A DNA stretch of 64,000 nt from assembly GCA_021818465.1 (NCBI GenBank), contig JAKAEA010000001.1, positions 311,712 through 375,711 on the forward strand, read 5' to 3'. The notes beneath the pieces are model-generated. The model had not been told where the DNA came from and made no database searches. It saw only the letters and a program-made list of their open reading frames with translations. The stretch is from a bacterium (lineage in GTDB: Bacteria > Patescibacteriota > Minisyncoccia > Phycocordibacterales > JAKAEA01). Numbering within the stretch: position 1 is the stretch's first letter; each line of letters begins with the position of its first letter. Positions 1 to 64,000 of this stretch are shown piece after piece. Made by a program: the position numbers and the translations under genes.

Positions 1-144
1 CATCGTGTTCGGCAAAATCAACACTGAGCCGTATTAGTTTATCGGTATCAGGTATTTTTTCAGCCGACAGGATTTTACCGGCGCGAATTTCTATTTTTTT
101 GAAATCATCAAAAGATACTAATGACATTTTTTTTATGACTATAC

Positions 145-229
145 TGGTGCCCGGAGTGGGGGTCGAACCCACATTCCTTTCGGAACACGATTTTAAGTCG
201 TGCGCGTATACCAATTCCGCCATCCGGGC
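145..229 (-). tRNA. tRNA-Leu (anticodon TAA)
   Basis: Reverse complement gives a cloverleaf: acceptor GCCCGGA/TCCGGGC, anticodon stem CACGA/TCGTG with loop CTTAAAA, long variable arm, T-loop GGGTTCGA, encoded 3' CCA. Confidence 0.85.
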
Positions 230-236
230 GTCGTGA

Positions 237-309
237 GGCGTAGGCCGGAGTTGAACCGGCGCATAGCGGTTTTGCAGACCGCCGCGTTAACCAACTTCGC
301 CACTACGCC
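237..309 (-). tRNA. tRNA-Cys (anticodon GCA)
   Basis: Reverse complement GGCGTAG...CTACGCC acceptor, anticodon stem GCGGT/ACCGC with loop CTGCAAA, T-arm GCCGG-TTCAACT-CCGGC; no encoded CCA. Confidence 0.8.
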
Positions 310-649
310 GTTGTCCTATTTCCCGCTCTTGCTGTGACAACTCATCAAGTCGTTGACGATTCTTTTCGCCAAGGTCAATGACGAATTCGACGCTTGGCAG
401 GAAACGAAGTTTTGCCCGCTCAGCGACGTATGCTCCGAATTCTCTCTTTTTTCGGGATAAAAAGTCAAGAGCTGCTTGTTCACGACTGTTTGGTAGGACG
501 GTGAGTAAAATAGATATCAAGCGGCCATTATTGCTCTCGTGAGCGCTGGTCACGGTGATCAGCGACTGGCCAGCCGATTCACGGTTTATGAATTCGGCGG
601 CTAGTTCGGCAAAAAGTGCTTCGGTTCGCGCGGTTTTGAGAGAGTTCAT
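287..649 (-). CDS. rbfA: Ribosome-binding factor A (RbfA)
   Basis: 120 aa, KH-like RbfA pattern (LITVT...ISILLTV...FLSRKK...YVAERAKLRFLP..FVID), immediately downstream of infB as in the canonical infB-rbfA operon; C-terminal 23 nt overlap the tRNA-Cys call. Confidence 0.75.
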   Translation of the reverse strand: MNSLKTARTEALFAELAAEFINRESAGQSLITVTSAHESNNGRLISILLTVLPNSREQAALDFLSRKKREFGAYVAERAKLRFLPSVEFVIDLGEKNRQRLDELSQQEREIGQRRSGEVG

Positions 650-660
650 ACTATGAATAA

Positions 661-2223
661 CTATTTTTCTACAACAATAAAGGCTTCCAAGCGATCACCG
701 GCGGCGATTTCTAATTTTGACTCAACCAACGCGCCAAATTCTTGACCTTCGGGAATTTCGGTCGCTTTATTTTTTTGGCGCTGTAGTTCACGGATGCGAC
801 CACGACCGACATCAAAGTTTCGGCGCATAATTTTAACTTCAGCGCCGAGTTGTATTATACCTGTTTCTACACGCCCGCCAATGATTTGGCGATCGCGTAT
901 TTTGCTGAAAAATTTGAGCACTTTAGCAACGCCGGTTTGCTCATCTACTTTAATTTTAGGTACATGTGCGCTTGCGGTAGCGGCGAGCCACTCTGAAAGT
1001 TTATAAATGACGTCAAAAAGTTCTATAGTAACGCCACTTGTTTGAGCAAGGCCTTTGGCGCTACTAGCAATACCTACATTAAAACCAATAATAATTGTCC
1101 TTTTGTCAGCTACAGCGGTTTTAATATCATTCTCTGTAATGTCACCAATGCTCGCAATAATCGTTTTTAATATGAGGCGATCGTGATGAATTTTTGCGAC
1201 TTCATGTTTAAGAGCTTCTAAGCCACCAATGTCTGCCGCTTTAAGAATAATGGGAAGGATGGCGGTAATGGTTTCTGCTGTATCGTCAGTCTGTGTTTGC
1301 GTAGATGTTACTTTTTTTGCTGTACGTGCTGCTGTATTTTCTTGTGTGTGGCTGATAGCAGCCTCAGCTTCTTTTTTAGAAGGAAAAGTCTGAAAATGAG
1401 TACCAACTGGCGGCAATTCACTCCATCCAAATAGGCGTATCGGACTGGAAAAGGTTGCTTGGCGAATGTGTATGCCCGCAGTGTTTTCCATAAGACGTAC
1501 TGGCGCTAGGCTAGTGCCAGCAACGACGGTGGTGCCGCTGTGTAGGGTGCCATCTTTAATAACCAGTGTCGCAGCAATTCCTTTTTTGCGATCTACCCAC
1601 GATTCAATGATGGTGCCTTCTGCTGGCTTGGTGCTTGTGCCGGAAAGCTCAGCGATGTCTCCCGCAAGATCTATTAGGTCAAGTAATTCAGATACGCCAG
1701 CGCCAGTTTTTGCGGAAATGGCAACCCACGGAACATCACCCCCATATCCTTCAACATATATGTCATGTTCAGCCAAACTTGCTTTGGTGTGTTCAATATC
1801 AGCGCTTTCTTTATCAATTTTATTGATGGCCACGATGAAAGGAATGTTGGCGGCACGAATAGCGTCGCGCGCCTCAATGGTCTGGGGACGCACACCGTCT
1901 TCAGCAGAAACGACAAGAATAGCCACATCTGCTACTTGGGCGCCACGGGAGCGTATCGTGGAAAATGCTTCGTGACCAGGGGTGTCTAAAAAGGTGATGC
2001 GTCGAATCGTGCCATTGACAGTTCGCTCAACTTCGTATGCAGATACTTTTTGTGTAATACCGCCAGCTTCGCCATCGACGATGTTGGTATGACGAATATA
2101 ATCTAGTAGCGTAGATTTTCCATGATCAACATGACCAAGCACAGTCACTACGGGCGGGCGGGCGATTGTGGTTGCGACGGTTGTCGATTTTGTTTTTATG
2201 TGGTTGTTGTTTTTTTCTGACAT
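661..2223 (-). CDS. infB: Translation initiation factor IF-2 (short form, 520 aa)
   Basis: GTPase G1 motif VLGHVDHGKSTLLD, DTPGHEAF, NKID; domain order G-II-C1-C2 typical of IF-2; lacks long N-terminal region. Confidence 0.9.
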   Translation of the reverse strand: MSEKNNNHIKTKSTTVATTIARPPVVTVLGHVDHGKSTLLDYIRHTNIVDGEAGGITQKVSAYEVERTVNGTIRRITFLDTPGHEAFSTIRSRGAQVADVAILVVSAEDGVRPQTIEARDAIRAANIPFIVAINKIDKESADIEHTKASLAEHDIYVEGYGGDVPWVAISAKTGAGVSELLDLIDLAGDIAELSGTSTKPAEGTIIESWVDRKKGIAATLVIKDGTLHSGTTVVAGTSLAPVRLMENTAGIHIRQATFSSPIRLFGWSELPPVGTHFQTFPSKKEAEAAISHTQENTAARTAKKVTSTQTQTDDTAETITAILPIILKAADIGGLEALKHEVAKIHHDRLILKTIIASIGDITENDIKTAVADKRTIIIGFNVGIASSAKGLAQTSGVTIELFDVIYKLSEWLAATASAHVPKIKVDEQTGVAKVLKFFSKIRDRQIIGGRVETGIIQLGAEVKIMRRNFDVGRGRIRELQRQKNKATEIPEGQEFGALVESKLEIAAGDRLEAFIVVEK

Positions 2224-2723
2224 ATGCTAATTGCCTCGCGTTCTTCCTGAGACAGCTCTCGTTCGGAAGTAAAACGAGTAACTGGTTTACCAAAGACGCT
2301 GATACGGTCACGGGTATAGAGGCTCGTTACCACAATACCATCACCTTGTTCATTTAGAAACGCCGCACTGAAACTATTGTTGCCGCCGTCACCAGTGCCT
2401 TTAAACGGATTATAACGAACCGTGCCAATGCTTTGCACACTGTTTTTTAAACGATGTTCTACGCTCGTCAAATATTGTCGCATTTCGGTTGTGAATTTTT
2501 TTAATTCTGTAAGATCGGCAGCAGCAGTGATGAGCGCTTTTTCAATTGATACGATCGGTGTTTTGTCGCTATGGTTAAACACCGTGCCAACACTCAGAAG
2601 ACGATTGACCCGACGATAGAGCCAACCAAGACGAAGAAAAATAATGATAAATAAAAGGGCAATAACCACAGCGGCTATTGTAACCAGGTGCTGATTGAGG
2701 GTGGTAGAAATGGTGGTAAACAT
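2196..2723 (-). CDS. Hypothetical membrane protein (N-terminal TM helix, conserved C-terminal domain)
   Basis: ORF 2196..2816; likely start at internal Met (MFTTISTT..) giving one TM helix (VTIAAVVIALLFIIIFL) followed by soluble domain; 3' end overlaps infB start by ~28 nt. Confidence 0.45.
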   Translation of the reverse strand: MFTTISTTLNQHLVTIAAVVIALLFIIIFLRLGWLYRRVNRLLSVGTVFNHSDKTPIVSIEKALITAAADLTELKKFTTEMRQYLTSVEHRLKNSVQSIGTVRYNPFKGTGDGGNNSFSAAFLNEQGDGIVVTSLYTRDRISVFGKPVTRFTSERELSQEEREAISICQKKTTTT

Positions 2724-2853
2724 GGTAAAAATTAAAAACAGTGAAGGAATAAAAAAATTCCTCTGAAAATGTTCTAAAATATTTATGAAGTACCGATACC
2801 AGTAATAATAGTACACAAACGCTTCTTTAGCAAAAATGAGGTAGTATTATTGT

Positions 2854-4068
2854 ATGCGAAAAAAAAGAGTATATCTTGATTATGCTGCAGCGACACCACT
2901 TGATCGGCGTGTCGCTAAAAGTATGCGACCATTTGAGTCGGAAAAATTTGCTAACCCAGCATCAGTTCACAATGAAGGCATTGTAGCTCGTCGAGTAGTT
3001 GCACAAGCTCGAACTGAGGTGGCCCGTCTGCTCAATGTTCGTTCCGAAGAAATTATTTTTACTGGTGGCGGTACTGAAGCTGATAATTTAGCAATCACGG
3101 GAATAGTAGAGAAAGCTCGAGAAAAGGGTATTGCTGCTCCGCATATTATTACCACCAATATAGAACACCCGGCAATTCTTGAAACGTGTCGACGGGTGAC
3201 AAAATGGGGAGGCAGCGTAACATTTGTGCCAGTACAAGCGTCTGGTCTTGTGGATCCGAAACATATTGCCGCAGCACTTAAACCAGAAACAGTTTTGGTT
3301 TCGGTTCAATTAGTAAATAGCGAAATCGGTATTATACAACCGCTCCGCGCTATTGCTACCGTCATCGCAGAATATAAAGCGACACATGGCGATACCCTCA
3401 GTGCATTTAGTGAACTTGGCTACCCATATTTTCATACCGATGCTAGCCAAGCGCCTAATTATCTGGACATATCATTTCAAAAATATGGCGTTGATTTGAT
3501 GACGCTTGATGGAGTCAAAATATATGGCCCAAAGGGAATTGGAGTGTTGGCGATAAAGCGTCAGGTAGCCATAGCGCCAATTATTGTTGGTGGGGGGCAG
3601 GAGCGTGGTATGCGCGCTGGTACGGAAAATGTTCCTGCTATTGTCGGTTTTGCTGCCGCCCTTACGCGCACAGTACAGTTACGTGAAAAAGAAACCGAGC
3701 GATTGCGTGGTTTACAAAAATATTTTATTCAGAATCTGAAAGAAAACTTTCCGAGAAACGTAAGTATTATTAATGATGATTGTCAAAAATCTGTACCAAA
3801 TAATGTTACTATATGTGTTAGGAACGGCCAGGAAGCGGAGCTTTTGGTGGTACGTCTTGATGCGTTGGGGATTGCTTGTTCCGCAGGTAGTGCCTGCACC
3901 AATCTCTCAACAGCGACGTATTCCTATGTAATTGAGGCGCTAGAAACAGCGAGCTTGTCCGTGTTGAACGATTGCAAAAGTTCCTCAATTCGTTTTAGTT
4001 TTGGTCGTGGAACCACGCGACGGGATCTTGATTTGACACTAATCGCTTTGCGTTCTATAATAAAATAG
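2854..4068 (+). CDS. Cysteine desulfurase / class V aminotransferase (NifS/IscS-like)
   Basis: N-terminal VYLDYAAATPLD, PLP fold-type I pattern, HTDASQA, C-terminal GSACTN cysteine loop. Confidence 0.85.
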   Translation: MRKKRVYLDYAAATPLDRRVAKSMRPFESEKFANPASVHNEGIVARRVVAQARTEVARLLNVRSEEIIFTGGGTEADNLAITGIVEKAREKGIAAPHIITTNIEHPAILETCRRVTKWGGSVTFVPVQASGLVDPKHIAAALKPETVLVSVQLVNSEIGIIQPLRAIATVIAEYKATHGDTLSAFSELGYPYFHTDASQAPNYLDISFQKYGVDLMTLDGVKIYGPKGIGVLAIKRQVAIAPIIVGGGQERGMRAGTENVPAIVGFAAALTRTVQLREKETERLRGLQKYFIQNLKENFPRNVSIINDDCQKSVPNNVTICVRNGQEAELLVVRLDALGIACSAGSACTNLSTATYSYVIEALETASLSVLNDCKSSSIRFSFGRGTTRRDLDLTLIALRSIIK

Positions 4069-4082
4069 TAACAACAATATCT

Positions 4083-6827
4083 ATGCCACCACTTAATCAC
4101 TTTACTACTAAAGCAAAAGAAGCAATTCGTAAGGCTCATGAGCTGGCTATTGAACGTGGTCAAAATCACGTTAATCCGCTCCACCTCCTTGCCGCTCTCA
4201 TCCTGCAAGAGGAAAGCATGGTCGGTGCTATTTTGGATAAACTAGAGATTGATACCATTTTATTGACTGATTCGTTGATGGAATCCATTGAAGGGCCAGA
4301 AGGCGGTTCTACGCTCAATCCTTCTTATCAAATTTATCTCACCCCCGATCTTGCGCAGGTCATTTCTGATTCCGAGCGTGTAGCCAAGTCACTCAATGAT
4401 GAATTTATTTCTACCGAACATATGTTCGTTGCTATTCTTGACGTGGCTGGTTCGGCGCGTGATTTATTGGCGCGTTTTCGTATTACTCGTGAAGCAGTGG
4501 TGAAGGTGCTGGAAGAATTGCGCGCTAATAAAGTGACTGATGTGCATGCTCCTAAAAAACCGAAGGCACTCGCACGCTATACGCGTTCGCTTACCAAGAT
4601 GGCCGCTGAAAACAAATTGGACCCGGTTATTGGTCGTGACAATGAAATCACGCGCATTATTCAAATTCTCTCACGCCGCACCAAAAATAATCCGATTTTA
4701 ATTGGTGAGGCGGGCGTTGGCAAAACAGCTATTGTCGAGGGCTTAGCGTTGCGTATGGCGCAAGGTGATGTACCAGAATCGCTCAAAGATAAAGAGTTGG
4801 TATCGCTTGATCTTGGCGCATTGGTAGCAGGTACAAAATATCGCGGAGAATTCGAAGAGCGTCTAAAAAATATTTTGAAAGAAATTGAGCGTTCAGCGGG
4901 AAAAGTTATTCTTTTTATTGATGAAATTCACACCATCGTTGGCGCTGGCGCTGCGGAAGGTTCGCTAGACGCATCTAATATGTTAAAACCAGCGTTGGCA
5001 CGCGGTGAGCTTCGTGCTATTGGTGCTACCACGCTTCGGGAATACCAAAAACACATTGAAAAAGATCCAGCCCTGACTCGTCGTTTTCAGCCAGTGCATG
5101 TTAATGAACCGTCGGTAGAAGATACCATTGCTATTTTGCGTGGGCTAAAAGAAAAATATGAGTTGTATCACGGTGTGCGCATCACGGACGACGCTATTAT
5201 TGCCGCTGTTAATCTGTCGTCGCGCTATATCACCGATCGCTACTTGCCCGACAAGGCGGTGGATCTCATTGATGAGTCGGCTTCGTTCTTAAAAATTACT
5301 TTAGAAGATATGCCGCCAGTTCTCCAAGAAACGCATGGAAAAATTATGCGCCTGGAAATTGAACGAGAGGCACTGAAAAAAGAAACTACCAAGGTTGCCA
5401 AAGAGCGCGTTAAAATCATTGATCAAGAAATTGCTAACCTGAAAGAGCAAACGGCAGAAATAGAGCTTAAGTGGAAAAATGAAAAGGAAACGCTCGGTGA
5501 AATCAAGCAAATTAAAAAAGATCTTGAAACGTCGCGCTTGGAAGCAGAAAATGCCGAAGCGCACGCTGATCTCGGCAAGGCCGCAGAAATTCGCTATGGC
5601 AAAATTCCTCAGCTTGAAAAAAATATGGATACTAAATTGAAACGCTTGAAGAAATTGCAAAGCTCGCGACGAATTTTGAAAGAAGAAATTACCCAAGAAG
5701 ATGTTGCTGATGTGGTGTCACGATGGACGGGTATTCCCGTGGCGCGCATGCTTGAAGGTGAAGCAGAAAAACTCGGTCGCATGGAAGAAGTATTGACGCA
5801 GCGCATTGTTGGTCAAGACGATGCGGTGCGGAAGATTGCTGATACGGTGAAGCGTTCACGTGCCGGTATTAGCGACCCTAATCGTCCCATCGGCTCATTT
5901 ATTTTTTTGGGTCCGACGGGTGTTGGTAAAACCGAGCTCACTAAAGCGCTCGCCGAATTTATGTTTGATGATGAGAAGGCGCTTGTGCGTGTGGACATGT
6001 CCGAATTTATGGAAAAACATTCAGTTTCCAAATTAATTGGCGCGCCAGCCGGCTATGTTGGGTACGAAGAGGGTGGTAATTTTACCGAGCTCATTCGCCA
6101 TCGTCCGTATTCCGTCATCTTGCTTGATGAAATTGAAAAAGCACATCCGGAAGTCTTTAATGTGCTCCTGCAAGTGTTGGATAACGGTCAATTAACCGAT
6201 GCAAAAGGCCGCAAGGTTAATTTTCGCAACACTATCATTATTATGACCTCGAACCTTGGTGCCAACTACATTGATAAGATGCAGAAATTTGGCTTCGGTA
6301 CGCTCGATCGAGAAACCGCTGGTTCTAAACAAGATTCTCCGGTGGTTGATCGTGCCGACTATGAACAAATTAAAGATCGAGTACTTGAATCGTTGCGCGA
6401 ATTTTTCCGTCCAGAATTTCTTAATCGTATCGATGACATTATTATCTTTGATATTTTGAATCGCGAAGCAATTCGTAAAATCGTGGAAATTCAGGTCGGT
6501 TTGGTTAAAGAGCGTTTGGCAACGAAAGAAATTACGCTAGATATTTCTGCAGATGTGTATGACTACCTTGCCCGTCAAGGCTACAATCCACAATACGGTG
6601 CGCGCCCACTTAAGCGACTCATTCAAAATAAAATTTTAACACCAGTAGCATCCCTCATGATATCGAAAGGTATTATGCGCGGTGGCGTTGTAAAAGTCAG
6701 CCTGAAAGATGCGAACAGTGCCGAGTTTGTCTTTGATGTTAAAAAAGGTAAGAAGGGGAGTTTGCTACGAGAAGACCTCCTGGATACTACACTAACTGCT
6801 TCTGCTCCACAGAGTGTAGGGAAATAG
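4083..6827 (+). CDS. clpB: ATP-dependent chaperone ClpB (two AAA+ modules with long coiled-coil middle domain)
   Basis: Clp N-domain repeats, NBD1 Walker [16 protein letters not shown], long coiled-coil insert, NBD2 Walker [16 protein letters not shown], 914 aa. Confidence 0.9.
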
Positions 6828-7317
6828 TGCGTTCATCTGTTGTTTGAGAGGCTTCTAGTTTAGGATGCCAAAAAATAGATTCAATGTTGCGCGTTGCAGA
6901 TTGTAGGGAGTGTTTGTTTGGACAGCCGGTTTTTTGGTCGTTGCTAATAGCGTTGCCGTTTCCAATGTAAAAACCGATGTGACGGTGTAATTCGCCGCCG
7001 CTAAAAGCGGCATTCTCCCATACTACAACACTACCAATGGGCGGCTCGTGTGCGGCTGGCACTTCGTGCCAGCCGCTTTCTTGAAGATCCTTCACCGTGG
7101 AGCTAACCACCGCGTGTGATTTCTTTATTAGTCCAAGTGCAGCGAGTACCGATGACACGAAATATGCGCAGGAAAGCTCGCCATCATGACTGACATCAGT
7201 CACGACATTGTCCACTTCAGCGTACAAATTTCGGTACATTCTGGTGCCAATGCTGTTGTTGATAACTGCTAGATAGCTATCCCGTAATAAGAATTTAACC
7301 GAGGGCTTTTTGTTCAT
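6787..7317 (-). CDS. Putative NlpC/P60-family (papain-like Cys/His) hydrolase
   Basis: Ordered Cys (ELSCAYFVSS) then His block (HRHIGFYIGNGNAISN) resembling NlpC/P60 catalytic motifs; 41-nt convergent overlap with clpB 3' end. Confidence 0.45.
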   Translation of the reverse strand: MNKKPSVKFLLRDSYLAVINNSIGTRMYRNLYAEVDNVVTDVSHDGELSCAYFVSSVLAALGLIKKSHAVVSSTVKDLQESGWHEVPAAHEPPIGSVVVWENAAFSGGELHRHIGFYIGNGNAISNDQKTGCPNKHSLQSATRNIESIFWHPKLEASQTTDERTISLHSVEQKQLV

Positions 7318-7337
7318 ATGTTAATTATACTATGTGG

Positions 7338-7423
7338 GGTGCGCAGGGAGGGATTTGAACCCCCGTAGCCCGTAGGGCGCCTGATTTACAGTCAGGTGCA
7401 ATTGACCACTCTGCCACCTGCGC
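7338..7423 (-). tRNA. tRNA-Tyr (anticodon GTA)
   Basis: Reverse complement: acceptor GCGCAGG/CCTGCGC, anticodon stem CCTGA/TCAGG with loop CTGTAAA, long variable arm (class II), T-loop GGTTCAAAT. Confidence 0.85.
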
Positions 7424-7486
7424 ATATGTGCCTAAGCAAGCTTGTATTCTAGTCGTAAAAGCAGTTATAATCAAGTCTCCTTAATT

Positions 7487-8365
7487 ATGTATACAACATA
7501 TTGCTGGCTGAACGGGAAAATTTTGCCGACTAGGGAAGCGAGTGTAAATGTCCTGGACATCGGGCTCATGCGTGGCTACGCTATCTATGAAGCGCTTACT
7601 ACGTATGGCGGTACGCCATTTATGTTGGCTGACCACCTAGCACGCTTTCGTCAATCAGCTAAAGCTATGAAGCTCGATGTGCTGGCGAGTGATGAGGAAA
7701 TTACGGCGGCCATCAGCGAGCTTGTTGCCCGCAATGGTTTCAAAGAAACGAACATCAAATTTATTTTGACCGGCGGTACAACGATCTCGGGTATAGAATA
7801 TGTACCTGGCCATTCAGTTTTCTATATTCTCGCAGAAGAATTTGTGCCACTAGAGAAAAGATTCGTGGAACACGGTTGTAAACTCATCACGCACGAATTT
7901 CAGCGTCAGTATCCTGGTTACAAAACAACAAACTACATTACCGGGGTTATGTTACAGCCGGCGCGTAAAGCTGCCGGTGCTCTGGAGGTACTTTTTACGT
8001 GGCAGGGTAAGGTGTCCGAATGTGCGACGAGTAATTTTTTTATCGTTAAGAATGGCACGATTGTGACACCAATCGACGGCATTTTATTTGGTATTACTCG
8101 CAAGGTGGTGTTGAGTTTAGCGCGCACGGCCAGTATGCCAATAGAAGAGCGCGATATTACTACAGATGAGCTTACTACAGCCGACGAAGCATTCATTACA
8201 TCGAGCTTTAAGGAGGTGGTGCCGGTGGTGCATATTAACGATGACATAATTGGTGATGGTCGTGTTGGGCCAATGACGCAAAAAATCATACAGCTTTTCA
8301 AAGAATTTTCTCGAGAAGAATCAGTGGCAATCTCTAATATGCATGTGGCAAGCGCCATGTCCTAA
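7487..8365 (+). CDS. Class IV aminotransferase (branched-chain amino acid / D-amino acid aminotransferase family)
   Basis: ORF 7442..8365; probable start MYTTYCWLNGK; N-terminal WLNG..P..EA.V...D.G...G.GI(Y)E fold-type IV signature, TGGT, C-terminal EAFITSS/ EVVPV motif. Confidence 0.8.
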   Translation: MYTTYCWLNGKILPTREASVNVLDIGLMRGYAIYEALTTYGGTPFMLADHLARFRQSAKAMKLDVLASDEEITAAISELVARNGFKETNIKFILTGGTTISGIEYVPGHSVFYILAEEFVPLEKRFVEHGCKLITHEFQRQYPGYKTTNYITGVMLQPARKAAGALEVLFTWQGKVSECATSNFFIVKNGTIVTPIDGILFGITRKVVLSLARTASMPIEERDITTDELTTADEAFITSSFKEVVPVVHINDDIIGDGRVGPMTQKIIQLFKEFSREESVAISNMHVASAMS

Positions 8366-8420
8366 CACTTGCTTTTTTTAGCCAAATGTAGTATTTTTTT
8401 CTAACTAATCACATTTACGT

Positions 8421-8579
8421 ATGTCCCAAGATCGCCTCATTAAGCTCGCCTGTCAAAATTGTAAGCGCATCAACTACTGGAGCAGCAAAAATAAGCGCAA
8501 AGTAGAGCGTAAAATTGAGCTCAAAAAGTACTGCGCCTGGTGCCGCAAGAAGACCACCCACAAGGAGGTCAAAAAATAA
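8421..8579 (+). CDS. rpmG: 50S ribosomal protein L33
   Basis: 52-aa ORF not in the supplied track (below 60 aa): MSQDRLIKLACQNCKRINYWSSKNKRKVERKIELKKYCAWCRKKTTHKEVKK, with Cys4 zinc ribbon and ELKKYC.WC motif diagnostic of L33. Confidence 0.85.
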   Translation: MSQDRLIKLACQNCKRINYWSSKNKRKVERKIELKKYCAWCRKKTTHKEVKK

Positions 8580-8619
8580 TTAGTTGAATTGTCGGTGGCG
8601 GCGTTCTATTATTGCCGCT

Positions 8620-9807
8620 ATGGAGCCGCTCGCCTCAAAATTAAGACCCACAAAACTGGCTGATTTCGTTGGTCAGGAGCACTTGGTGGGGAAAGGTAAA
8701 CCACTGGCGCTGGCTATCGCCGACAAGCGTCTTTTTTCCTTCATTTTATGGGGGCCGCCGGGAACAGGTAAGACGACCTTGGCGCGCATCTACGCCAACG
8801 CTCTGAATGCTCATCTCTACGAACTTTCGGCAGTATCGGCCGGTAAGGAAGATATCCGCGCCATCGTGGAAGATCGCAGTATTCTGGACCAGCGGCCCAA
8901 GGTGCTTTTTCTAGATGAGATTCATCGATTCAATAAAGCTCAGCAAGATTTTCTATTGCCCTATGTGGAGAGCGGCGTCCTCTCGCTCGTTGGCGCCACC
9001 ACCGAGAACCCGAGTTTTGAGGTGATTCCGGCGCTCTTGTCGCGTTGCCGAGTGTTTGTACTGAACGAACTCTCGGAGGAAGAGATGGAGAAGATTATCA
9101 TTCGCGCGGCAAGAAATCTTAAAATAAAAATCAACAAAAAGGCGCGCGCATGGCTCGCTGCTATGGCCAACGGCGACGCCCGACAAGCTATCACTGTTTT
9201 AGAAAACGCCCACCAACTTTATGGCGCGACGCTGACTGTTGCCGCGCTACAAGAAACTATTCAGAGCAAATTTTTGCGTTTTGATAAGAAGGGTGAGGAG
9301 CACTACAACGTGATTAGCGCGTTTATAAAGAGCATGCGAGCCGGCGATGCCGACGCTGCGCTCTACTACATGGCGCGGATGCTCGACGCCGGCGAAGACC
9401 CGAAGTTTATCGCTCGGCGAATGGTGGTATTTGCCTCGGAGGATATTGGCCTGGCTCAACCGACGGCCTTGGTGGTGGCTAACGACGTCTTTCGGGCGGT
9501 AGAGACTATTGGCTTGCCGGAGTGCGCCATCAATCTTGCTCATGGTGTTTGCTATCTCGCGGGTGCGCCGAAAAGTCGCCACTCCTACGACGCTCTTCAA
9601 GCCGCCCAAGCTGATGTTAAACAGCACGGCAACCTGCCGGTGCCGCTGCGTCTCCGGAATGCGCCAACCAAGCTTATGAAAGACCTCGGTTATCACGAAG
9701 GCTACGAAAAATATGGTAAAGAAAGCTACCTGCCGGAGCGACTTGCTAAAATCGACAGAAAATACTTGAAGTACAATAAAGATAAAAAAGAGAAGGGTAA
9801 TAAATAA
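8620..9807 (+). CDS. rarA: Replication-associated recombination protein A (RarA/MgsA AAA+ ATPase)
   Basis: ORF 8584..9807; RP.L.DFVGQ.HL N-terminus, Walker A GPPGTGKTTLARI, Walker B FLDEIHRFNK, sensor and MgsA C-terminal helical domain. Confidence 0.85.
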   Translation: MEPLASKLRPTKLADFVGQEHLVGKGKPLALAIADKRLFSFILWGPPGTGKTTLARIYANALNAHLYELSAVSAGKEDIRAIVEDRSILDQRPKVLFLDEIHRFNKAQQDFLLPYVESGVLSLVGATTENPSFEVIPALLSRCRVFVLNELSEEEMEKIIIRAARNLKIKINKKARAWLAAMANGDARQAITVLENAHQLYGATLTVAALQETIQSKFLRFDKKGEEHYNVISAFIKSMRAGDADAALYYMARMLDAGEDPKFIARRMVVFASEDIGLAQPTALVVANDVFRAVETIGLPECAINLAHGVCYLAGAPKSRHSYDALQAAQADVKQHGNLPVPLRLRNAPTKLMKDLGYHEGYEKYGKESYLPERLAKIDRKYLKYNKDKKEKGNK

Positions 9808-9848
9808 AAAAGCCATCTGATCTAATCAGATGGCTGGTATGTAGTGTG

Positions 9849-10592
9849 TTACTCACCAGACTCCATAATGTTTCCGGTACCGACCGTAGCAAATGATTGC
9901 TGATCAGGGGATACAAAAATGATCTTACAACGACAAGGAATTGTGTGGCATTGTGGGCACACTTGGTAATACTTTGCGACTTCCTCCATTAAGTTTATGT
10001 TCTTAATGTAGGCAAAGGCGAGGATCCAGCTAAACAGATCAGCTAGTTCCAAGGCACATTCCTCAATGATTTTTTTAGGGTCATTGGGCGTATTTGGACC
10101 GCTGACACTTAAAATACTAAACTCGCTGAATTCGCTCGTGGCTCGCCCATACACTTCCCAGAATCCACGTTCTCTGTTGTGTTTGCCATAGACGGCATCG
10201 CAGTGTTTTTGCCAATCGGCGATAGTCCATTGGTATTGGGATCGGTCGATTGATCGAACATTTGGATTAGGTCGCTTATTATCTTTACATCGGCATGGTT
10301 TTTGACTGCAATAAGCACATCCGTACCAAGGATATTTTTTTACCATGCTTTCTGCGAGAACAATACGACCATGGTAACCGTTCACCAAGCTCATGAAGTA
10401 TGCAAAACATTTACTCAGCCGTACCTCAAAGGGCAAGCCTTTTCTTTCTGCATCAACCAATCTACCAAGCTGCCGCTGCATATGAGTTGTTCGTTCTGGT
10501 ATTGATATGTTAACGAACAGATTTCGCGTGCCATACAGTTTTTCAAAATGTTCCTGTACTTCAGTAAGCGAACCCCTTAATGGGTTTTTCAT
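9849..10592 (-). CDS. MazG-like nucleotide pyrophosphohydrolase-related protein with two Cys-rich (C..C...PCRC) inserts
   Basis: C-terminal EECALELADLFSWILAFA helix resembles MazG/dUTPase all-alpha NTP-PPase motif; two CxxC..PCRC clusters (CAYCSQKPCRC, CPQCHTIPCRC). Confidence 0.4.
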   Translation of the reverse strand: MKNPLRGSLTEVQEHFEKLYGTRNLFVNISIPERTTHMQRQLGRLVDAERKGLPFEVRLSKCFAYFMSLVNGYHGRIVLAESMVKKYPWYGCAYCSQKPCRCKDNKRPNPNVRSIDRSQYQWTIADWQKHCDAVYGKHNRERGFWEVYGRATSEFSEFSILSVSGPNTPNDPKKIIEECALELADLFSWILAFAYIKNINLMEEVAKYYQVCPQCHTIPCRCKIIFVSPDQQSFATVGTGNIMESGE

Positions 10593-10714
10593 ATAACACC
10601 CCTTTCAAAAAACAAAACGTATACATCAAAACTGTTCGCTATAGTACACTTGATTCCTTCTTGTGCAAGTTTTTCAAAGCCGCTCTTCTTTGGTAATATA
10701 CTATCGTTCAATCT

Positions 10715-10786
10715 GGGCCTATAGTTTCAATGGTAAAACAGCGGTCTCCAAAACCGTCGTTCCCCGTTCGAGTCGGGGTGGGCCCG
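10715..10786 (+). tRNA. tRNA-Trp (anticodon CCA)
   Basis: Acceptor GGGCCTA/TGGGCCC, anticodon stem GCGGT/ACCGT loop CTCCAAA, T-arm CCCCG-TTCGAGT-CGGGG; no encoded CCA. Confidence 0.85.
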
Positions 10787-10839
10787 CTGGGAATAATTAC
10801 GTCCATAACGCATGCTATATATTAAAAAACAGACGGAGG

Positions 10840-11433
10840 TTAATCCGTCTGTAATCTTCGTATGAGGCGTTCGGCGTCGTTTAATTGGGTTCGATAAAAA
10901 GCGAGACGGAATACGTCCCACCTTCTCTTGTTCCAGAATCGATGCTCCTTGAATCTGCCTTCTTCTTTAAAACCAGCTCGGATAAGTGGTAAAAAGGATG
11001 CGGTATTGTATTCATACACCTCAGTATAAATCTTATGGAGATTGTGAATACTCTGGAAAAGATGCTGACTCATGAGTGCGAATGACTCGAAGCCAACAAA
11101 ACCAGATCTGCCTTCTGGTGCTAGAAACGTGGTTACGAAGACATATCCATCACATTTCTTAAGTCCATAAGAATATATGGTGCCAATAAACGACTGTGAT
11201 CGTTGGTGAAAAATCATATACTGCTCATGTCTGTCAGTTGCGAAGTCTTTATCTAATTCTGCCTTAAGTTCCTCCTGGGTAACTATATTTCGTCGGTTGG
11301 TACACATTGTTATATAATCATCACTGTTGCGCCAGGAAGATAATATTTCAATGTGCGACGGTGTGAGTGGAATGAGTCGAACAATACGGCCATTAAGTAT
11401 ACTCATGCACTTCTCCTTGATTGTAAAAGTCAC
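10840..11433 (-). CDS. GNAT family N-acetyltransferase (RimJ/RimL-like)
   Basis: 197 aa; acetyltransf_3 pattern with C-terminal LHKIYTEVYEYNTASFLPLIRAGFKEEGRFKEHRFWNKRRWDV typical of RimL-type GNATs. Confidence 0.7.
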   Translation of the reverse strand: MTFTIKEKCMSILNGRIVRLIPLTPSHIEILSSWRNSDDYITMCTNRRNIVTQEELKAELDKDFATDRHEQYMIFHQRSQSFIGTIYSYGLKKCDGYVFVTTFLAPEGRSGFVGFESFALMSQHLFQSIHNLHKIYTEVYEYNTASFLPLIRAGFKEEGRFKEHRFWNKRRWDVFRLAFYRTQLNDAERLIRRLQTD

Positions 11434-11548
11434 CCCACGACAATCTAAATTTATTATAAATTATATTATAGTGTTGTCAATGTTGACACAATGTAAACTA
11501 ACTATTATATTTCCAACAGTTGCTTTTCGCGAAAGGAGCTGATGTAAC

Positions 11549-11749
11549 ATGTCGAAAGGCGAATACGGTGGCGGCTATAGTAAGTCGGATGCCGCAAAGG
11601 ATACCGATTCTTCCACAAGCAAGGTCAGTGAAGCTTGGCACACAGCCCGCGACGATGCTGCCAAAGAGGGCGGCTGGGGCGTTCCCGCAGATCGCCACGA
11701 TTCAAAAGAGAACAAATCTTCTTCAGATTCTGGAGATAGTGGGAAATAA
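11549..11749 (+). CDS. Small hydrophilic low-complexity protein (66 aa)
   Basis: Strong RBS AGGAG 9 nt upstream of ATG; followed by canonical terminator; Gly/Ser/Asp/Lys-rich disordered sequence. Confidence 0.55.
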   Translation: MSKGEYGGGYSKSDAAKDTDSSTSKVSEAWHTARDDAAKEGGWGVPADRHDSKENKSSSDSGDSGK

Positions 11750-11770
11750 CGTATCGTTACGAGGGGGCGT

Positions 11771-11800
11771 TTCTATGCCCCCTCATTTTATTTACCAGGG
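11771..11800 (+). terminator. Rho-independent terminator
   Basis: GAGGGGGC-gtttctat-GCCCCCTC hairpin followed by ATTTTA. Confidence 0.7.
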
Positions 11801-11854
11801 AACCCTGTGGGTACTATGAGGGAGGTGGTCATTTTGGTACAATAATTATGTAAT

Positions 11855-12112
11855 ATGAAAAAAAATCCAGTATGTACTATCTTGTGGTCAGATGCGGCAT
11901 ATAGCTATGATACAGAACCCGACCCGACCACACCAACGCCGTGTCTTACAACAGGGTTTATATTTGAAACAAATGAACAATATACTTTCATTGCTACAAA
12001 TGTAAAATATGATAAAGATACTGGCATTCTTACTGCCGTGGATGGTTTGATTATTCCAGAAAAAGCAATTTTGGAATTTAAACGAATAGGTGATTATCAT
12101 CCACAAGAATAA
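11855..12112 (+). CDS. Small hypothetical protein, paralog 1 (85 aa)
   Basis: ORF with upstream A/T-rich leader; homologous to the next ORF (shared I.W.DA...GF..E....Y..I....TG...IP...I pattern). Confidence 0.5.
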   Translation: MKKNPVCTILWSDAAYSYDTEPDPTTPTPCLTTGFIFETNEQYTFIATNVKYDKDTGILTAVDGLIIPEKAILEFKRIGDYHPQE

Positions 12113-12119
12113 TAATTAC

Positions 12120-12368
12120 ATGTCTGCAAAAAAAATCAGAGTTATTTGGAACGACGCGAGACTTTTTTCTCCTCAACAAAAAACCATCAGTCTGTCTTCT
12201 ATGGAAACACTCGGCTTTCTTGAAAAAGAAACTGATACATATCTTTTGATCAAAGATCCCATAACCACAGGACGGGATACTGGAGGCAAACATCCCAAAC
12301 AAAAACCAACGTTTTACTATATTCCCAAAGGAATGATTCAATCAATTGAATATATCACTATTCAATAA
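12120..12368 (+). CDS. Small hypothetical protein, paralog 2 (~82 aa)
   Basis: ORF 12090..12368, likely start MSAKKIRVIWNDA at 12120; tandem paralog of 11855..12112. Confidence 0.5.
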   Translation: MSAKKIRVIWNDARLFSPQQKTISLSSMETLGFLEKETDTYLLIKDPITTGRDTGGKHPKQKPTFYYIPKGMIQSIEYITIQ

Positions 12369-12495
12369 TTCCGTTCTAATCTCGTCCCAGACGGCCCGCC
12401 AACTCGTGAGGCGCACGAAAGGCGTCTCATGCTAATTTTTAGTTTTGCATAAACTGGTTTTATGATCACTCTTGGGCGCGTTGCGATACTATCTG
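12362..12495. repeat. Repeated intergenic element copy 1 (~135 nt; core GCCAACTCGTGAGGCGCACGAAAGGCGT at 12398-12425)
   Basis: Near-identical to 15058-15195 (shared AATAATT..GTTCTAAT..., core 28-mer, and downstream GCGATACTAT block). Confidence 0.75.
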
Positions 12496-12581
12496 TGATA
12501 TGAATCCCAAAAAACTGCGGACAGAGGAGAGTGGCCGGAACTGTATTTCTTCATTCTTTACAACTCCCAAAATAAGAGGTA

Positions 12582-13334
12582 GTGTTTGTGATAAGTTTGT
12601 TAGTTAATCTGTTTCTAAATATGTACTGTAAACATTGTGGTGAAAAAATGACTAACGGTGCCCAATTTTGCGGTAAATGTGGCGTGCTGGTAGATAATAA
12701 AGGTCCACAAAATCAGGAGATGTATAAAGAAAGTTCTTTAGACGTTGAGTTAAAAAGAGGCGTATATAAACTTGAAAATGGAGATATGGCGGGAGCAGAA
12801 AAAATCTTTGAAGATTTAGCTTTCAAATATAATGCGCCGATGGCGTGGGTATATATCGGAGGAATTAAATTAGGGCAATTAGATTCTGGAGAAAGCACGG
12901 TGCAACAGGCGCTTAACTGTTTTGTAAAAGCTAGTCAAATAAATCCTACGTCAAAAGAGATGTATCAGAGTATTTTTTGCGATATAGCTACAAAACAAAT
13001 AGAGAAATTTTATAACCAGTATTTTTTAACAAAAAAACAAGCTGGCAAAGCCAGCAGGAGAGGTTGGGGAAGTTTAGCTCTTGGAGGATTGTCGCTTCTT
13101 TTCGCGAATCAAAGCCAGACACTGGGTAATAAGATGCTCGGAGGGGCGGGCGGTATTTATGGCGCTTATCGTGCAAACAAAAATTTCTCAAATAGTAGTA
13201 ATGCAAAACAATTATTGTCATTCTATATCACGACCATAAAACAACTTGTCGCAGGCGTAGGATCTTTTTGTTCTGATAGTAAAAATATTTATCAGGATTT
13301 TTTGAATAAAACAAACCGACTTAAATTAGCATAG
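12582..13334 (+). CDS. Zinc-ribbon domain protein A (N-terminal CxxC-x10-CxxC)
   Basis: GTG start with AAGAGG RBS (or ATG at 12621); MYCKHCGEKMTNGAQFCGKCG zinc ribbon; Gly-rich hydrophobic segment near C-terminus. Confidence 0.55.
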   Translation: MFVISLLVNLFLNMYCKHCGEKMTNGAQFCGKCGVLVDNKGPQNQEMYKESSLDVELKRGVYKLENGDMAGAEKIFEDLAFKYNAPMAWVYIGGIKLGQLDSGESTVQQALNCFVKASQINPTSKEMYQSIFCDIATKQIEKFYNQYFLTKKQAGKASRRGWGSLALGGLSLLFANQSQTLGNKMLGGAGGIYGAYRANKNFSNSSNAKQLLSFYITTIKQLVAGVGSFCSDSKNIYQDFLNKTNRLKLA

Positions 13335-13355
13335 TCTATTAATTAACATATTTTT

Positions 13356-14450
13356 ATGTACTGTTCAAAATGTGGAAATAAAGCAGAACATGGCGACCGC
13401 TTTTGTATTAAATGTGGAACAAAACTTAACTTCACAGTAGAGGAAAATGTAGAAACGCTTAGTCAGGAAAAAATAGAAGAAATTATCAAAGATCTCAACG
13501 ATGGAACAGTAGCCGCATTCACAGCCGCCGAACTCACAGTTGCCGAAAAAGAGGCGGTAGTCAGAATAGCAATCAAACAACAAGACCCTCGACTGGCTAT
13601 AAGTATTCTTAATTATCTGAATAGTGTGAAAGAACACAAACTAACCTCGCAAGAAAAAATGGAATTAAAATGGACTATCCTAAAAAGCAAGGATACGGAA
13701 ATTGCGTGTTCTGCCTTGCTTAATCTTGGAAATGTTTTTACAGACCCAGAACGAAAAACCCTACGCGATATTGCATCAAAAACTACAAACGCTTATTGGG
13801 CGTATGGTATCTATCGAGAAGAATGTCTTGAGCTGGTACACGAACCAGAGAACAGAAAAGCGCTAAGAAAAACGGTTGTAGAAACGAACGATCCCAAATA
13901 CGCTTTTGAATTTCTTAGTGCTCAAGACGAAAACCTGGAATCATACGATAAGGATCTGAAGTCCTTGGAGTTTAGTAAAGAAGAATTAGAACATTTTAAA
14001 CAAATAATACTTTCTAGCCGAGATGTTGATATTGCATACAAGCTCTTGTTTTCCAAAGAACAAGTAGAAAAGGCAAAAAAAGATCCAGATATGTTTGATT
14101 ACACCTTTCCTTCAGTGATTGATTTAACACCTAACGAACAAGAAATCCTCAAGAAAATAATTCTTGAGAGTAAGAACGCTTATTCTGCCTACGACATACT
14201 TGGGGGGCTTCGTGGAAATCCGGCCGTTATTTTCACGGATATAGAACGAGCGCTTTTAAGAGAAATTTTAGTTCAAACAACGAATCCAACTGTTGCCCGT
14301 GGTGTCTTGTCTAATCCTATTCTGTCCCAGAGTCTCAGTCAGGAGGAGCGCGCTCATCTTGTTGGCGCTCAAAATGAAGACAGTAAGAAAAGAGAAGAAA
14401 TAAAGAAAAAATGGAGAGAATCAAATAAGACCCCGAGGGAAATTGAATGA
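13356..14450 (+). CDS. Zinc-ribbon domain protein B with internal helical repeats
   Basis: MYCSKCGNKAEHGDRFCIKCG zinc ribbon, paralogous N-terminus to previous gene; repeated ..NAY(W/S)AY(G/D)I.. helical motifs. Confidence 0.55.
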   Translation: MYCSKCGNKAEHGDRFCIKCGTKLNFTVEENVETLSQEKIEEIIKDLNDGTVAAFTAAELTVAEKEAVVRIAIKQQDPRLAISILNYLNSVKEHKLTSQEKMELKWTILKSKDTEIACSALLNLGNVFTDPERKTLRDIASKTTNAYWAYGIYREECLELVHEPENRKALRKTVVETNDPKYAFEFLSAQDENLESYDKDLKSLEFSKEELEHFKQIILSSRDVDIAYKLLFSKEQVEKAKKDPDMFDYTFPSVIDLTPNEQEILKKIILESKNAYSAYDILGGLRGNPAVIFTDIERALLREILVQTTNPTVARGVLSNPILSQSLSQEERAHLVGAQNEDSKKREEIKKKWRESNKTPREIE

Positions 14451-14462
14451 TAGGCGTTAAAA

Positions 14463-15020
14463 ATGTTAAAGAAAGATGATTGCCAAAAACTGAATAATGA
14501 ATTTGTATTTTTTCAGAATATTCTTATGGATATTTTGATCCGTCGCGCTATCTTCAAAAAATTTGAGGATGAGATGAAGAAGACTCACCTCACCGAACAC
14601 AACGATATGATGGCATTGGTTTGGTATGGTTATACAATTTCTCAATTAAGTGATTGTCGAAAATTCTTTGCCCGTGACGACGATGCTCATAGTTTTCAGT
14701 TTGTTGTTTGCCATATTAAAAATGAGGTTCTTAAAAAAGAACATAAAACCCTTTTTATTTTTTGGAAAGAAGAAGACCTAGAGACCGTTCTTAACAAGTA
14801 TCTACTTCATGCTAATATGCGTTTTCGTGATATCAAAACCGAAGTTCATGTTCGTGTTCTTGATTTATTTATTGACAAACTTGAAAAATATATTGAGTCA
14901 ATAAAAGATGATTTATTAAAAAATTATTCAGGAATCAGTGTAGTAGGATATGGAAATTTTTTGTTAGAACGAGAGCGTGAGGTTGATGTATTTTTTAAAG
15001 AAGTTAGAAAAAATCAATAA
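14463..15020 (+). CDS. Hypothetical protein (185 aa)
   Basis: Intact ORF with AT-rich composition, no recognisable motif. Confidence 0.4.
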   Translation: MLKKDDCQKLNNEFVFFQNILMDILIRRAIFKKFEDEMKKTHLTEHNDMMALVWYGYTISQLSDCRKFFARDDDAHSFQFVVCHIKNEVLKKEHKTLFIFWKEEDLETVLNKYLLHANMRFRDIKTEVHVRVLDLFIDKLEKYIESIKDDLLKNYSGISVVGYGNFLLEREREVDVFFKEVRKNQ

Positions 15021-15057
15021 AATTTTCCGTTATTATTCTTGGTTTTATATGTTATAA

Positions 15058-15195
15058 TTCAATAATTGAGTTCTAATACTATTCTAAACTTTCCGCCAAC
15101 TCGTGAGGCGCACGAAAGGCGTTTAATAACGCTTTTATATTTTTATAGACTGGTACGTAAATTTTTTTGAGTATGTCGCGATACTATTCTTGTCT
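15058..15195. repeat. Repeated intergenic element copy 2 (core at 15095-15122)
   Basis: See copy 1; begins right after stop of 14463..15020. Confidence 0.75.
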
Positions 15196-15505
15196 TGATT
15201 TTAAACTCAAACTATCGTTGACTTGTGAGAGTGTTTTGACTAACGTTCACGACAAATAAAAAACCCACTGCATTGTGCACATGCAGTGGGGGAGGAGAAA
15301 GTTTGATGGATCGATACATCAAAAATCTTTCTCGTGCTGATTTGATGAGACGAAACGAGTAATATCGAGACATCGATCTGCATAATCTCTCCGAAGAAGA
15401 CTAACTTCATTCGATTACACTTCTCGTCACAAACCCCTCAGCATTAATATTATAGCATATATGTAAAAAAAGTCAAATCATTGAACACTTGATGAAAATG
15501 AAACG

Positions 15506-15532
15506 GCCTGCCAACTCGTGCGGCGCACGAAT
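15506..15532. repeat. Partial third copy of repeat core (GCCTGCCAACTCGTGCGGCGCACGAA)
   Basis: 23/26 identity to core of copies 1 and 2; ~90 nt upstream of 15622 gene. Confidence 0.6.
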
Positions 15533-15621
15533 GAAAAAAGTTTATTGTTTCGTGATATATACAAATTTTTGTGTTATAAGTAACGCCAAGTATTGTCATT
15601 ACTTTTATAAGCTAAACTACT

Positions 15622-15969
15622 ATGACTAAAAAAATCGTATTTCTAGGTGTTTTTTTGGTGTTACTGATGAGTGTTGTGGCCGTACCAGCGGGTCAGGCTT
15701 TTGCTTGGGGATCATATGGTTATTATGGCGGCTACCAATATTATAATAGTTACCAGCCTTACTACAGCTATTACTATCAACCGTCGTATTATTACTATAC
15801 ACCGCCCGTATATACGCCACCGCCGACGTATACCTATTATTGCTCGTGGGGATGTGCGTCACACAACTATAACTACAATAACGACTATAATTATAATTAC
15901 AACTACAATCATAACTACAACCACAACTATAATCACAACTATAATTACAACAACTACCGTCAGTGGTAG
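15622..15969 (+). CDS. Secreted Tyr/Asn-rich low-complexity protein (signal peptide + YY/NYNYN repeats)
   Basis: N-terminal MTKKIVFLGVFLVLLMSVVAVPAGQAFA signal peptide; Tyr/Pro-rich then (NYNYNH)n; paralogous N-terminus to 22139..23149. Confidence 0.6.
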   Translation: MTKKIVFLGVFLVLLMSVVAVPAGQAFAWGSYGYYGGYQYYNSYQPYYSYYYQPSYYYYTPPVYTPPPTYTYYCSWGCASHNYNYNNDYNYNYNYNHNYNHNYNHNYNYNNYRQW

Positions 15970-15991
15970 ATGGTGGTTTTTTTCCAGCTCC

Positions 15992-16714
15992 TTATTTTTT
16001 TGAAACGTTTTTTATCGTAGCAAAACTTTTTTCAAGTGCTGTTTGCATGCTGCTTAAATCGGAAAAGGCAGGATACACGCTGCCATTCACAATAAAAAAT
16101 GGTGGTGTAGTGGTGGCAGGAATTGGCGGTAGAGCGATAAGACTTTCTACTGCTGCCCAGTCACTGTCGTAATTAAATGAATAAATATGTGCCTGAGGAT
16201 ACTTTTGTGTTACTGCTTGTAAAATATATCCTTGGGTCACACACTGCGCGCAGGTGCCTGTTGGGTAAAAATAGAGGATAAATGGACGCGATGTGGTAAC
16301 TGGAAGAGCGCAGCGGTGTATAATAGTTTGTTCAAGATTATAGTCTTTAATTTCCATGAGCGAATAGTAGCGTTCCAAACGGAAGAGATCGGGATTATCT
16401 GGTCCGAGCTGACTTTGCATAAAAGAAAGTTTATTTTGTAAATCAGTGAGACTCGTGGCAATGGCTTTCGCAGTGGTTGTAGCTGAAGCGCCAGTGCTCG
16501 TACTGGAAGCGCAGAGAGATGTGTTGATGTTAGCAGTAAGGATGTCGGTTCGCGCTTGGAGTGATAAAATTTGAGTAGCGATGGCATCTTCTTCATTTTT
16601 AATAATGGCAGTTTTTTGATTATTGATATAGACACTAACCATCCACGCACCGATAAAGATGACGGCCGTAATAACAAGAACTGAAATATATAGCGTAACG
16701 GGAATTCGTTTCAT
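15992..16714 (-). CDS. Membrane-anchored thioredoxin-like protein (CxxC)
   Basis: N-terminal TM helix, coiled-coil segment, C-terminal Trx-like region with YPTGTCAQC motif. Confidence 0.4.
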   Translation of the reverse strand: MKRIPVTLYISVLVITAVIFIGAWMVSVYINNQKTAIIKNEEDAIATQILSLQARTDILTANINTSLCASSTSTGASATTTAKAIATSLTDLQNKLSFMQSQLGPDNPDLFRLERYYSLMEIKDYNLEQTIIHRCALPVTTSRPFILYFYPTGTCAQCVTQGYILQAVTQKYPQAHIYSFNYDSDWAAVESLIALPPIPATTTPPFFIVNGSVYPAFSDLSSMQTALEKSFATIKNVSKK

Positions 16715-18069
16715 GAGCGAGCGGTGGGCGTTCGGGTACGGGCGGTGACGTGAACAGCTCGTTCACGTTGCCAGCTTGGCGTGCGTGAACGGAGCGCATT
16801 ATAGACTGACACGAGTAGCCAAAGCGGCGCGATAAGAGGAAAAATTAAAAAATACAACAGAACAGAAACGGAAAAACGCGAACGCTCACGGGCGAGAGCG
16901 TGCGCCTCGACAACCATGCCAATCATAAGAATATAAATTAAAAGCGTGAGTACAAGGTATGCTGGGGTGCTAATAAAAAACCAATTCCAGTGCCATGGTG
17001 AGAAGGAAAAACCGATAGTGTGGAAGCGTAGATACCAGTGCCAAAGTGTCACACCGAAACGATATATAAGAAACGCTATGGAAATCACGGCACCAAAAAT
17101 AAGAGCAAGGCCAAGTGGTGCGGTAAAGAGAGCCATATTGCCATAGCGTGGTCGCAATAGAATCCAATGATAGTCGCGCAGATTTAAAAGAAAGCCAGAT
17201 GTCCAGCGAACGCGTTGTGCGTAGAGTTTTTTGAAAGTAGCGGGACCAGTTGTGTACACGGTTGCCTCGTGAGCGTTTTCAATATGTAAATTTTTTGATT
17301 GAATACGAAAAGCCATTTCCATATCTTCGGTATTGTGGGCGTGTCGAAAAAAACCAACGTGGCTAAATAAATCTCGCCGAAAAAGAGAGAATGGTCCAGG
17401 AGTGACATAGATAGCACTAATAAGTGCTTGGACCTTTCTAATAAAAATACCAATAAGGTATTCAACACGTTGCAGAGCCTGGGCGAGTGTTTGTGGTCGA
17501 TAAATTTTCATCGCGGGAGTGACGGCGACAGTCATATGCTGGCGAGTGCCGATCGGTGTTTTCCAATCCTCAAAATAAGGAATCATTTTTTTCAATGCAT
17601 TTGCTTCAACAAACGAGTCGGCGTCTAAACAGCCGACAATATCGGTGGTAGCGTGGGCAATAGCGAAATTGAGCGCGGTATATTTGCCACCATTTTCTTT
17701 TCGGTGGGCGGTGACGATAGTGGGATACTGTTTTTGGTAACGTTGAATAACGTTCCAGGTATTGTCTTGCGAACCATCATCAACGGCACTGATATATAAT
17801 TTACCGACGGGATATTCAAGGGCAAGTAATGATTCAATTGTTTTTCCAACAGTTTTTTCTTCGTTATAACACGGAACAATAATGGTAACAGATGGGTATT
17901 CGTGGGTGTGTTCAAGGCTATCGTGAATTTTGGTGCGTGCGCGAATTTTTCGACGATTAATAAAATATGTACCCAAAATAAAGGTTTGAAAATAGATGCC
18001 TACAAAGAGGAAAATGTAGAGAACAACGGTTTGAATAGTGTTCATAAGAAGAGAAATGTAGTATAGCAA
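16711..18069 (-). CDS. Family 2 glycosyltransferase, processive membrane type (CesA/NodC-like)
   Basis: IIVPCYNEE, VDDGSQD, DAD, QRVRWTSG (QxxRW) motifs and multiple C-terminal TM helices. Confidence 0.8.
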   Translation of the reverse strand: MLYYISLLMNTIQTVVLYIFLFVGIYFQTFILGTYFINRRKIRARTKIHDSLEHTHEYPSVTIIVPCYNEEKTVGKTIESLLALEYPVGKLYISAVDDGSQDNTWNVIQRYQKQYPTIVTAHRKENGGKYTALNFAIAHATTDIVGCLDADSFVEANALKKMIPYFEDWKTPIGTRQHMTVAVTPAMKIYRPQTLAQALQRVEYLIGIFIRKVQALISAIYVTPGPFSLFRRDLFSHVGFFRHAHNTEDMEMAFRIQSKNLHIENAHEATVYTTGPATFKKLYAQRVRWTSGFLLNLRDYHWILLRPRYGNMALFTAPLGLALIFGAVISIAFLIYRFGVTLWHWYLRFHTIGFSFSPWHWNWFFISTPAYLVLTLLIYILMIGMVVEAHALARERSRFSVSVLLYFLIFPLIAPLWLLVSVYNALRSRTPSWQRERAVHVTARTRTPTARS

Positions 18070-18092
18070 AATAAGGATTTTTGAGCTATAAT
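18064..18092 (+). promoter_or_regulatory. Sigma70-like promoter (TAGCAA-17-TATAAT) with near-leaderless start
   Basis: TATAAT at 18087-18092, 9 nt before ATG 18102. Confidence 0.4.
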
Positions 18093-18101
18093 CGCCCTAT
18101 T

Positions 18102-19241
18102 ATGAAAAAAATCGTCATTCATGACCCACAGGAAGAGACGCGCATTAAAGCATTACAAGAAAGAACTGACGTCAAAGCTGAACGAATAAAACGCTTACTC
18201 AATCTTCCCGATTTAACTAAAAAAGAACATTCACCGGTAAAGATTTTGTTTGATCAGATCATTGCTTTGCCACGATTCAAGGATTTTGATGTGGTTGATT
18301 TTCCACGAATTGTGACCGTGGAGCAAAACTTCGATCTTCTCAATACACCGAAGGATCACCCGAGTAGGCGAGAGACTGACACCTATTATGTTGATGATAC
18401 GCATGTGTTACGGACGCAAGCGACGGTGATGTGGTCGTTCTATCTCAAAGACGAAGCGGTTTTGAAAAAATTGGAAACCGATGGCGAGGTAGGTGCACTT
18501 TCAAGAGGAATTGTGTTTCGAAAAGACGAGATTGATCGTAATCATTATCCGGCATTTCATCAGATAGATGGCTTGTATGTTTGCAAAAAATCAAAAAAAG
18601 TTATAACCCTAAAGGATTTAGAAGATGTGCAAATAGATTTGGCCAAAAGTATTTTTGGTGAGGATATACACTATCAATTTTTGACAGACACGTTTCCTTT
18701 TACTGATCCATCAGTTGAAATGGACATTCAATTTAATGGTACTTGGTTGGAAGTTAATGGTGCTGGTTTGGTGCATCCGCAAGTCCTGAAAAATTTCGGA
18801 TTGGACCCAGAGGTATACAATGGCTGGGCTTTTGGTTTCGGCGACCGCTTGGCAATGATTAAAATGGGCATTCCTGATATTAGGATTTTGTGGTCAGATG
18901 ATCCGCGTATCACCAGTCAATTTAAAGATATCAACAGCACATTTAAAGAAGTTAGTAAGTATCCTGCAATCGTTCGCGATATTTCTTTCATTATTGATGC
19001 CAATATTAGTTTAAATAATTACTACGAGATTGTGCGAGATATTGGTAAGGATGTGTTGGAGGAGGTACAACTCATTGATACATTTGAGAATGAGAAAAAA
19101 TTTGGTGCAGGTAAAATTTCCTACACGTTTAGAATTGTGTATCGTTCGCTGGAGCGGACGTTAACAAACAGTGAAGTAAACGATCTACACGAAGAAATTA
19201 GACAAAGAACAGAGAAGGAATTCAAGGCAATTTTGCGCTAA
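18102..19241 (+). CDS. pheS: Phenylalanine--tRNA ligase alpha-like catalytic subunit fused to C-terminal FDX-ACB domain (single-chain PheRS-like)
   Basis: Class II motifs incl. FPFTDPSVEMD and GAGLVHPQVL...GWAFGFGDRLAMIKMGIPDIR; extra ~90 aa C-terminal domain YPAIVRDISFII...YTFRIVYRSLERTLT matching the ferredoxin-fold anticodon-binding domain. Confidence 0.75.
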   Translation: MKKIVIHDPQEETRIKALQERTDVKAERIKRLLNLPDLTKKEHSPVKILFDQIIALPRFKDFDVVDFPRIVTVEQNFDLLNTPKDHPSRRETDTYYVDDTHVLRTQATVMWSFYLKDEAVLKKLETDGEVGALSRGIVFRKDEIDRNHYPAFHQIDGLYVCKKSKKVITLKDLEDVQIDLAKSIFGEDIHYQFLTDTFPFTDPSVEMDIQFNGTWLEVNGAGLVHPQVLKNFGLDPEVYNGWAFGFGDRLAMIKMGIPDIRILWSDDPRITSQFKDINSTFKEVSKYPAIVRDISFIIDANISLNNYYEIVRDIGKDVLEEVQLIDTFENEKKFGAGKISYTFRIVYRSLERTLTNSEVNDLHEEIRQRTEKEFKAILR

Positions 19242-19333
19242 AAGCGGCTGTCTTTTTGATGGGCTTTATGCTACTATGTAATACATAAAAGCGCTCGTTT
19301 CGGTGGGCGCTTGATAATTTGTAAAACTAAAAA

Positions 19334-21409
19334 ATGGCTGAAACAAAGGGTAAAAATACGTCTCACTATAGCGCCGCAGATATCCAGGTGTTAGAAGGTT
19401 TGGAGCCGGTGCGTAAACGTCCCGGTATGTACATTGGTACGACTGGTCCAGATGGTTTTCATCACTTGGTTACAGAAGTTTTTGACAACTCACGCGATGA
19501 AGCGATGGGTGGTTTTGCTACTGATATTGAAATTACGCTTTTGCCAGCGGTGGATGGCGATTTAGAACGAGTGCGTGTGGTTGATAATGGTCGTGGTATT
19601 CCCGTAGATGTACACAAACAAACAAAAGTGTCAGCGTTGGAAACTATTATGACCACCTTGCATGCTGGTGGAAAATTTGGCGGCGAGGGATATAAGGTTT
19701 CAGGCGGCTTACACGGCGTTGGTGCTTCGGTGGTGAATGCGCTCTCCAGTTGGTGTCAGGTGGAGGTGCATCGTGACGGTGGTAGATATGTTCAAGAATA
19801 CCAACGTGGCAAGAAAAAAGCCGCGGTTAAAAAATTGGGCGCATCACAACGTACCGGTACCATCGTCACTTTTGCTCCCGATGAAGAAATTTTTGGTAAG
19901 CAAACATTCGATTTCAATCGTTTGGTAAATCACATGCGCCAACAAGCGTATCTTGTTAAGGGGTTGCGTATTAGCGTTATTGATGCTCGCGCAGCGAAAA
20001 AATGCGATCTCGATACGGTATTTTATTTTCGTGAATGCGGTGTTGATGCGCCATCGCACTCGTTTTATTTTGAAGGCGGCCTGCGGTCGTTGGTTAAGTT
20101 TCAAAACCAAGTGCTTAAGCCGGTGCACAAGAATATTTTTTATGTAGAGAAAAAGACTAACGAATACGAATCAGCCGAAATTGCTTTACAGTATGTGGAT
20201 GATATTGCTTCACGAGTGTTACCATTCGCAAACAATATTTATAACAGCGAGGGCGGTACGCATATCACTGGTTTTAAAACGGCACTGACACGTACGCTCA
20301 ATAATTATGGACGCAAAAACAATCTCATTAAAGAATCGGAAGATAATTTTACTGGCGAAGACGTACTTGAAGGTTTGACCGCGGTGGTTTCCGTGAAGAT
20401 TCGCGAAATTCAATTTGAAGGTCAAACGAAAGCGAAATTAGGTACCGTGGAAGCGCGCGGTATTGTGGAAAGTGTTTTCGGTGAGGCCTTCGAGGCATTT
20501 TTGGAAGAAAATCCTGATGATGCGCGCGCTATTGTTGGTAAGGTGGTGCTTGCGCTTAAAGCACGTAAAGCTGCTAAAGCTGCCAAAGATTCCGTATTGC
20601 GCAAGGGTGCCTTAGAAGGATTTGCATTGCCTGGTAAGTTGGCTGATTGTCAAAGCAAAGACGCCAGTGAGTCCGAACTCTTTATCGTAGAGGGTGACTC
20701 TGCCGGTGGTACCGCCAAACAAGGCCGTGATCGCCGTACGCAGGCAGTGTTGCCGTTACGGGGCAAAATCCTCAATGTTGAGCGTGCTCGCTTGGATAGA
20801 ATGCTTGATTCGGCAGAAATCAAAGCACTTATTATTGCTCTTGGTACAGCGATTGGTGACACGTTTGATCTTGCTCGGTTGCGTTATCATAAAGTTATTA
20901 TTGCTACGGATGCTGACGTTGATGGTGCGCACATCCGTACGCTTTTGCTGACACTCTTCTTTCGTCATTTCCGCTCACTTGTTGATAATGGTCATATTTA
21001 CATTGCGCAACCACCGCTTTTCAAAATCAAAAAAGGCAAGGAAATTTTTTATGCGTATTCCGATGAAGAACGCAACAAAATTGTTGGCACCGCAGACGTT
21101 AGTGATATTGAAGAACTAGAATCCGATGAAGCTGCTGCAGCCGATACGCCTGCTGTAGAAGAAAAAGAAGAAACAGTAACAAAAAAATCTAACAAAATAT
21201 CTATTCAGCGCTATAAAGGTTTGGGTGAAATGAATGCTGAAGAACTTAAAGAGACAACAATGGATATTGCCAACCGTATTCTCAAAAAGGTAACGGTAGA
21301 CGACGCACAAGATGCCGATAAAGTTTTTGACGTCCTTATGGGCACCGATGTGCCAGCGCGTAAATCTTTCATTCAATCTAATGCCCAAAAAGCAACACTG
21401 GATATTTAA
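19334..21409 (+). CDS. gyrB: DNA gyrase subunit B
   Basis: GHKL ATPase N-terminus (LEGLEPVRKRPGMYIGTTG, DNGRGIP), TOPRIM EGDSAGG, C-terminal QRYKGLGEMN motif. Confidence 0.85.
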   Translation: MAETKGKNTSHYSAADIQVLEGLEPVRKRPGMYIGTTGPDGFHHLVTEVFDNSRDEAMGGFATDIEITLLPAVDGDLERVRVVDNGRGIPVDVHKQTKVSALETIMTTLHAGGKFGGEGYKVSGGLHGVGASVVNALSSWCQVEVHRDGGRYVQEYQRGKKKAAVKKLGASQRTGTIVTFAPDEEIFGKQTFDFNRLVNHMRQQAYLVKGLRISVIDARAAKKCDLDTVFYFRECGVDAPSHSFYFEGGLRSLVKFQNQVLKPVHKNIFYVEKKTNEYESAEIALQYVDDIASRVLPFANNIYNSEGGTHITGFKTALTRTLNNYGRKNNLIKESEDNFTGEDVLEGLTAVVSVKIREIQFEGQTKAKLGTVEARGIVESVFGEAFEAFLEENPDDARAIVGKVVLALKARKAAKAAKDSVLRKGALEGFALPGKLADCQSKDASESELFIVEGDSAGGTAKQGRDRRTQAVLPLRGKILNVERARLDRMLDSAEIKALIIALGTAIGDTFDLARLRYHKVIIATDADVDGAHIRTLLLTLFFRHFRSLVDNGHIYIAQPPLFKIKKGKEIFYAYSDEERNKIVGTADVSDIEELESDEAAAADTPAVEEKEETVTKKSNKISIQRYKGLGEMNAEELKETTMDIANRILKKVTVDDAQDADKVFDVLMGTDVPARKSFIQSNAQKATLDI

Positions 21410-22046
21410 GAGCCTTCAATTTCTTGGCATCGTTTTGGCGGTATTCGTCCTAACCTTCATCACTCTGTATCTTATTGGTGCAGTTCCTAATTCACTTCAT
21501 TTTTTTGTAGAGACACCTATTACAAATGGTTCTGATACTACCTCATCGGCATCAGGACACCTATCGCCGGGCGCAGTGGGTGTAGAGAATGGATTTTTCG
21601 TTGGACCAGATTTACCAGAAAAGATTGTTATTCCATCTATTGGCGTGGATAGTGTGATTCTTAATCCACAAACAACAGACGTGGTCTCTCTTGATACTGA
21701 TCTTCTTAAGGGGGCAATACGCTATCCAACATCCGGTGCACTTGGAGAGGGAACGGTATTTCTCTTTGGTCATAACACTGGTTTGCCAGCTCTTAACCCG
21801 GCGTACAAAACATTTAATGGTTTGCGCACTATTAAAACTGGTGCACAGATAGAAGTTGATTCAACAACGCGACGATATTTTTACACCGTTACGTCGCTTT
21901 CGTTAGTGAATGGTAACACCGCGTATGTTACGATTTCGGCGCACAACAATGAATTAATTATTTCTACATGCAATGTATTTGGTGCCAAACAACAACGTTA
22001 CGTGGTACACGCCCAATTTAGTAGCTCTAAGCCGTTGGTAGGCTAG
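21381..22046 (+). CDS. Sortase (transpeptidase) family protein
   Basis: N-terminal TM anchor, catalytic His (VFLFGHNTG), TLxTC-like Cys (ELIISTCN), conserved Arg; start overlaps gyrB 3' end by ~29 nt (alternative later start possible). Confidence 0.7.
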   Translation: MPKKQHWIFKSLQFLGIVLAVFVLTFITLYLIGAVPNSLHFFVETPITNGSDTTSSASGHLSPGAVGVENGFFVGPDLPEKIVIPSIGVDSVILNPQTTDVVSLDTDLLKGAIRYPTSGALGEGTVFLFGHNTGLPALNPAYKTFNGLRTIKTGAQIEVDSTTRRYFYTVTSLSLVNGNTAYVTISAHNNELIISTCNVFGAKQQRYVVHAQFSSSKPLVG

Positions 22047-22138
22047 AAAGAGAGGCCATTGACAATTATATTAGATATGGTAAAATGTTCACGTTCGTGA
22101 AAGGTTTCAATTTTCTTATAACTAATTAAAGAACTACC

Positions 22139-23149
22139 ATGACTAAAAAAATCATATTTATGGCTGTAGTTTTCAGTCTTGTGGGAGGCGGTAGTTTTGC
22201 TGTTGCTTCCCATCAGGCGTCTGCTGATTGGTATGGTAGTGGTTACGGTGGTGGTTACTATAATAATTGTGGTTGTGATAATGTGCCGCCACCTCCTCCT
22301 GTTATATATACACCGCCAGCAATTTACACTCCGCCGCCAACCTACACGCCTGCACCTGCGCCAACACCGGTTGTGCCTCCTCCTGTTATATATACACCGC
22401 CAGCAATTTACACTCCGCCGCCAACCTACACGCCTGCACCTGCACCCGTGCCCATTATAGTTTCTCCTGTTGTGTATACACCGCCAGCAATTTACACTCC
22501 GCCACCTATTCAACAGCCGATTATTCAGACAGCTATTCAGACAGCACCGGCATTACAGGTAACGTGTCAAGCTAATCCTGTGCATGCGACCGTTGGTTCA
22601 ACAATTACATGGACAGCGTACATTTCTGGTGGACCGGGTTATTACGGTGGATATGGTGCCTACAACAATGCCTACTATAATAATTACAACACCAACTATT
22701 ATAATGGCCTCTCAATTGCCTGGACAGGTACGGATGGTTTAGCGGCAAATTCGAGCGCAGTTGTTTCTAAGACCTACATTACTCCTGGTGAAAAGGTTGC
22801 GACAGTGACTGTGCAAGCATATGGGCAAAGTGTAACGACTAGCTGCGCCAGTTTTATTTCAGCATCTGCGCCAGTGTATGTGCCACCGCCCATATCAGGA
22901 ACCACGCATCGTGTGTATTTGAATCAAGTACCATATACCGGTGCCGGTAGTGCCACTAAAATTATTCTTTTTGGAGTATTGGTACTTGGTTGGAGCGTAC
23001 TCGTTGCTTGGATGCTTATGAAGCGTCGAGCGGCTCGGTTAGGTGGTGCTACAGCAGTTGCGGTTGCGCCCACTGAAAATCCTATGCCCGTATTTACGAC
23101 ACGTGCCTTCCTAACAAATCACGTCAATCAATTGCGCCAAGCGTTATAA
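22139..23149 (+). CDS. Secreted Tyr/Pro-repeat protein with C-terminal membrane anchor (candidate sortase substrate)
   Basis: Signal peptide MTKKIIFMAVVFSLVGGGSFAVA; 28-aa repeat (PPPVIYTPPAIYTPPPTYTPAPAP) from 84-bp tandem DNA repeat 22295-22462 (+partial); C-terminal PYTGAG + hydrophobic helix + KRR. Confidence 0.65.
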   Translation: MTKKIIFMAVVFSLVGGGSFAVASHQASADWYGSGYGGGYYNNCGCDNVPPPPPVIYTPPAIYTPPPTYTPAPAPTPVVPPPVIYTPPAIYTPPPTYTPAPAPVPIIVSPVVYTPPAIYTPPPIQQPIIQTAIQTAPALQVTCQANPVHATVGSTITWTAYISGGPGYYGGYGAYNNAYYNNYNTNYYNGLSIAWTGTDGLAANSSAVVSKTYITPGEKVATVTVQAYGQSVTTSCASFISASAPVYVPPPISGTTHRVYLNQVPYTGAGSATKIILFGVLVLGWSVLVAWMLMKRRAARLGGATAVAVAPTENPMPVFTTRAFLTNHVNQLRQAL

Positions 23150-23176
23150 AAAGTAAAAAAAGGTCACAATAAAATG

Positions 23177-23200
23177 AGCGCCCGAAAGGCGCTTATTTTA
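23177..23200. terminator. Bidirectional rho-independent terminator
   Basis: AGCGCC-cgaaa-GGCGCT hairpin flanked by A-run upstream and TTATTTTA downstream, between convergent genes. Confidence 0.6.
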
Positions 23201-24958
23201 TATTTTATTTTTAATTTCATCGGAGAGTTGTCCAACTATTTTTTCAAGCGGTACACTGCCGATCTGGCCTCTGTCGCGGCTTTCTAACGTAGCAGTTGCT
23301 GTGGCACATTCTTTGTCGCCGATAACAAGCCAGTAGGGAATTTTTTCTAGTTTTGTGGTGCGGATTTTTTTACCGAGTGACTCATCGGAAGCGTCAAGCT
23401 CGGCGCGAATACCTGCCGCAACCAGTTTCGCGGTCGCTTTTGTAGCAACGGTGTGGTGAGCTTCACTAATGGGAATAACGCGCGCTTGCACTGGCGAAAG
23501 CCAGAGAGGGAAAGCGCCGGCAGTGTGTTCAAGTACTGTTGCCATAAAACGTTCGATGGAACCCATAATGGCGCAGTGAATCATGACGACGTCATCTTTC
23601 TTGCCCTCTTCATTCACGTAGGTGAGGTTGAAATTTTTTGGCATATTGAAATCGAGCTGGATAGTTGCTACTTGGAGTGTTCGACCAAGCGAATCAGTAG
23701 CGATAAAATCAATTTTAGGACCGTACATTGCGGCTTCACCTACGCCATCGATGAAATCGCTACGGCCACGTTTTTTGATGAGTGCAGAAAGCTGTTGCTC
23801 GGCATCGTGCCAAATGTCTGGTGTGCCCAAGTATTTTTCAAAATGTTCCGGATCGTGTCGCGATAGGCGAATGCGAAGATTCTTGAAACCAAGAGTACTA
23901 TAAAATGTATCAATAATATCCCAAATAGCGAACACTTCTTGTTCGATTTGATTTTTTCGACAAAACACATGCGCATCATCTTGCGTAATAGAGAGAACGC
24001 GTGAGAGGCCGGAAAGTTCACCCGACTGCTCATCGCGATACACCATGGTGGTTTCGCAGTAGCGCTGCGGCATGTCGCGATAACTGCGTGGTGCTGCGGC
24101 GAAAATTTGCGTATGGTGCGGACAATTCATGGGTTTTAAGGCGTAGAGTTTTTTCTCGCGGGTGGTTATTTTGAAAAGCTCTTCGCTGAATTTTTTCCAG
24201 TGACCGGACGTTTCGTAGAGGTCTTTTTTGGTAATGTGGGGGATGGTTACTTTGCTATAGCCACGAGCTTTGCGAAGTTCCCACACATAGTCGTTTAATA
24301 GTTCACGGATGAGCGTTCCTTTAGGCGTCCACAGCGGTAATCCTGGGCCAACAAGCGGTGAGAATACAAAAAGTCCAAGTTCCTTACCGAGTTTTTTATG
24401 GTCACGTTTCTCAGCCTCGCTGCGTTCATGTATGTATGCATCCAACGCTTGTTTGTTTGCAAACGCTAAGCCATAGATACGGGTGAGCATGGGTTTAGTT
24501 GCATCGCCGCGCCAGTAGGCACCGGCCACGCGATCGAGTTTGAATGCATCGGCAGCAATATCCTGTGCTGGATTAGTAGCATGTCCACCCCGGCAAAGAT
24601 CAGTAAACTCTCCAAAGGTATACAGAGTGATATGCTCGCCTGCCGTGGCGATTTCATGAATGAGCTCAAGTTTAAAAGGGTTATCTGCATACAGTTTTTT
24701 TGCTTCGGCTTCACTCACTTCTTTATTCGTACTTTTTTCCCATGTTGGCAGAATTTGGCGCATCTTTTTTTCTATCGCCACCAAGTCTTTGTCTGAAATA
24801 GGTGTACTAAATTGGAAATCATAATAAAAACCAGTATCAATGGCAGGACCGATTGTCGGTTTGGCGTCAGGGTAAAGTTGGAGAACAGCTGCTGCAAGAA
24901 GGTGCGCTAATGAGTGACGCTGGTATGCAAGTTTTTTTGACGGTTCGAGGTCTTTCAT
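23198..24958 (-). CDS. thrS: Threonine--tRNA ligase (lacking N-terminal TGS domain)
   Basis: N2/editing-domain start (HSLAHLLAAAV..YPDAKP..GPAIDTGFYYDF), class II catalytic core, IHCAIMGSIERFMA, C-terminal anticodon-binding domain. Confidence 0.85.
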   Translation of the reverse strand: MKDLEPSKKLAYQRHSLAHLLAAAVLQLYPDAKPTIGPAIDTGFYYDFQFSTPISDKDLVAIEKKMRQILPTWEKSTNKEVSEAEAKKLYADNPFKLELIHEIATAGEHITLYTFGEFTDLCRGGHATNPAQDIAADAFKLDRVAGAYWRGDATKPMLTRIYGLAFANKQALDAYIHERSEAEKRDHKKLGKELGLFVFSPLVGPGLPLWTPKGTLIRELLNDYVWELRKARGYSKVTIPHITKKDLYETSGHWKKFSEELFKITTREKKLYALKPMNCPHHTQIFAAAPRSYRDMPQRYCETTMVYRDEQSGELSGLSRVLSITQDDAHVFCRKNQIEQEVFAIWDIIDTFYSTLGFKNLRIRLSRHDPEHFEKYLGTPDIWHDAEQQLSALIKKRGRSDFIDGVGEAAMYGPKIDFIATDSLGRTLQVATIQLDFNMPKNFNLTYVNEEGKKDDVVMIHCAIMGSIERFMATVLEHTAGAFPLWLSPVQARVIPISEAHHTVATKATAKLVAAGIRAELDASDESLGKKIRTTKLEKIPYWLVIGDKECATATATLESRDRGQIGSVPLEKIVGQLSDEIKNKI

Positions 24959-25031
24959 ATGCGGTGGTGAGAATTGGTCTACATCATAACAGCTTTACTC
25001 GCTATTTGAAAGTTACTAATCTATGAGTTAA

Positions 25032-28000
25032 TTATAATACTTTTGCTTTTTCAACAATAATGCTTGGCGCGTCATTGCGCTTAGAGAGACGACCTTTCAT
25101 GGCGACACACACATCGGGCGCAAAAAGCTCCGGGTATTGTTTGAAAGTTTTAGGGAATACCACGCCTTCCATTGATCCGGTGTAATCGGCAATTTTTATG
25201 AACAACATCTTCTCATTATTTTTTGTTATAAATTGTTTAACTTCTTCTAGGAGACCATAGACAACAATTGTGGCGCCCTCAGGCATTTCTTTGAGGCGTG
25301 TGATGGTAGCGGCGCTACCGTCTTTTTGTTTGGCCTCGAGTTTTTCACGATAGGCATCGAGAGGGTGGCCGGAAATATAGAGACCGAGCAGTTCTTTTTC
25401 CCAGGCCAAGCGCTCGTTGGGGCTGGCGATGGCGGCTGGTTTGAGACGTAACGTTGGCACGTTCGCTGTATCATCGAGCAGTGTAAAGAGTGAATCTTCA
25501 CCATTGCTTGCCTGGGTCGCTTCTTTGTTGTAAGCGAGTAAATCGTCTATGGCGCCAAGTAGTTGGCCGCGTTCGCATTTTTGCTTTTGATCAAGTGGCA
25601 GCTCGTCAAATGCGCCAACTCGAATGAGTGCTTCTAATGATTTGCGATTGAGATTGCGGTTGCGGACACGAGTGAGAAAGTCGGCGAGCGAATGAAATGG
25701 ACCTTTTGTTTTTCGTTCAGCAATGATGGCGTCGGCGATACCTTCACCAACATTTTTAATAGTGTAGAGGCCGAAGCGAATGGCGTCGAGAGTGGCAGAC
25801 GTCTCGGACGTGCTTGGTGTTCCTTTAATAACCGTGAAGCCGCCAAAGCTTTCATTAATATCTGGTGGCAAAATTGGAATCTTCATGCGTCGACATTCCG
25901 CAATCGTTTCGGCAATAGTTTCAATGTTGCCGCTCTCGGCAGTGAGTACGGCACACATGTAGACGGCGGGAAAGTTTGCTTTCATGTAGGCAGTTTGGTA
26001 GGCAACGCGACCGTAGCTCGCAGCGTGAGCTTTATTGAAACCGTATGCAGCAAAGGGTTCAATGAGTTTCCAAAGCATTTCAGCTTTTTGCTGACTCATG
26101 CCGTTGCTGAGTAAACCGTGTATGAGTTTATCCTTTTCAGCTTGCATAACTTCCGGAATTTTTTTACCCATCGCTTTGCGAAATTTATCGGCTTCCAGCC
26201 ACGAGTACCCGGCGAGTTTGATAGCGGAGAGAAGCACATCGTCTTGATAAATGAGTAAACCATAAGAAAAATCCAAATATTCTTTCATGCGTGGATCCAA
26301 ATAGGTGACACGTGCCGGATTATGTTTGCGTTCAATGTACTGCGGAATAACTTCCATCGGGCCTGGACGGTAGAGCGCGACCATAGCATTAATATCGTGA
26401 ATAGTGCTTGGTTGTAGTTCTTTAAGAAATCGGGTCATGCCTGAGCCGTTGAGTTGAAACAAGCCTATGGTCTCACCCCGAGCTAGCATTGTGAACGTTT
26501 TAGCATCATCTAATGGAATGTGTTCAATATCCACATCAATATGTTCTATTTTTTGTACTAACTTTACAGCGTCAGCCAAAATAGCTAAGTTACGGATACC
26601 TAAGAAATCAAATTTGAGTAAACCTGCATCTTCTACCGACCACATATCGTATTGGGTGATAATTTTGCCACCGCTGGTGTCGTTGGTACTTTTAGGATCT
26701 AGTTGCAGTGGCACAAAATCGGTGATAGTTGTGGGGGCGATAACAACACCAGCGGCGTGCACCGAAATGTGTCGGGCGCGGCCCTCAATTTTTTTTGCGG
26801 TATCAATAATTTCGCGTACTTCCGCTTCGGCATCATATATTTTTTTAAGCTCAGGTTCCATTTCCAGGGCGCGCTCAATAGTCATAGGAAAACCTTGTGA
26901 GCCCATGGGGATGAGTTTTGCTACTCGGTCACCAGTAGTGTAGGGATAGCCGAGTGCGCGAGCGACGTCGCGTACAGCGCCACGTGCCATCATAGTGCCA
27001 AAGGTACCGATCTGGGCGACTTTGTCGTAGCCGTACTTTTTCTTGGCATACTCAATCATTTCGTCACGACGATTATCAGCATAATCCATATCAATATCAG
27101 GCGCGCTTGGTCGTTCTGGATTTAAAAAACGTTCAAAAGGCAGCTGGTATTCTAATGGATCAACATTCGTGATGCCGGCCAAGTAGGTGACGAGTGAACC
27201 ACCGACCGAGCCGCGGATGGTGGTGAGAATACCGTGTTCGTGAGCGTAGTGCAGTAAATCAGCAACCACAAGAAAGTATGGCGAGTAGCCTTTCGTTTTG
27301 ATGACAGATAGCTCGTATTCCATGCGCTCGCGCACTTTTTTGAGTTGTTCGGGATTAGTATATTTTTTATCAAAACCACGTTTTAAAAAACCCTGCTCTA
27401 CTGATTGCCGAAGCGCTTCATCGGCCGTGGTGCTGCCGGAAGGTAGCTCAAAATCAGGAAAAACCCATTTTCCGAGCGTCAGTTCCACAGTACACTGGTC
27501 GGCGATTTTAACCGTGTTTTCTAGAGCGTCAGGTGTATCTGTAAAAAGTTTTTCAGCCTGATCACTAGTAATAAAAGAAAAATTTTCCTCGGTGTCTTCA
27601 AAGCCACCACGTTCTAGAGCTTCGCCGTTTTGCTGAATAGATTGCAGCGTCTCGCGCGCCAATCGATCATCTTGTGAAAGGTAGTAGACATCATGAGCGG
27701 CAACAAGCGGTACCTGGTGTCGACGAGAAAATGCGACGAGTTTTTTCATGGTTTCTTCGTGGCCAGGAATTTCTGGATGGTGCGTTAGTTCAAGAAAAAA
27801 TGCACCTTCGCCGAAAAGTTTTTTGTAGTATGCAACAAGTTCAAGCACTTTTTCTTCGTCGTCGGCTTTGAGCGCTGCGATGATCTCGCTAGAAAAGGAC
27901 GGCGATATACAGATTAATCCCTCGGCATATTTTTCCAACAGCTCGCGGTCAACGCGCGGCTTATAATAGAAACCCTCTAGGTAGGAGTCGGTTACGAGTC

Positions 28001-28313
28001 GCAATAAATTTTTGTAGCCGATATTGTTTTTAGCAAGGAGTACCAGACGCGTGCGGCGATTATCCACGCCAGTTTGTTTGTCGTGGCGTGTGCGTGCGGC
28101 GAGGTAGCAATCAACGCCGATGATCGGTTTCAACTCATTTTTTTTACATTCCTTATAAAATTCAATGGCGCCGTAAAGGTTACCGTTATCGGTCAGGGCC
28201 ACGGCGTTCATACCGGCCGCTTTTGCTGCAGCAACCAGCTCGTCGATTTTCGGCAGGGCAGAGAGCAGGGAATAGTGTGAGTGCGTGTGCAGATGAACGA
28301 ATCGTGAAGACAT
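25032..28313 (-). CDS. dnaE: DNA polymerase III alpha subunit
   Basis: PHP domain FVHLHTHSHYSLL, Pol IIIa palm/fingers, OB fold; 1093 aa. Confidence 0.9.
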   Translation of the reverse strand: MSSRFVHLHTHSHYSLLSALPKIDELVAAAKAAGMNAVALTDNGNLYGAIEFYKECKKNELKPIIGVDCYLAARTRHDKQTGVDNRRTRLVLLAKNNIGYKNLLRLVTDSYLEGFYYKPRVDRELLEKYAEGLICISPSFSSEIIAALKADDEEKVLELVAYYKKLFGEGAFFLELTHHPEIPGHEETMKKLVAFSRRHQVPLVAAHDVYYLSQDDRLARETLQSIQQNGEALERGGFEDTEENFSFITSDQAEKLFTDTPDALENTVKIADQCTVELTLGKWVFPDFELPSGSTTADEALRQSVEQGFLKRGFDKKYTNPEQLKKVRERMEYELSVIKTKGYSPYFLVVADLLHYAHEHGILTTIRGSVGGSLVTYLAGITNVDPLEYQLPFERFLNPERPSAPDIDMDYADNRRDEMIEYAKKKYGYDKVAQIGTFGTMMARGAVRDVARALGYPYTTGDRVAKLIPMGSQGFPMTIERALEMEPELKKIYDAEAEVREIIDTAKKIEGRARHISVHAAGVVIAPTTITDFVPLQLDPKSTNDTSGGKIITQYDMWSVEDAGLLKFDFLGIRNLAILADAVKLVQKIEHIDVDIEHIPLDDAKTFTMLARGETIGLFQLNGSGMTRFLKELQPSTIHDINAMVALYRPGPMEVIPQYIERKHNPARVTYLDPRMKEYLDFSYGLLIYQDDVLLSAIKLAGYSWLEADKFRKAMGKKIPEVMQAEKDKLIHGLLSNGMSQQKAEMLWKLIEPFAAYGFNKAHAASYGRVAYQTAYMKANFPAVYMCAVLTAESGNIETIAETIAECRRMKIPILPPDINESFGGFTVIKGTPSTSETSATLDAIRFGLYTIKNVGEGIADAIIAERKTKGPFHSLADFLTRVRNRNLNRKSLEALIRVGAFDELPLDQKQKCERGQLLGAIDDLLAYNKEATQASNGEDSLFTLLDDTANVPTLRLKPAAIASPNERLAWEKELLGLYISGHPLDAYREKLEAKQKDGSAATITRLKEMPEGATIVVYGLLEEVKQFITKNNEKMLFIKIADYTGSMEGVVFPKTFKQYPELFAPDVCVAMKGRLSKRNDAPSIIVEKAKVL

Positions 28314-28337
28314 AGTAGGATTATATACTATCAGATT

Positions 28338-28943
28338 ATGGCCGCCGCTTATATTATTGGAATTGACGAAGTCGGTCGTGGTCCGCTGGCTGGGCCGGTG
28401 ACGCTCTGTGCTTGCGCGATTCCTCGTGGCGACGTTGGAAATCTTTTCATAAAAATTTTACACGGTGTAAAAGATTCAAAAAAATTAACGCCCCACGCCC
28501 GTGCAGCCTTCTTCGCAAAAGCGAAGCAGCTGCGCCGAGAAAATAAAATTAACTACGCTATCGCACACGTGAGTGCCGCGGTAATTGATCGCGAGGGGAT
28601 AGCGAGTGCGATTCGTATAGCAATTACCCGCTGTTTACAAAAATTAGAACTTGATCCCGTTCGCTGCAGTATATTTTTAGATGGTAGTTTGAAAGTGCCA
28701 CAAAAATTTGTAAGACAAAAGACCATTATTGGTGGCGATCAGTCGATACCGGTCATTTCACTAGCTTCGATTATTGCTAAAGTTGCCCGCGACAAGAAAA
28801 TGGTTGGTTGGGCACGTGCATTTCCGCAGTACGGTTTTGAAATTCATAAAGGCTACGGCACGCTCGCGCATCGGGATGCTATACGTCGCCACGGCCTTTC
28901 GCCACTCCACCGCCGCACCTTTTGTCGAAACATTGACAATTAG
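28338..28943 (+). CDS. rnhB: Ribonuclease HII
   Basis: IIGIDEVGRGPLAGPV N-terminus, DSKKL, later D/HRR motif. Confidence 0.85.
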   Translation: MAAAYIIGIDEVGRGPLAGPVTLCACAIPRGDVGNLFIKILHGVKDSKKLTPHARAAFFAKAKQLRRENKINYAIAHVSAAVIDREGIASAIRIAITRCLQKLELDPVRCSIFLDGSLKVPQKFVRQKTIIGGDQSIPVISLASIIAKVARDKKMVGWARAFPQYGFEIHKGYGTLAHRDAIRRHGLSPLHRRTFCRNIDN

Positions 28944-29021
28944 CCACATTTATGCTACGATTACACCGACTCTAAAGAATGGTTCTTTAGAGAATTTTTG
29001 TTTTTTTGAAAGGAGGCCGTC

Positions 29022-30044
29022 ATGGCCACGCGTATCACCAAAATTCGGGTTCCTCGTCTGTGCAGCATCGGCGACCTGTACGGTCTCCGGCTACTACAGA
29101 AACATGGGGAAGAAAAATTTCCTGGCGTTGCAACCGCTCCTGTCGAGTTCTATGATCTCGGCACATACCCCGACAACACCTGGATGCAGTATCTTCAGCA
29201 AGGCACGTTCATCATTGGAATTGACAGCTTTCGGATCCAACGTGGTCGGCCGGCTTGCGTGTCGGTGGCGGAAGCTCTCGGGTTGATCGACCACGTGTTC
29301 TACGGATGGTTGGTGCAGCGAATGGTGGATGCAAGTAATCTTTCCACTGATCCGTTTAGCATCAACAATATCTTGCGGGATGTATGGCGCTACAATTCCA
29401 CAGAGATATTGCCTTTTGCTCGGACATTATTCCGAGCAATAGAGGAAAAGCAGCGATACTTCCTCAAGACGCGGCACCTCCAGACGCAGCAAACGGCCAA
29501 AGCCGCTCACGAAGCTGCTCGTCGTCCTCTGCCGCCACCACCTCGTCGGCCGCGGGCGTGCACCACGCAGGACCAGCCACAGCCGCCGGTGGAAGTGGCA
29601 CACCAAGGACGAGAACCCTATCAGCGTTTTGCTGTTACGGGAGGACAGAATCCGTTATTCGCCGCCATCGTCACAACTGATGATGAAATTGGAGCGCTGG
29701 ACGTTCAATCGTTTGGTGTTGCCATCTTGGTATGTAAGCGTACCGCGGGACATATGGACGTGTTCTGTTTCGATTCTTCTGTTGACTTGATCTATTTGGT
29801 TAAGGAGTTACGGAAGGAGTCTTTGCGAAATCTAGGGATGTCCCGAAAGAAGATTCAGGGTTTGAATCAGGACCATTTAATGGCTTCGGGAATTATCCCT
29901 GAAGTTCCTGATTTAGATTTCAGGATAACAACCCAACTTCAGGAAATACTGCATGTTGCATTGGCTCTTGATAAGGTTGTTCACCTGCTCAAGACTGTGG
30001 TTGCTCCTTGTAGCAATCCCAACATAGTGCAGGAAGTGATGTAA
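29022..30044 (+). CDS. Hypothetical protein, GC-rich orphan (340 aa)
   Basis: Long ORF with AGGAGG RBS 6 nt upstream, followed by strong terminator; markedly higher GC than neighbours; Pro/Arg-rich linker. Confidence 0.5.
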   Translation: MATRITKIRVPRLCSIGDLYGLRLLQKHGEEKFPGVATAPVEFYDLGTYPDNTWMQYLQQGTFIIGIDSFRIQRGRPACVSVAEALGLIDHVFYGWLVQRMVDASNLSTDPFSINNILRDVWRYNSTEILPFARTLFRAIEEKQRYFLKTRHLQTQQTAKAAHEAARRPLPPPPRRPRACTTQDQPQPPVEVAHQGREPYQRFAVTGGQNPLFAAIVTTDDEIGALDVQSFGVAILVCKRTAGHMDVFCFDSSVDLIYLVKELRKESLRNLGMSRKKIQGLNQDHLMASGIIPEVPDLDFRITTQLQEILHVALALDKVVHLLKTVVAPCSNPNIVQEVM

Positions 30045-30066
30045 TGTTTCCTTCGTTCTTTTTCAG

Positions 30067-30099
30067 GCCCCGCGATGAGATTCATCGCGGGGCTTTTTT
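30067..30099 (+). terminator. Rho-independent terminator
   Basis: GCCCCGCGATGA/TCATCGCGGGGC 12-bp stem followed by TTTTTT. Confidence 0.8.
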
Positions 30100-30150
30100 C
30101 TTGCGTAAAAACACGATGTAGGGTAGTATAGCGAGTCTATGGTTAATCAC

Positions 30151-30366
30151 ATGCGACATACTCGGGCACACACCGGCAATCGCCGTTCTCACCATGCCTT
30201 GAAAAATCAGGCCTTAGGTTTTTGCCCAAAATGCGGCTCGGCTAAGCCGGCTCATGCGATGTGCCCGCATTGTGGTTTTTATCGCGATCGCACGGTAGTG
30301 GATGTTCAAGCGGCGCTGCTTAAGAAAACTGAACGCCAGAAGAAACGCGAAACTACAACGACGTAA
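30151..30366 (+). CDS. rpmF: 50S ribosomal protein L32
   Basis: RRSHHALK...FCPKCGSAKPAHAMCPHCGFY matches L32 zinc-ribbon signature (ORF 30139..30366). Confidence 0.8.
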   Translation: MRHTRAHTGNRRSHHALKNQALGFCPKCGSAKPAHAMCPHCGFYRDRTVVDVQAALLKKTERQKKRETTTT

Positions 30367-30441
30367 TACGTGGCGTCGTAATACACAGTTTTTTTATTTT
30401 ATCTACACGATATGTGTGCTACACTGAAAGTGAATTTTGCT

Positions 30442-31353
30442 ATGGCGAATCGGCACCTTTCACGTTCGTTAGCTCTGCAATCCCTTTATGAATGGGATTT
30501 CAATCATCGTGACAATACTGATATTGCCGCTATTATTACACGTAATCAGCGCGAGTTTGCTGAAGGTCAAACTGATGAACGGTTCGCACAAGCCTTAGTG
30601 CGTGGCGTACTCGCGAAACAAAGCGAGCTAGATACCATCATCGCTAAAGCGGCGCCCGACTGGCCGTTGGAAAAAATTTCTGTAATGGATCGCAATATTT
30701 TGCGCATCGGTTTATATGAATTATTATTTGCCGATCGGGCTGAGGTGCCAGCGAAAGTGGCGATCAATGAAGCGATAGAATTGGCAAAGGCGTACGGCGG
30801 CGAAACATCTGGTCGTTTTGTTAATGGTGTTGTGGGGGCGGTATATAAAGAAATAGGTGAACCAGGTAAAGAAGAAGTCTCCAAACGACCAATGGGAGCC
30901 GGTACGTCTGATGTAAAAAAAGAAATTCCTACACAACATCTTGGTGGAGCGGTGGTGTATGCTCGTGATGGTGACGAAGTGTATCTCGCGCTCGTGCACG
31001 ATGTGTTTGGCCATTGGACTCTTTCTAAAGGCAGTATTGCTGTGGGAGAGCGTGTGGAAGATGGTACGGTGCGCGGTATACGTGAAGAACTCGGTCTTAC
31101 CGACGTCACAATAAAAGAAAAACTTGATGAAAATACCTACACTGCCTATAATCCCGAAAGTGGCAAAAAGAAAAAACACGTTACCTACTTCTTGCTAGAA
31201 TCACCGTTCACAGATTTGAAGTTGGAAGAAAAAGGTGGCCTGGATGATGCTCAGTGGTTTAAACTCAAAGATATCTTAGACCTTAATTTTTATAATGACA
31301 TTTTGCCTATTGTCACCAAAGCTATTAATTTGATTTTAGCGCAAAAAAGTTGA
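30442..31353 (+). CDS. nusB: NusB antitermination factor fused to C-terminal NUDIX hydrolase domain
   Basis: N-terminal NusB helices (ALQSLYEWDF, DRNILRIGLYELLF, AINEAIELAKAYGGE); C-terminal Nudix box GSIAVGERVEDGTVRGIREELGL. Confidence 0.7.
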   Translation: MANRHLSRSLALQSLYEWDFNHRDNTDIAAIITRNQREFAEGQTDERFAQALVRGVLAKQSELDTIIAKAAPDWPLEKISVMDRNILRIGLYELLFADRAEVPAKVAINEAIELAKAYGGETSGRFVNGVVGAVYKEIGEPGKEEVSKRPMGAGTSDVKKEIPTQHLGGAVVYARDGDEVYLALVHDVFGHWTLSKGSIAVGERVEDGTVRGIREELGLTDVTIKEKLDENTYTAYNPESGKKKKHVTYFLLESPFTDLKLEEKGGLDDAQWFKLKDILDLNFYNDILPIVTKAINLILAQKS

Positions 31354-32060
31354 ATACTCTGTATATGCCAAAAGATTTTTCCCGATTTGAAGAACATATC
31401 GGTATAGAATTTAAAGATAAAACCTTGCTTCGCCAAGCATTTACGCATCGCTCGTACCTCAATGAAAATAAAGAAGCGGGTTTTACTGATAATGAACGCT
31501 TGGAGTTTTTGGGCGATGCTGTTTTACAGTTGGCTGTTACCGATCATCTTTTTACACTATATCCAGCCACGTCAGAAGGAGATTTGACGAGTTTTCGTTC
31601 AGCATTAGTCAATACGCAAACACTCAGTACGTTAGCGGCGAGCATTGGTATGAATGATTTTTTATTACTCTCACATGGTGAGCGAAAGGACACTGGTCGG
31701 GCGCGAACGATTATTTTAGCCGATGCTTTTGAGGCACTTATTGGCGCGCTGTATCTTGATCAGGGATTTAGTGTTGCCGAACGTTTTATTGCTCAAAAAA
31801 TTTTCCCGCTTGTAGCGGGAGTGGTTGCCGGCAAAGCGTGGCTTGATGCTAAGTCGCGTTTTCAAGAAGCAGCACAAGAGCACACCAGTATTACGCCGAC
31901 GTATAAAACCCTCAAGGAAAGCGGTCCAGATCATAATCGTATATTTACGATTGGTGTGTATCTAGGTAAGGAACTCATTGCTTCTGGCGAGGGGGTATCG
32001 AAACAGGAAGCTGAGCAGGAAGCGGCACAGAAAGCACTTACTGCACGAGGGTGGGACTAA
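31350..32060 (+). CDS. rnc: Ribonuclease III
   Basis: ERLEFLGDAVLQL catalytic signature, C-terminal dsRBD. Confidence 0.9.
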   Translation: MNTLYMPKDFSRFEEHIGIEFKDKTLLRQAFTHRSYLNENKEAGFTDNERLEFLGDAVLQLAVTDHLFTLYPATSEGDLTSFRSALVNTQTLSTLAASIGMNDFLLLSHGERKDTGRARTIILADAFEALIGALYLDQGFSVAERFIAQKIFPLVAGVVAGKAWLDAKSRFQEAAQEHTSITPTYKTLKESGPDHNRIFTIGVYLGKELIASGEGVSKQEAEQEAAQKALTARGWD

Positions 32061-32072
32061 TGTACACGACTC

Positions 32073-34367
32073 ATGCGTCTTAAATCTTTGGAAATTAGCG
32101 GGTTTAAATCATTTGCTAAAAAAGCAGTATTAGAATTTTCAACACCGATTACTGCGATTGTCGGTCCCAATGGTTCCGGTAAATCAAATGTTGCTGAGGC
32201 GTTTCGATTTGCTCTGGGTGAGCAGTCCATGAAATCTTTGCGTGGTAAGCGCGGCGAAGATTTAATTTTTAATGGTGGAGCGGCAGGTGGGAGACTTAAT
32301 CGGGCGGCGGTGAAGCTTGTTTTTAACAACACCGATCGCGCTTTGGCTCTGGATTTTGATGATGTGTCGCTGGAGCGAGCGGTGCACCGTGATTCGGCAA
32401 ATGAATATTTTATCAATGGCTCGCCCGCACGACTGAAAGACAGCATTGAATTACTTGCTAGTGCTCACATTGGCGCGTCTGGTCACCACATTATTTCACA
32501 AGGTGAAGCCGATCGAATTCTTAATGCAAATTTAAAAGAGCGTCGAGAGATGATTGAAGATGCGCTCGGGTTAAAAATTTACCACTATAAACGTGAAGAA
32601 AGTGAGCGTAAGCTAGAGAAAACCGCTGAGAATATACAGCAAGTAGAGAGTTTACGTAAAGAAATTGCACCGCACCTGCGTTTTTTAGAAAAGCAAATGG
32701 AAAAATTGGCGAAGACAGAAAAGTTACGAGAAGATTTGCGAGCGCACGCCACAGAATATTTTAAACGGGAGGAGACGTATGTGCGGGTGATGGGTACACG
32801 GCTGGCTGAAGAGGATCGGCCGCTGGCTGAGCGTGCGCAGGCACTCGATCGCGAGCTCGCTGATGCAAAAGCGGTCTTAGAAGCAGCTGCTCTGGCGCGT
32901 GGAAAAGAAGATACGACCACGCACGCGCTACTTGATGTTGAAAAAAAATTAGCAGCCGTACGCTTCGAACGAGAAGAACTGTCACGTCGCGTCGGTCGTG
33001 TAGAAGGTGAAATAGCCTCAGAAGAACGGGCGATTCACCGCGAGGAGATGCTTGCTAAAAGTGATGCGGGCCGAACGATACCATTTGCTGAACTGGAGGC
33101 GCTTGTTGCTACAGTGACTGAACGTTTGACTGAAGCAGAAACAGCTGCTGACCCCACTCTGTTTAAGAGGATAGCTAATGCTCTTAAAGATGTTCTCAAG
33201 GAATTTTTACAGCGTTTTCGTACTGGTACTGGTACCGATACGACCAGTGCGTCTCGTCGTGCTGAAATTGAGCGTCTCACTGAGGAGCGCCGACATGCTA
33301 CAGAAAAAATGAATGCATTGGTGCATGCTGAGACTGAACTCAGTGTTGAAATTAATCGTATACGGGAAAGCATTGAGAAAGAAAAAGATTCCAATCGTGA
33401 TGCTGAAAAAGCAGTTTTTCGAATTATGGCCGAACAAAATGATCTCGCTTCGAAACGGGCGACAATTCGCGCACATCAAGACGTGCATGCTGCCGCTGAA
33501 CTGGCGTTCAAACACGATCTTGGCGATGTTGCTGCGCTTGTCGGTCGGGCCGTATTGAATTTTACTGAACACGTATTTGTCGGAATGTCTGATGACGATA
33601 TTGCCAGTGAACCGCGTGCACGCCAAGAGGAGCGTCGCAAACAATTAGAACGTTTGAAGATTCGTATTGAAGAAGCAGGGGCGGCTGGTGGCGAAGATAC
33701 CGCTAAAGAATATCGTGAAGCGAAAGAGCGTGATGCTTTTTTGGCTCGTGAGGTTGCCGATTTAGAAACATCAGCCGAAACGCTCCGCACGCTCATTGCT
33801 GATTTAGTAGAAAAATTAGATACCGATTTTAAATCAGGTGTGCAAAAAATAAACGAACAATTCGGACAATTTTTTACGCTTATGTTTGGTGGAGGCACGG
33901 CTGCTCTGGATGTGGTCAAAGCTGCGCCGCGCACGCGCGCGAAGCAGTCTGATACCAGTATCGATTTTACTGATGGAGAAGGAGAAACTATGGCGAACGA
34001 TGAAGACACTGAAGAGGGAATTGATATCGCGGTTACGTTACCGAAGAAGCGTATTAAAGGTCTCACGATGCTTTCCGGCGGCGAGCGAGCGCTTACATCC
34101 ATTGCGCTACTCTTTGCTATCTCGCAAGTTAATCCGCCGCCGTTTATTATTCTTGATGAAACTGACGCGGCTTTGGATGAAGCAAACTCTCGCAAGTACG
34201 GTGATATGATAGAAAATCTCTCAAAATATTCGCAGCTTATTTTAATTACGCATAATCGCGAGACTATGTCCCGAGCAGGTGTGTTGTATGGCGTGACTAT
34301 GGGCAGCGACGGCGCCTCTAAACTTCTTTCTATTAAATTTGACGAAGCAGTGGCTGTAGCAAAATAA
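32073..34367 (+). CDS. smc: Chromosome segregation SMC-family ATPase (shortened, 764 aa)
   Basis: Walker A GPNGSGKSN, long coiled-coil, C-terminal signature LSGGERALTSIALLFAI and Walker B IILDETDAALD; rnc-smc synteny. Confidence 0.75.
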   Translation: MRLKSLEISGFKSFAKKAVLEFSTPITAIVGPNGSGKSNVAEAFRFALGEQSMKSLRGKRGEDLIFNGGAAGGRLNRAAVKLVFNNTDRALALDFDDVSLERAVHRDSANEYFINGSPARLKDSIELLASAHIGASGHHIISQGEADRILNANLKERREMIEDALGLKIYHYKREESERKLEKTAENIQQVESLRKEIAPHLRFLEKQMEKLAKTEKLREDLRAHATEYFKREETYVRVMGTRLAEEDRPLAERAQALDRELADAKAVLEAAALARGKEDTTTHALLDVEKKLAAVRFEREELSRRVGRVEGEIASEERAIHREEMLAKSDAGRTIPFAELEALVATVTERLTEAETAADPTLFKRIANALKDVLKEFLQRFRTGTGTDTTSASRRAEIERLTEERRHATEKMNALVHAETELSVEINRIRESIEKEKDSNRDAEKAVFRIMAEQNDLASKRATIRAHQDVHAAAELAFKHDLGDVAALVGRAVLNFTEHVFVGMSDDDIASEPRARQEERRKQLERLKIRIEEAGAAGGEDTAKEYREAKERDAFLAREVADLETSAETLRTLIADLVEKLDTDFKSGVQKINEQFGQFFTLMFGGGTAALDVVKAAPRTRAKQSDTSIDFTDGEGETMANDEDTEEGIDIAVTLPKKRIKGLTMLSGGERALTSIALLFAISQVNPPPFIILDETDAALDEANSRKYGDMIENLSKYSQLILITHNRETMSRAGVLYGVTMGSDGASKLLSIKFDEAVAVAK

Positions 34368-34375
34368 TTTTTTAT

Positions 34376-36427
34376 CTACACAACAATTGCATAGTCGAGT
34401 GTTTTCGCATCTAAGTCGGCGCGCACCACACGAAAGCGTACCGTGTCGCCTAAGCGAAATTTTCGGCGATTTTTTTCACCTTGAATAGTATAGGTTCGAG
34501 GATTAAACACGTAGTAGTCATCATTGAGCTCGCGCAGAGGCATCATGCCCTCACAGCGAGTATTAATCTCTTCTATGTATATGCCCCAATCAGTAACACC
34601 AGAAATGGTGCCAGTGAATTCTTGACCAACACGCTCGCTCATGTATTCAACTTGTTTGTATTTGATACTAGCGCGTTCCGCTTCAGCCGCCACAATTTCT
34701 CGGTCGCTGGCATGAGCGGCCACTGCTTCTAAATTTTTACGCATAGTGTTCGATCCTTCTAGAACCGCAGCCAAGACGCGGTGTACAACTAGGTCGGTGT
34801 AGCGACGAATGGGTGAAGTGAAGTGAGTATAAAAAGAAAAACCGAGACCAAAGTGTCCAATGTTATCAGTGGAGTATGCCGCCTTGGCCATAGAGCGAAT
34901 TGTGGCTGTTTTAATGAGTGATTCTTCTGGTACACCACGCACGCTTTCTAGTAATATGTTAATATCGCGTGCAGTTATTTTGCCTTGTTTAACGGGTAAA
35001 TGGTAACCCAGAGCTTGCAAAAATAGGGCGAGCTCCTGTAGACGTTCGTGTTCGGGTACGTCGTGAATGCGGTAAATAGATTCACCCGCTTCACCACGCA
35101 CGTGATTGCCACCCGTATGTTTTTTGTAAATAAACTCAGCCACTTCGCGATTGGCAAGAAGCATAAATTCTTCGACGAGCTTGTGTGTATCTAATCGTTC
35201 TTTTTTAACAATGGCTATGGGTTTGCCGCGTTCGTCTAGTTTGAATTTTACTTCATCTTGTTCAAAATCAATGGCCCCGCGTTGGTAATTTTCTTGCTGC
35301 ATTTTTTTAGCAATATGATTCAGAGTTGTTAGTGTGGTTGCATGTGCATGCCCTGGTCCCGTGCCACCATTGAGCACATCCTGAGCGCTTTCGTAGCTGA
35401 AACGGTGATTGCTGTTGATTACGGTGCGACCAAACCATCGATCGTGTACGTGACCATGATCATCCACCACAAAGACCGCGGAAAATGCAAAACGGTCTTC
35501 GTGCGGATTCAAACTACACAAATCATTGGAAAGTACTTCAGGAAGCATGGGAATAGTACGATCAACGAGATATACACTAAAACTGCGCTTCAATGCTTCA
35601 GCATCGAGTGCACTGTTGGGACGGACGTAATACGATACGTCGGCAATGTGCACGCCGATTTCGTAGTGGTGAGCGTGGGGGCCGTCGGTGATTTTTTTGA
35701 ATGAAATGGCGTCGTCAAAATCTTTTGCATCAATCGGGTCAATGGTACAGGTCCATGTGTCGCGCATATCGCGCCGGCGAGCGATTTCTTCGGTGCGAAG
35801 CGGTTTCTCTGTGCGCTCGAGTGCTGTAGCTTCTGCTGTCACTGCATCCGGAAAGGATTGCTCAATGCCACGATCAAGTAGAATTGATTGAATTTCCACC
35901 TCGTGTTCGCCCTTCGTGCCAATATACGCAACTAAGGCAGCGTGAGGATAGCGTTCATGTGCTTGCCACGAAACAAGCGATGTTACTACTTTTTCGTTTT
36001 TACTGGGGGAAGCTTTCGTGATGAGTGGATCAGTTTCGGGAATGCTAAAATCAACATAAATACGACGGTCATCGGGGCGTACCCACCATTGATTATCGTG
36101 GCGCACCAGTGTGCCGACGAATTTTGTTCGCGCGCGGCGCACCACGCGCACGACTTGCCCCGCCATCTGCACAAAATCGCCCTGAGCCGCGTCAGTTCGC
36201 CGCGCCGCGCGCTTATGTCGCGTTTCAAAATATTTTCCAGTAATCTGTACCTCTACTTCATCGCCGTTGAGTGCGGTGTTTGCAAATTCTGGCGTAATAA
36301 CAATTTCTTCGTCACGTTTTTTTGTTCGGGGTGTACCGGCGCGTGTAACAAAACCGAATCCTTTGGCGTTGGTTCTAATGGTGCCAATAATATTTGTAGA
36401 TGTCGCTCTGGTGGTTTTTTTCTCCAT
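34376..36427 (-). CDS. rnr: Ribonuclease R (RNB-family 3'-5' exoribonuclease)
   Basis: Cold-shock/OB N-domains, RNB motifs DIDPIDAKDFDDAISF, C-terminal S1 domain. Confidence 0.85.
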   Translation of the reverse strand: MEKKTTRATSTNIIGTIRTNAKGFGFVTRAGTPRTKKRDEEIVITPEFANTALNGDEVEVQITGKYFETRHKRAARRTDAAQGDFVQMAGQVVRVVRRARTKFVGTLVRHDNQWWVRPDDRRIYVDFSIPETDPLITKASPSKNEKVVTSLVSWQAHERYPHAALVAYIGTKGEHEVEIQSILLDRGIEQSFPDAVTAEATALERTEKPLRTEEIARRRDMRDTWTCTIDPIDAKDFDDAISFKKITDGPHAHHYEIGVHIADVSYYVRPNSALDAEALKRSFSVYLVDRTIPMLPEVLSNDLCSLNPHEDRFAFSAVFVVDDHGHVHDRWFGRTVINSNHRFSYESAQDVLNGGTGPGHAHATTLTTLNHIAKKMQQENYQRGAIDFEQDEVKFKLDERGKPIAIVKKERLDTHKLVEEFMLLANREVAEFIYKKHTGGNHVRGEAGESIYRIHDVPEHERLQELALFLQALGYHLPVKQGKITARDINILLESVRGVPEESLIKTATIRSMAKAAYSTDNIGHFGLGFSFYTHFTSPIRRYTDLVVHRVLAAVLEGSNTMRKNLEAVAAHASDREIVAAEAERASIKYKQVEYMSERVGQEFTGTISGVTDWGIYIEEINTRCEGMMPLRELNDDYYVFNPRTYTIQGEKNRRKFRLGDTVRFRVVRADLDAKTLDYAIVV

Positions 36428-36487
36428 GAGATTCGCAGTATAACAGACTATTGACCTTTTGCCATCCCTCTGCTACTATATCCGCCT

Positions 36488-36868
36488 ATGCTTAAAATCA
36501 GATTGCAACGAGTTGGTCGTGTTCATGAACCGACATTTCGTATTGTCGTCACTGATGCACGCAATAGCACAAAGAGCGGTCGTGCTTTAGAAGTACTTGG
36601 CTCGCACGATCCGCGCGATAAAAGTAAAACTATTTTGAATGTTGAGCGTGTTAAACACTGGGTTTCTGTGGGTGCACAACCGACAATAACTATGCACAAC
36701 ATGCTTGTTTCCAAGAAAATTATTGAAGGTAAAAAACTAAACGCTCTTCCTAAAAAACGCCCACAAAAAAGCGAAGCCGAACAGCAAGCACAATCGAACA
36801 ACGCCGCACAGCCCTCTGCTGAGCAACCCGCTGAAACACCTGCTACGCAAGCGCCCGTCACCAGTTAA
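36488..36868 (+). CDS. rpsP: 30S ribosomal protein S16 with Ala/Gln-rich C-terminal extension
   Basis: MLKIRLQRVGRVHEPTFRIVV..D.R signature. Confidence 0.85.
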   Translation: MLKIRLQRVGRVHEPTFRIVVTDARNSTKSGRALEVLGSHDPRDKSKTILNVERVKHWVSVGAQPTITMHNMLVSKKIIEGKKLNALPKKRPQKSEAEQQAQSNNAAQPSAEQPAETPATQAPVTS

Positions 36869-36899
36869 AATTTTTTTCAAGTATTCTCCACAGACAATA

Positions 36900-36928
36900 T
36901 TGACACCCCGCGTCACGGCGGCTACAAT
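36900..36928 (+). promoter_or_regulatory. Consensus sigma70 promoter TTGACA-N17-TACAAT
   Basis: Perfect -35 hexamer at 36900-36905 and TACAAT at 36923-36928, upstream of KH-protein/trmD genes. Confidence 0.55.
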
Positions 36929-37010
36929 TTGGAGAAGCTGCAGTGCACCTGCTCTGCCGCATTACTAATTAACGATTCGTCCGGATGACGAATTACCGAA
37001 ATCATTATTT

Positions 37011-37322
37011 ATGGAAGAAAACGACGCAAAATTTCTAGACTACGTTATTAAAGCACTTGTAGAAAATCCTCAAGATGTAAAAATCAGCCGTACCGTTGAC
37101 GAAATGGGTGTACTGCTTACGCTGACCGTGAACGCTGCTGATATGGGTAAAATTATTGGCCGTTCGGGTAACACAGCCAAAGCTGTACGCACACTCTTGC
37201 GCGTGGTGGGCATGAAAAATAATGCTCGTGTTAACCTCAAAATTAACGAGCCAGAAGGTGGTTCTGTTCGTGAGTCTGCTACTAAGTCTGTTGATGAAGC
37301 GATGGAGGACATTAAGCTCTAA
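37011..37322 (+). CDS. KH-domain RNA-binding protein (YlqC/UPF0109 family)
   Basis: KH GxxG loop (IGRSGNTAKAVR); conserved position between rpsP and trmD. Confidence 0.75.
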   Translation: MEENDAKFLDYVIKALVENPQDVKISRTVDEMGVLLTLTVNAADMGKIIGRSGNTAKAVRTLLRVVGMKNNARVNLKINEPEGGSVRESATKSVDEAMEDIKL

Positions 37323-37354
37323 ATAACACGGCATCTCTTTGGATTAATCACCAT

Positions 37355-37390
37355 ACACAACGCCTCTCGGGGCGTTGTGTCGTTTCTGGA
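37355..37390 (+). terminator. Putative rho-independent terminator
   Basis: ACACAACGCC-tctcgg-GGCGTTGTGT hairpin followed by T-rich tract. Confidence 0.5.
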
Positions 37391-37421
37391 CTAAACCTTA
37401 AAAGCGTGGTATTTTCAAAAT

Positions 37422-38087
37422 ATGCGATTTCATATCATCACCCTTTTTCCTGGCGCATTTCGTTCTTATCTTGGTGAATCTATTTTAAAACGAGCAATAC
37501 AGGATAAAAAAATATCGGTGCAGTTTTACAATCCACGCGATTTTGCTGCTGGTAAGCGCGGTCGGGCGGTGCGTGTAGATAAACGTCCATACGGCGGTGG
37601 CCCGGGTATGGTGATTGAAGCACTACCGGTTATCAAGGCAATAGAAAAGGTGCGTGCAACAATACAAAAAAAATCAAAAAAATCCACGGTAAAAATTATT
37701 TGGCTGTCGCCGGGTGGTACGCAATTTGATACACACTTTGCTCAAGTGGCGGCAAAAAAATACACGGATATTATTATTGTGTCTGGGCGCTACGAAGGTA
37801 TTGATGCACGTGTTTTAAAAATTTTTACCTGTGAACAGGTTTCCGTGGGGCCATTTGTGCTGACGGGCGGTGAATTGCCCGCAATGCTTATTATTGACTG
37901 CGTGAGTCGTCAGGTGCCGGGGGTTTTAGGCGATGCTGCCTCTTTGGAGGAACGACGAGTTGCTAGTCGCGAGGTCTACACGCGGCCAGAAAAATTTACC
38001 TATAAAGGAAAAACGTATCGGGTACCAAAAGTTCTTCTCTCGGGTTCTCATGTTGACATAGAAAATTGGAAACGTTTGCATACATAG
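37422..38087 (+). CDS. trmD: tRNA (guanine37-N1)-methyltransferase
   Basis: MRFHIITLFP start, SPOUT-fold TrmD motifs (GRYEGIDARV, LTGGELPAM). Confidence 0.85.
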   Translation: MRFHIITLFPGAFRSYLGESILKRAIQDKKISVQFYNPRDFAAGKRGRAVRVDKRPYGGGPGMVIEALPVIKAIEKVRATIQKKSKKSTVKIIWLSPGGTQFDTHFAQVAAKKYTDIIIVSGRYEGIDARVLKIFTCEQVSVGPFVLTGGELPAMLIIDCVSRQVPGVLGDAASLEERRVASREVYTRPEKFTYKGKTYRVPKVLLSGSHVDIENWKRLHT

Positions 38088-38121
38088 CTTGGTGTGCGAG
38101 TAGTGGTATACTACGAATGTT

Positions 38122-39012
38122 ATGAGCGTTCGTCGTGGTATATATATCGGCAGCGGTCTCATTGTTCTCGGTCTTGTTATTACCGGTATTGTTTTTATGG
38201 TTGGCGGTCATCCTGCACAAACGCTGCTACCAGAAAATGCGCCGGGAACCACACTGCCTGGCACTGGTCCTATCACCATCGTGCTCTCGCCTGATTTTGG
38301 TGATGCGGTTTTGTCACTCGGTGGTATGTTGGCGCAACACACACGTCCGACAATTGTGGCAACATTTTTTACTGGTGAACCGTCGCCCGCTACAAGCACC
38401 GCATTTGATGCGCAAAGTGGTTTTACCAACAGCACCATAGCTCACAATGTCAGGGTTGCGGAAAATGATCGAGCACTCAGCTCGCTAGGTGCGGTGCCAG
38501 AAAATTATGAATACCTCAGTAGCCACTATGGCCAGCCGATAGCGACCGATACGCTGACGAGCACAATCTCTCAAGATATTCAGGCCTTGCTCATTGCGAA
38601 TAGTGGTCGGCAGGTATATATCTATGGTCCTGCCGATTTTGGTCCGCAAACCAGTAGTGATGATGCCGTGCTCTATACAGCATTTACCGATGTGGTGAAT
38701 GGCTTCCCCGGGTCATACGTTCATTTCTTTTATTACGAAACATATCCGGCGGTGCAAACTTGGAATGCGACCGCCACCAATTCTTTACGGCAATTTTTGC
38801 AAAATGAATCCGGTCTATTTTTAACGACGACCCCCATCTCTCTCTCGTCGGGTCAGGTTGCTGCAAAAATTTCTGCCCTACAACAGTATCATTCGCTCAT
38901 TCAAGCGGCTCAAAAACAGGGGACAGATATCGCTGCTGCTGACCAACAGTTCACTGCGACGCGCTGCGCCGGCCAGGCTTGTGAAGTAGTCTACGCCATT
39001 GGTCAAAATTAA
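38122..39012 (+). CDS. Membrane-anchored hypothetical protein, possible PIG-L/LmbE-like deacetylase
   Basis: N-terminal TM helix; VLSPDFGDAVLSLGG resembles (A)HPDDE..GG motif of LmbE-like fold; weak. Confidence 0.3.
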   Translation: MSVRRGIYIGSGLIVLGLVITGIVFMVGGHPAQTLLPENAPGTTLPGTGPITIVLSPDFGDAVLSLGGMLAQHTRPTIVATFFTGEPSPATSTAFDAQSGFTNSTIAHNVRVAENDRALSSLGAVPENYEYLSSHYGQPIATDTLTSTISQDIQALLIANSGRQVYIYGPADFGPQTSSDDAVLYTAFTDVVNGFPGSYVHFFYYETYPAVQTWNATATNSLRQFLQNESGLFLTTTPISLSSGQVAAKISALQQYHSLIQAAQKQGTDIAAADQQFTATRCAGQACEVVYAIGQN

Positions 39013-39901
39013 TTTTTTTTGTAATGGTTTGTAGAGTAGGCGGAAACCAACGAATGCGATTGTTGCGATGAAACCAGTTTATTTGTCGTTTAGCATATTG
39101 CCAGATAGCGTATTCAAGTTCACGTACCATTTCAGCTCGAGAAATTTTTCCTTGTAAAAATCGAGCCAGCCAGCGATATTCCAAACCGAGCATTTCCATT
39201 TTTCTATACGAAAGGCCAGCCGCGTGTAAGCGACGAGCTTCGGCAATCATACCGTGAGCTAGCCGCGCGCGCAGTCGCGTATTGATTTTTTTCCTGAGTA
39301 TATCGCCTGACACCGTAAGACCAATAAAAAGCGGATCGTATATGGCATGTTTTCGTGTGCGCGGTACTGTTCCTAGAGCTGTTGCAATCTCTAGTGCCCG
39401 AATGAGTCGCCGGGGGTTGTGGCGATCAATCGCTGCCGCTCGACGCGGATCCTTTTTCTGTAGCAACGCGTAGAGCTGCTGGGCGTTTTTGGGGGAAAGT
39501 TTTTTACGTAGCGCGAGATTGGGCGGTACGTCGGGAAATGAAATACCATCTACCAAAGCGTCGATATAAAAACCTGTGCCACCGCAGATAATTGGCACGT
39601 TGCCGCGAGCGCTAATGTCGGCGATGGTCTCTCGAGCGCGTATCCGAAACATTTCCGCCGTAAATTGTTGGGCCGTGCCGACTGTTCGCGGTGCCGCTAT
39701 ATCAATTCCATGGTGTGGTATGCCTCGCATCTCCCGACGGGTAATTTTGCCGGTACCAATATTTAATCCTCGATACACCTGTCGCGAGTCAGCGGAAATC
39801 ACTTCACCACCTACGAGCCGCGCGATGTCTACAGCAATAGCACTTTTACCAACGGCCGTTGGTCCAACAATGACGATAATTTTAGGTTTGTGTCTAGTCA
39901 C
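38951..39901 (-). CDS. miaA: tRNA dimethylallyltransferase
   Basis: P-loop GPTAVGKS, SADSRQVYRGLNIGTGK, conserved MiaA core; 3' end overlaps previous gene by 62 nt (convergent). Confidence 0.85.
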   Translation of the reverse strand: MTRHKPKIIVIVGPTAVGKSAIAVDIARLVGGEVISADSRQVYRGLNIGTGKITRREMRGIPHHGIDIAAPRTVGTAQQFTAEMFRIRARETIADISARGNVPIICGGTGFYIDALVDGISFPDVPPNLALRKKLSPKNAQQLYALLQKKDPRRAAAIDRHNPRRLIRALEIATALGTVPRTRKHAIYDPLFIGLTVSGDILRKKINTRLRARLAHGMIAEARRLHAAGLSYRKMEMLGLEYRWLARFLQGKISRAEMVRELEYAIWQYAKRQINWFHRNNRIRWFPPTLQTITKKINFDQWRRLLHKPGRRSASQ

Positions 39902-39944
39902 AGGCGGATGCTACCATATTCACCAAAAATGCTATAGTACTACT

Positions 39945-40286
39945 ATGTCCGGTGTAGAATTTTTTGAAGAATCATCGCAACAGATACGCACTCAGTCTAA
40001 TCAACAATTCGGCCAATCAAAGTTGCCGCTTTTTACCCGTCTTCTTCTAAAAACAGGTCTCGTTACAACACCTGAATCTGCCAATTACGTACTCATTGCT
40101 CTTGCGCTCGTTTTTTTCATCGCTGCCGCTCTCGTATTTTATATAGATGTTTTCCATGGTAGTTTGATACCAGCACCGCCACCACCATCCCACATACTTC
40201 TTGGTGGACAAAAAGGAATTCGTGGCCGCCCAACAATGCCAGTTTCTACTACTGTCTCTACTACAACCAATGCACTTCTCTATTAA
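39945..40286 (+). CDS. Small hypothetical membrane protein (~113 aa)
   Basis: In-frame ATG after miaA with one TM helix (YVLIALALVFFIAAALVFYI) and Pro-rich tail; upstream TATAGT -10-like box. Confidence 0.35.
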   Translation: MSGVEFFEESSQQIRTQSNQQFGQSKLPLFTRLLLKTGLVTTPESANYVLIALALVFFIAAALVFYIDVFHGSLIPAPPPPSHILLGGQKGIRGRPTMPVSTTVSTTTNALLY

Positions 40287-40965
40287 ACAACACATACGCA
40301 AGACCGGTTTTACTCTCATAGAATTACTCGTAGTCATTTCTATTATTGCACTGCTTGCCGCAATTGTTCTCGCCGCACTTTCAAATGCAAAACAAAAAGC
40401 GATGGATATCGCAAAAATTCAGGAAGTTCAGCAAGTGATAAACGCTCTTCAGGAATATTATAATGATCACGGATATTACGTTGCCGATTCAACTCAAGGG
40501 ATAGTCAGTAATGGTTATGCAACCCATGATTGGTGTGTTGAAGAAAATTCAGATACTCCACCAACGTGTGTTCAGGGAGGAATGAACGCATCTTGGGGAG
40601 AAGCAGATTCTATACTTGCTAGTGATTTGCAACCGTACATCAAAGTTCCACTAACTACTCGTGATGGTTTGAGCGGAAGTAATCAAGGTTTTGGAGGTAC
40701 TGGAAATTGGGGGGGTATTGGTTATATGTGTCTTTCGGGAACGGAGACAGCAAACTCAGCAGAATGTACGGTGTATGATTTAGAATGGGCGGAAAGCGGT
40801 TCCAATGCTTCTTGTGGTCCTGGGCAAAATGTTAATACGGAAGCCAATGCTACCCCGTATAATCCAGGTAATCAAGATACGTATTGCCTATATTTAAGCG
40901 ATAATTCTTATTTTTCAAGCAACTCATCCAGTGGCTATAAAATATGGCTCACGGTTTGGATGTGA
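40270..40965 (+). CDS. Type IV pilin / pseudopilin-like protein (prepilin N-terminal methylation domain)
   Basis: KTGFTLIELLVVISIIALLAAIVLAAL class III signal peptide and hydrophobic helix; Cys-containing C-terminal globular region. Confidence 0.75.
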   Translation: MHFSIKQHIRKTGFTLIELLVVISIIALLAAIVLAALSNAKQKAMDIAKIQEVQQVINALQEYYNDHGYYVADSTQGIVSNGYATHDWCVEENSDTPPTCVQGGMNASWGEADSILASDLQPYIKVPLTTRDGLSGSNQGFGGTGNWGGIGYMCLSGTETANSAECTVYDLEWAESGSNASCGPGQNVNTEANATPYNPGNQDTYCLYLSDNSYFSSNSSSGYKIWLTVWM

Positions 40966-41082
40966 GAATGGCGCGCTCTGTATTTTACAATACTTGCATT
41001 TTATTTATTTATATGCTATTATAAGCACAGTGTTTTTTTGCGTTTCTGTACCTTGACTTGAATTTTTAGAAAGGAGTCCAAG

Positions 41083-42084
41083 ATGAACATGAATCGCAGT
41101 ATCGTGCCCATGCTCGTAGTCCTCGTTGGACTATGGGGATATGGTAAGGCGTATGGGGATGTGTCAATGAATTTCAATACTTTGACCATATCACCGTACA
41201 TCAACTTCAGTAATCTCTACTCCGGTTCGCCGGCGGATGAGAGTGCTAATCTGGCCACGTATCAAACCGATACGCCGGGCGCTTGGTATGGTGGGAACTA
41301 TGTTCCCGATCAGTTCCACCTAGCAACATTAGGTGGAAAGAGCGTACTGCAATTGGGCATTAATTTTGCTCAGTATCAGTACAATTTCAGCACCAGCGAA
41401 GCAATGAGTTTTGCGCCACCTAATCAAGATCTGCAGGGTATGCGCTATGACACGAACCTGTCGGGCACCAAGCAGACACTGTCGCTTGGTGCCTACATTG
41501 ATCCCAGTTGGATTAGTGCACCCACTAACCCGCCTGATCCGCCATTGCCTATTGTTAATTTTGGGATGGAGGGCATTGGGGTAGATGCACATGGTAATGT
41601 TGTCTCGCGGCCAGTCATTGCGTATTTGTACAATGACTTGATAGCCAAAGATGCTGGTCTGGATACCATTTTTGGCTATAGTGTCCCTGGGTTCTATGCA
41701 TATGACTATGCTGGAATTAGTGTTCCTTCCAGTAACCTTACTGGTCCACAGTGGTATCTTCTTGCTCCAGCGAGTTCTTCTGGCTTTAACACTGTGGGTT
41801 TTACTCTCACGGTGGGTAAAGGTATCCAGTACTATCTGAACGGCTCGCCGGTGGGTGGTTTGTACCCCGACACGGCAGCGACGTCGTTGCAGAGCGTTAT
41901 GTTATACGCTCGTAACCCTTTTTATTCAACGTCGTATCCGGATCAGATCTACTCGTTCGACAACTTTGCGGCGACGAGCAGTTCCGCAGTGCCGGAACCT
42001 CCAACGGCGGCAATCGTGTTCGCTGGAGGACTCGGTCTCTTGGCAGTAGCAACACTTCGCCGTCGCCGGTGGGTGGCTGCGTAA
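41083..42084 (+). CDS. Secreted protein with C-terminal PEP-CTERM sorting signal
   Basis: Signal peptide MNMNRSIVPMLVVLVGLWGYGKAYG; C-terminus VPEPPTAAIVFAGGLGLLAVATLRRRRW (PEP motif + TM + Arg cluster); elevated GC. Confidence 0.65.
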   Translation: MNMNRSIVPMLVVLVGLWGYGKAYGDVSMNFNTLTISPYINFSNLYSGSPADESANLATYQTDTPGAWYGGNYVPDQFHLATLGGKSVLQLGINFAQYQYNFSTSEAMSFAPPNQDLQGMRYDTNLSGTKQTLSLGAYIDPSWISAPTNPPDPPLPIVNFGMEGIGVDAHGNVVSRPVIAYLYNDLIAKDAGLDTIFGYSVPGFYAYDYAGISVPSSNLTGPQWYLLAPASSSGFNTVGFTLTVGKGIQYYLNGSPVGGLYPDTAATSLQSVMLYARNPFYSTSYPDQIYSFDNFAATSSSAVPEPPTAAIVFAGGLGLLAVATLRRRRWVAA

Positions 42085-42205
42085 ATGCAACTCTCGCTCT
42101 GCGAGGGCAAAGATGGTTCATGAGAGCAGGGTTGTGCCCGAGAATCATATTTGATTCTCGGGCTTTTTTATTGTCTGATTTTTTAAAATTCTTGGCTTTT
42201 ACGTG

Positions 42206-42287
42206 TGCCGGGAGGGAGAATCGAACTCCCATGGATTGCTCCGCACGATTTTGAGTCGTGTGCGTCTACCAATTCCGCCATCCCGGC
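42206..42287 (-). tRNA. tRNA-Leu (anticodon CAA)
   Basis: Reverse complement: acceptor GCCGGGA/TCCCGGC, anticodon stem CACGA/TCGTG loop CTCAAAA, long variable arm, T-loop GAGTTCGATTCTC. Confidence 0.85.
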
Positions 42288-42373
42288 AAATGTTTGTGTA
42301 CGAGAACTGCATCAAGCATACCCGATTTTTGAGGAAAATCAATTTATGATAAACTATAGGTAAGATAATTTTT

Positions 42374-43363
42374 TTGCTTATGTCTCATTTCCACCAAGAT
42401 TCCATTTTTTGGATTGATGTTGATAAAATTAAACCCAATCCGTTTCAGCCACGTCGCGAGTTTGATCAAGCCGCTTTGCAGGCGTTGGCGGATTCTATTC
42501 GCCAATACGGTGTGTTGCAAGCCTTGGTGGTGACGCGTACGGAGGTGACAAAACCAGACGGGGGATTGACCACCGAATATGAATTGATTGCTGGCGAGCG
42601 ACGCTTGCGCGCATCGCGTTTGGCGGGCGTGCGCGAGGTACCGTGTCTCATTAAAGTTGGCGAGGAGAATGATTTACTGAAATTAGAGTTGGCGATTATT
42701 GAAAACGTGCAGCGTGAGGATCTCAACGCTGTTGATCGAGCGCGAGCGTTTCGCCGCTTGGCTGATGAATTTGGTTTCAAACAAATGCACATTGCCGAGA
42801 AAATCGGCAAGAGTCGCGAGTACGTGGCCAACACGTTGCGTATTCTCGATTTACCGGAAGAAATGCTTACGGCTGTGTCGTCGGGCATTATCAGCGAAGG
42901 TCATACGCGGCCACTTCTCATGCTCGCTAGTCGTCCTGCCGAGCAAGAAACCCTCTTTAAAGAAATTATTGCCAAGAAACTCACGGTGCGTGACGCCGAG
43001 CGCATTGCTCGCCACATCGCCGTGGAACGAGCTCATAAAAAGAATGCTATTTTCGATCAAGACATGTTAGACATTGAGAAGCAGTTGGCTGACACTCTTG
43101 GTACTCGTGTGCATATTGAAAAGCGCGAAAGTGGCGGCAAAATCACCATCGATTTCTTTTCTAAAGATGATTTGCAGAATTTGTTGGAGATGGTAAACCG
43201 ACAGAGTACGCAAACGAGCTCTGCTGATCATCGTGCCGTTGCTGCGGATGCCGTTGCTACGGCGCAGACTGAACCAGTAAAACCTGAAGATGATCGCACG
43301 CCTGCCGAGGTGAAGCAAGAAGAGAACGAAGAAATTTACTCCATCAAAAATTTTAGCGTGTAG
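42374..43363 (+). CDS. parB: ParB/Spo0J family partition protein
   Basis: ParB box IAGERRLRASRLAGVREVPCLI, HTH, C-terminal dimerisation region; no adjacent parA in window. Confidence 0.8.
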   Translation: MLMSHFHQDSIFWIDVDKIKPNPFQPRREFDQAALQALADSIRQYGVLQALVVTRTEVTKPDGGLTTEYELIAGERRLRASRLAGVREVPCLIKVGEENDLLKLELAIIENVQREDLNAVDRARAFRRLADEFGFKQMHIAEKIGKSREYVANTLRILDLPEEMLTAVSSGIISEGHTRPLLMLASRPAEQETLFKEIIAKKLTVRDAERIARHIAVERAHKKNAIFDQDMLDIEKQLADTLGTRVHIEKRESGGKITIDFFSKDDLQNLLEMVNRQSTQTSSADHRAVAADAVATAQTEPVKPEDDRTPAEVKQEENEEIYSIKNFSV

Positions 43364-43371
43364 TGCGAAAA

Positions 43372-45621
43372 TTATTTTTTCTTGCGAGCGAAGCCGCGCG
43401 GTTTTTTCGGTTCGCGGAGAATTTGCAAGGCGCGTTCGAGGCCGATAGTGTAGACATCGTCGGTTTTGAGCGAACGAAAGTCGCCGTCACGCACGATGTA
43501 CGGGCCGAAGCGGCCGTTGGAAGCGACCACCTCTTTGCCGGTATCAGGATCAAGGCCGAGCGAGCGTGGCAAGCTTAAATACGTGAGCGCGTCGTCTACC
43601 GTGACCGCGCTCGGATCTTTTGTTTTCGGGATACTGGCCATTTTGGGTTTTTCGGTTTTTTTGCCTTTGACTTTTGCGGGCATTTCGCCGAGTTGGACAT
43701 AGGGACCGAAGCGGCCGATTTTAACGAAAATGGGCAGACCCCTCGCCGGGTCGTTGCCGATGGGTTTGTCGGTGGCGATTTCTTTTCCTTCCAAGGTAAG
43801 CGCGCCGGTGCAATCAGGGAAACGGCTACAGCTCAAGAATTTACCGTTTTTGCCGAGCTTCACGATCATTGACGCACCGCAGACGGGGCACTTGAACTGC
43901 GGATCAGCCGGGCCGAGGTCGGTAATTTTTTTAGAACTTTTTGATTTTTCCTTTATCTCTTTTGTGAAGGGTTTATAAAATGCGGAGAGCACTGGTGCGT
44001 ATTCCTTATCGCCGTTGGCGATTTCATCCAGTTCGTTTTCCATTTCCGCGGTGAAGGCGTCGCTTACGTAGTGGCTGAAATTATTTTCCAAAAAGGTGCT
44101 GACCACGTCGCCGGTGTCGGTCGGTTTTAGGGCGCGATCAATTTTTTCCACGTAGCCGCGGTCTAGGAGCGTTTTAATAATAGACGCGTAGGTGCTCGGT
44201 CGGCCGATACCGCGTGCCTCCAGCTCTTTGACCAAGCCGGCTTCGGAGTAGCGCGCCGGCGGTTGGGTTTGCTTTTCGTCGGTGTGTAGAGCGACCAAGG
44301 AAAGAGCGTCGCCACTCGCGACCGCGGGCAAGATGACGTCATCTTGCTGGGCGCCTGGGTCGACGCGCAGCCAGCCGTCAAAGAGAATGCGCGAACCGTT
44401 TGCGGTGAAATCGGGGATTTTTGTCGTGCCGGAAATGTTGGCCGTTACTTTGGTGCGTAGCGTTTTTGCATCAGCCATCTGCGAGGCCACGGTGCGCTGC
44501 CAGATGAGCTGGTAGAGGCGCTTTTGTTCGTCGGTGTAGCCGGCGCTTTGGCGAGTGACGTTGGTCGGGCGAATAGCTTCGTGCGCCTCTTGAGCATTTT
44601 TGCTTTTCGTCTGATACTGACGCGTCTCCAAATAGTGTTCACTGAACTCGGTGCGTACCAGCGTGGCAATTTGGCCAATCGCTTGGCCGCTTAAGGTGGT
44701 GCTGTCGGTGCGCATGTAGGTGATAAGGCCGGCTTCGTAGAGCTTTTGGGCAACGAGCATGGTGCGCGAGGGTGAGAAACCTAAACGAGAGCTGGCAGTC
44801 TGCTGCAGCGTGGAGGTGGTAAACGGCGCTCGCGGTGCGCGCTTCACCTCGGTTTCTTTGACATCAGTAATGTGCCACGTGCCCTTTTCGCCGGCCGCCA
44901 CGATTCGTTCCATCTCTTTTTTGTCGCGCGGCTCGTCGCTGCAGGTGAAGGTAAGAGTTTTTTTGTCGGCGGTCGCGAGGTCGGCGCTGATGACCCAAAA
45001 TGTTTCCGGCACAAACGCCCGAATTTCGCGCTCGCGTTCCATCAAAATACGCAAGGCTGGCGATTGAACGCGGCCAGCCGAGAGGCCGTAGCGCACCTTT
45101 TTCCAAATCAAACCGGACAAGTCGTAGCCAACCAAGCGATCCAAAACGCGGCGGGCCTCCTGCGCTTCCTTGAGGCGCATATCTATTTTTCTCGGATGAG
45201 CCAGCGCCTCGGTCACGGCGTCTTTGGTAATTTCGTGAAAGACGACGCGCTCAGGACTTTTCAAATGAGCCGCTTGGGCAACGTGCCAAGCGATCGCTTC
45301 ACCTTCGCGGTCGGGGTCGGTGGCCAGCAATACTTCGTCGGCTTTTTCGGCTAAGTGCTCAATCTGGTGCACCACTTTTTCTTTCCCTTTGGAAATTTCG
45401 TAGTGCGGCGCAAAATCGTGATCAAAGTCGATAGCTTTTTTATTGCTCTTCGGCAAATCACGAATATGACCAACCGAAGCGACTACTTCATAGTCGCCGG
45501 CACCCGCCAGGTATTTCGAGATCGTTTTCGCCTTACTGGGCGACTCAACAATGACAAGCTTCATACAACGTCTACCATTAATACTACGCATCGCTTTTTT
45601 TGGCAAATCCGCCAGCGGCAA
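43372..45621 (-). CDS. topA: DNA topoisomerase I
   Basis: TOPRIM N-terminus (MKLVIVESPSKAKTI), active-site Tyr region, C-terminal C4 zinc ribbons (CPVCGASM..C..C). Confidence 0.9.
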   Translation of the reverse strand: MPLADLPKKAMRSINGRRCMKLVIVESPSKAKTISKYLAGAGDYEVVASVGHIRDLPKSNKKAIDFDHDFAPHYEISKGKEKVVHQIEHLAEKADEVLLATDPDREGEAIAWHVAQAAHLKSPERVVFHEITKDAVTEALAHPRKIDMRLKEAQEARRVLDRLVGYDLSGLIWKKVRYGLSAGRVQSPALRILMEREREIRAFVPETFWVISADLATADKKTLTFTCSDEPRDKKEMERIVAAGEKGTWHITDVKETEVKRAPRAPFTTSTLQQTASSRLGFSPSRTMLVAQKLYEAGLITYMRTDSTTLSGQAIGQIATLVRTEFSEHYLETRQYQTKSKNAQEAHEAIRPTNVTRQSAGYTDEQKRLYQLIWQRTVASQMADAKTLRTKVTANISGTTKIPDFTANGSRILFDGWLRVDPGAQQDDVILPAVASGDALSLVALHTDEKQTQPPARYSEAGLVKELEARGIGRPSTYASIIKTLLDRGYVEKIDRALKPTDTGDVVSTFLENNFSHYVSDAFTAEMENELDEIANGDKEYAPVLSAFYKPFTKEIKEKSKSSKKITDLGPADPQFKCPVCGASMIVKLGKNGKFLSCSRFPDCTGALTLEGKEIATDKPIGNDPARGLPIFVKIGRFGPYVQLGEMPAKVKGKKTEKPKMASIPKTKDPSAVTVDDALTYLSLPRSLGLDPDTGKEVVASNGRFGPYIVRDGDFRSLKTDDVYTIGLERALQILREPKKPRGFARKKK

Positions 45622-45666
45622 AATAGGGGATAGTGCTGTATTTTTTCTTAGGATGTATACGTGTGG

Positions 45667-46728
45667 TTAAAGGTGCAGGTGATCCAAAACATGATTGTTG
45701 TTATTGTGGTTGTTATCGTGACCGGTATTCTTGGCGGGATGCGCCCAGGCGTTGACGGAGTCACTGCTTTGCTGAACGGAATTGATTAAATTGCCAATCG
45801 GGTCGTTGCCGTTTCCTTGATTGTTTTTGGAATTATTCTCTTTTGTGTTTGGTTGAGTGTGATCAAATTGTTGCGGATACAACAATGGATGCGCGGGTAT
45901 CTCGGGAGAGGTCGTGGCGAATGTGTGCACCGAGGCGTGCGCTGGTGCATGAAGTGATGTCTCAGATGACGACGAGGTTATCTTGGGCGTATTGGTCGCG
46001 GTGCTCGTTGCGATGGCGGGAGTATTAGTATTGACGCGCGTTGCGATGTTGTGCAGGGCGGCTTGGAGGCCGTAGGCGTGGCCGTGACTGCGAGCAATGG
46101 CGTCGAGTTGATTTAAAATTTCGGTATGCGCCTGCATATTTGCTTGGAATTGTTCGCTGATACGTTGGGCTTCGGCCGGGTCGGTTTTGGCAATAGACGC
46201 TAAGGCGCTATTGAGCGCTTCGGTGTGTTGCAAGAGGAGACTGGAGAGCTGCTGCTCGTTTGCGCTATTGAGTTGGCCGCTTTTTGCCAGAGCTTCGCCC
46301 TCTTGCAAACGTTGATTAGCAAAATTTGCCGCCAGGGCCGCTTTGGCGGTCACTGAAAACGCGAGCGCCTCTTGAATTGGTTCCGTGACGTCAACTTTTA
46401 TCGGGTAGAGGGCATCGCCCGGCAAACTGCCTTGGGCGGCGAATGCGACGCCGGTGCCGGAGAAGATGATGATAAGCACGGCCGCCCAAACGTACGCGAA
46501 ACGCTGGCGCGGTAGCCAGGTGAGCGTCGTTCGCGTTCGTTGCCAGAGCGTTTCGTACCAGAAATATGAGCGCGTGCTCTCGGTCGCCGTTCGTTCTTCG
46601 AGGCGAGAAAAGAGCGCCTGCTTTTCTTTGTCGGTCAGGCCGATTTTTTGCAGATCGCGTGCACCGCGACGAAGCGTTTCGTCGAGTTTAGGATCGTTGG
46701 TATGCGGTTGAAAATGGTGGCGGTTCAT
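45667..46728 (-). CDS. Anti-sigma factor-like membrane protein (DUF5667-like periplasmic domain)
   Basis: Directly downstream of and 4-nt overlapping ECF sigma gene; cytoplasmic N-domain, single TM (VWAAVLIIIFSGTGVAFA), helical extracytoplasmic domain, His/Asn-rich tail. Confidence 0.6.
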   Translation of the reverse strand: MNRHHFQPHTNDPKLDETLRRGARDLQKIGLTDKEKQALFSRLEERTATESTRSYFWYETLWQRTRTTLTWLPRQRFAYVWAAVLIIIFSGTGVAFAAQGSLPGDALYPIKVDVTEPIQEALAFSVTAKAALAANFANQRLQEGEALAKSGQLNSANEQQLSSLLLQHTEALNSALASIAKTDPAEAQRISEQFQANMQAHTEILNQLDAIARSHGHAYGLQAALHNIATRVNTNTPAIATSTATNTPKITSSSSETSLHAPAHASVHTFATTSPEIPAHPLLYPQQFDHTQPNTKENNSKNNQGNGNDPIGNLINSVQQSSDSVNAWAHPAKNTGHDNNHNNNNHVLDHLHL

Positions 46729-47309
46729 GGGTTTGTTTGATTGTCGTGTTCGCTGCGTTCGTCGTAGCCGGCGCGCGAGCGTAATTTCTTGAGCGCGCGG
46801 TTGACGCGGACGGATGTGGCGTTAGCCGATATGCCTAGTATCGCTCCGATATCTGCCGGCGGCAAACCTTCAACGAAGCGCAAGTAGAGCACCTGACGAT
46901 CGCCAGACTCGAGGGTGTTTATTTTTTCCAAGAGTAAGCGTCCCTCGGCGCCGACTGCCAGTCGCTCGGGCGAGGAAGCGAAGGATGTTTCGTCGGGCGG
47001 TTCAAAAGATTCGTCATCGGCTGCGGCGGCCATAGCCTCCAAAGAGACACTCTTGCGCGTACGATACCAATCGATGATGAGGTGGTGGGCGACGGTAAAC
47101 AGAAAAGCGCGCGGATTGTGCATCTGTTTTGCTTGCTGCGGATTTTGTTCCTGCTCCATAAAGGTTCGCCAGAGGCGCATGAAAGTCTCTTCGGTGATAT
47201 CTATAGCTTGTTCCCGATCGGATACTCGTACCAAGCAGAAGCGAAAAATAGCGTCGGCGTGCGCGGTGTAAATATCGGTAAAGCGTTTTTTGAGGCTTTC
47301 TATAGTCAT
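46725..47309 (-). CDS. ECF-type RNA polymerase sigma-70 factor
   Basis: Region 2 (FMRLWRTF..), region 4 HTH (LPPADIGAILGISANATSVRVNRALKKLR). Confidence 0.85.
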   Translation of the reverse strand: MTIESLKKRFTDIYTAHADAIFRFCLVRVSDREQAIDITEETFMRLWRTFMEQEQNPQQAKQMHNPRAFLFTVAHHLIIDWYRTRKSVSLEAMAAAADDESFEPPDETSFASSPERLAVGAEGRLLLEKINTLESGDRQVLYLRFVEGLPPADIGAILGISANATSVRVNRALKKLRSRAGYDERSEHDNQTNP

Positions 47310-47463
47310 ATAACGAATAAGGAGGCGATTCTTTACCTAAAAATAGAACACATTACTGAATATGTCCAGGTAAGGGCTCTTGGCGTGGCTCGTTATCTCT
47401 GGAGTGTCGACAGCAGACTAGTTCATTGCTGTTGCGCACCTATTACCAATAATCACTATCACT

Positions 47464-48456
47464 ATGACACGCACCACATTCGTTCGTATCTTCGTCGGCA
47501 CGTTGGCTACATCACTTTTTGCAGTGATGCCGTTTGCCGCTTTTGCCGCACCAGGAAACGGACACGGACATGCGTACGGTCTCGTGGGTAGGGAAACGGT
47601 ACACGCTTCTGATGCACATACTTCAAAAAATACTCCTCACATTCCGTCCAATACAAGTCTCTTGAGTTGGCTCGATGGTTTAGGAGTTTATACGAATACG
47701 CAATTCCATACTTTTTTGAAAGATATGCATGGTTTATCGTCGTACTTTAAACCACAGCCGTCGCAGCATCCACCTATTACTACCGACGGGGATCACAATG
47801 ATGATTCCAACAATGGTTCTACCACTGTTGCCGCCGAAGCGCCGGTCATTAATGGCATCAGTGCGCCGACCGTCCTCTCCGTCAATCAGACGGGCACCTG
47901 GACCGTCAACGCGTCCGATCCGCAAAACAGCCAGCTGACCTACTCGGTTAACTGGGGCGACAATGGGCCGCTACCGTTCTTCTTTAACTTCATGAATACG
48001 CCGGTCTTCACGCAGTCCGCGAGCTTCAGCCACGCCTACGCCAACCCGGGCACCTACACCGTAACCTTCACGGTTCGCGATAGCGCTGGCTTGAGCACGA
48101 GCTCGTCGCTCACTATCCAGGTGACCGCCCTGCCGACGCCGCTAGTGCTCAGTAATGTCACTGCCACGTCAACAGGTTCCACCACGGCAACCATCTCTTG
48201 GAATTCCAATCTCCAAGGTGATACCGAGCTGTGGCTTGGCACCACCACGCCGGTTACCACTTCAAGCACCCCGCTCATTGATGTACACAACGCGGTAACA
48301 GCTCACAGCGTCACCTTAAGCGGTCTAACTGCAAGCACCACCTACTACGCTGTCGTCGGCACTCAAACCACCGCCAACGGCATTACCACGATGGCGACAT
48401 CTTCGCCGGTACAATTTATCACCGCGTCCTCAACCGCCACGTCGACATCGAGCTAA
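47464..48456 (+). CDS. Secreted PKD-domain + fibronectin type III domain protein
   Basis: Signal peptide; PKD signature (YSVNWGDNGP...HAYANPGTYTVTFTVRDSAG); FN3-like (LSNVTATSTGSTTATISW...TTYYAVV). Confidence 0.65.
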   Translation: MTRTTFVRIFVGTLATSLFAVMPFAAFAAPGNGHGHAYGLVGRETVHASDAHTSKNTPHIPSNTSLLSWLDGLGVYTNTQFHTFLKDMHGLSSYFKPQPSQHPPITTDGDHNDDSNNGSTTVAAEAPVINGISAPTVLSVNQTGTWTVNASDPQNSQLTYSVNWGDNGPLPFFFNFMNTPVFTQSASFSHAYANPGTYTVTFTVRDSAGLSTSSSLTIQVTALPTPLVLSNVTATSTGSTTATISWNSNLQGDTELWLGTTTPVTTSSTPLIDVHNAVTAHSVTLSGLTASTTYYAVVGTQTTANGITTMATSSPVQFITASSTATSTSS

Positions 48457-48508
48457 GGCTCGTCATACGCCTGACAAGGCGTTGAGGAAAAAGCATTGTG
48501 CTGTACAA

Positions 48509-48530
48509 AAGCCCTCCGACGGGGCTTTTG
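48509..48530 (+). terminator. Rho-independent terminator
   Basis: AAGCCC-tccgac-GGGGCTT hairpin + TTTGTG. Confidence 0.55.
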
Positions 48531-48706
48531 TGTTAGGTCGACTCCATTTTTTCTTGAGGAAAATTTTACGAGAATTTTATCACCGGCCTGCTATGCTCAG
48601 CCGATGAAGATTGACAGTCGTAGCTCTTTATTTGCCAACAGTAGAAAAATCTATTACAACACGCAATCTTGATTAGCACGTGGCAGATTGGAAGTAGAAT
48701 ATTTCG

Positions 48707-49336
48707 ATGGCTTACATTTTTTTGGATGAGAGTGGCGATTTGGGTTTTGGCAAAAAATCGTCAAAATGGTTTCTTTTTACGCTGGTAGTCGTCGATAATC
48801 CCCGAAAATTAGAGCGTCTTATTAAAAAGGTAAGAAAGACGATCAGAAAAAAATACAAGCATGTCCTATCGGAACTTCATGCTTATCACGCCGACGATGT
48901 CACTCGCATCCGTGTACTAAAGGCTATAGCTAAGCTTGATATTGCCGTTGTTACCACAATCCTCAATAAGCAAAAAGTCTATGTTGACCTGCAAAACCAG
49001 AAAAACTATCTTTACAACTACACCGCGAACATAATCCTTGATCGTTTAATGAATGCAACGTTGGTAGATGGCGCAAAGGAAATGTATCTTGTCGTTGATA
49101 GGAAAGATACCAAAAAGAATCTTCGCCAGAATTTTATCTCGTATATTTCAGAAGCCATGAACAAACGTAAAAGAGGCGGATTCAAAATGACTCTTGCCGC
49201 GTCTCACGACGAGAAAGGCCTGCAAGCGGTGGACTTCATTTCTTGGGCCATTTTTAGAAAATATGAGAAAGGAGACTGTGAGTTTTATGAGATTATTAAG
49301 TCCAAGATCGTGGACGAACGCTTGCTTTTCCCATAA
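48707..49336 (+). CDS. DUF3800 domain protein
   Basis: N-terminal IFLDESGD motif and overall DUF3800 pattern; sits at edge of RM/defence island. Confidence 0.6.
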   Translation: MAYIFLDESGDLGFGKKSSKWFLFTLVVVDNPRKLERLIKKVRKTIRKKYKHVLSELHAYHADDVTRIRVLKAIAKLDIAVVTTILNKQKVYVDLQNQKNYLYNYTANIILDRLMNATLVDGAKEMYLVVDRKDTKKNLRQNFISYISEAMNKRKRGGFKMTLAASHDEKGLQAVDFISWAIFRKYEKGDCEFYEIIKSKIVDERLLFP

Positions 49337-49342
49337 AAGAAA

Positions 49343-49390
49343 GCCCCCCGCTTTAACGGGACGCCATTCGGTATCCCAACGCGGGGGGAC
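49343..49390. terminator. Long GC hairpin (bidirectional terminator candidate)
   Basis: AGCCCCCCGC ... GCGGGGGGAC 9-10 bp GC stem with structured 28-nt loop between convergent genes. Confidence 0.4.
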
Positions 49391-49474
49391 TTACTTCTTA
49401 TAGATATAGACTAGCACGATAGGCTAATAATTACAAGCTTATCCACATCCAAAATTTGTTGCGAAGTAAAGGCT

Positions 49475-49972
49475 TTAACAGTCCAATTTTTCAATATCTT
49501 TCAAAATCTCGGCGGCGTGCGTCGCTGGGTCCACGTCTGGGTACACGGCAATGATTTTTCCAACGTCAGTACCACTCGCGGCAATTAGGTACGACACCCG
49601 GGCTGTCCCGCCGGCAAATGGTCCCGACTCGCGAATGGCCTCGTAGGCGCCAATAGTTTCTTTTCGCTCGTCGGAGAGCAAGGTAAAGGGCAAATGGTAC
49701 TTCTCGGCGAATTTTTTATGACTAGCCACCGAATCCTTAGACACGCCGAAGACCTTGATATCCGCCCGCTGGAAATCCTCATACCGCTCGGCAATCGTAC
49801 ACGCTTCCGTAGTGCACCCCGGCGTGTCATCCTTGGGATAGAAGTAGAGGAGGATAAATCGCGTCGGCGGAGTAGTCTGACTGGCGTTTTTTAAATGGTA
49901 CGCCAGCGTATGTTCCCGTCCATCTTGGTCGGGGAGGGAGAATTCTGGGGCTTGGGTGGTGATGTTGAGCAT
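49475..49972 (-). CDS. bcp: Peroxiredoxin (Bcp/thiol peroxidase, AhpC-TSA family)
   Basis: FYPKDDTPGCTTEA peroxidatic Cys motif; probable start MLNITTQAPEF (ORF 49475..50071). Confidence 0.8.
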   Translation of the reverse strand: MLNITTQAPEFSLPDQDGREHTLAYHLKNASQTTPPTRFILLYFYPKDDTPGCTTEACTIAERYEDFQRADIKVFGVSKDSVASHKKFAEKYHLPFTLLSDERKETIGAYEAIRESGPFAGGTARVSYLIAASGTDVGKIIAVYPDVDPATHAAEILKDIEKLDC

Positions 49973-50046
49973 ATCCTTATTATGACATATATGGAGATAA
50001 AATGTTTCTAAAATTTTTCTAAAGAAAAGTTGAAGAAAAGGTAAAA

Positions 50047-51650
<1,604 letters not shown>

Positions 51651-51654
<4 letters not shown>

Positions 51655-51992
51655 TCATGGCGGATTACTACGACACAATGCAAGTGTGCGTGCGATGGGG
51701 GCACAAGACGACGGAATACTATAACCGAAGCCCGCAGTGGGGTGCCGACTTCTGTCCGCAATGCGGAAGCGCGACTACCATCGTGTGTGGAAAATGTGGG
51801 GCTAACATACGTGGTCACCATCATTTTGATGGTTTTTTCTCTGCCGTAGACACTAAAGTGCCTCTCAACTGCCATGCCTGCGGCGTAGCGTATTCATGGA
51901 AGTTTCGACACGTCGTAAGAAACTTCTTCAAGGCGTTAGTCGCACCCGTGAAGTACCTGATAGACGCCCTGGTGAGCGTTTTCAAGAAATGA
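51651..51992 (+). CDS. Small Cys-rich zinc-ribbon protein embedded between hsdM and hsdS (113 aa)
   Basis: GTG/ATG start overlapping hsdM stop, stop overlapping hsdS ATG (ATGA); three CxxC pairs (CPQCG, CGKCG, CHACG). Confidence 0.55.
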
Positions 51993-53155
51993 GCATGGCA
52001 ACTACCGAATGGAAAGAAACAACACTTGGTGATGTCTGCCTTGTTGAGAGTGGCGGGACTCCTTCGACAGCGAATAATACATACTGGAGTGGCTCGGTCT
52101 CTTGGATAACGCCTCGAGACCTGGCGTCACATGAAGGCCGTTGGATTGAACAAGGCGAAAAGAACATTACGGAAGAAGGGTTGCGAAACTCTTCTGCGCG
52201 CTTGCTGCCGAAAAACACCGTACTTTTTTCTTCGCGTGCTCCCATCGGTTATGTAGCAATCGCTGCACGAGAACTGGCAACGAATCAGGGTTTAAAGAAT
52301 CTTGTATGTGATGAGAAAGAGACGCATTACAAGTTTATCTACTATTGGCTGAAGGCGAACGTGCATGCTATCGAGCGACGGGCGTCTGGCTCTACTTTTG
52401 CTGAAGCGTCCGCGACGGTAATGAAAACACAGGAGGTGTTGCTTCCGCCACTTGACGAGCAGCGCTCCATTGCAACAGTGCTCTCTAGCTTGGACGACAA
52501 AATCGAACTCCTACGACGGCAGAATGAGACACTAGAGCAGATTGCGCAGGCGATTTTCAACGAGTGGTTCGTGAAGCCGACGAGTAAGCGCGTACCGCTT
52601 CGCGAGTTGGTTGAGTTCAACCCAGCCACACCACTCAAAAAAGGAACCGTTGCGGCCTATTTTGACATGGGTGCGCTACCGACCGTGGGCAGTTGGCCCG
52701 AAGAACCCATACAAAGACCCTTCGGCTCGGGGGCGAAGTTCCAAAATGGAGACACTCTGCTTGCACGCATTACTCCTTGTCTCGAAAATGGCAAGACCGC
52801 ATTTGTGCAGCGTCTAAAAAATGGTGAGGTTGCGTGGGGTTCAACTGAATTCATCGTAATCCGCCCAAACTCACCGCTACCGCCTACGTTTGGGTATTTG
52901 CTCGCCAGGAATCCTTCGTTTCGAGATTTTACTATACGCGCAATGACTGGCACGTCTGGTAGGCAGCGCGTACAGGTAGATATGCTGCTCGAATATGAGG
53001 TCTCAATGCCGAGCGACGATGTGATATCGGAGTTCTCTCATGCGGTCGAGGTCATATTCTCAAAAATAAAGAACAATGCCGAGCAAGCCGACACACTGGC
53101 AGCTACGCGCGATGCGCTGTTGCCGCGGCTGATGAGTGGCGAAATACGAGTATAA
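51989..53155 (+). CDS. hsdS: Type I restriction-modification system specificity subunit
   Basis: Two target-recognition domains separated by conserved central repeat (LDEQRSIATVLSSLDDKIELL), C-terminal conserved helix (LPRLMSGEIRV). Confidence 0.85.
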   Translation: MSMATTEWKETTLGDVCLVESGGTPSTANNTYWSGSVSWITPRDLASHEGRWIEQGEKNITEEGLRNSSARLLPKNTVLFSSRAPIGYVAIAARELATNQGLKNLVCDEKETHYKFIYYWLKANVHAIERRASGSTFAEASATVMKTQEVLLPPLDEQRSIATVLSSLDDKIELLRRQNETLEQIAQAIFNEWFVKPTSKRVPLRELVEFNPATPLKKGTVAAYFDMGALPTVGSWPEEPIQRPFGSGAKFQNGDTLLARITPCLENGKTAFVQRLKNGEVAWGSTEFIVIRPNSPLPPTFGYLLARNPSFRDFTIRAMTGTSGRQRVQVDMLLEYEVSMPSDDVISEFSHAVEVIFSKIKNNAEQADTLAATRDALLPRLMSGEIRV

Positions 53156-53157
53156 AT

Positions 53158-53856
53158 ATGAGAATAATCAAACTTTACTTCAGAATATTTTGGATACCCG
53201 TCCTCCTCCTTGTGGCGGCGGTTGGGTGCTGGATTTTTGTTCCCAGTACAATAGATGTTTTTGATGCTGGAGTATTAGGTACAGCATTTGGTGTAGGCAT
53301 ATCAATTTTTGCTGCTGAAGGAATGAAGAAAGTGTCCGAACATAAACGCGTCAAGAGAACATTCGTCTTTTTGAAGCTGATCACTATTCCGTATCTAAAG
53401 AATCAGGCAGAAAATATATCTGCCACATTGAATAAATACCGCGATTTATGCTCCATAGAACAAACGGTAGATTTTCTTACATTGGGTGCACATTTTGATG
53501 CCATTGCGACAAATTTTGACAAAAGTTGGCTCCAGTTGGTGTACTCCCAGGATTTTGTTGATGCTATAGAGTCTGACGACCACTTCAATAAATTGGCGAA
53601 TGCAATTCTTGAGGTGCTTCTATTCATTAAACAGGCGACAGGGCAATCAATTAACGCGAAAACACTTCTTATGATGAACAATATCTCCAACCTCAATGAT
53701 ATTCAGAAACAAGAGATGATGACTCGTGCAAAAAAGATAAGAGACGATCTTTTAGATAATGTTCAAAAGTTGGAAAAATATATAGGTAAACTTGACGAAG
53801 AAATAATCGCATTTTTGATCAAGAATGGAGCTACGTATAGCGAATTTGAAAGATAA
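53158..53856 (+). CDS. Hypothetical 2-TM membrane protein embedded between hsdS and hsdR (AT-rich)
   Basis: Start 2 nt after hsdS stop, stop 1 nt before hsdR ATG; two N-terminal TM helices then helical soluble domain; ~35% GC within ~60% GC operon. Confidence 0.55.
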
Positions 53857-53857
53857 T

Positions 53858-56800
53858 ATGAACCGAATCTACGAAAGCGACATCGAGAAGTGGGCTATCG
53901 AGGCACTGGAACACCAGGGCTACACGTACCTCGCACCCGAGACGCAGGAGGCCGAGCGCGGTGACCTGCACGACGTCGTGCTCGCGGGGCGGTTGCGCGA
54001 GGCCGTGGCACGACTCAACCCTAGAGTGCCCGAAGACGCGCGCGAGGACGCGGTCAAAAAAGTGCTCGCGCTTTCGTCATCGCCGCACTTGATAGAGGCA
54101 AACGAGGAGTTCCAGCGGATGCTCACTGATGGCGTGAGCGTGTCTTCCTACGCTGATGGCGAACAACGTGGCGAGGTCGTCCGCGTCATCGACTTCGCAG
54201 ATCCGCGCAATAACGACCTCGTGGTGGCCAACCAGTTCTCGGTACTCCACGACAACACTAGCAAGCGCCCCGACGTGGTACTCATCGTCAACGGCCTGCC
54301 TCTCGTCGTCATCGAGCTAAAGAACCCGACGGATGAGAACGCGACCGTGCACAAGGCGTACCAGCAGCTCGACAACTACAAGCGAGCCATTCCGCAGCTG
54401 TTCGCCTACAACAGCGTCCTGGTGGCCTCTGACGGCATAGACGCGAAGGCAGGGGCGCTCACGAGCCCGTGGGAGCGCTTCGCTATCTGGCGTGCGCCCG
54501 AGGGTAAGCGCGAGAAGGAAAAGACGACGCCGCAGATGCAGGTGCTCGTCGAGGAGATGCTCCAGCCCGAGGTGCTGCTCGACGTGGTGCGCAGCTTTAC
54601 GGTCTTTGAGAAGACGCGCCGCGAGGATGCGAAAACAGGTCAGACCATCGTGGAAACCATCAAGAAAATCGCGCAGTATCACCAATACTACGTGGTCAAT
54701 AAAGCGGTCGCTTCGACGACTAAGGCCACCGCAGAACATGGCGAGCGCAAAATCGGCGTCGTATGGCATACGCAGGGTTCGGGCAAGTCGCTCTCGATGG
54801 TGTTCTACACGGGCAAGGTCGTGCTCGCGCTCGATAACCCGACGGTGGTGGTGCTCACTGACCGCAACGACCTCGACGACCAGCTCTTCGAGACGTTTGC
54901 TGGTGCTCGCGACCTCTTGCGCCAGGAGCCCGTGCAGGCCGAAAGCCGCGAACACCTGAAGAAGCTTTTGCAGACGGCTGGTGGCGGCATCATCTTCACC
55001 ACCATTCAGAAGTTCTTCCCCGAGGACGGCGGGAGCACGTATGACGAGCTGTCCGACCGCAAGAACATCGTCGTCGTTGCGGACGAGGCGCACCGCAGCC
55101 AGTACGGCTTCGCGGCGCGAACGGTCTTCAAGAACGACGAGGCCATCACGCGCTACGGCAGCGCCAAGTACCTGCGCGACGCACTCCCGAACGCCTCGTT
55201 CATCGGCTTCACGGGTACGCCTATCGAGAAGGAGGACAAGTCCACGCTCGCTGTTTTCGGCGAGTATCTCGACGTGTACGACATCCAGCGTGCGGTCGAA
55301 GACAAAGCAACCGTTCCCATCTACTACGAGAGCCGTTTGGTGAAGGTGCACCTGCCCGACGACAAGAAAGCGGAGATGGACGAAGACGTGGAGGCGGTGG
55401 CCGAGGGCATCGAGTTTTCAGCAAAGGAGAAAGCCAAAGCGAAGTGGGCGCAGCTCGAAGCCATCGTCGGTAATCGCGAGCGAATCAAAGAGGTCGCTCG
55501 CGACCTGGTGGAGCACTTTGAGACGCGGCAAGAGGTCTTCACGGGCAAAGCGATGGTCGTGGCGATGAGCCGTCGTATCGCGGTGGAGCTGTACGAGGAG
55601 ATTGTCGCGCTCCGTCCCGAGTGGCACAGCACCGATTTGGATAAGGGCAAAATCAAGGTGGTGATGTCGGCGAGTTCGAGCGACCCGAAAGAGTTCCAGC
55701 AGCACCACACGAACAAGCCCGACCGCCGCAAGCTCGCGGAGCGTTTCAAAGACCCTACCAACCCGCTCCAGCTCGTCATCGTGCGTGACATGTGGCTCAC
55801 GGGCTTCGACGTGCCGTGCCTGCACACGATGTACGTGGACAAGCTCATGGAGGGCCACAATCTCATGCAAGCCATCGCTCGCGTCAATCGCGTCTATAAA
55901 GACAAGCCAGGCGGTCTCATCGTGGACTACATCGGCTTTGCCTCCGACTTGCAGAAAGCGCTCGCCGTCTACACCGAGAGCGGCGGCAAGGGCGACCCGA
56001 CCATCACGCAGAAGAAAGCCATCGAGGTGATGCAGGAGAAGTACGAGGTGGTGAAGCAGATGTTCCATGGCTTCGACTACCAGCGCTACTTCGCCGCCGA
56101 CACGCACGCGAAGCTCGGCATTATCCTCGAGGCGCAGGAGCACATTCTCGCGCAAGACCAAGACGACGAAGGCGCGTCAGGCAAGGAAAAGAAGAAAACC
56201 AGCGCCAAAGAGCGGTTCGTGCGGGAGGTTATGGCGCTGTCGCAGTCGTTTGCGCTTGCGGTGCCGAGCGAGGCGGCGATGGAGATACGCGACGAGGTTG
56301 CGTTCTTCCAGGCAATCAAGGCACGGCTTGTGAAGTTTGAGCCCGAGGGCGCACCTGGCACCGAGAACATCGGTACCGCTATTCGCCAAATCGTCGATCA
56401 GGCACTCGTGGCCGAGGGTGTCGTGGACATCTTTGCTGCGGCAGGCGTGCAGAAGCCCGACCTCTCCGTTCTCTCGGACGAGTTCCTCGCCGAGGTGCAA
56501 GGCATGAAGCATCGCAACCTGGCGATGGAGTTGCTGCGCAAGATTTTGAACGACGAGATAAAGCTACGCCTGCGCCGCAACGCGCTCCAGGGCAAGAAGC
56601 TCTCGGAGATGCTCGATAAGACCATCAAGAAGTATCAAAACAACCTGCTCACGGCCTCCGAGGTCATCCAAGAGCTCATCGAGCTGGCAAAGCAGATACG
56701 GCAGGAAGACGCCCGCGGCACGCAACTCGGCCTCTCTGACGACGAGGTGGCCTTCTACGATGCGCTGGCCGAAAACGAGAGCGCCCGCGAGGTGCTGGGC

Positions 56801-57064
56801 GATGAACAGCTGCGCGACCTCGCCCGTGTCCTCGTCGACAAGGTGCGCAAGAACACCTCGATTGACTGGACTATCCGTGAGAACGTACAAGCCCGCCTGC
56901 GCGTCTTGGTGAAGCGCACGCTCAACCAGTACGGCTATCCGCCCGATAAGCAGGCCATCGCCACCGAGACCGTGCTGAAGCAGGCTGAACTATTCGCCGA
57001 CGAGTGGGATGATTCTAGTTTGGATACTGTACAAAAAATTACTTCAGAGACTTTAAAGAAATAA
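53858..57064 (+). CDS. hsdR: Type I restriction enzyme R subunit
   Basis: N-terminal nuclease/HsdR_N region, SF2 helicase motifs (GSGKS Walker A, DEAHRSQ), 1068 aa. Confidence 0.9.
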
Positions 57065-57148
57065 AAAACTACTTCCTAAGCCCTATATTTTCTTTAGAAA
57101 ATCTTCATAAAAAGTTTATATTAAATAATTCTTGCACCCAAGATCCTC

Positions 57149-57170
57149 CCATAATCTAATACGATTATGG
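57149..57170. promoter_or_regulatory. Perfect 8-bp inverted repeat CCATAATC-N6-GATTATGG
   Basis: Located ~85 nt after hsdR stop and ~170 nt upstream of next operon; operator- or terminator-like. Confidence 0.3.
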
Positions 57171-57337
57171 CGGTCGAAATCAGTACTCGAATTGCGGTAA
57201 AAAGCTAATGATGTTGCCGTTGAGTTATTCTTTATATGATGTGCAGTGCACGAGTTGTTCTTTCCACGCTCAAATTAAGACAAATTCAAGTTTTTACTTT
57301 GTTAAAAAGATAATCGCGGATTTTGCTATACTACCCC

Positions 57338-57496
57338 CATGGGCTGGTTCATATTCATCGCCTTCATTTGTTTTCTCATTGTGCTGGGAGTGGTGCTGGG
57401 TAAAGACCCTATAAAGTTCACGATTGGGACGCTCGTGGTTCTTATGGCGTTGGCCTTTGTGGTTATAGCGTTTTACGTGCTTAAATCTGTGTTATG
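57338..57496 (+). CDS. Small membrane protein (52 aa, two hydrophobic helices)
   Basis: Not in ORF track (below 60 aa); preceded by extended -10 TGCTATACT; stop overlaps next gene start (ATGA). Confidence 0.45.
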
Positions 57497-58033
57497 ATTA
57501 TAAATATCATGTTCATCTGGATTATTGTCGCAATTTTGCTCTTTGTGCTGGTTGTTGTAATGGCGACCAACGTGGTGGCGGGAGGCCGTAGGCGGAGGGG
57601 TGGCTATACCTACAAAAAAGCTGATTGTGTTATGACGCAATCAGAAAAAATATGTTTTGAAGCGTTACAGAAAGCGGCGGGGAATACGTATTATATTTTC
57701 CCCCAGATGCACTTATCGGCCATTTTAAATCACAAAATCAACAGGCAGAGTTGGTATGGAGCCTTTCGGCATATTAATGGGAAATCGGTTGACTTTGTTT
57801 TGTGCGATAAGGTGATGCTCAAGCCGATGTTAGTTGTTGAACTGGATGACAGAACGCACGAGCGGCGTGATAGGCATATACGAGACAGAGAAGTAGAACG
57901 GATACTTAAAGAGGCTGATGTGCCGCTACTGCGGCTTTCGACCGTGTCGCCGCAAGACCCACTGGCTGTGGCGATTAATGGGGCAATAACGAGAACGTCA
58001 ATTGACCACGTGATGGGTTCTCAGGGGGTTTGA
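57494..58033 (+). CDS. DUF2726 domain protein (restriction-endonuclease-like fold) with N-terminal TM helix
   Basis: EKICFEAL...YIFPQMHLSAIL...GKSVDFVLCDK...PMLVVELDDRTHE matches DUF2726/PD-(D/E)xK-like pattern. Confidence 0.6.
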   Translation: MIINIMFIWIIVAILLFVLVVVMATNVVAGGRRRRGGYTYKKADCVMTQSEKICFEALQKAAGNTYYIFPQMHLSAILNHKINRQSWYGAFRHINGKSVDFVLCDKVMLKPMLVVELDDRTHERRDRHIRDREVERILKEADVPLLRLSTVSPQDPLAVAINGAITRTSIDHVMGSQGV

Positions 58034-58078
58034 AAGAATTTCACAAATACTTTATCTCCGGGTGGTATACTCCGCTCA

Positions 58079-58783
58079 ATGGATGCGGAATCGTTAAAAT
58101 TGGAACAACAGGCATACGATTTTATTGCTCATAGTGGGAGTGAGCTTGTTAAGCGTTTCGCCGACCCAACAATATATAAGCCAGTAGAGCGACCAGTCTC
58201 GCTTTTTATGGCCGGCTCGTCGGGGGCAGGAAAGACGGAAGTCTCTATAGGTTTAGTTAAACGTTTTACCACGAGGCCGATCCGGATTGATGCTGACGAA
58301 ATTCGGCAACTGTGTCCGGGGTATACTGGTGGCAATGCTCATGTATTTCAGAAGGCAGCTACCAAGGGCGTAAACATGCTTTTTGACTATGCACTTCATA
58401 AAAATATCCACGCCATCCTTGACGGCACGTTCGCGTATGCTGACGCGCCAAAGAATATTGAACGTTCATTGAAACATAACAGGATTGTCGAATTGTGGTT
58501 TGTGTATCAAGACCCTTTAGTGGCATGGGAGTTTACCAAAGTAAGAGAAATAAAAGAATGTCGTCATGTAGATAAGGATATCTTCATTAGAGGTTTCTTC
58601 AACGCAAAAGCCAATGCAATAAATGTTAAAACAGCTTTTGGAAGCAACCTTACGCTTAATTTACTCGTAAAGAACATCGACAATACTGACGGTGAGTTGT
58701 TTTTGAACATTCAAGCAAACGACCTTGACCATCGAATTGGGCAGGTATACACTGAGGGTGAATTGCGAGGACTATTACTATGA
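58079..58783 (+). CDS. Zeta-toxin-like P-loop kinase
   Basis: Walker A FMAGSSGAGKT, overall zeta_toxin/AAA_33 pattern, ~234 aa. Confidence 0.6.
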   Translation: MDAESLKLEQQAYDFIAHSGSELVKRFADPTIYKPVERPVSLFMAGSSGAGKTEVSIGLVKRFTTRPIRIDADEIRQLCPGYTGGNAHVFQKAATKGVNMLFDYALHKNIHAILDGTFAYADAPKNIERSLKHNRIVELWFVYQDPLVAWEFTKVREIKECRHVDKDIFIRGFFNAKANAINVKTAFGSNLTLNLLVKNIDNTDGELFLNIQANDLDHRIGQVYTEGELRGLLL

Positions 58784-58977
58784 TGAAATTTTTTAAGAAT
58801 ATAACCGGCAGATTGACCGGAAAAAAAGCTGTCGCGACGGAAAAAGACGACTTTGCCGATTTCTTTTTAAATGCTAAATCGGCGGAAAAAACGAAGATAC
58901 TCCGACAAGTGATGAGGGAAGCAATAGCGGAACAAAAAGCGGTTATGGAAAAATATAATAATAGGGCGAAAGTTTGA
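58780..58977 (+). CDS. Small hypothetical protein coupled to zeta-like kinase (65 aa)
   Basis: ATGA overlap with upstream stop; Lys/Glu-rich helical. Confidence 0.4.
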   Translation: MMKFFKNITGRLTGKKAVATEKDDFADFFLNAKSAEKTKILRQVMREAIAEQKAVMEKYNNRAKV

Positions 58978-59046
58978 TATTATTGAATTCCGTAACATTT
59001 TAAATTAGTAGTTGTTATTCTAGGTTGTTAGTACATATATACCCCC

Positions 59047-59253
59047 ATGCAAAACGAATATGATGCGGACGAGCTGCGCGACATCGCCGACATTATGGAT
59101 GAGGTGGGGGTGGACGCGGATCGGGCGGAGGAAATCAAGGAATTGAAGGAGAGTCACAATCTCGATACCGAGCAGGCGGCCCGGGCTAAGGAGCTCATGG
59201 ACGATGATGGATTAGACGAGGACACGGCGGCGGCGCTTTGTGATTTTCTATAA
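59047..59253 (+). CDS. Small acidic protein, family member 1 (68 aa)
   Basis: Shares C-terminal motif EL.ES..L..E.A.R.K.L.D.DGLDE..A with 60282..60632 and 60677..60949. Confidence 0.5.
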   Translation: MQNEYDADELRDIADIMDEVGVDADRAEEIKELKESHNLDTEQAARAKELMDDDGLDEDTAAALCDFL

Positions 59254-59298
59254 CCTGCGATCGCTTCGGTAGGAGAGTGATATACTAAATACTTTAAA

Positions 59299-59781
59299 AT
59301 GAATAAACGATCTCTTTTTGCTCTCGTTATTTTTATTCTTAGCACCGAGGCGGTGGGGATGCTGGGTGCCTTGGCGACGACGCCGAATATTGCCACTTGG
59401 TATGCGGGATTGGTAAAGCCGATGTTGACGCCTCCAGGCTGGGTTTTCGGGCCGGTGTGGGTGACGCTCTATCTGCTCATGGGCATTGCGATGTTTTTGG
59501 TGTGGCGAAGGAGGGGTATTGGTTCTCGGCGCGATTGGTGGTTGGCACGGATTTTTTATTCGGTTCAGCTAATGCTCAATTTGCTGTGGTCCATTGTCTT
59601 TTTTGGTTTGCACAATAGTAGCGGAGGCTTGGGGGTGATTGCGACGCTGTGGATGCTGATTCTTTTGACGATCATCTTTTTCGGGCGAGTTTCCAGGGCA
59701 GCGGCTTGGCTTTTGGTGCCATATATTGTTTGGGTGAGTTTCGCAATGTATTTGAATCTGGGAATTTGGTTATGTAATTAA
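59299..59781 (+). CDS. tspO: TspO/MBR family tryptophan-rich sensory protein
   Basis: Five TM helices, Trp-rich, WYAGLVKP..PPGWVFGPVW and LNLLWS motifs. Confidence 0.8.
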   Translation: MNKRSLFALVIFILSTEAVGMLGALATTPNIATWYAGLVKPMLTPPGWVFGPVWVTLYLLMGIAMFLVWRRRGIGSRRDWWLARIFYSVQLMLNLLWSIVFFGLHNSSGGLGVIATLWMLILLTIIFFGRVSRAAAWLLVPYIVWVSFAMYLNLGIWLCN

Positions 59782-59786
59782 GGCCG

Positions 59787-60194
59787 GTGTTTATTTTTCA
59801 TCATCTTCGTTTGAGGCTTCGACGGCGCGCGATACGGCGGCCGAATGCTCGCGCTCGGGCTCATTTCTTGGCGCATAAGGAGCGGGCGCGGGAATTAGTA
59901 GCTCGGAAGATCCCCGAGCTTAATGCGCTGCCGGGCTATGGCTTTGCGGTCGGCCGCGTAGCGATACGAAATCAAAAAAGTCGCTGGGGAAGTTGCTCGG
60001 CCAGGGGGAATTTAAATTTTAATTATCGGGTGGCTTTCTTGCCGGAGCGGCTGGTGGATTACGTGGTGGTGCACGAGCTGTGCCATTTGCGGGAGCTTAA
60101 CCATTCAGCGGCGTTTTGGGCGCTGGTGGCGCAGGCGGTGCCGGATTGGCGGGTGAAGCGGCGGGAGTTGCGGATGATTGAGCGCTCTTTTTAG
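59787..60194 (+). CDS. YgjP-like (DUF45/WLM) metal-dependent hydrolase, short form
   Basis: HELCHLRELNHSAAFWALV (HExxH...NHS) C-terminal signature. Confidence 0.6.
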   Translation: MFIFHHLRLRLRRRAIRRPNARARAHFLAHKERARELVARKIPELNALPGYGFAVGRVAIRNQKSRWGSCSARGNLNFNYRVAFLPERLVDYVVVHELCHLRELNHSAAFWALVAQAVPDWRVKRRELRMIERSF

Positions 60195-60281
60195 TGCTTT
60201 TTGTTGTGTAGTAAAATCTTTTTCAAGAGTAATCCACAGCAACTCTGGCACGGCGATATATATTTGTTAGACTAGCGGCAT

Positions 60282-60632
60282 ATGAAAAATAATTTTAGAC
60301 AAAATAACGACGAGGAGTTTGCAGATGAAGAAGAAAACGAAAAGATCGGCACCGATGCTTCCGATGAGGCTGACGCGGACGATGCGGATGACGATGCGGA
60401 TGATGAAACTGATGCAGATGACGAGGATGGTGCAGATGACGAAGATTCCGCTGAAGATGATATGAGTGACGACGCTGCGGATGATGCTGAAGAAACCGAT
60501 GAAGAACTGGCCGAGCTCATGGAATCCTATGACTTGAGCGAAGAGGATGCCCAACGGGTAAAAAAACTGATTGATGAAGATGGTCTTGATGAGCGCGACG
60601 CGGTTGACATGATCGAAGAAAACTTGGATTAA
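60282..60632 (+). CDS. Highly acidic Asp/Glu-rich protein, family member 2 (116 aa)
   Basis: ~45% D/E with (DADD)n tract; C-terminal conserved helical motif shared with 59047 and 60677 genes. Confidence 0.5.
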   Translation: MKNNFRQNNDEEFADEEENEKIGTDASDEADADDADDDADDETDADDEDGADDEDSAEDDMSDDAADDAEETDEELAELMESYDLSEEDAQRVKKLIDEDGLDERDAVDMIEENLD

Positions 60633-60676
60633 AATTTTTCCTGTAAGTATTTGCACAGCGCGCCGTCATTGCCGCG

Positions 60677-60949
60677 GTGATAACCCATGATTTTAAAAAA
60701 GAAGATGCGCCGGTGTTGGCGGAACATATTCCTGATTACGACATTGATGCAGATGATGAAAGCCAGCAGCCCGCCGTGCGCGTAGAAGAAGATTTAAGCG
60801 CGGGTATTAGTGATCCCATTATTTTTGAACTGATGGATGCCTACGGCTTAGATGACGAGCAGGCCTTTGATGTGCGGACGATGATTGTCCGTTGGGGAAT
60901 TGATGAAGAAGAGGCGGTGGAACGGGTGCGCAACGCTTCACGTTTGTAA
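60677..60949 (+). CDS. Acidic protein, family member 3 (90 aa)
   Basis: ELMDAYGLDDEQAFDVRTMIVRWGIDEEEAVE motif homologous to other two. Confidence 0.45.
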   Translation: MITHDFKKEDAPVLAEHIPDYDIDADDESQQPAVRVEEDLSAGISDPIIFELMDAYGLDDEQAFDVRTMIVRWGIDEEEAVERVRNASRL

Positions 60950-60968
60950 GCGATCGTTTACTTCATTT

Positions 60969-61685
60969 TTATTTCCAGATGATTTCAGCGGGGCCGGTGG
61001 CGCCGTTTTGTAGTGCTTCCAAAATTTTTTCGGCGACGAGTTCGGCGGAATCGGGGGTGGGCATAGTGACGCGATTACGTGGCACCATGTGCTCCATGCC
61101 GCTCGCACGGCGTGAGTTTTTGCCAAAATCAGTGGCGGTCATGCCAGGGTGGACAAGTGTGACGACGATGTTATCGGGAGCTAGTTCGGCACGCGCCGTG
61201 AGGGAAAGAGCGTTTAAAGCATACTTAGTAGAGGCATAACCGCCGAGGTTAGGAATGGCATTTTTAGAAACCATAGAGCTGATATTGATAATGCTGCCAC
61301 CACCTTGCGCACGCATTATAGGAATAACGCTTTGCATAGCAACCAGTGGTCCAACGACGTTCAAGTGCCATACGGCGGCGTAATCGTTGAGATCGATACG
61401 TTCGAGAGGTCCGTAGAGACCTTGGCCGGCATTATTGATGAGCGTATCGATGCGACCAAAATGCTTTTGCACGGTGGCAATCATGTGTTGAATATCGGTG
61501 GGCTTACTCATATCAGCGACCACGGCGAGCGAGCTGGGTAGCTCCTTTTCTAAGGCTGCGAGTTTGGCCGGCGAGCGAGCCACGAGAGCAACGCGAGCGC
61601 CCTTTTGACTAAGGAGGCGCGCAGTGGCTTCGCCGATACCAGCGGATGCGCCCGTGACGATGATTGTGGTGTTTGTTATGTTCAT
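60969..61685 (-). CDS. Short-chain dehydrogenase/reductase (SDR)
   Basis: TGASAGIG Rossmann motif, NNAG, catalytic S..Y...K (SSMVS...YASTKYAL). Confidence 0.8.
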   Translation of the reverse strand: MNITNTTIIVTGASAGIGEATARLLSQKGARVALVARSPAKLAALEKELPSSLAVVADMSKPTDIQHMIATVQKHFGRIDTLINNAGQGLYGPLERIDLNDYAAVWHLNVVGPLVAMQSVIPIMRAQGGGSIINISSMVSKNAIPNLGGYASTKYALNALSLTARAELAPDNIVVTLVHPGMTATDFGKNSRRASGMEHMVPRNRVTMPTPDSAELVAEKILEALQNGATGPAEIIWK

Positions 61686-61726
61686 GCTCTGTAGTATACA
61701 GTTTTTTGCATTGTGGGTGAATGGTA

Positions 61727-62713
61727 TCAGGCCAGATACACCAGACCACCAGAAATTTTTATAGTATCAGATACTTCGAGGAGTGTTATAGCTATATTAC
61801 CGCGGCTGGTAGACAGGGCGGCGTACTCAATGAGTTCATCTGTACGTATAGGGCCTCGTTCTATGAGTACGGCAAGAATGGCACGTTCGTCGGGTGTGGC
61901 GGTAGGAAATCGGCCGGCGAGCGCAATTGAATCTTTGACGGCAAACAGTTCTAAGGTTTTTGTACTGTTCTTTTTGGTGTTGGTGTGTGGATGAGGCGGT
62001 GGTTGGGGTGGTGGCGCTAGGTCAAGCGCGTCAATAATATCAGCGGCACTGGTGACTAATCGTGCCCCTTGCGCAAGAAGGTAATGTGGTCCAGCAGTAT
62101 GTTGCGAAAAAATTGAGCCAGGTACAGTCAGTACATCACGATTGTAATCAGTGGCAAGACGAGCGGTAATCATCGTACCGCTTTTTTGCTCGGCTTCAAT
62201 AATGAGCACTGCATGACTCATGCCGGCCATTAACCGGTTGCGTTGCGGGAATGATTCGGGTCGAGCGCGCTGGTCGGGCAAAAATTCAGAAAGGAGCGCT
62301 CCGCCGGCCGCTATAATTTTCTGTGCTAATTTTTGGTTGGCGCGCGGATAGAGTACCTGATCGTCTAAACCAGAACCGGGCCAGGCTATTGTTACTAAGC
62401 CGCTATCTACAGCACTTTGATGAGCGAGGGCGTCTATACCCAGCGCGAGGCCGGAAACGATGACAATACGGCTAGAGCCATCGCTGCGGCGTCGTTGGGT
62501 CTGACGGGCTAATCCGCCAATAAGCTTTTGGCACACGTCGTGACCATAGTGACTGTAGCTACGTGAGCCAACGACACATAAAAGTTTGGCATCGGAGCGC
62601 GGGAGCGTGCCGCGCACAAAAAGTCGCGTGGGCGGATCATCTATTTCTCGCAGAAGTGCCGGAAATTGTTCTGGAGTGATTTCGTATATTTCTTGTCGCA
62701 TACTGTAATACAT
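61727..62713 (-). CDS. dprA: DNA processing protein A (DprA/Smf)
   Basis: Rossmann-like DprA core (CVVGSRSYSHYG, IVSGLALGIDALAHQ), C-terminal winged helix. Confidence 0.8.
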   Translation of the reverse strand: MYYSMRQEIYEITPEQFPALLREIDDPPTRLFVRGTLPRSDAKLLCVVGSRSYSHYGHDVCQKLIGGLARQTQRRRSDGSSRIVIVSGLALGIDALAHQSAVDSGLVTIAWPGSGLDDQVLYPRANQKLAQKIIAAGGALLSEFLPDQRARPESFPQRNRLMAGMSHAVLIIEAEQKSGTMITARLATDYNRDVLTVPGSIFSQHTAGPHYLLAQGARLVTSAADIIDALDLAPPPQPPPHPHTNTKKNSTKTLELFAVKDSIALAGRFPTATPDERAILAVLIERGPIRTDELIEYAALSTSRGNIAITLLEVSDTIKISGGLVYLA

Positions 62714-62791
62714 ATCGCACTAACGCTCAAAAAAATCTGAAGCATTGTCCCCGTTTTGTGGTATACTTTTCTTACTATATACATACCCACT

Positions 62792-64000
62792 ATGCTGGAC
62801 ATAAAATTCATTCGAGAAAATAAAGAGCTCATCGCTATGGCGGCCCAAAAGAAGCACATTGATTTTGATGTGGACAAACTTATCGCCGTCGACGATATGC
62901 GGCGAAAAATCATGGCTGAGGTGGAGAAAAAACGAGCTGAGCAAAATGCTGCGTCCGATGCTATTGCTCGAGCACAATCACCAGAGGAGCGAACACGACG
63001 CATTGCTGATATGCAAGAGCTCAAGAAACAGTTGCAGAAACAAGAGGAGGAGCTCAAACCTATTATAAAAGAGTGGCAACAGCGTATGGTGCAGGTACCT
63101 AACATCCCTGACATTTCCGTGCCAGAAGGTGAGAGCGATCGTGATAATAAAGAAGTTAAAACCTGGGGTGATAAACCACATTTTTCTTTTACGCCCAAAT
63201 CACACCTAGAGCTTATGACTGCACTCAATATTGTTGATTTTGAGCGTGGCACCAAAATTGCCGGCTTTCGAGGTTATGTTCTTAAAAATGACGGCGCATT
63301 GCTCTCGTTTGCTATTTGGCAGGCAGCGATGGATCATTTTCTGGCTAATAACGACGGTGGGGAATTTGTGCCAATGATTGTGCCATCGCTGGTGAAGCGC
63401 GAAAATTTTATTGGCACTGGCTACTTGCCGCAAAGTGAAGAAGATTTATATGTCACGCAAGACGGCGACTTTTTGGCGGGCACGGCCGAAGTAGCGACGA
63501 TGGGGTATCATGCGGACGAAATTTTAGAAGCAGCAGCACTGCCGAAAAAATTTCTCTCATTTTCGCCGTGTTTCCGCCGCGAAGCTGGCAGCCACAGTAA
63601 AGATGTTAAAGGTCTCATTCGTGTGCATGAATTTTTTAAACTGGAGCAAGTCGTATTGTGTGCAGCAAGTCATGAAGAGTCGGTACAGTGGCACGAAGCA
63701 CTGAATCGTACCACCGAGACATTTATTGAAAAGCTTGGTATCCCGTATCGCACCGTTGTCAATTGTGGCGGTGACCTTGGTCTTGGTCAGGTAAAAAAGT
63801 ATGACATTGAATTGTGGGTGCCGGGTGAAAAAACCTACCGAGAAATCAGCTCAGCGTCGTACTTTCATGACTTTCAAGCACGTCGTCTAAATATTCGCTA
63901 CCGTGACGCTGAAGGCAAACTTCGCTATGTGCACTCGCTCAATAGCACAGCGATTCCTACGCCACGCATTCTCGTGTCACTTGTGGAAAATTTTCAGCAA
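62792..64000 (+). CDS. serS: Serine--tRNA ligase (3' partial, runs off window)
   Basis: N-terminal coiled-coil arm (MLDIKFIRENKELI), class II motifs incl. FRREAGSHSKD..GLIRVHEF; no stop before window end. Confidence 0.85.
   Translation, partial: MLDIKFIRENKELIAMAAQKKHIDFDVDKLIAVDDMRRKIMAEVEKKRAEQNAASDAIARAQSPEERTRRIADMQELKKQLQKQEEELKPIIKEWQQRMVQVPNIPDISVPEGESDRDNKEVKTWGDKPHFSFTPKSHLELMTALNIVDFERGTKIAGFRGYVLKNDGALLSFAIWQAAMDHFLANNDGGEFVPMIVPSLVKRENFIGTGYLPQSEEDLYVTQDGDFLAGTAEVATMGYHADEILEAAALPKKFLSFSPCFRREAGSHSKDVKGLIRVHEFFKLEQVVLCAASHEESVQWHEALNRTTETFIEKLGIPYRTVVNCGGDLGLGQVKKYDIELWVPGEKTYREISSASYFHDFQARRLNIRYRDAEGKLRYVHSLNSTAIPTPRILVSLVENFQQ

Follow-up and report, generated by a model that had tools for sequence, protein, structure and literature searches.

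Several small, acidic and helical proteins, among them the colicin immunity proteins, T7 gp5.9, Ocr and ArdA, are established inhibitors of nucleases or mimics of DNA. Ocr (T7 gp0.3) and ArdA are electrostatic DNA mimics that are functionally tied to type I restriction-modification (RM) enzymes, and anti-restriction genes usually reside in phages and plasmids. T7 gp5.9 (about 52 aa, highly acidic) and lambda Gam are small acidic DNA-mimic inhibitors of RecBCD, and lambda Ral and Rac Lar are small restriction-alleviation proteins; all four are tiny mobile-element proteins that blunt host DNA-degrading or restriction enzymes, and we know of none that serves as the terminal gene of a defence cargo. 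The colicin immunity proteins Im7 and Im9, which are small, acidic and helical, are encoded right after the nuclease gene, within one operon, and neutralise its product by binding.

The window considered here, a 64,000-nucleotide stretch of patescibacterial DNA, bears three chromosomal genes for highly acidic proteins, which we call A, B and C. Judged by sequence comparison, they are members of an undescribed, Patescibacteria-centred family of hyper-acidic mini-proteins. Like Ocr and ArdA, these proteins are very acidic, small and, by prediction, helical, and A, B and C all carry a strong net negative charge. Ocr and ArdA are rigid dimers of 116-170 aa with phosphate-spaced carboxylates, whereas the family domain has only about 44 residues; they are found on phages, plasmids and ICEs and are expressed on entry, whereas the family gene for the most part stands at the 3' end of defence operons. 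The gene order and tight coupling of Im7/Im9 recur in the acidic family, but Im7 and Im9 are specific to, and co-vary with, one cognate nuclease, while the family domain follows many unrelated enzymes. A parallel to gp5.9 and Gam is provided by six loci, in which a family member comes directly after a Cas4/RecB-like PD-(D/E)XK nuclease on an integrative element. Finally, the 67-residue Asp/Glu tract of B, which is predicted to be disordered, resembles the disordered acidic tails that compete with DNA, namely the HMGB1 tail, the C-termini of T7 gp2.5 and SSB, and prothymosin-alpha. The proteins that bear those tails bind DNA or act as chromatin chaperones, whereas B is without a DNA-binding domain and has only an acidic mini-bundle.

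Three acidic proteins in the window

The three proteins and their parts are as follows.

59047-59253, + strand: protein A, 68 aa, ATG start, 35% D+E, net charge -18
59125-59244, + strand: family domain of A, residues ~27-66 (hmmsearch domain coordinates)
60282-60632, + strand: protein B, 116 aa, ATG start, 57/116 = 49% D+E, net charge -50
60282-60482, + strand: B residues 1-67, poly-acidic tract, predicted disordered
60483-60629, + strand: B residues 68-116, the family domain, predicted three-helix mini-bundle (H68-83, H87-100, H104-114)
60677-60949, + strand: protein C, 90 aa, GTG start, 28% D+E, net charge -17
60809-60934, + strand: family domain of C (hmmsearch domain coordinates)

The initial annotation had described three acidic paralogs with a common C-terminal motif, and alignment, BLASTP and the family HMM bear this out. 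The alignment shows a common C-terminal block of about 40-45 aa (a domain of about 44 residues), whose most divergent motif is that of C (VRWGIDEEEA). BLASTP with compositional adjustment returned E-values of 8e-8 for A-B, 4e-6 for B-C and 2e-4 for A-C. Searched against the six-frame translation of the window, the family HMM matched A, B and C (E 1e-16 to 1e-17) and no other ORF; its seed included these three proteins, and the family itself was recovered independently by a separate profile search. Protein A contains one additional helix-turn unit of about 19 aa beyond the family domain.

Protein B had been put at about 45% Asp/Glu with a DADDADDDADDETDADDEDGADDED tract; the tract is present and the protein is very acidic, although its true content is slightly higher, at 49%. 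A degenerate 9/12-nt tandem array at 60363-60446 codes for the acidic tract, whose composition is kept in orthologues while its length and sequence vary. The paralogs had also been called dispersed, but B and C form a tandem with 44 nt between them, an arrangement also kept in the related loci L003 and L033. Promoter consensus scans around the acidic genes gave nothing above shuffle expectation. Long Ser-rich ORFs run along the strand opposite these genes.

Compared with the orthologues in MAG GCA_027328845.1, differences at codon positions 1/2/3 number 21/15/56 for B and 12/7/35 for C, with pN/pS of ~0.48 and ~0.26, respectively. Because third-codon-position changes dominate, B and C are real genes under purifying selection. 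A reading of the three as GA-rich, low-complexity chance ORFs, suggested by their very short length, extreme composition, the codon-repeat array in B and the Ser-rich ORFs opposite, is effectively refuted by these codon positions, by the hydrophobic pattern conserved across 173 diverged clusters of homologues and by the high AlphaFold confidence for the domain.

The family and its predicted structure

A word-indexed homologue search gave orthologues of C only; the family was uncovered by an exhaustive HMMER search (E<=1e-3), which yielded 173 representative clusters, mostly stand-alone proteins of 43-70 aa. The consensus reads PDEEIKELMExYDLDEDEAERVKEIMDEyGLDEDDAVEL, and the 120 short members counted contain 40% D+E. 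Where a source is labelled, it is nearly always a member of the Patescibacteria (CPR). Some variants have an N-terminal membrane anchor, and the domain also occurs as the cytoplasmic C-terminal tail of multi-pass membrane proteins. Several relatives are carried by integrative elements whose other genes encode a serine recombinase, a CI-like repressor, Prim-Pol and ParB-MTase, while IMG/VR, INPHARED and PLSDB, collections in which CPR mobile elements are poorly sampled, returned no relatives.

The family had not been recognised in the initial annotation, and library searches agree. When A, B, C and ten family members were scanned against Pfam, NCBIfam, PHROGs and PADLOC, nothing rose above sub-threshold noise (ANTAR, DUF4202, VIT1, RFC1, nusA_Cterm), which included nusA_Cterm_rpt at E=0.097 and ANTAR at E 4e-4 to 0.07, under the gathering score. 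PDB sequence-profile searches with a 3-sequence and a 126-sequence profile returned nothing significant. A SiaC match (E=0.005) came from the small, biased 3-sequence profile and was lost with the family profile, for which calmodulin was the best PDB sequence match (E=0.11, not significant). A literature search turned up nothing about the family. Membership in a housekeeping family had been named as the finding that would speak against an anti-restriction role, and the family corresponds to no known housekeeping family.

AlphaFold predicts the B domain (residues 68-116) as a three-helix mini-bundle with pLDDT >90 and residues 1-67 as disordered (pLDDT about 50-58). The A model has four helices, namely the family domain plus the extra helix-turn unit, with a mean pLDDT of 84. 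Conserved family positions are hydrophobic-core or helix-capping residues, and the domain surface would be almost entirely carboxylate.

The structural likeness to Ocr and ArdA that had been raised, as a mimic of B-DNA, finds no support. Neither the Ocr nor the ArdA Pfam model matched A, B, C or family members at E<=1, and the family-profile search at E<=10 did not return Ocr in the PDB. Foldseek against the PDB gave best E-values of 2.3 (B model) and 0.41 (A model), with no Ocr, ArdA or other mimic listed. There is thus no likeness in sequence or fold to Ocr, ArdA or any other solved DNA mimic, and the conserved part is only a bundle of about 44 aa. Because its poly-acidic tract is predicted to be disordered, and is not a phosphate-spaced array, B would not be a rigid B-DNA mimic of the Ocr/ArdA type. 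No homology was detected to Im7/Im9 and similar nuclease-immunity pairs (Pfam, PDB profile), nor to gp5.9, Gam, Ral or Lar (PDB sequence-profile search, Foldseek).

Genomic context

The initial annotation placed the acidic genes next to an RM system, and a complete type I RM system indeed lies just upstream. Its genes and those that follow are listed below.

50047-57064, + strand: type I RM cargo, GC 0.57-0.60 vs ~0.45 in the flanks
50047-51654, + strand: hsdM, part of the cargo
51896-53155, + strand: hsdS, part of the cargo
53158-53856, + strand: 232-aa gene with no assigned family, between hsdS and hsdR
53825-57064, + strand: hsdR, part of the cargo
57494-58033, + strand: DUF2726 protein, in the co-directional block directly before A
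58079-58783, + strand: zeta-toxin-family kinase, in the same block
58780-58977, + strand: 65-aa ORF overlapping the zeta-toxin stop codon (ATGA); A starts 69 nt beyond
59299-59781, + strand: TspO/MBR membrane protein, between A and B
59787-60194, + strand: YgjP-like metallopeptidase, C-terminal half only (profile positions 96-205 of 207), directly before B

Protein A closes the type I RM / DUF2726 / zeta-toxin block, and the tspO and ygjP-like genes, correctly noted before as interleaved, both lie between A and B. L003 and also L020, an unrelated Paceibacterota MAG, likewise have TspO right before a family member. The order YgjP, B, C recurs in L033, and full-length YgjP adjoins hsdR in L016 and L027. 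The window and L003 have a common frame, TopA...AhpC, variable cargo and TspO-B-C-SDR-DprA-SerRS, in which the cargo is wholly different.

A trimmed 6-sequence alignment served to locate related loci. Of the 26 non-redundant loci from other genomes, at least 19 carry RM, nuclease or defence genes within 6 kb upstream, with the acidic gene as the last gene, co-directional and tightly coupled; the loci are partly dependent, as L010-13 and L015 are one element and L016, L017 and L020 one module. The tie to restriction systems that had been drawn from this one neighbourhood is therefore more than a coincidence of the window. HsdR-like genes, present in 10 loci, are always upstream and on the same strand as the acidic gene. 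Besides the PD-(D/E)XK nucleases mentioned above, upstream genes include Dcm+HATPase_c_3, T5orf172, Mrr-like, GmrSD, DUF2779, DUF3800, NACHT, SIR2-HerA and type III Res/Mod. Membrane-anchored variants have a like context, being found after HsdR+Mrr-like, after Res+Mod and after RmuC.

The association is polar. Among 28 cases, 25 have a co-directional gene as their nearest upstream neighbour but only 15 have one downstream, and the spacing from the upstream stop codon to the start of the conserved domain is usually 7-62 nt. Downstream families with at least two members comprise T4SS pilin, XRE/CI-like repressors, serine recombinase and housekeeping genes, and none of them has an RM or defence domain.

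Proposed function and alternative explanations

Because the gene is mostly the last one behind restriction enzymes and anti-phage nucleases, we infer that the mini-proteins probably modulate these upstream enzymes, and they may do so by binding and inhibiting the nucleases. The best reading, which we hold tentatively, is that they act as polyanionic nucleic-acid competitors restraining or evading the co-encoded nucleases. The acidic protein would occupy basic DNA-binding surfaces of co-encoded nucleases or RM complexes or, alternatively, of the restriction enzymes of a new host. Its role could then be that of a built-in brake or establishment factor, allowing a defence cassette to be carried and exchanged without self-damage. 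Within the window, the type I RM / DUF2726 / zeta block would be the one that A serves, with the conserved B-C pair placed at the fixed edge of the variable defence slot. A looser electrostatic mimicry or competition is a plausible candidate mechanism, and such diverse upstream partners are easier to reconcile with a generic electrostatic mechanism than with an immunity protein of narrow specificity. On the other hand, the acidic motif may be purely structural, because the conserved acidic residues lie at helix N-caps and the domain is very small.

The strongest competing explanation concerns the position of the gene itself. Both in the L010-L015 element family and in the pair formed by the window and L003, the acidic gene is part of a conserved flank that meets the cargo precisely at the 5' end of this gene, so the association could be a matter of hotspot architecture. 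The protein would then be encoded by a hotspot-flank or cassette-boundary gene with a function unrelated to restriction, for instance in element maintenance, as a small regulator, or as a homologous-recombination anchor for cargo swapping. Homology of L013 to L010-12 and L015 starts exactly at the acidic-gene ATG, the cargo upstream differs, and a conserved terminator-like hairpin follows the stop codon. The L010-15 backbone, with its serine recombinase, CI-like repressor, XRE and HTH_36 genes, and the shared frame around TspO-B-C in the window and L003 point in the same direction. Yet one tiny family occurs in many unrelated backbones and CPR classes, unlike ordinary hotspot flanks, and the genes downstream differ among those backbones. 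The operonic coupling to the cargo also argues against a mere flank gene, as does protein A, which is missing from L003 and travels with the cargo, outside the conserved frame. We therefore regard this explanation as possible but rather doubtful.

It is unlikely that the domain is a generic acidic adaptor, chaperone or cation-binding mini-domain with no specific tie to DNA-targeting enzymes. Conceptually, such a module for protein-protein contacts or counter-ions would be akin to UBA/HhH-like three-helix domains, SHOCT-like C-terminal tails or acidic chaperones of basic proteins. Such a role would suit a generic three-helix or helical-hairpin repeat fold, whose nearest structural neighbours, all non-significant, are UBA, the protein-A Z-domain, RuvA domain III and designed alpha/alpha repeats. 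It would also suit the use of the domain as a cytoplasmic tail on multi-pass membrane proteins, and the weak, sub-threshold likeness to calmodulin, NusA acidic repeats and ANTAR. It would not explain why the family is so strongly, and with such polarity, linked to RM and nuclease genes, and the segments are predicted to be helical, without the residues of the canonical 12-residue EF-hand loop (D-x-D/N-x-D/N-G-x-I-x-x-x-E); in the calmodulin alignment the first loop ligand falls on a conserved Gly. There is no UBA Pfam match, and the SHOCT Pfam model matched neither the membrane-anchored P0034 and P0045 nor the stand-alone members, so that only the architecture (an N-terminal TM region plus a short C-terminal domain) is similar to SHOCT.

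Other identities were considered and set aside. An EF-hand or dockerin-like Ca2+ loop was rejected, the turns being 3-residue helix caps in the AlphaFold models. HhH, NusA acidic repeat or UBA-like identity had only sub-threshold profile and fold scores (Foldseek E>2 for UBA, RuvA domain III and the Topo V HhH), and a RiPP precursor was rejected for want of a Cys/Ser/Thr-rich core.

Very improbable is an epsilon-like antitoxin function, in which A, or the 65-aa ORF before it, would neutralise the zeta-family toxin at 58079-58783. Epsilon antitoxin is a small three-helix bundle; the toxin is without an upstream epsilon/PezA gene and is followed on the same strand by two small helical ORFs, the first overlapping its stop codon. 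The Epsilon_antitox and PezA models (Pfam, NCBIfam) fit neither of the two ORFs, A is separated by 69 nt from the 65-aa ORF, and family members elsewhere are not beside zeta toxins. A as epsilon antitoxin is rejected, having no model match and the wrong gene order, downstream of the toxin; the 65-aa ORF is the better candidate.

To return to the polyanionic competitor, a bolder form of it would make the family a CPR-wide end-module, that is, a universal, partner-independent polyanionic brake or hand-over factor with which defence cassettes could be swapped without autoimmunity. We consider this improbable in so general a form. Such a module would possibly also mark the insertion junction at its own start codon, and restriction enzymes, SIR2-HerA, PD-(D/E)XK nucleases and the like could move back and forth between integrative elements and slots in the chromosome throughout the Patescibacteria. 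If true, hosts or elements would encode a broad-spectrum nuclease modulator of a new class, distinct from phage anti-restriction proteins.

Implications

Should the mini-proteins restrain or evade nucleases, they would offer a broad-spectrum inhibitor scaffold that is new and, at ~5 kDa, very compact, and would help to explain how small, recombination-dependent CPR genomes tolerate and shuffle many nuclease defences. Defence systems and mobile elements of Patescibacteria are poorly catalogued. Whatever its function, the family is a practical genomic marker whose 5' side flags variable defence cargo in this group, and unannotated genes directly upstream are therefore candidate new defence genes. 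Such candidates encode proteins of 170 aa (L019), 486 aa (L025), 553 aa (L023) and 112 aa (L005), and within the window the 232-aa gene between hsdS and hsdR is a further one.

The acidic proteins and their family

The three acidic open reading frames proposed in the initial annotation were all found, and the block of about 40–45 residues that aligns among them is C-terminal:

59047–59253, forward strand: A, 68 aa
60282–60632, forward strand: B, 116 aa
60677–60949, forward strand: C, 90 aa, GTG start

Pairwise BLASTP with compositional adjustment gave E = 8e-8 for A–B, 4e-6 for B–C and 2e-4 for A–C. Asp and Glu make up 49% of B, 35% of A and 28% of C. B, with a net charge of −50, carries the DADDADDDADDETDADDEDGADDED tract quoted earlier, encoded by a degenerate 9/12-nt codon-repeat array, and A has one extra copy of a ~19-aa helix-turn unit. 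When the family HMM was run against the six-frame translation of the window, only A, B and C matched.

A, B and C are real genes, and spurious ORFs are effectively excluded. The window sequence belongs to MAG GCA_027341405.1 (contig DAIEME010000001.1). Orthologues of B and C are encoded in a related MAG, GCA_027328845.1 (locus L003), with differences dominated by the third codon position (positions 1/2/3: 21/15/56 for B, 12/7/35 for C) and pN/pS of ~0.48 (B) and ~0.26 (C). The C-terminal domain of B is conserved between the two genomes, unlike its acidic tract, which differs in length and sequence while keeping its composition.

The initial annotation did not recognise this family, and rightly so: no model in Pfam, NCBIfam, PHROGs or PADLOC matched A, B, C or ten further members, and PDB sequence-profile searches found nothing. 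Searched exhaustively with an HMMER profile, 1.84 billion representatives yielded 173 family clusters (E ≤ 1e-3), the majority being stand-alone proteins of 43–70 aa. The consensus is (E)PDEE[IV]KELME[NDS][YH]DLDxD[ET]AE[RK]V[KQ]E[IL]MDExG[LV]DEDDAVEL, and Asp plus Glu reach 40% in short members (n = 120 counted). Near-invariant positions comprise a hydrophobic core (L, M, L, A, V, I/L, M, L/V, A, V, L), one Gly, and Asp/Ser at helix starts. In some members the domain forms the cytoplasmic C-terminal tail of a small multi-pass membrane protein, another (P0077) has a possible C-terminal HTH (weak match), and a poly-acidic N-terminal tract as in B occurs in a few (P0135 and the L003 orthologue). 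All but three source labels are Patescibacteria/CPR (Saccharibacteria, Parcubacteria, Paceibacterota, Magasanik-, Doudna-, Taylor-, Komeili- and Nomurabacteria), the others being one Pacearchaeota MAG and two Gammaproteobacteria; searches of IMG/VR, INPHARED and PLSDB found no relatives. We regard as established that this is an undescribed Patescibacteria mini-protein family, and likewise its predicted three-helix fold and the predicted disorder of the B tract. A real and previously undescribed family of this kind is a good experimental lead.

Just 5′ of both A (59023–59041) and B (60256–60276), TTGTTAG stands beside an ATATATA run, which may represent a promoter or operator element common to the two; a promoter scan around the genes did not exceed the shuffle expectation.

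Genomic neighbourhood and proposed role

Neighbourhoods were compared in 26 non-redundant loci, using ORFs that we called ourselves, clustered by BLAST and scanned against Pfam, with an upstream range of 6 kb. RM, nuclease or defence genes lie upstream in at least 19 of the 26, and the loci without them are mostly contig ends or have unannotated genes. ResIII was present in 14 of 99 upstream ORFs; 10 loci have HsdR-type genes, every time upstream and on the same strand, and a Cas4/RecB-like PD-(D/E)XK nuclease is directly upstream in six. Further upstream genes encode Dcm with HATPase_c_3, N6/N4 and D12 methylases, YgjP, GmrSD, DUF2779, DUF3800, T5orf172, Mrr-like and AAA_21/OLD-like proteins, a NACHT STAND NTPase, SIR2-HerA, and type III Res with an endonuclease domain. 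Downstream gene families with at least two members lack RM or defence domains and comprise T4SS pilins, XRE/HTH_36 regulators, a CI-like HTH+S24 repressor, large serine recombinases and housekeeping genes. Of 28 cases, 25 have a nearest upstream gene that is co-directional, and typically only 7–62 nt separate its stop codon from the first conserved domain residue; the downstream gene shares the direction in only 15 of the 28. Membrane-anchored variants have matching context, following HsdR and Mrr-like genes (L009), Res and Mod (L030) or RmuC (P0027), and one (L031) is followed by mobile-element Prim-Pol and ParB-methylase genes. The strong, polar association of the family with DNA-targeting defence genes is thus established.

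Our preferred reading, held tentatively, is that the hyper-acidic bundle, alone or together with a disordered poly-acidic tail, is a generic nucleic-acid competitor. It would compete with nucleic acid for the basic surfaces through which nucleases and RM enzymes bind DNA, and could act as a built-in brake for the cassette that the acidic gene terminates, as a factor for establishment or anti-restriction during cassette transfer, or as both. The diversity of upstream partners points to an electrostatic, partner-independent mode and makes a cognate immunity protein less likely. In their order the genes are like nuclease–immunity pairs. The nearest systems in concept are Ocr/ArdA, T7 gp5.9, lambda Gam, Ral/Lar, colicin Im proteins and DNA-competing acidic tails. 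On this reading the proteins would belong with acidic modulators of DNA enzymes. The restriction-related role first suggested is thus favoured by comparative genomics, whereas Ocr/ArdA-like structural mimicry is not: tests for membership in the Ocr, ArdA, epsilon antitoxin, SHOCT, EF-hand and HhH/UBA families were negative, and high negative charge is the only common feature. It is unlikely that the proteins serve instead as a general acidic adaptor or chaperone, or as a domain that binds cations.

The variable defence slot and the cargo junction

The window locus has the following gene order (minus-strand genes marked −):

Left: TopA (−), DUF5667 (−), sigma70 (−), PKD, DUF3800, AhpC (−)
Middle: hsdM, hsdS, 232-aa gene, hsdR, DUF2726, zeta-toxin kinase, 65-aa ORF, A
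Right: TspO, YgjP-like (C-terminal half only), B, C, SDR (−), DprA (−), SerRS

In L003 the frame on both sides of the AhpC–TspO interval is the same, and the cargo differs: Fic/RhuM, an EcoRI-type methylase, HEPN and GmrSD-HNH, as against type I RM, DUF2726, zeta and A in the window (49475–59299 versus L003 4277–8921, two related MAGs). The interval is therefore a variable defence slot. L003 lacks A and YgjP; A is part of the cargo, and B–C are part of the fixed right-hand edge. A third relative (L033) has the order YgjP-like, B-type, C-type. GC is 0.57–0.60 over the type I RM genes (~50000–57000) against about 0.45 in their surroundings and about 0.43–0.48 in most of the window, and HsdR falls in one 90%-identity cluster with a protein of 'Parcubacteria group bacterium 21-54-25', which suggests that the block was gained recently by horizontal transfer. 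From this HsdR cluster, a member of the Parcubacteria group is the most likely host.

L010–L013 and L015 contain almost the same small integrative element (about 7900–12500 in L010), in MAGs with Saccharibacteria, Parcubacteria, Paceibacterota and Gammaproteobacteria labels, which indicates horizontal spread, mis-binning or mislabelling. It encodes the acidic gene, a 96-aa Zn-ribbon/TM protein, HTH_36, a 92-aa protein, XRE, a CI-like HTH+S24 repressor and a large serine recombinase. In the L010–L015 elements a conserved hairpin lies 3′ of the acidic gene's stop codon, and between L013, with its different cargo, and the others, DNA homology begins exactly at the acidic gene's ATG. This junction and the window/L003 synteny fit the main rival to the competitor reading, namely that the family is no more than a conserved flank bordering hotspots of cargo insertion; we think this possible but rather doubtful, as it leaves unexplained the same tiny family in many unrelated backbones and the operonic fusion of the acidic gene to cargo. 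That the family is a CPR-wide cassette end-module enabling exchange of nuclease defence systems seems to us improbable.

Other genes at the loci

53158–53856, forward strand: 232-aa ORF between hsdS and hsdR, overlapping the hsdR start by 32 nt
57494–58977, forward strand: DUF2726 protein (N-terminal TM segment), zeta-toxin-family kinase and basic 65-aa ORF, in that order
59787–60194, forward strand: YgjP-like gene, GTG start, profile positions 96–205 of 207 only

The 232-aa ORF has no match in Pfam or PADLOC; it may belong to the type I RM system as an uncharacterised accessory gene. No epsilon/PezA gene lies upstream of the zeta toxin, so the kinase and the 65-aa ORF, which overlaps its stop codon (ATGA), may form a toxin-first TA arrangement; this ORF is a better antitoxin candidate than A, for which that role is very improbable. 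Full-length YgjP (243–248 aa) adjoins hsdR in L016 and L027, and since the order short YgjP, B, C is repeated in L033, the short form may be a working gene rather than a remnant.

SIR2-like and HerA genes (L013 3156–5820) and an unknown 382-aa gene with HerA (L010 4399–7195) lie upstream of the acidic gene and resemble defence systems of the SIR2-HerA type carried by CPR elements. Two small families without Pfam matches also recur, each in four loci:

L014 343–660, L017 8127–8447, L019 8124–8447, L021 1410–1730, minus strand: conserved 105–107-aa gene converging on the acidic gene and overlapping its stop by 4–9 nt
L021 929–1234, L028 1523–1828 (upstream); L030 7468–7773, L031 2469–2774 (downstream): 101-aa family adjoining family members, 73% identity between L021 and L030, motif WNYFPHKxLGGxSPAE

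TspO, a tetrapyrrole-binding membrane protein, immediately precedes a family member in the window (59299–59781), L003 (8921–9460) and L020 (7463–7939), with 55% protein identity between these loci; in L020, an unrelated Paceibacterota MAG, it comes after HsdR, Dcm and HATPase_c_3.
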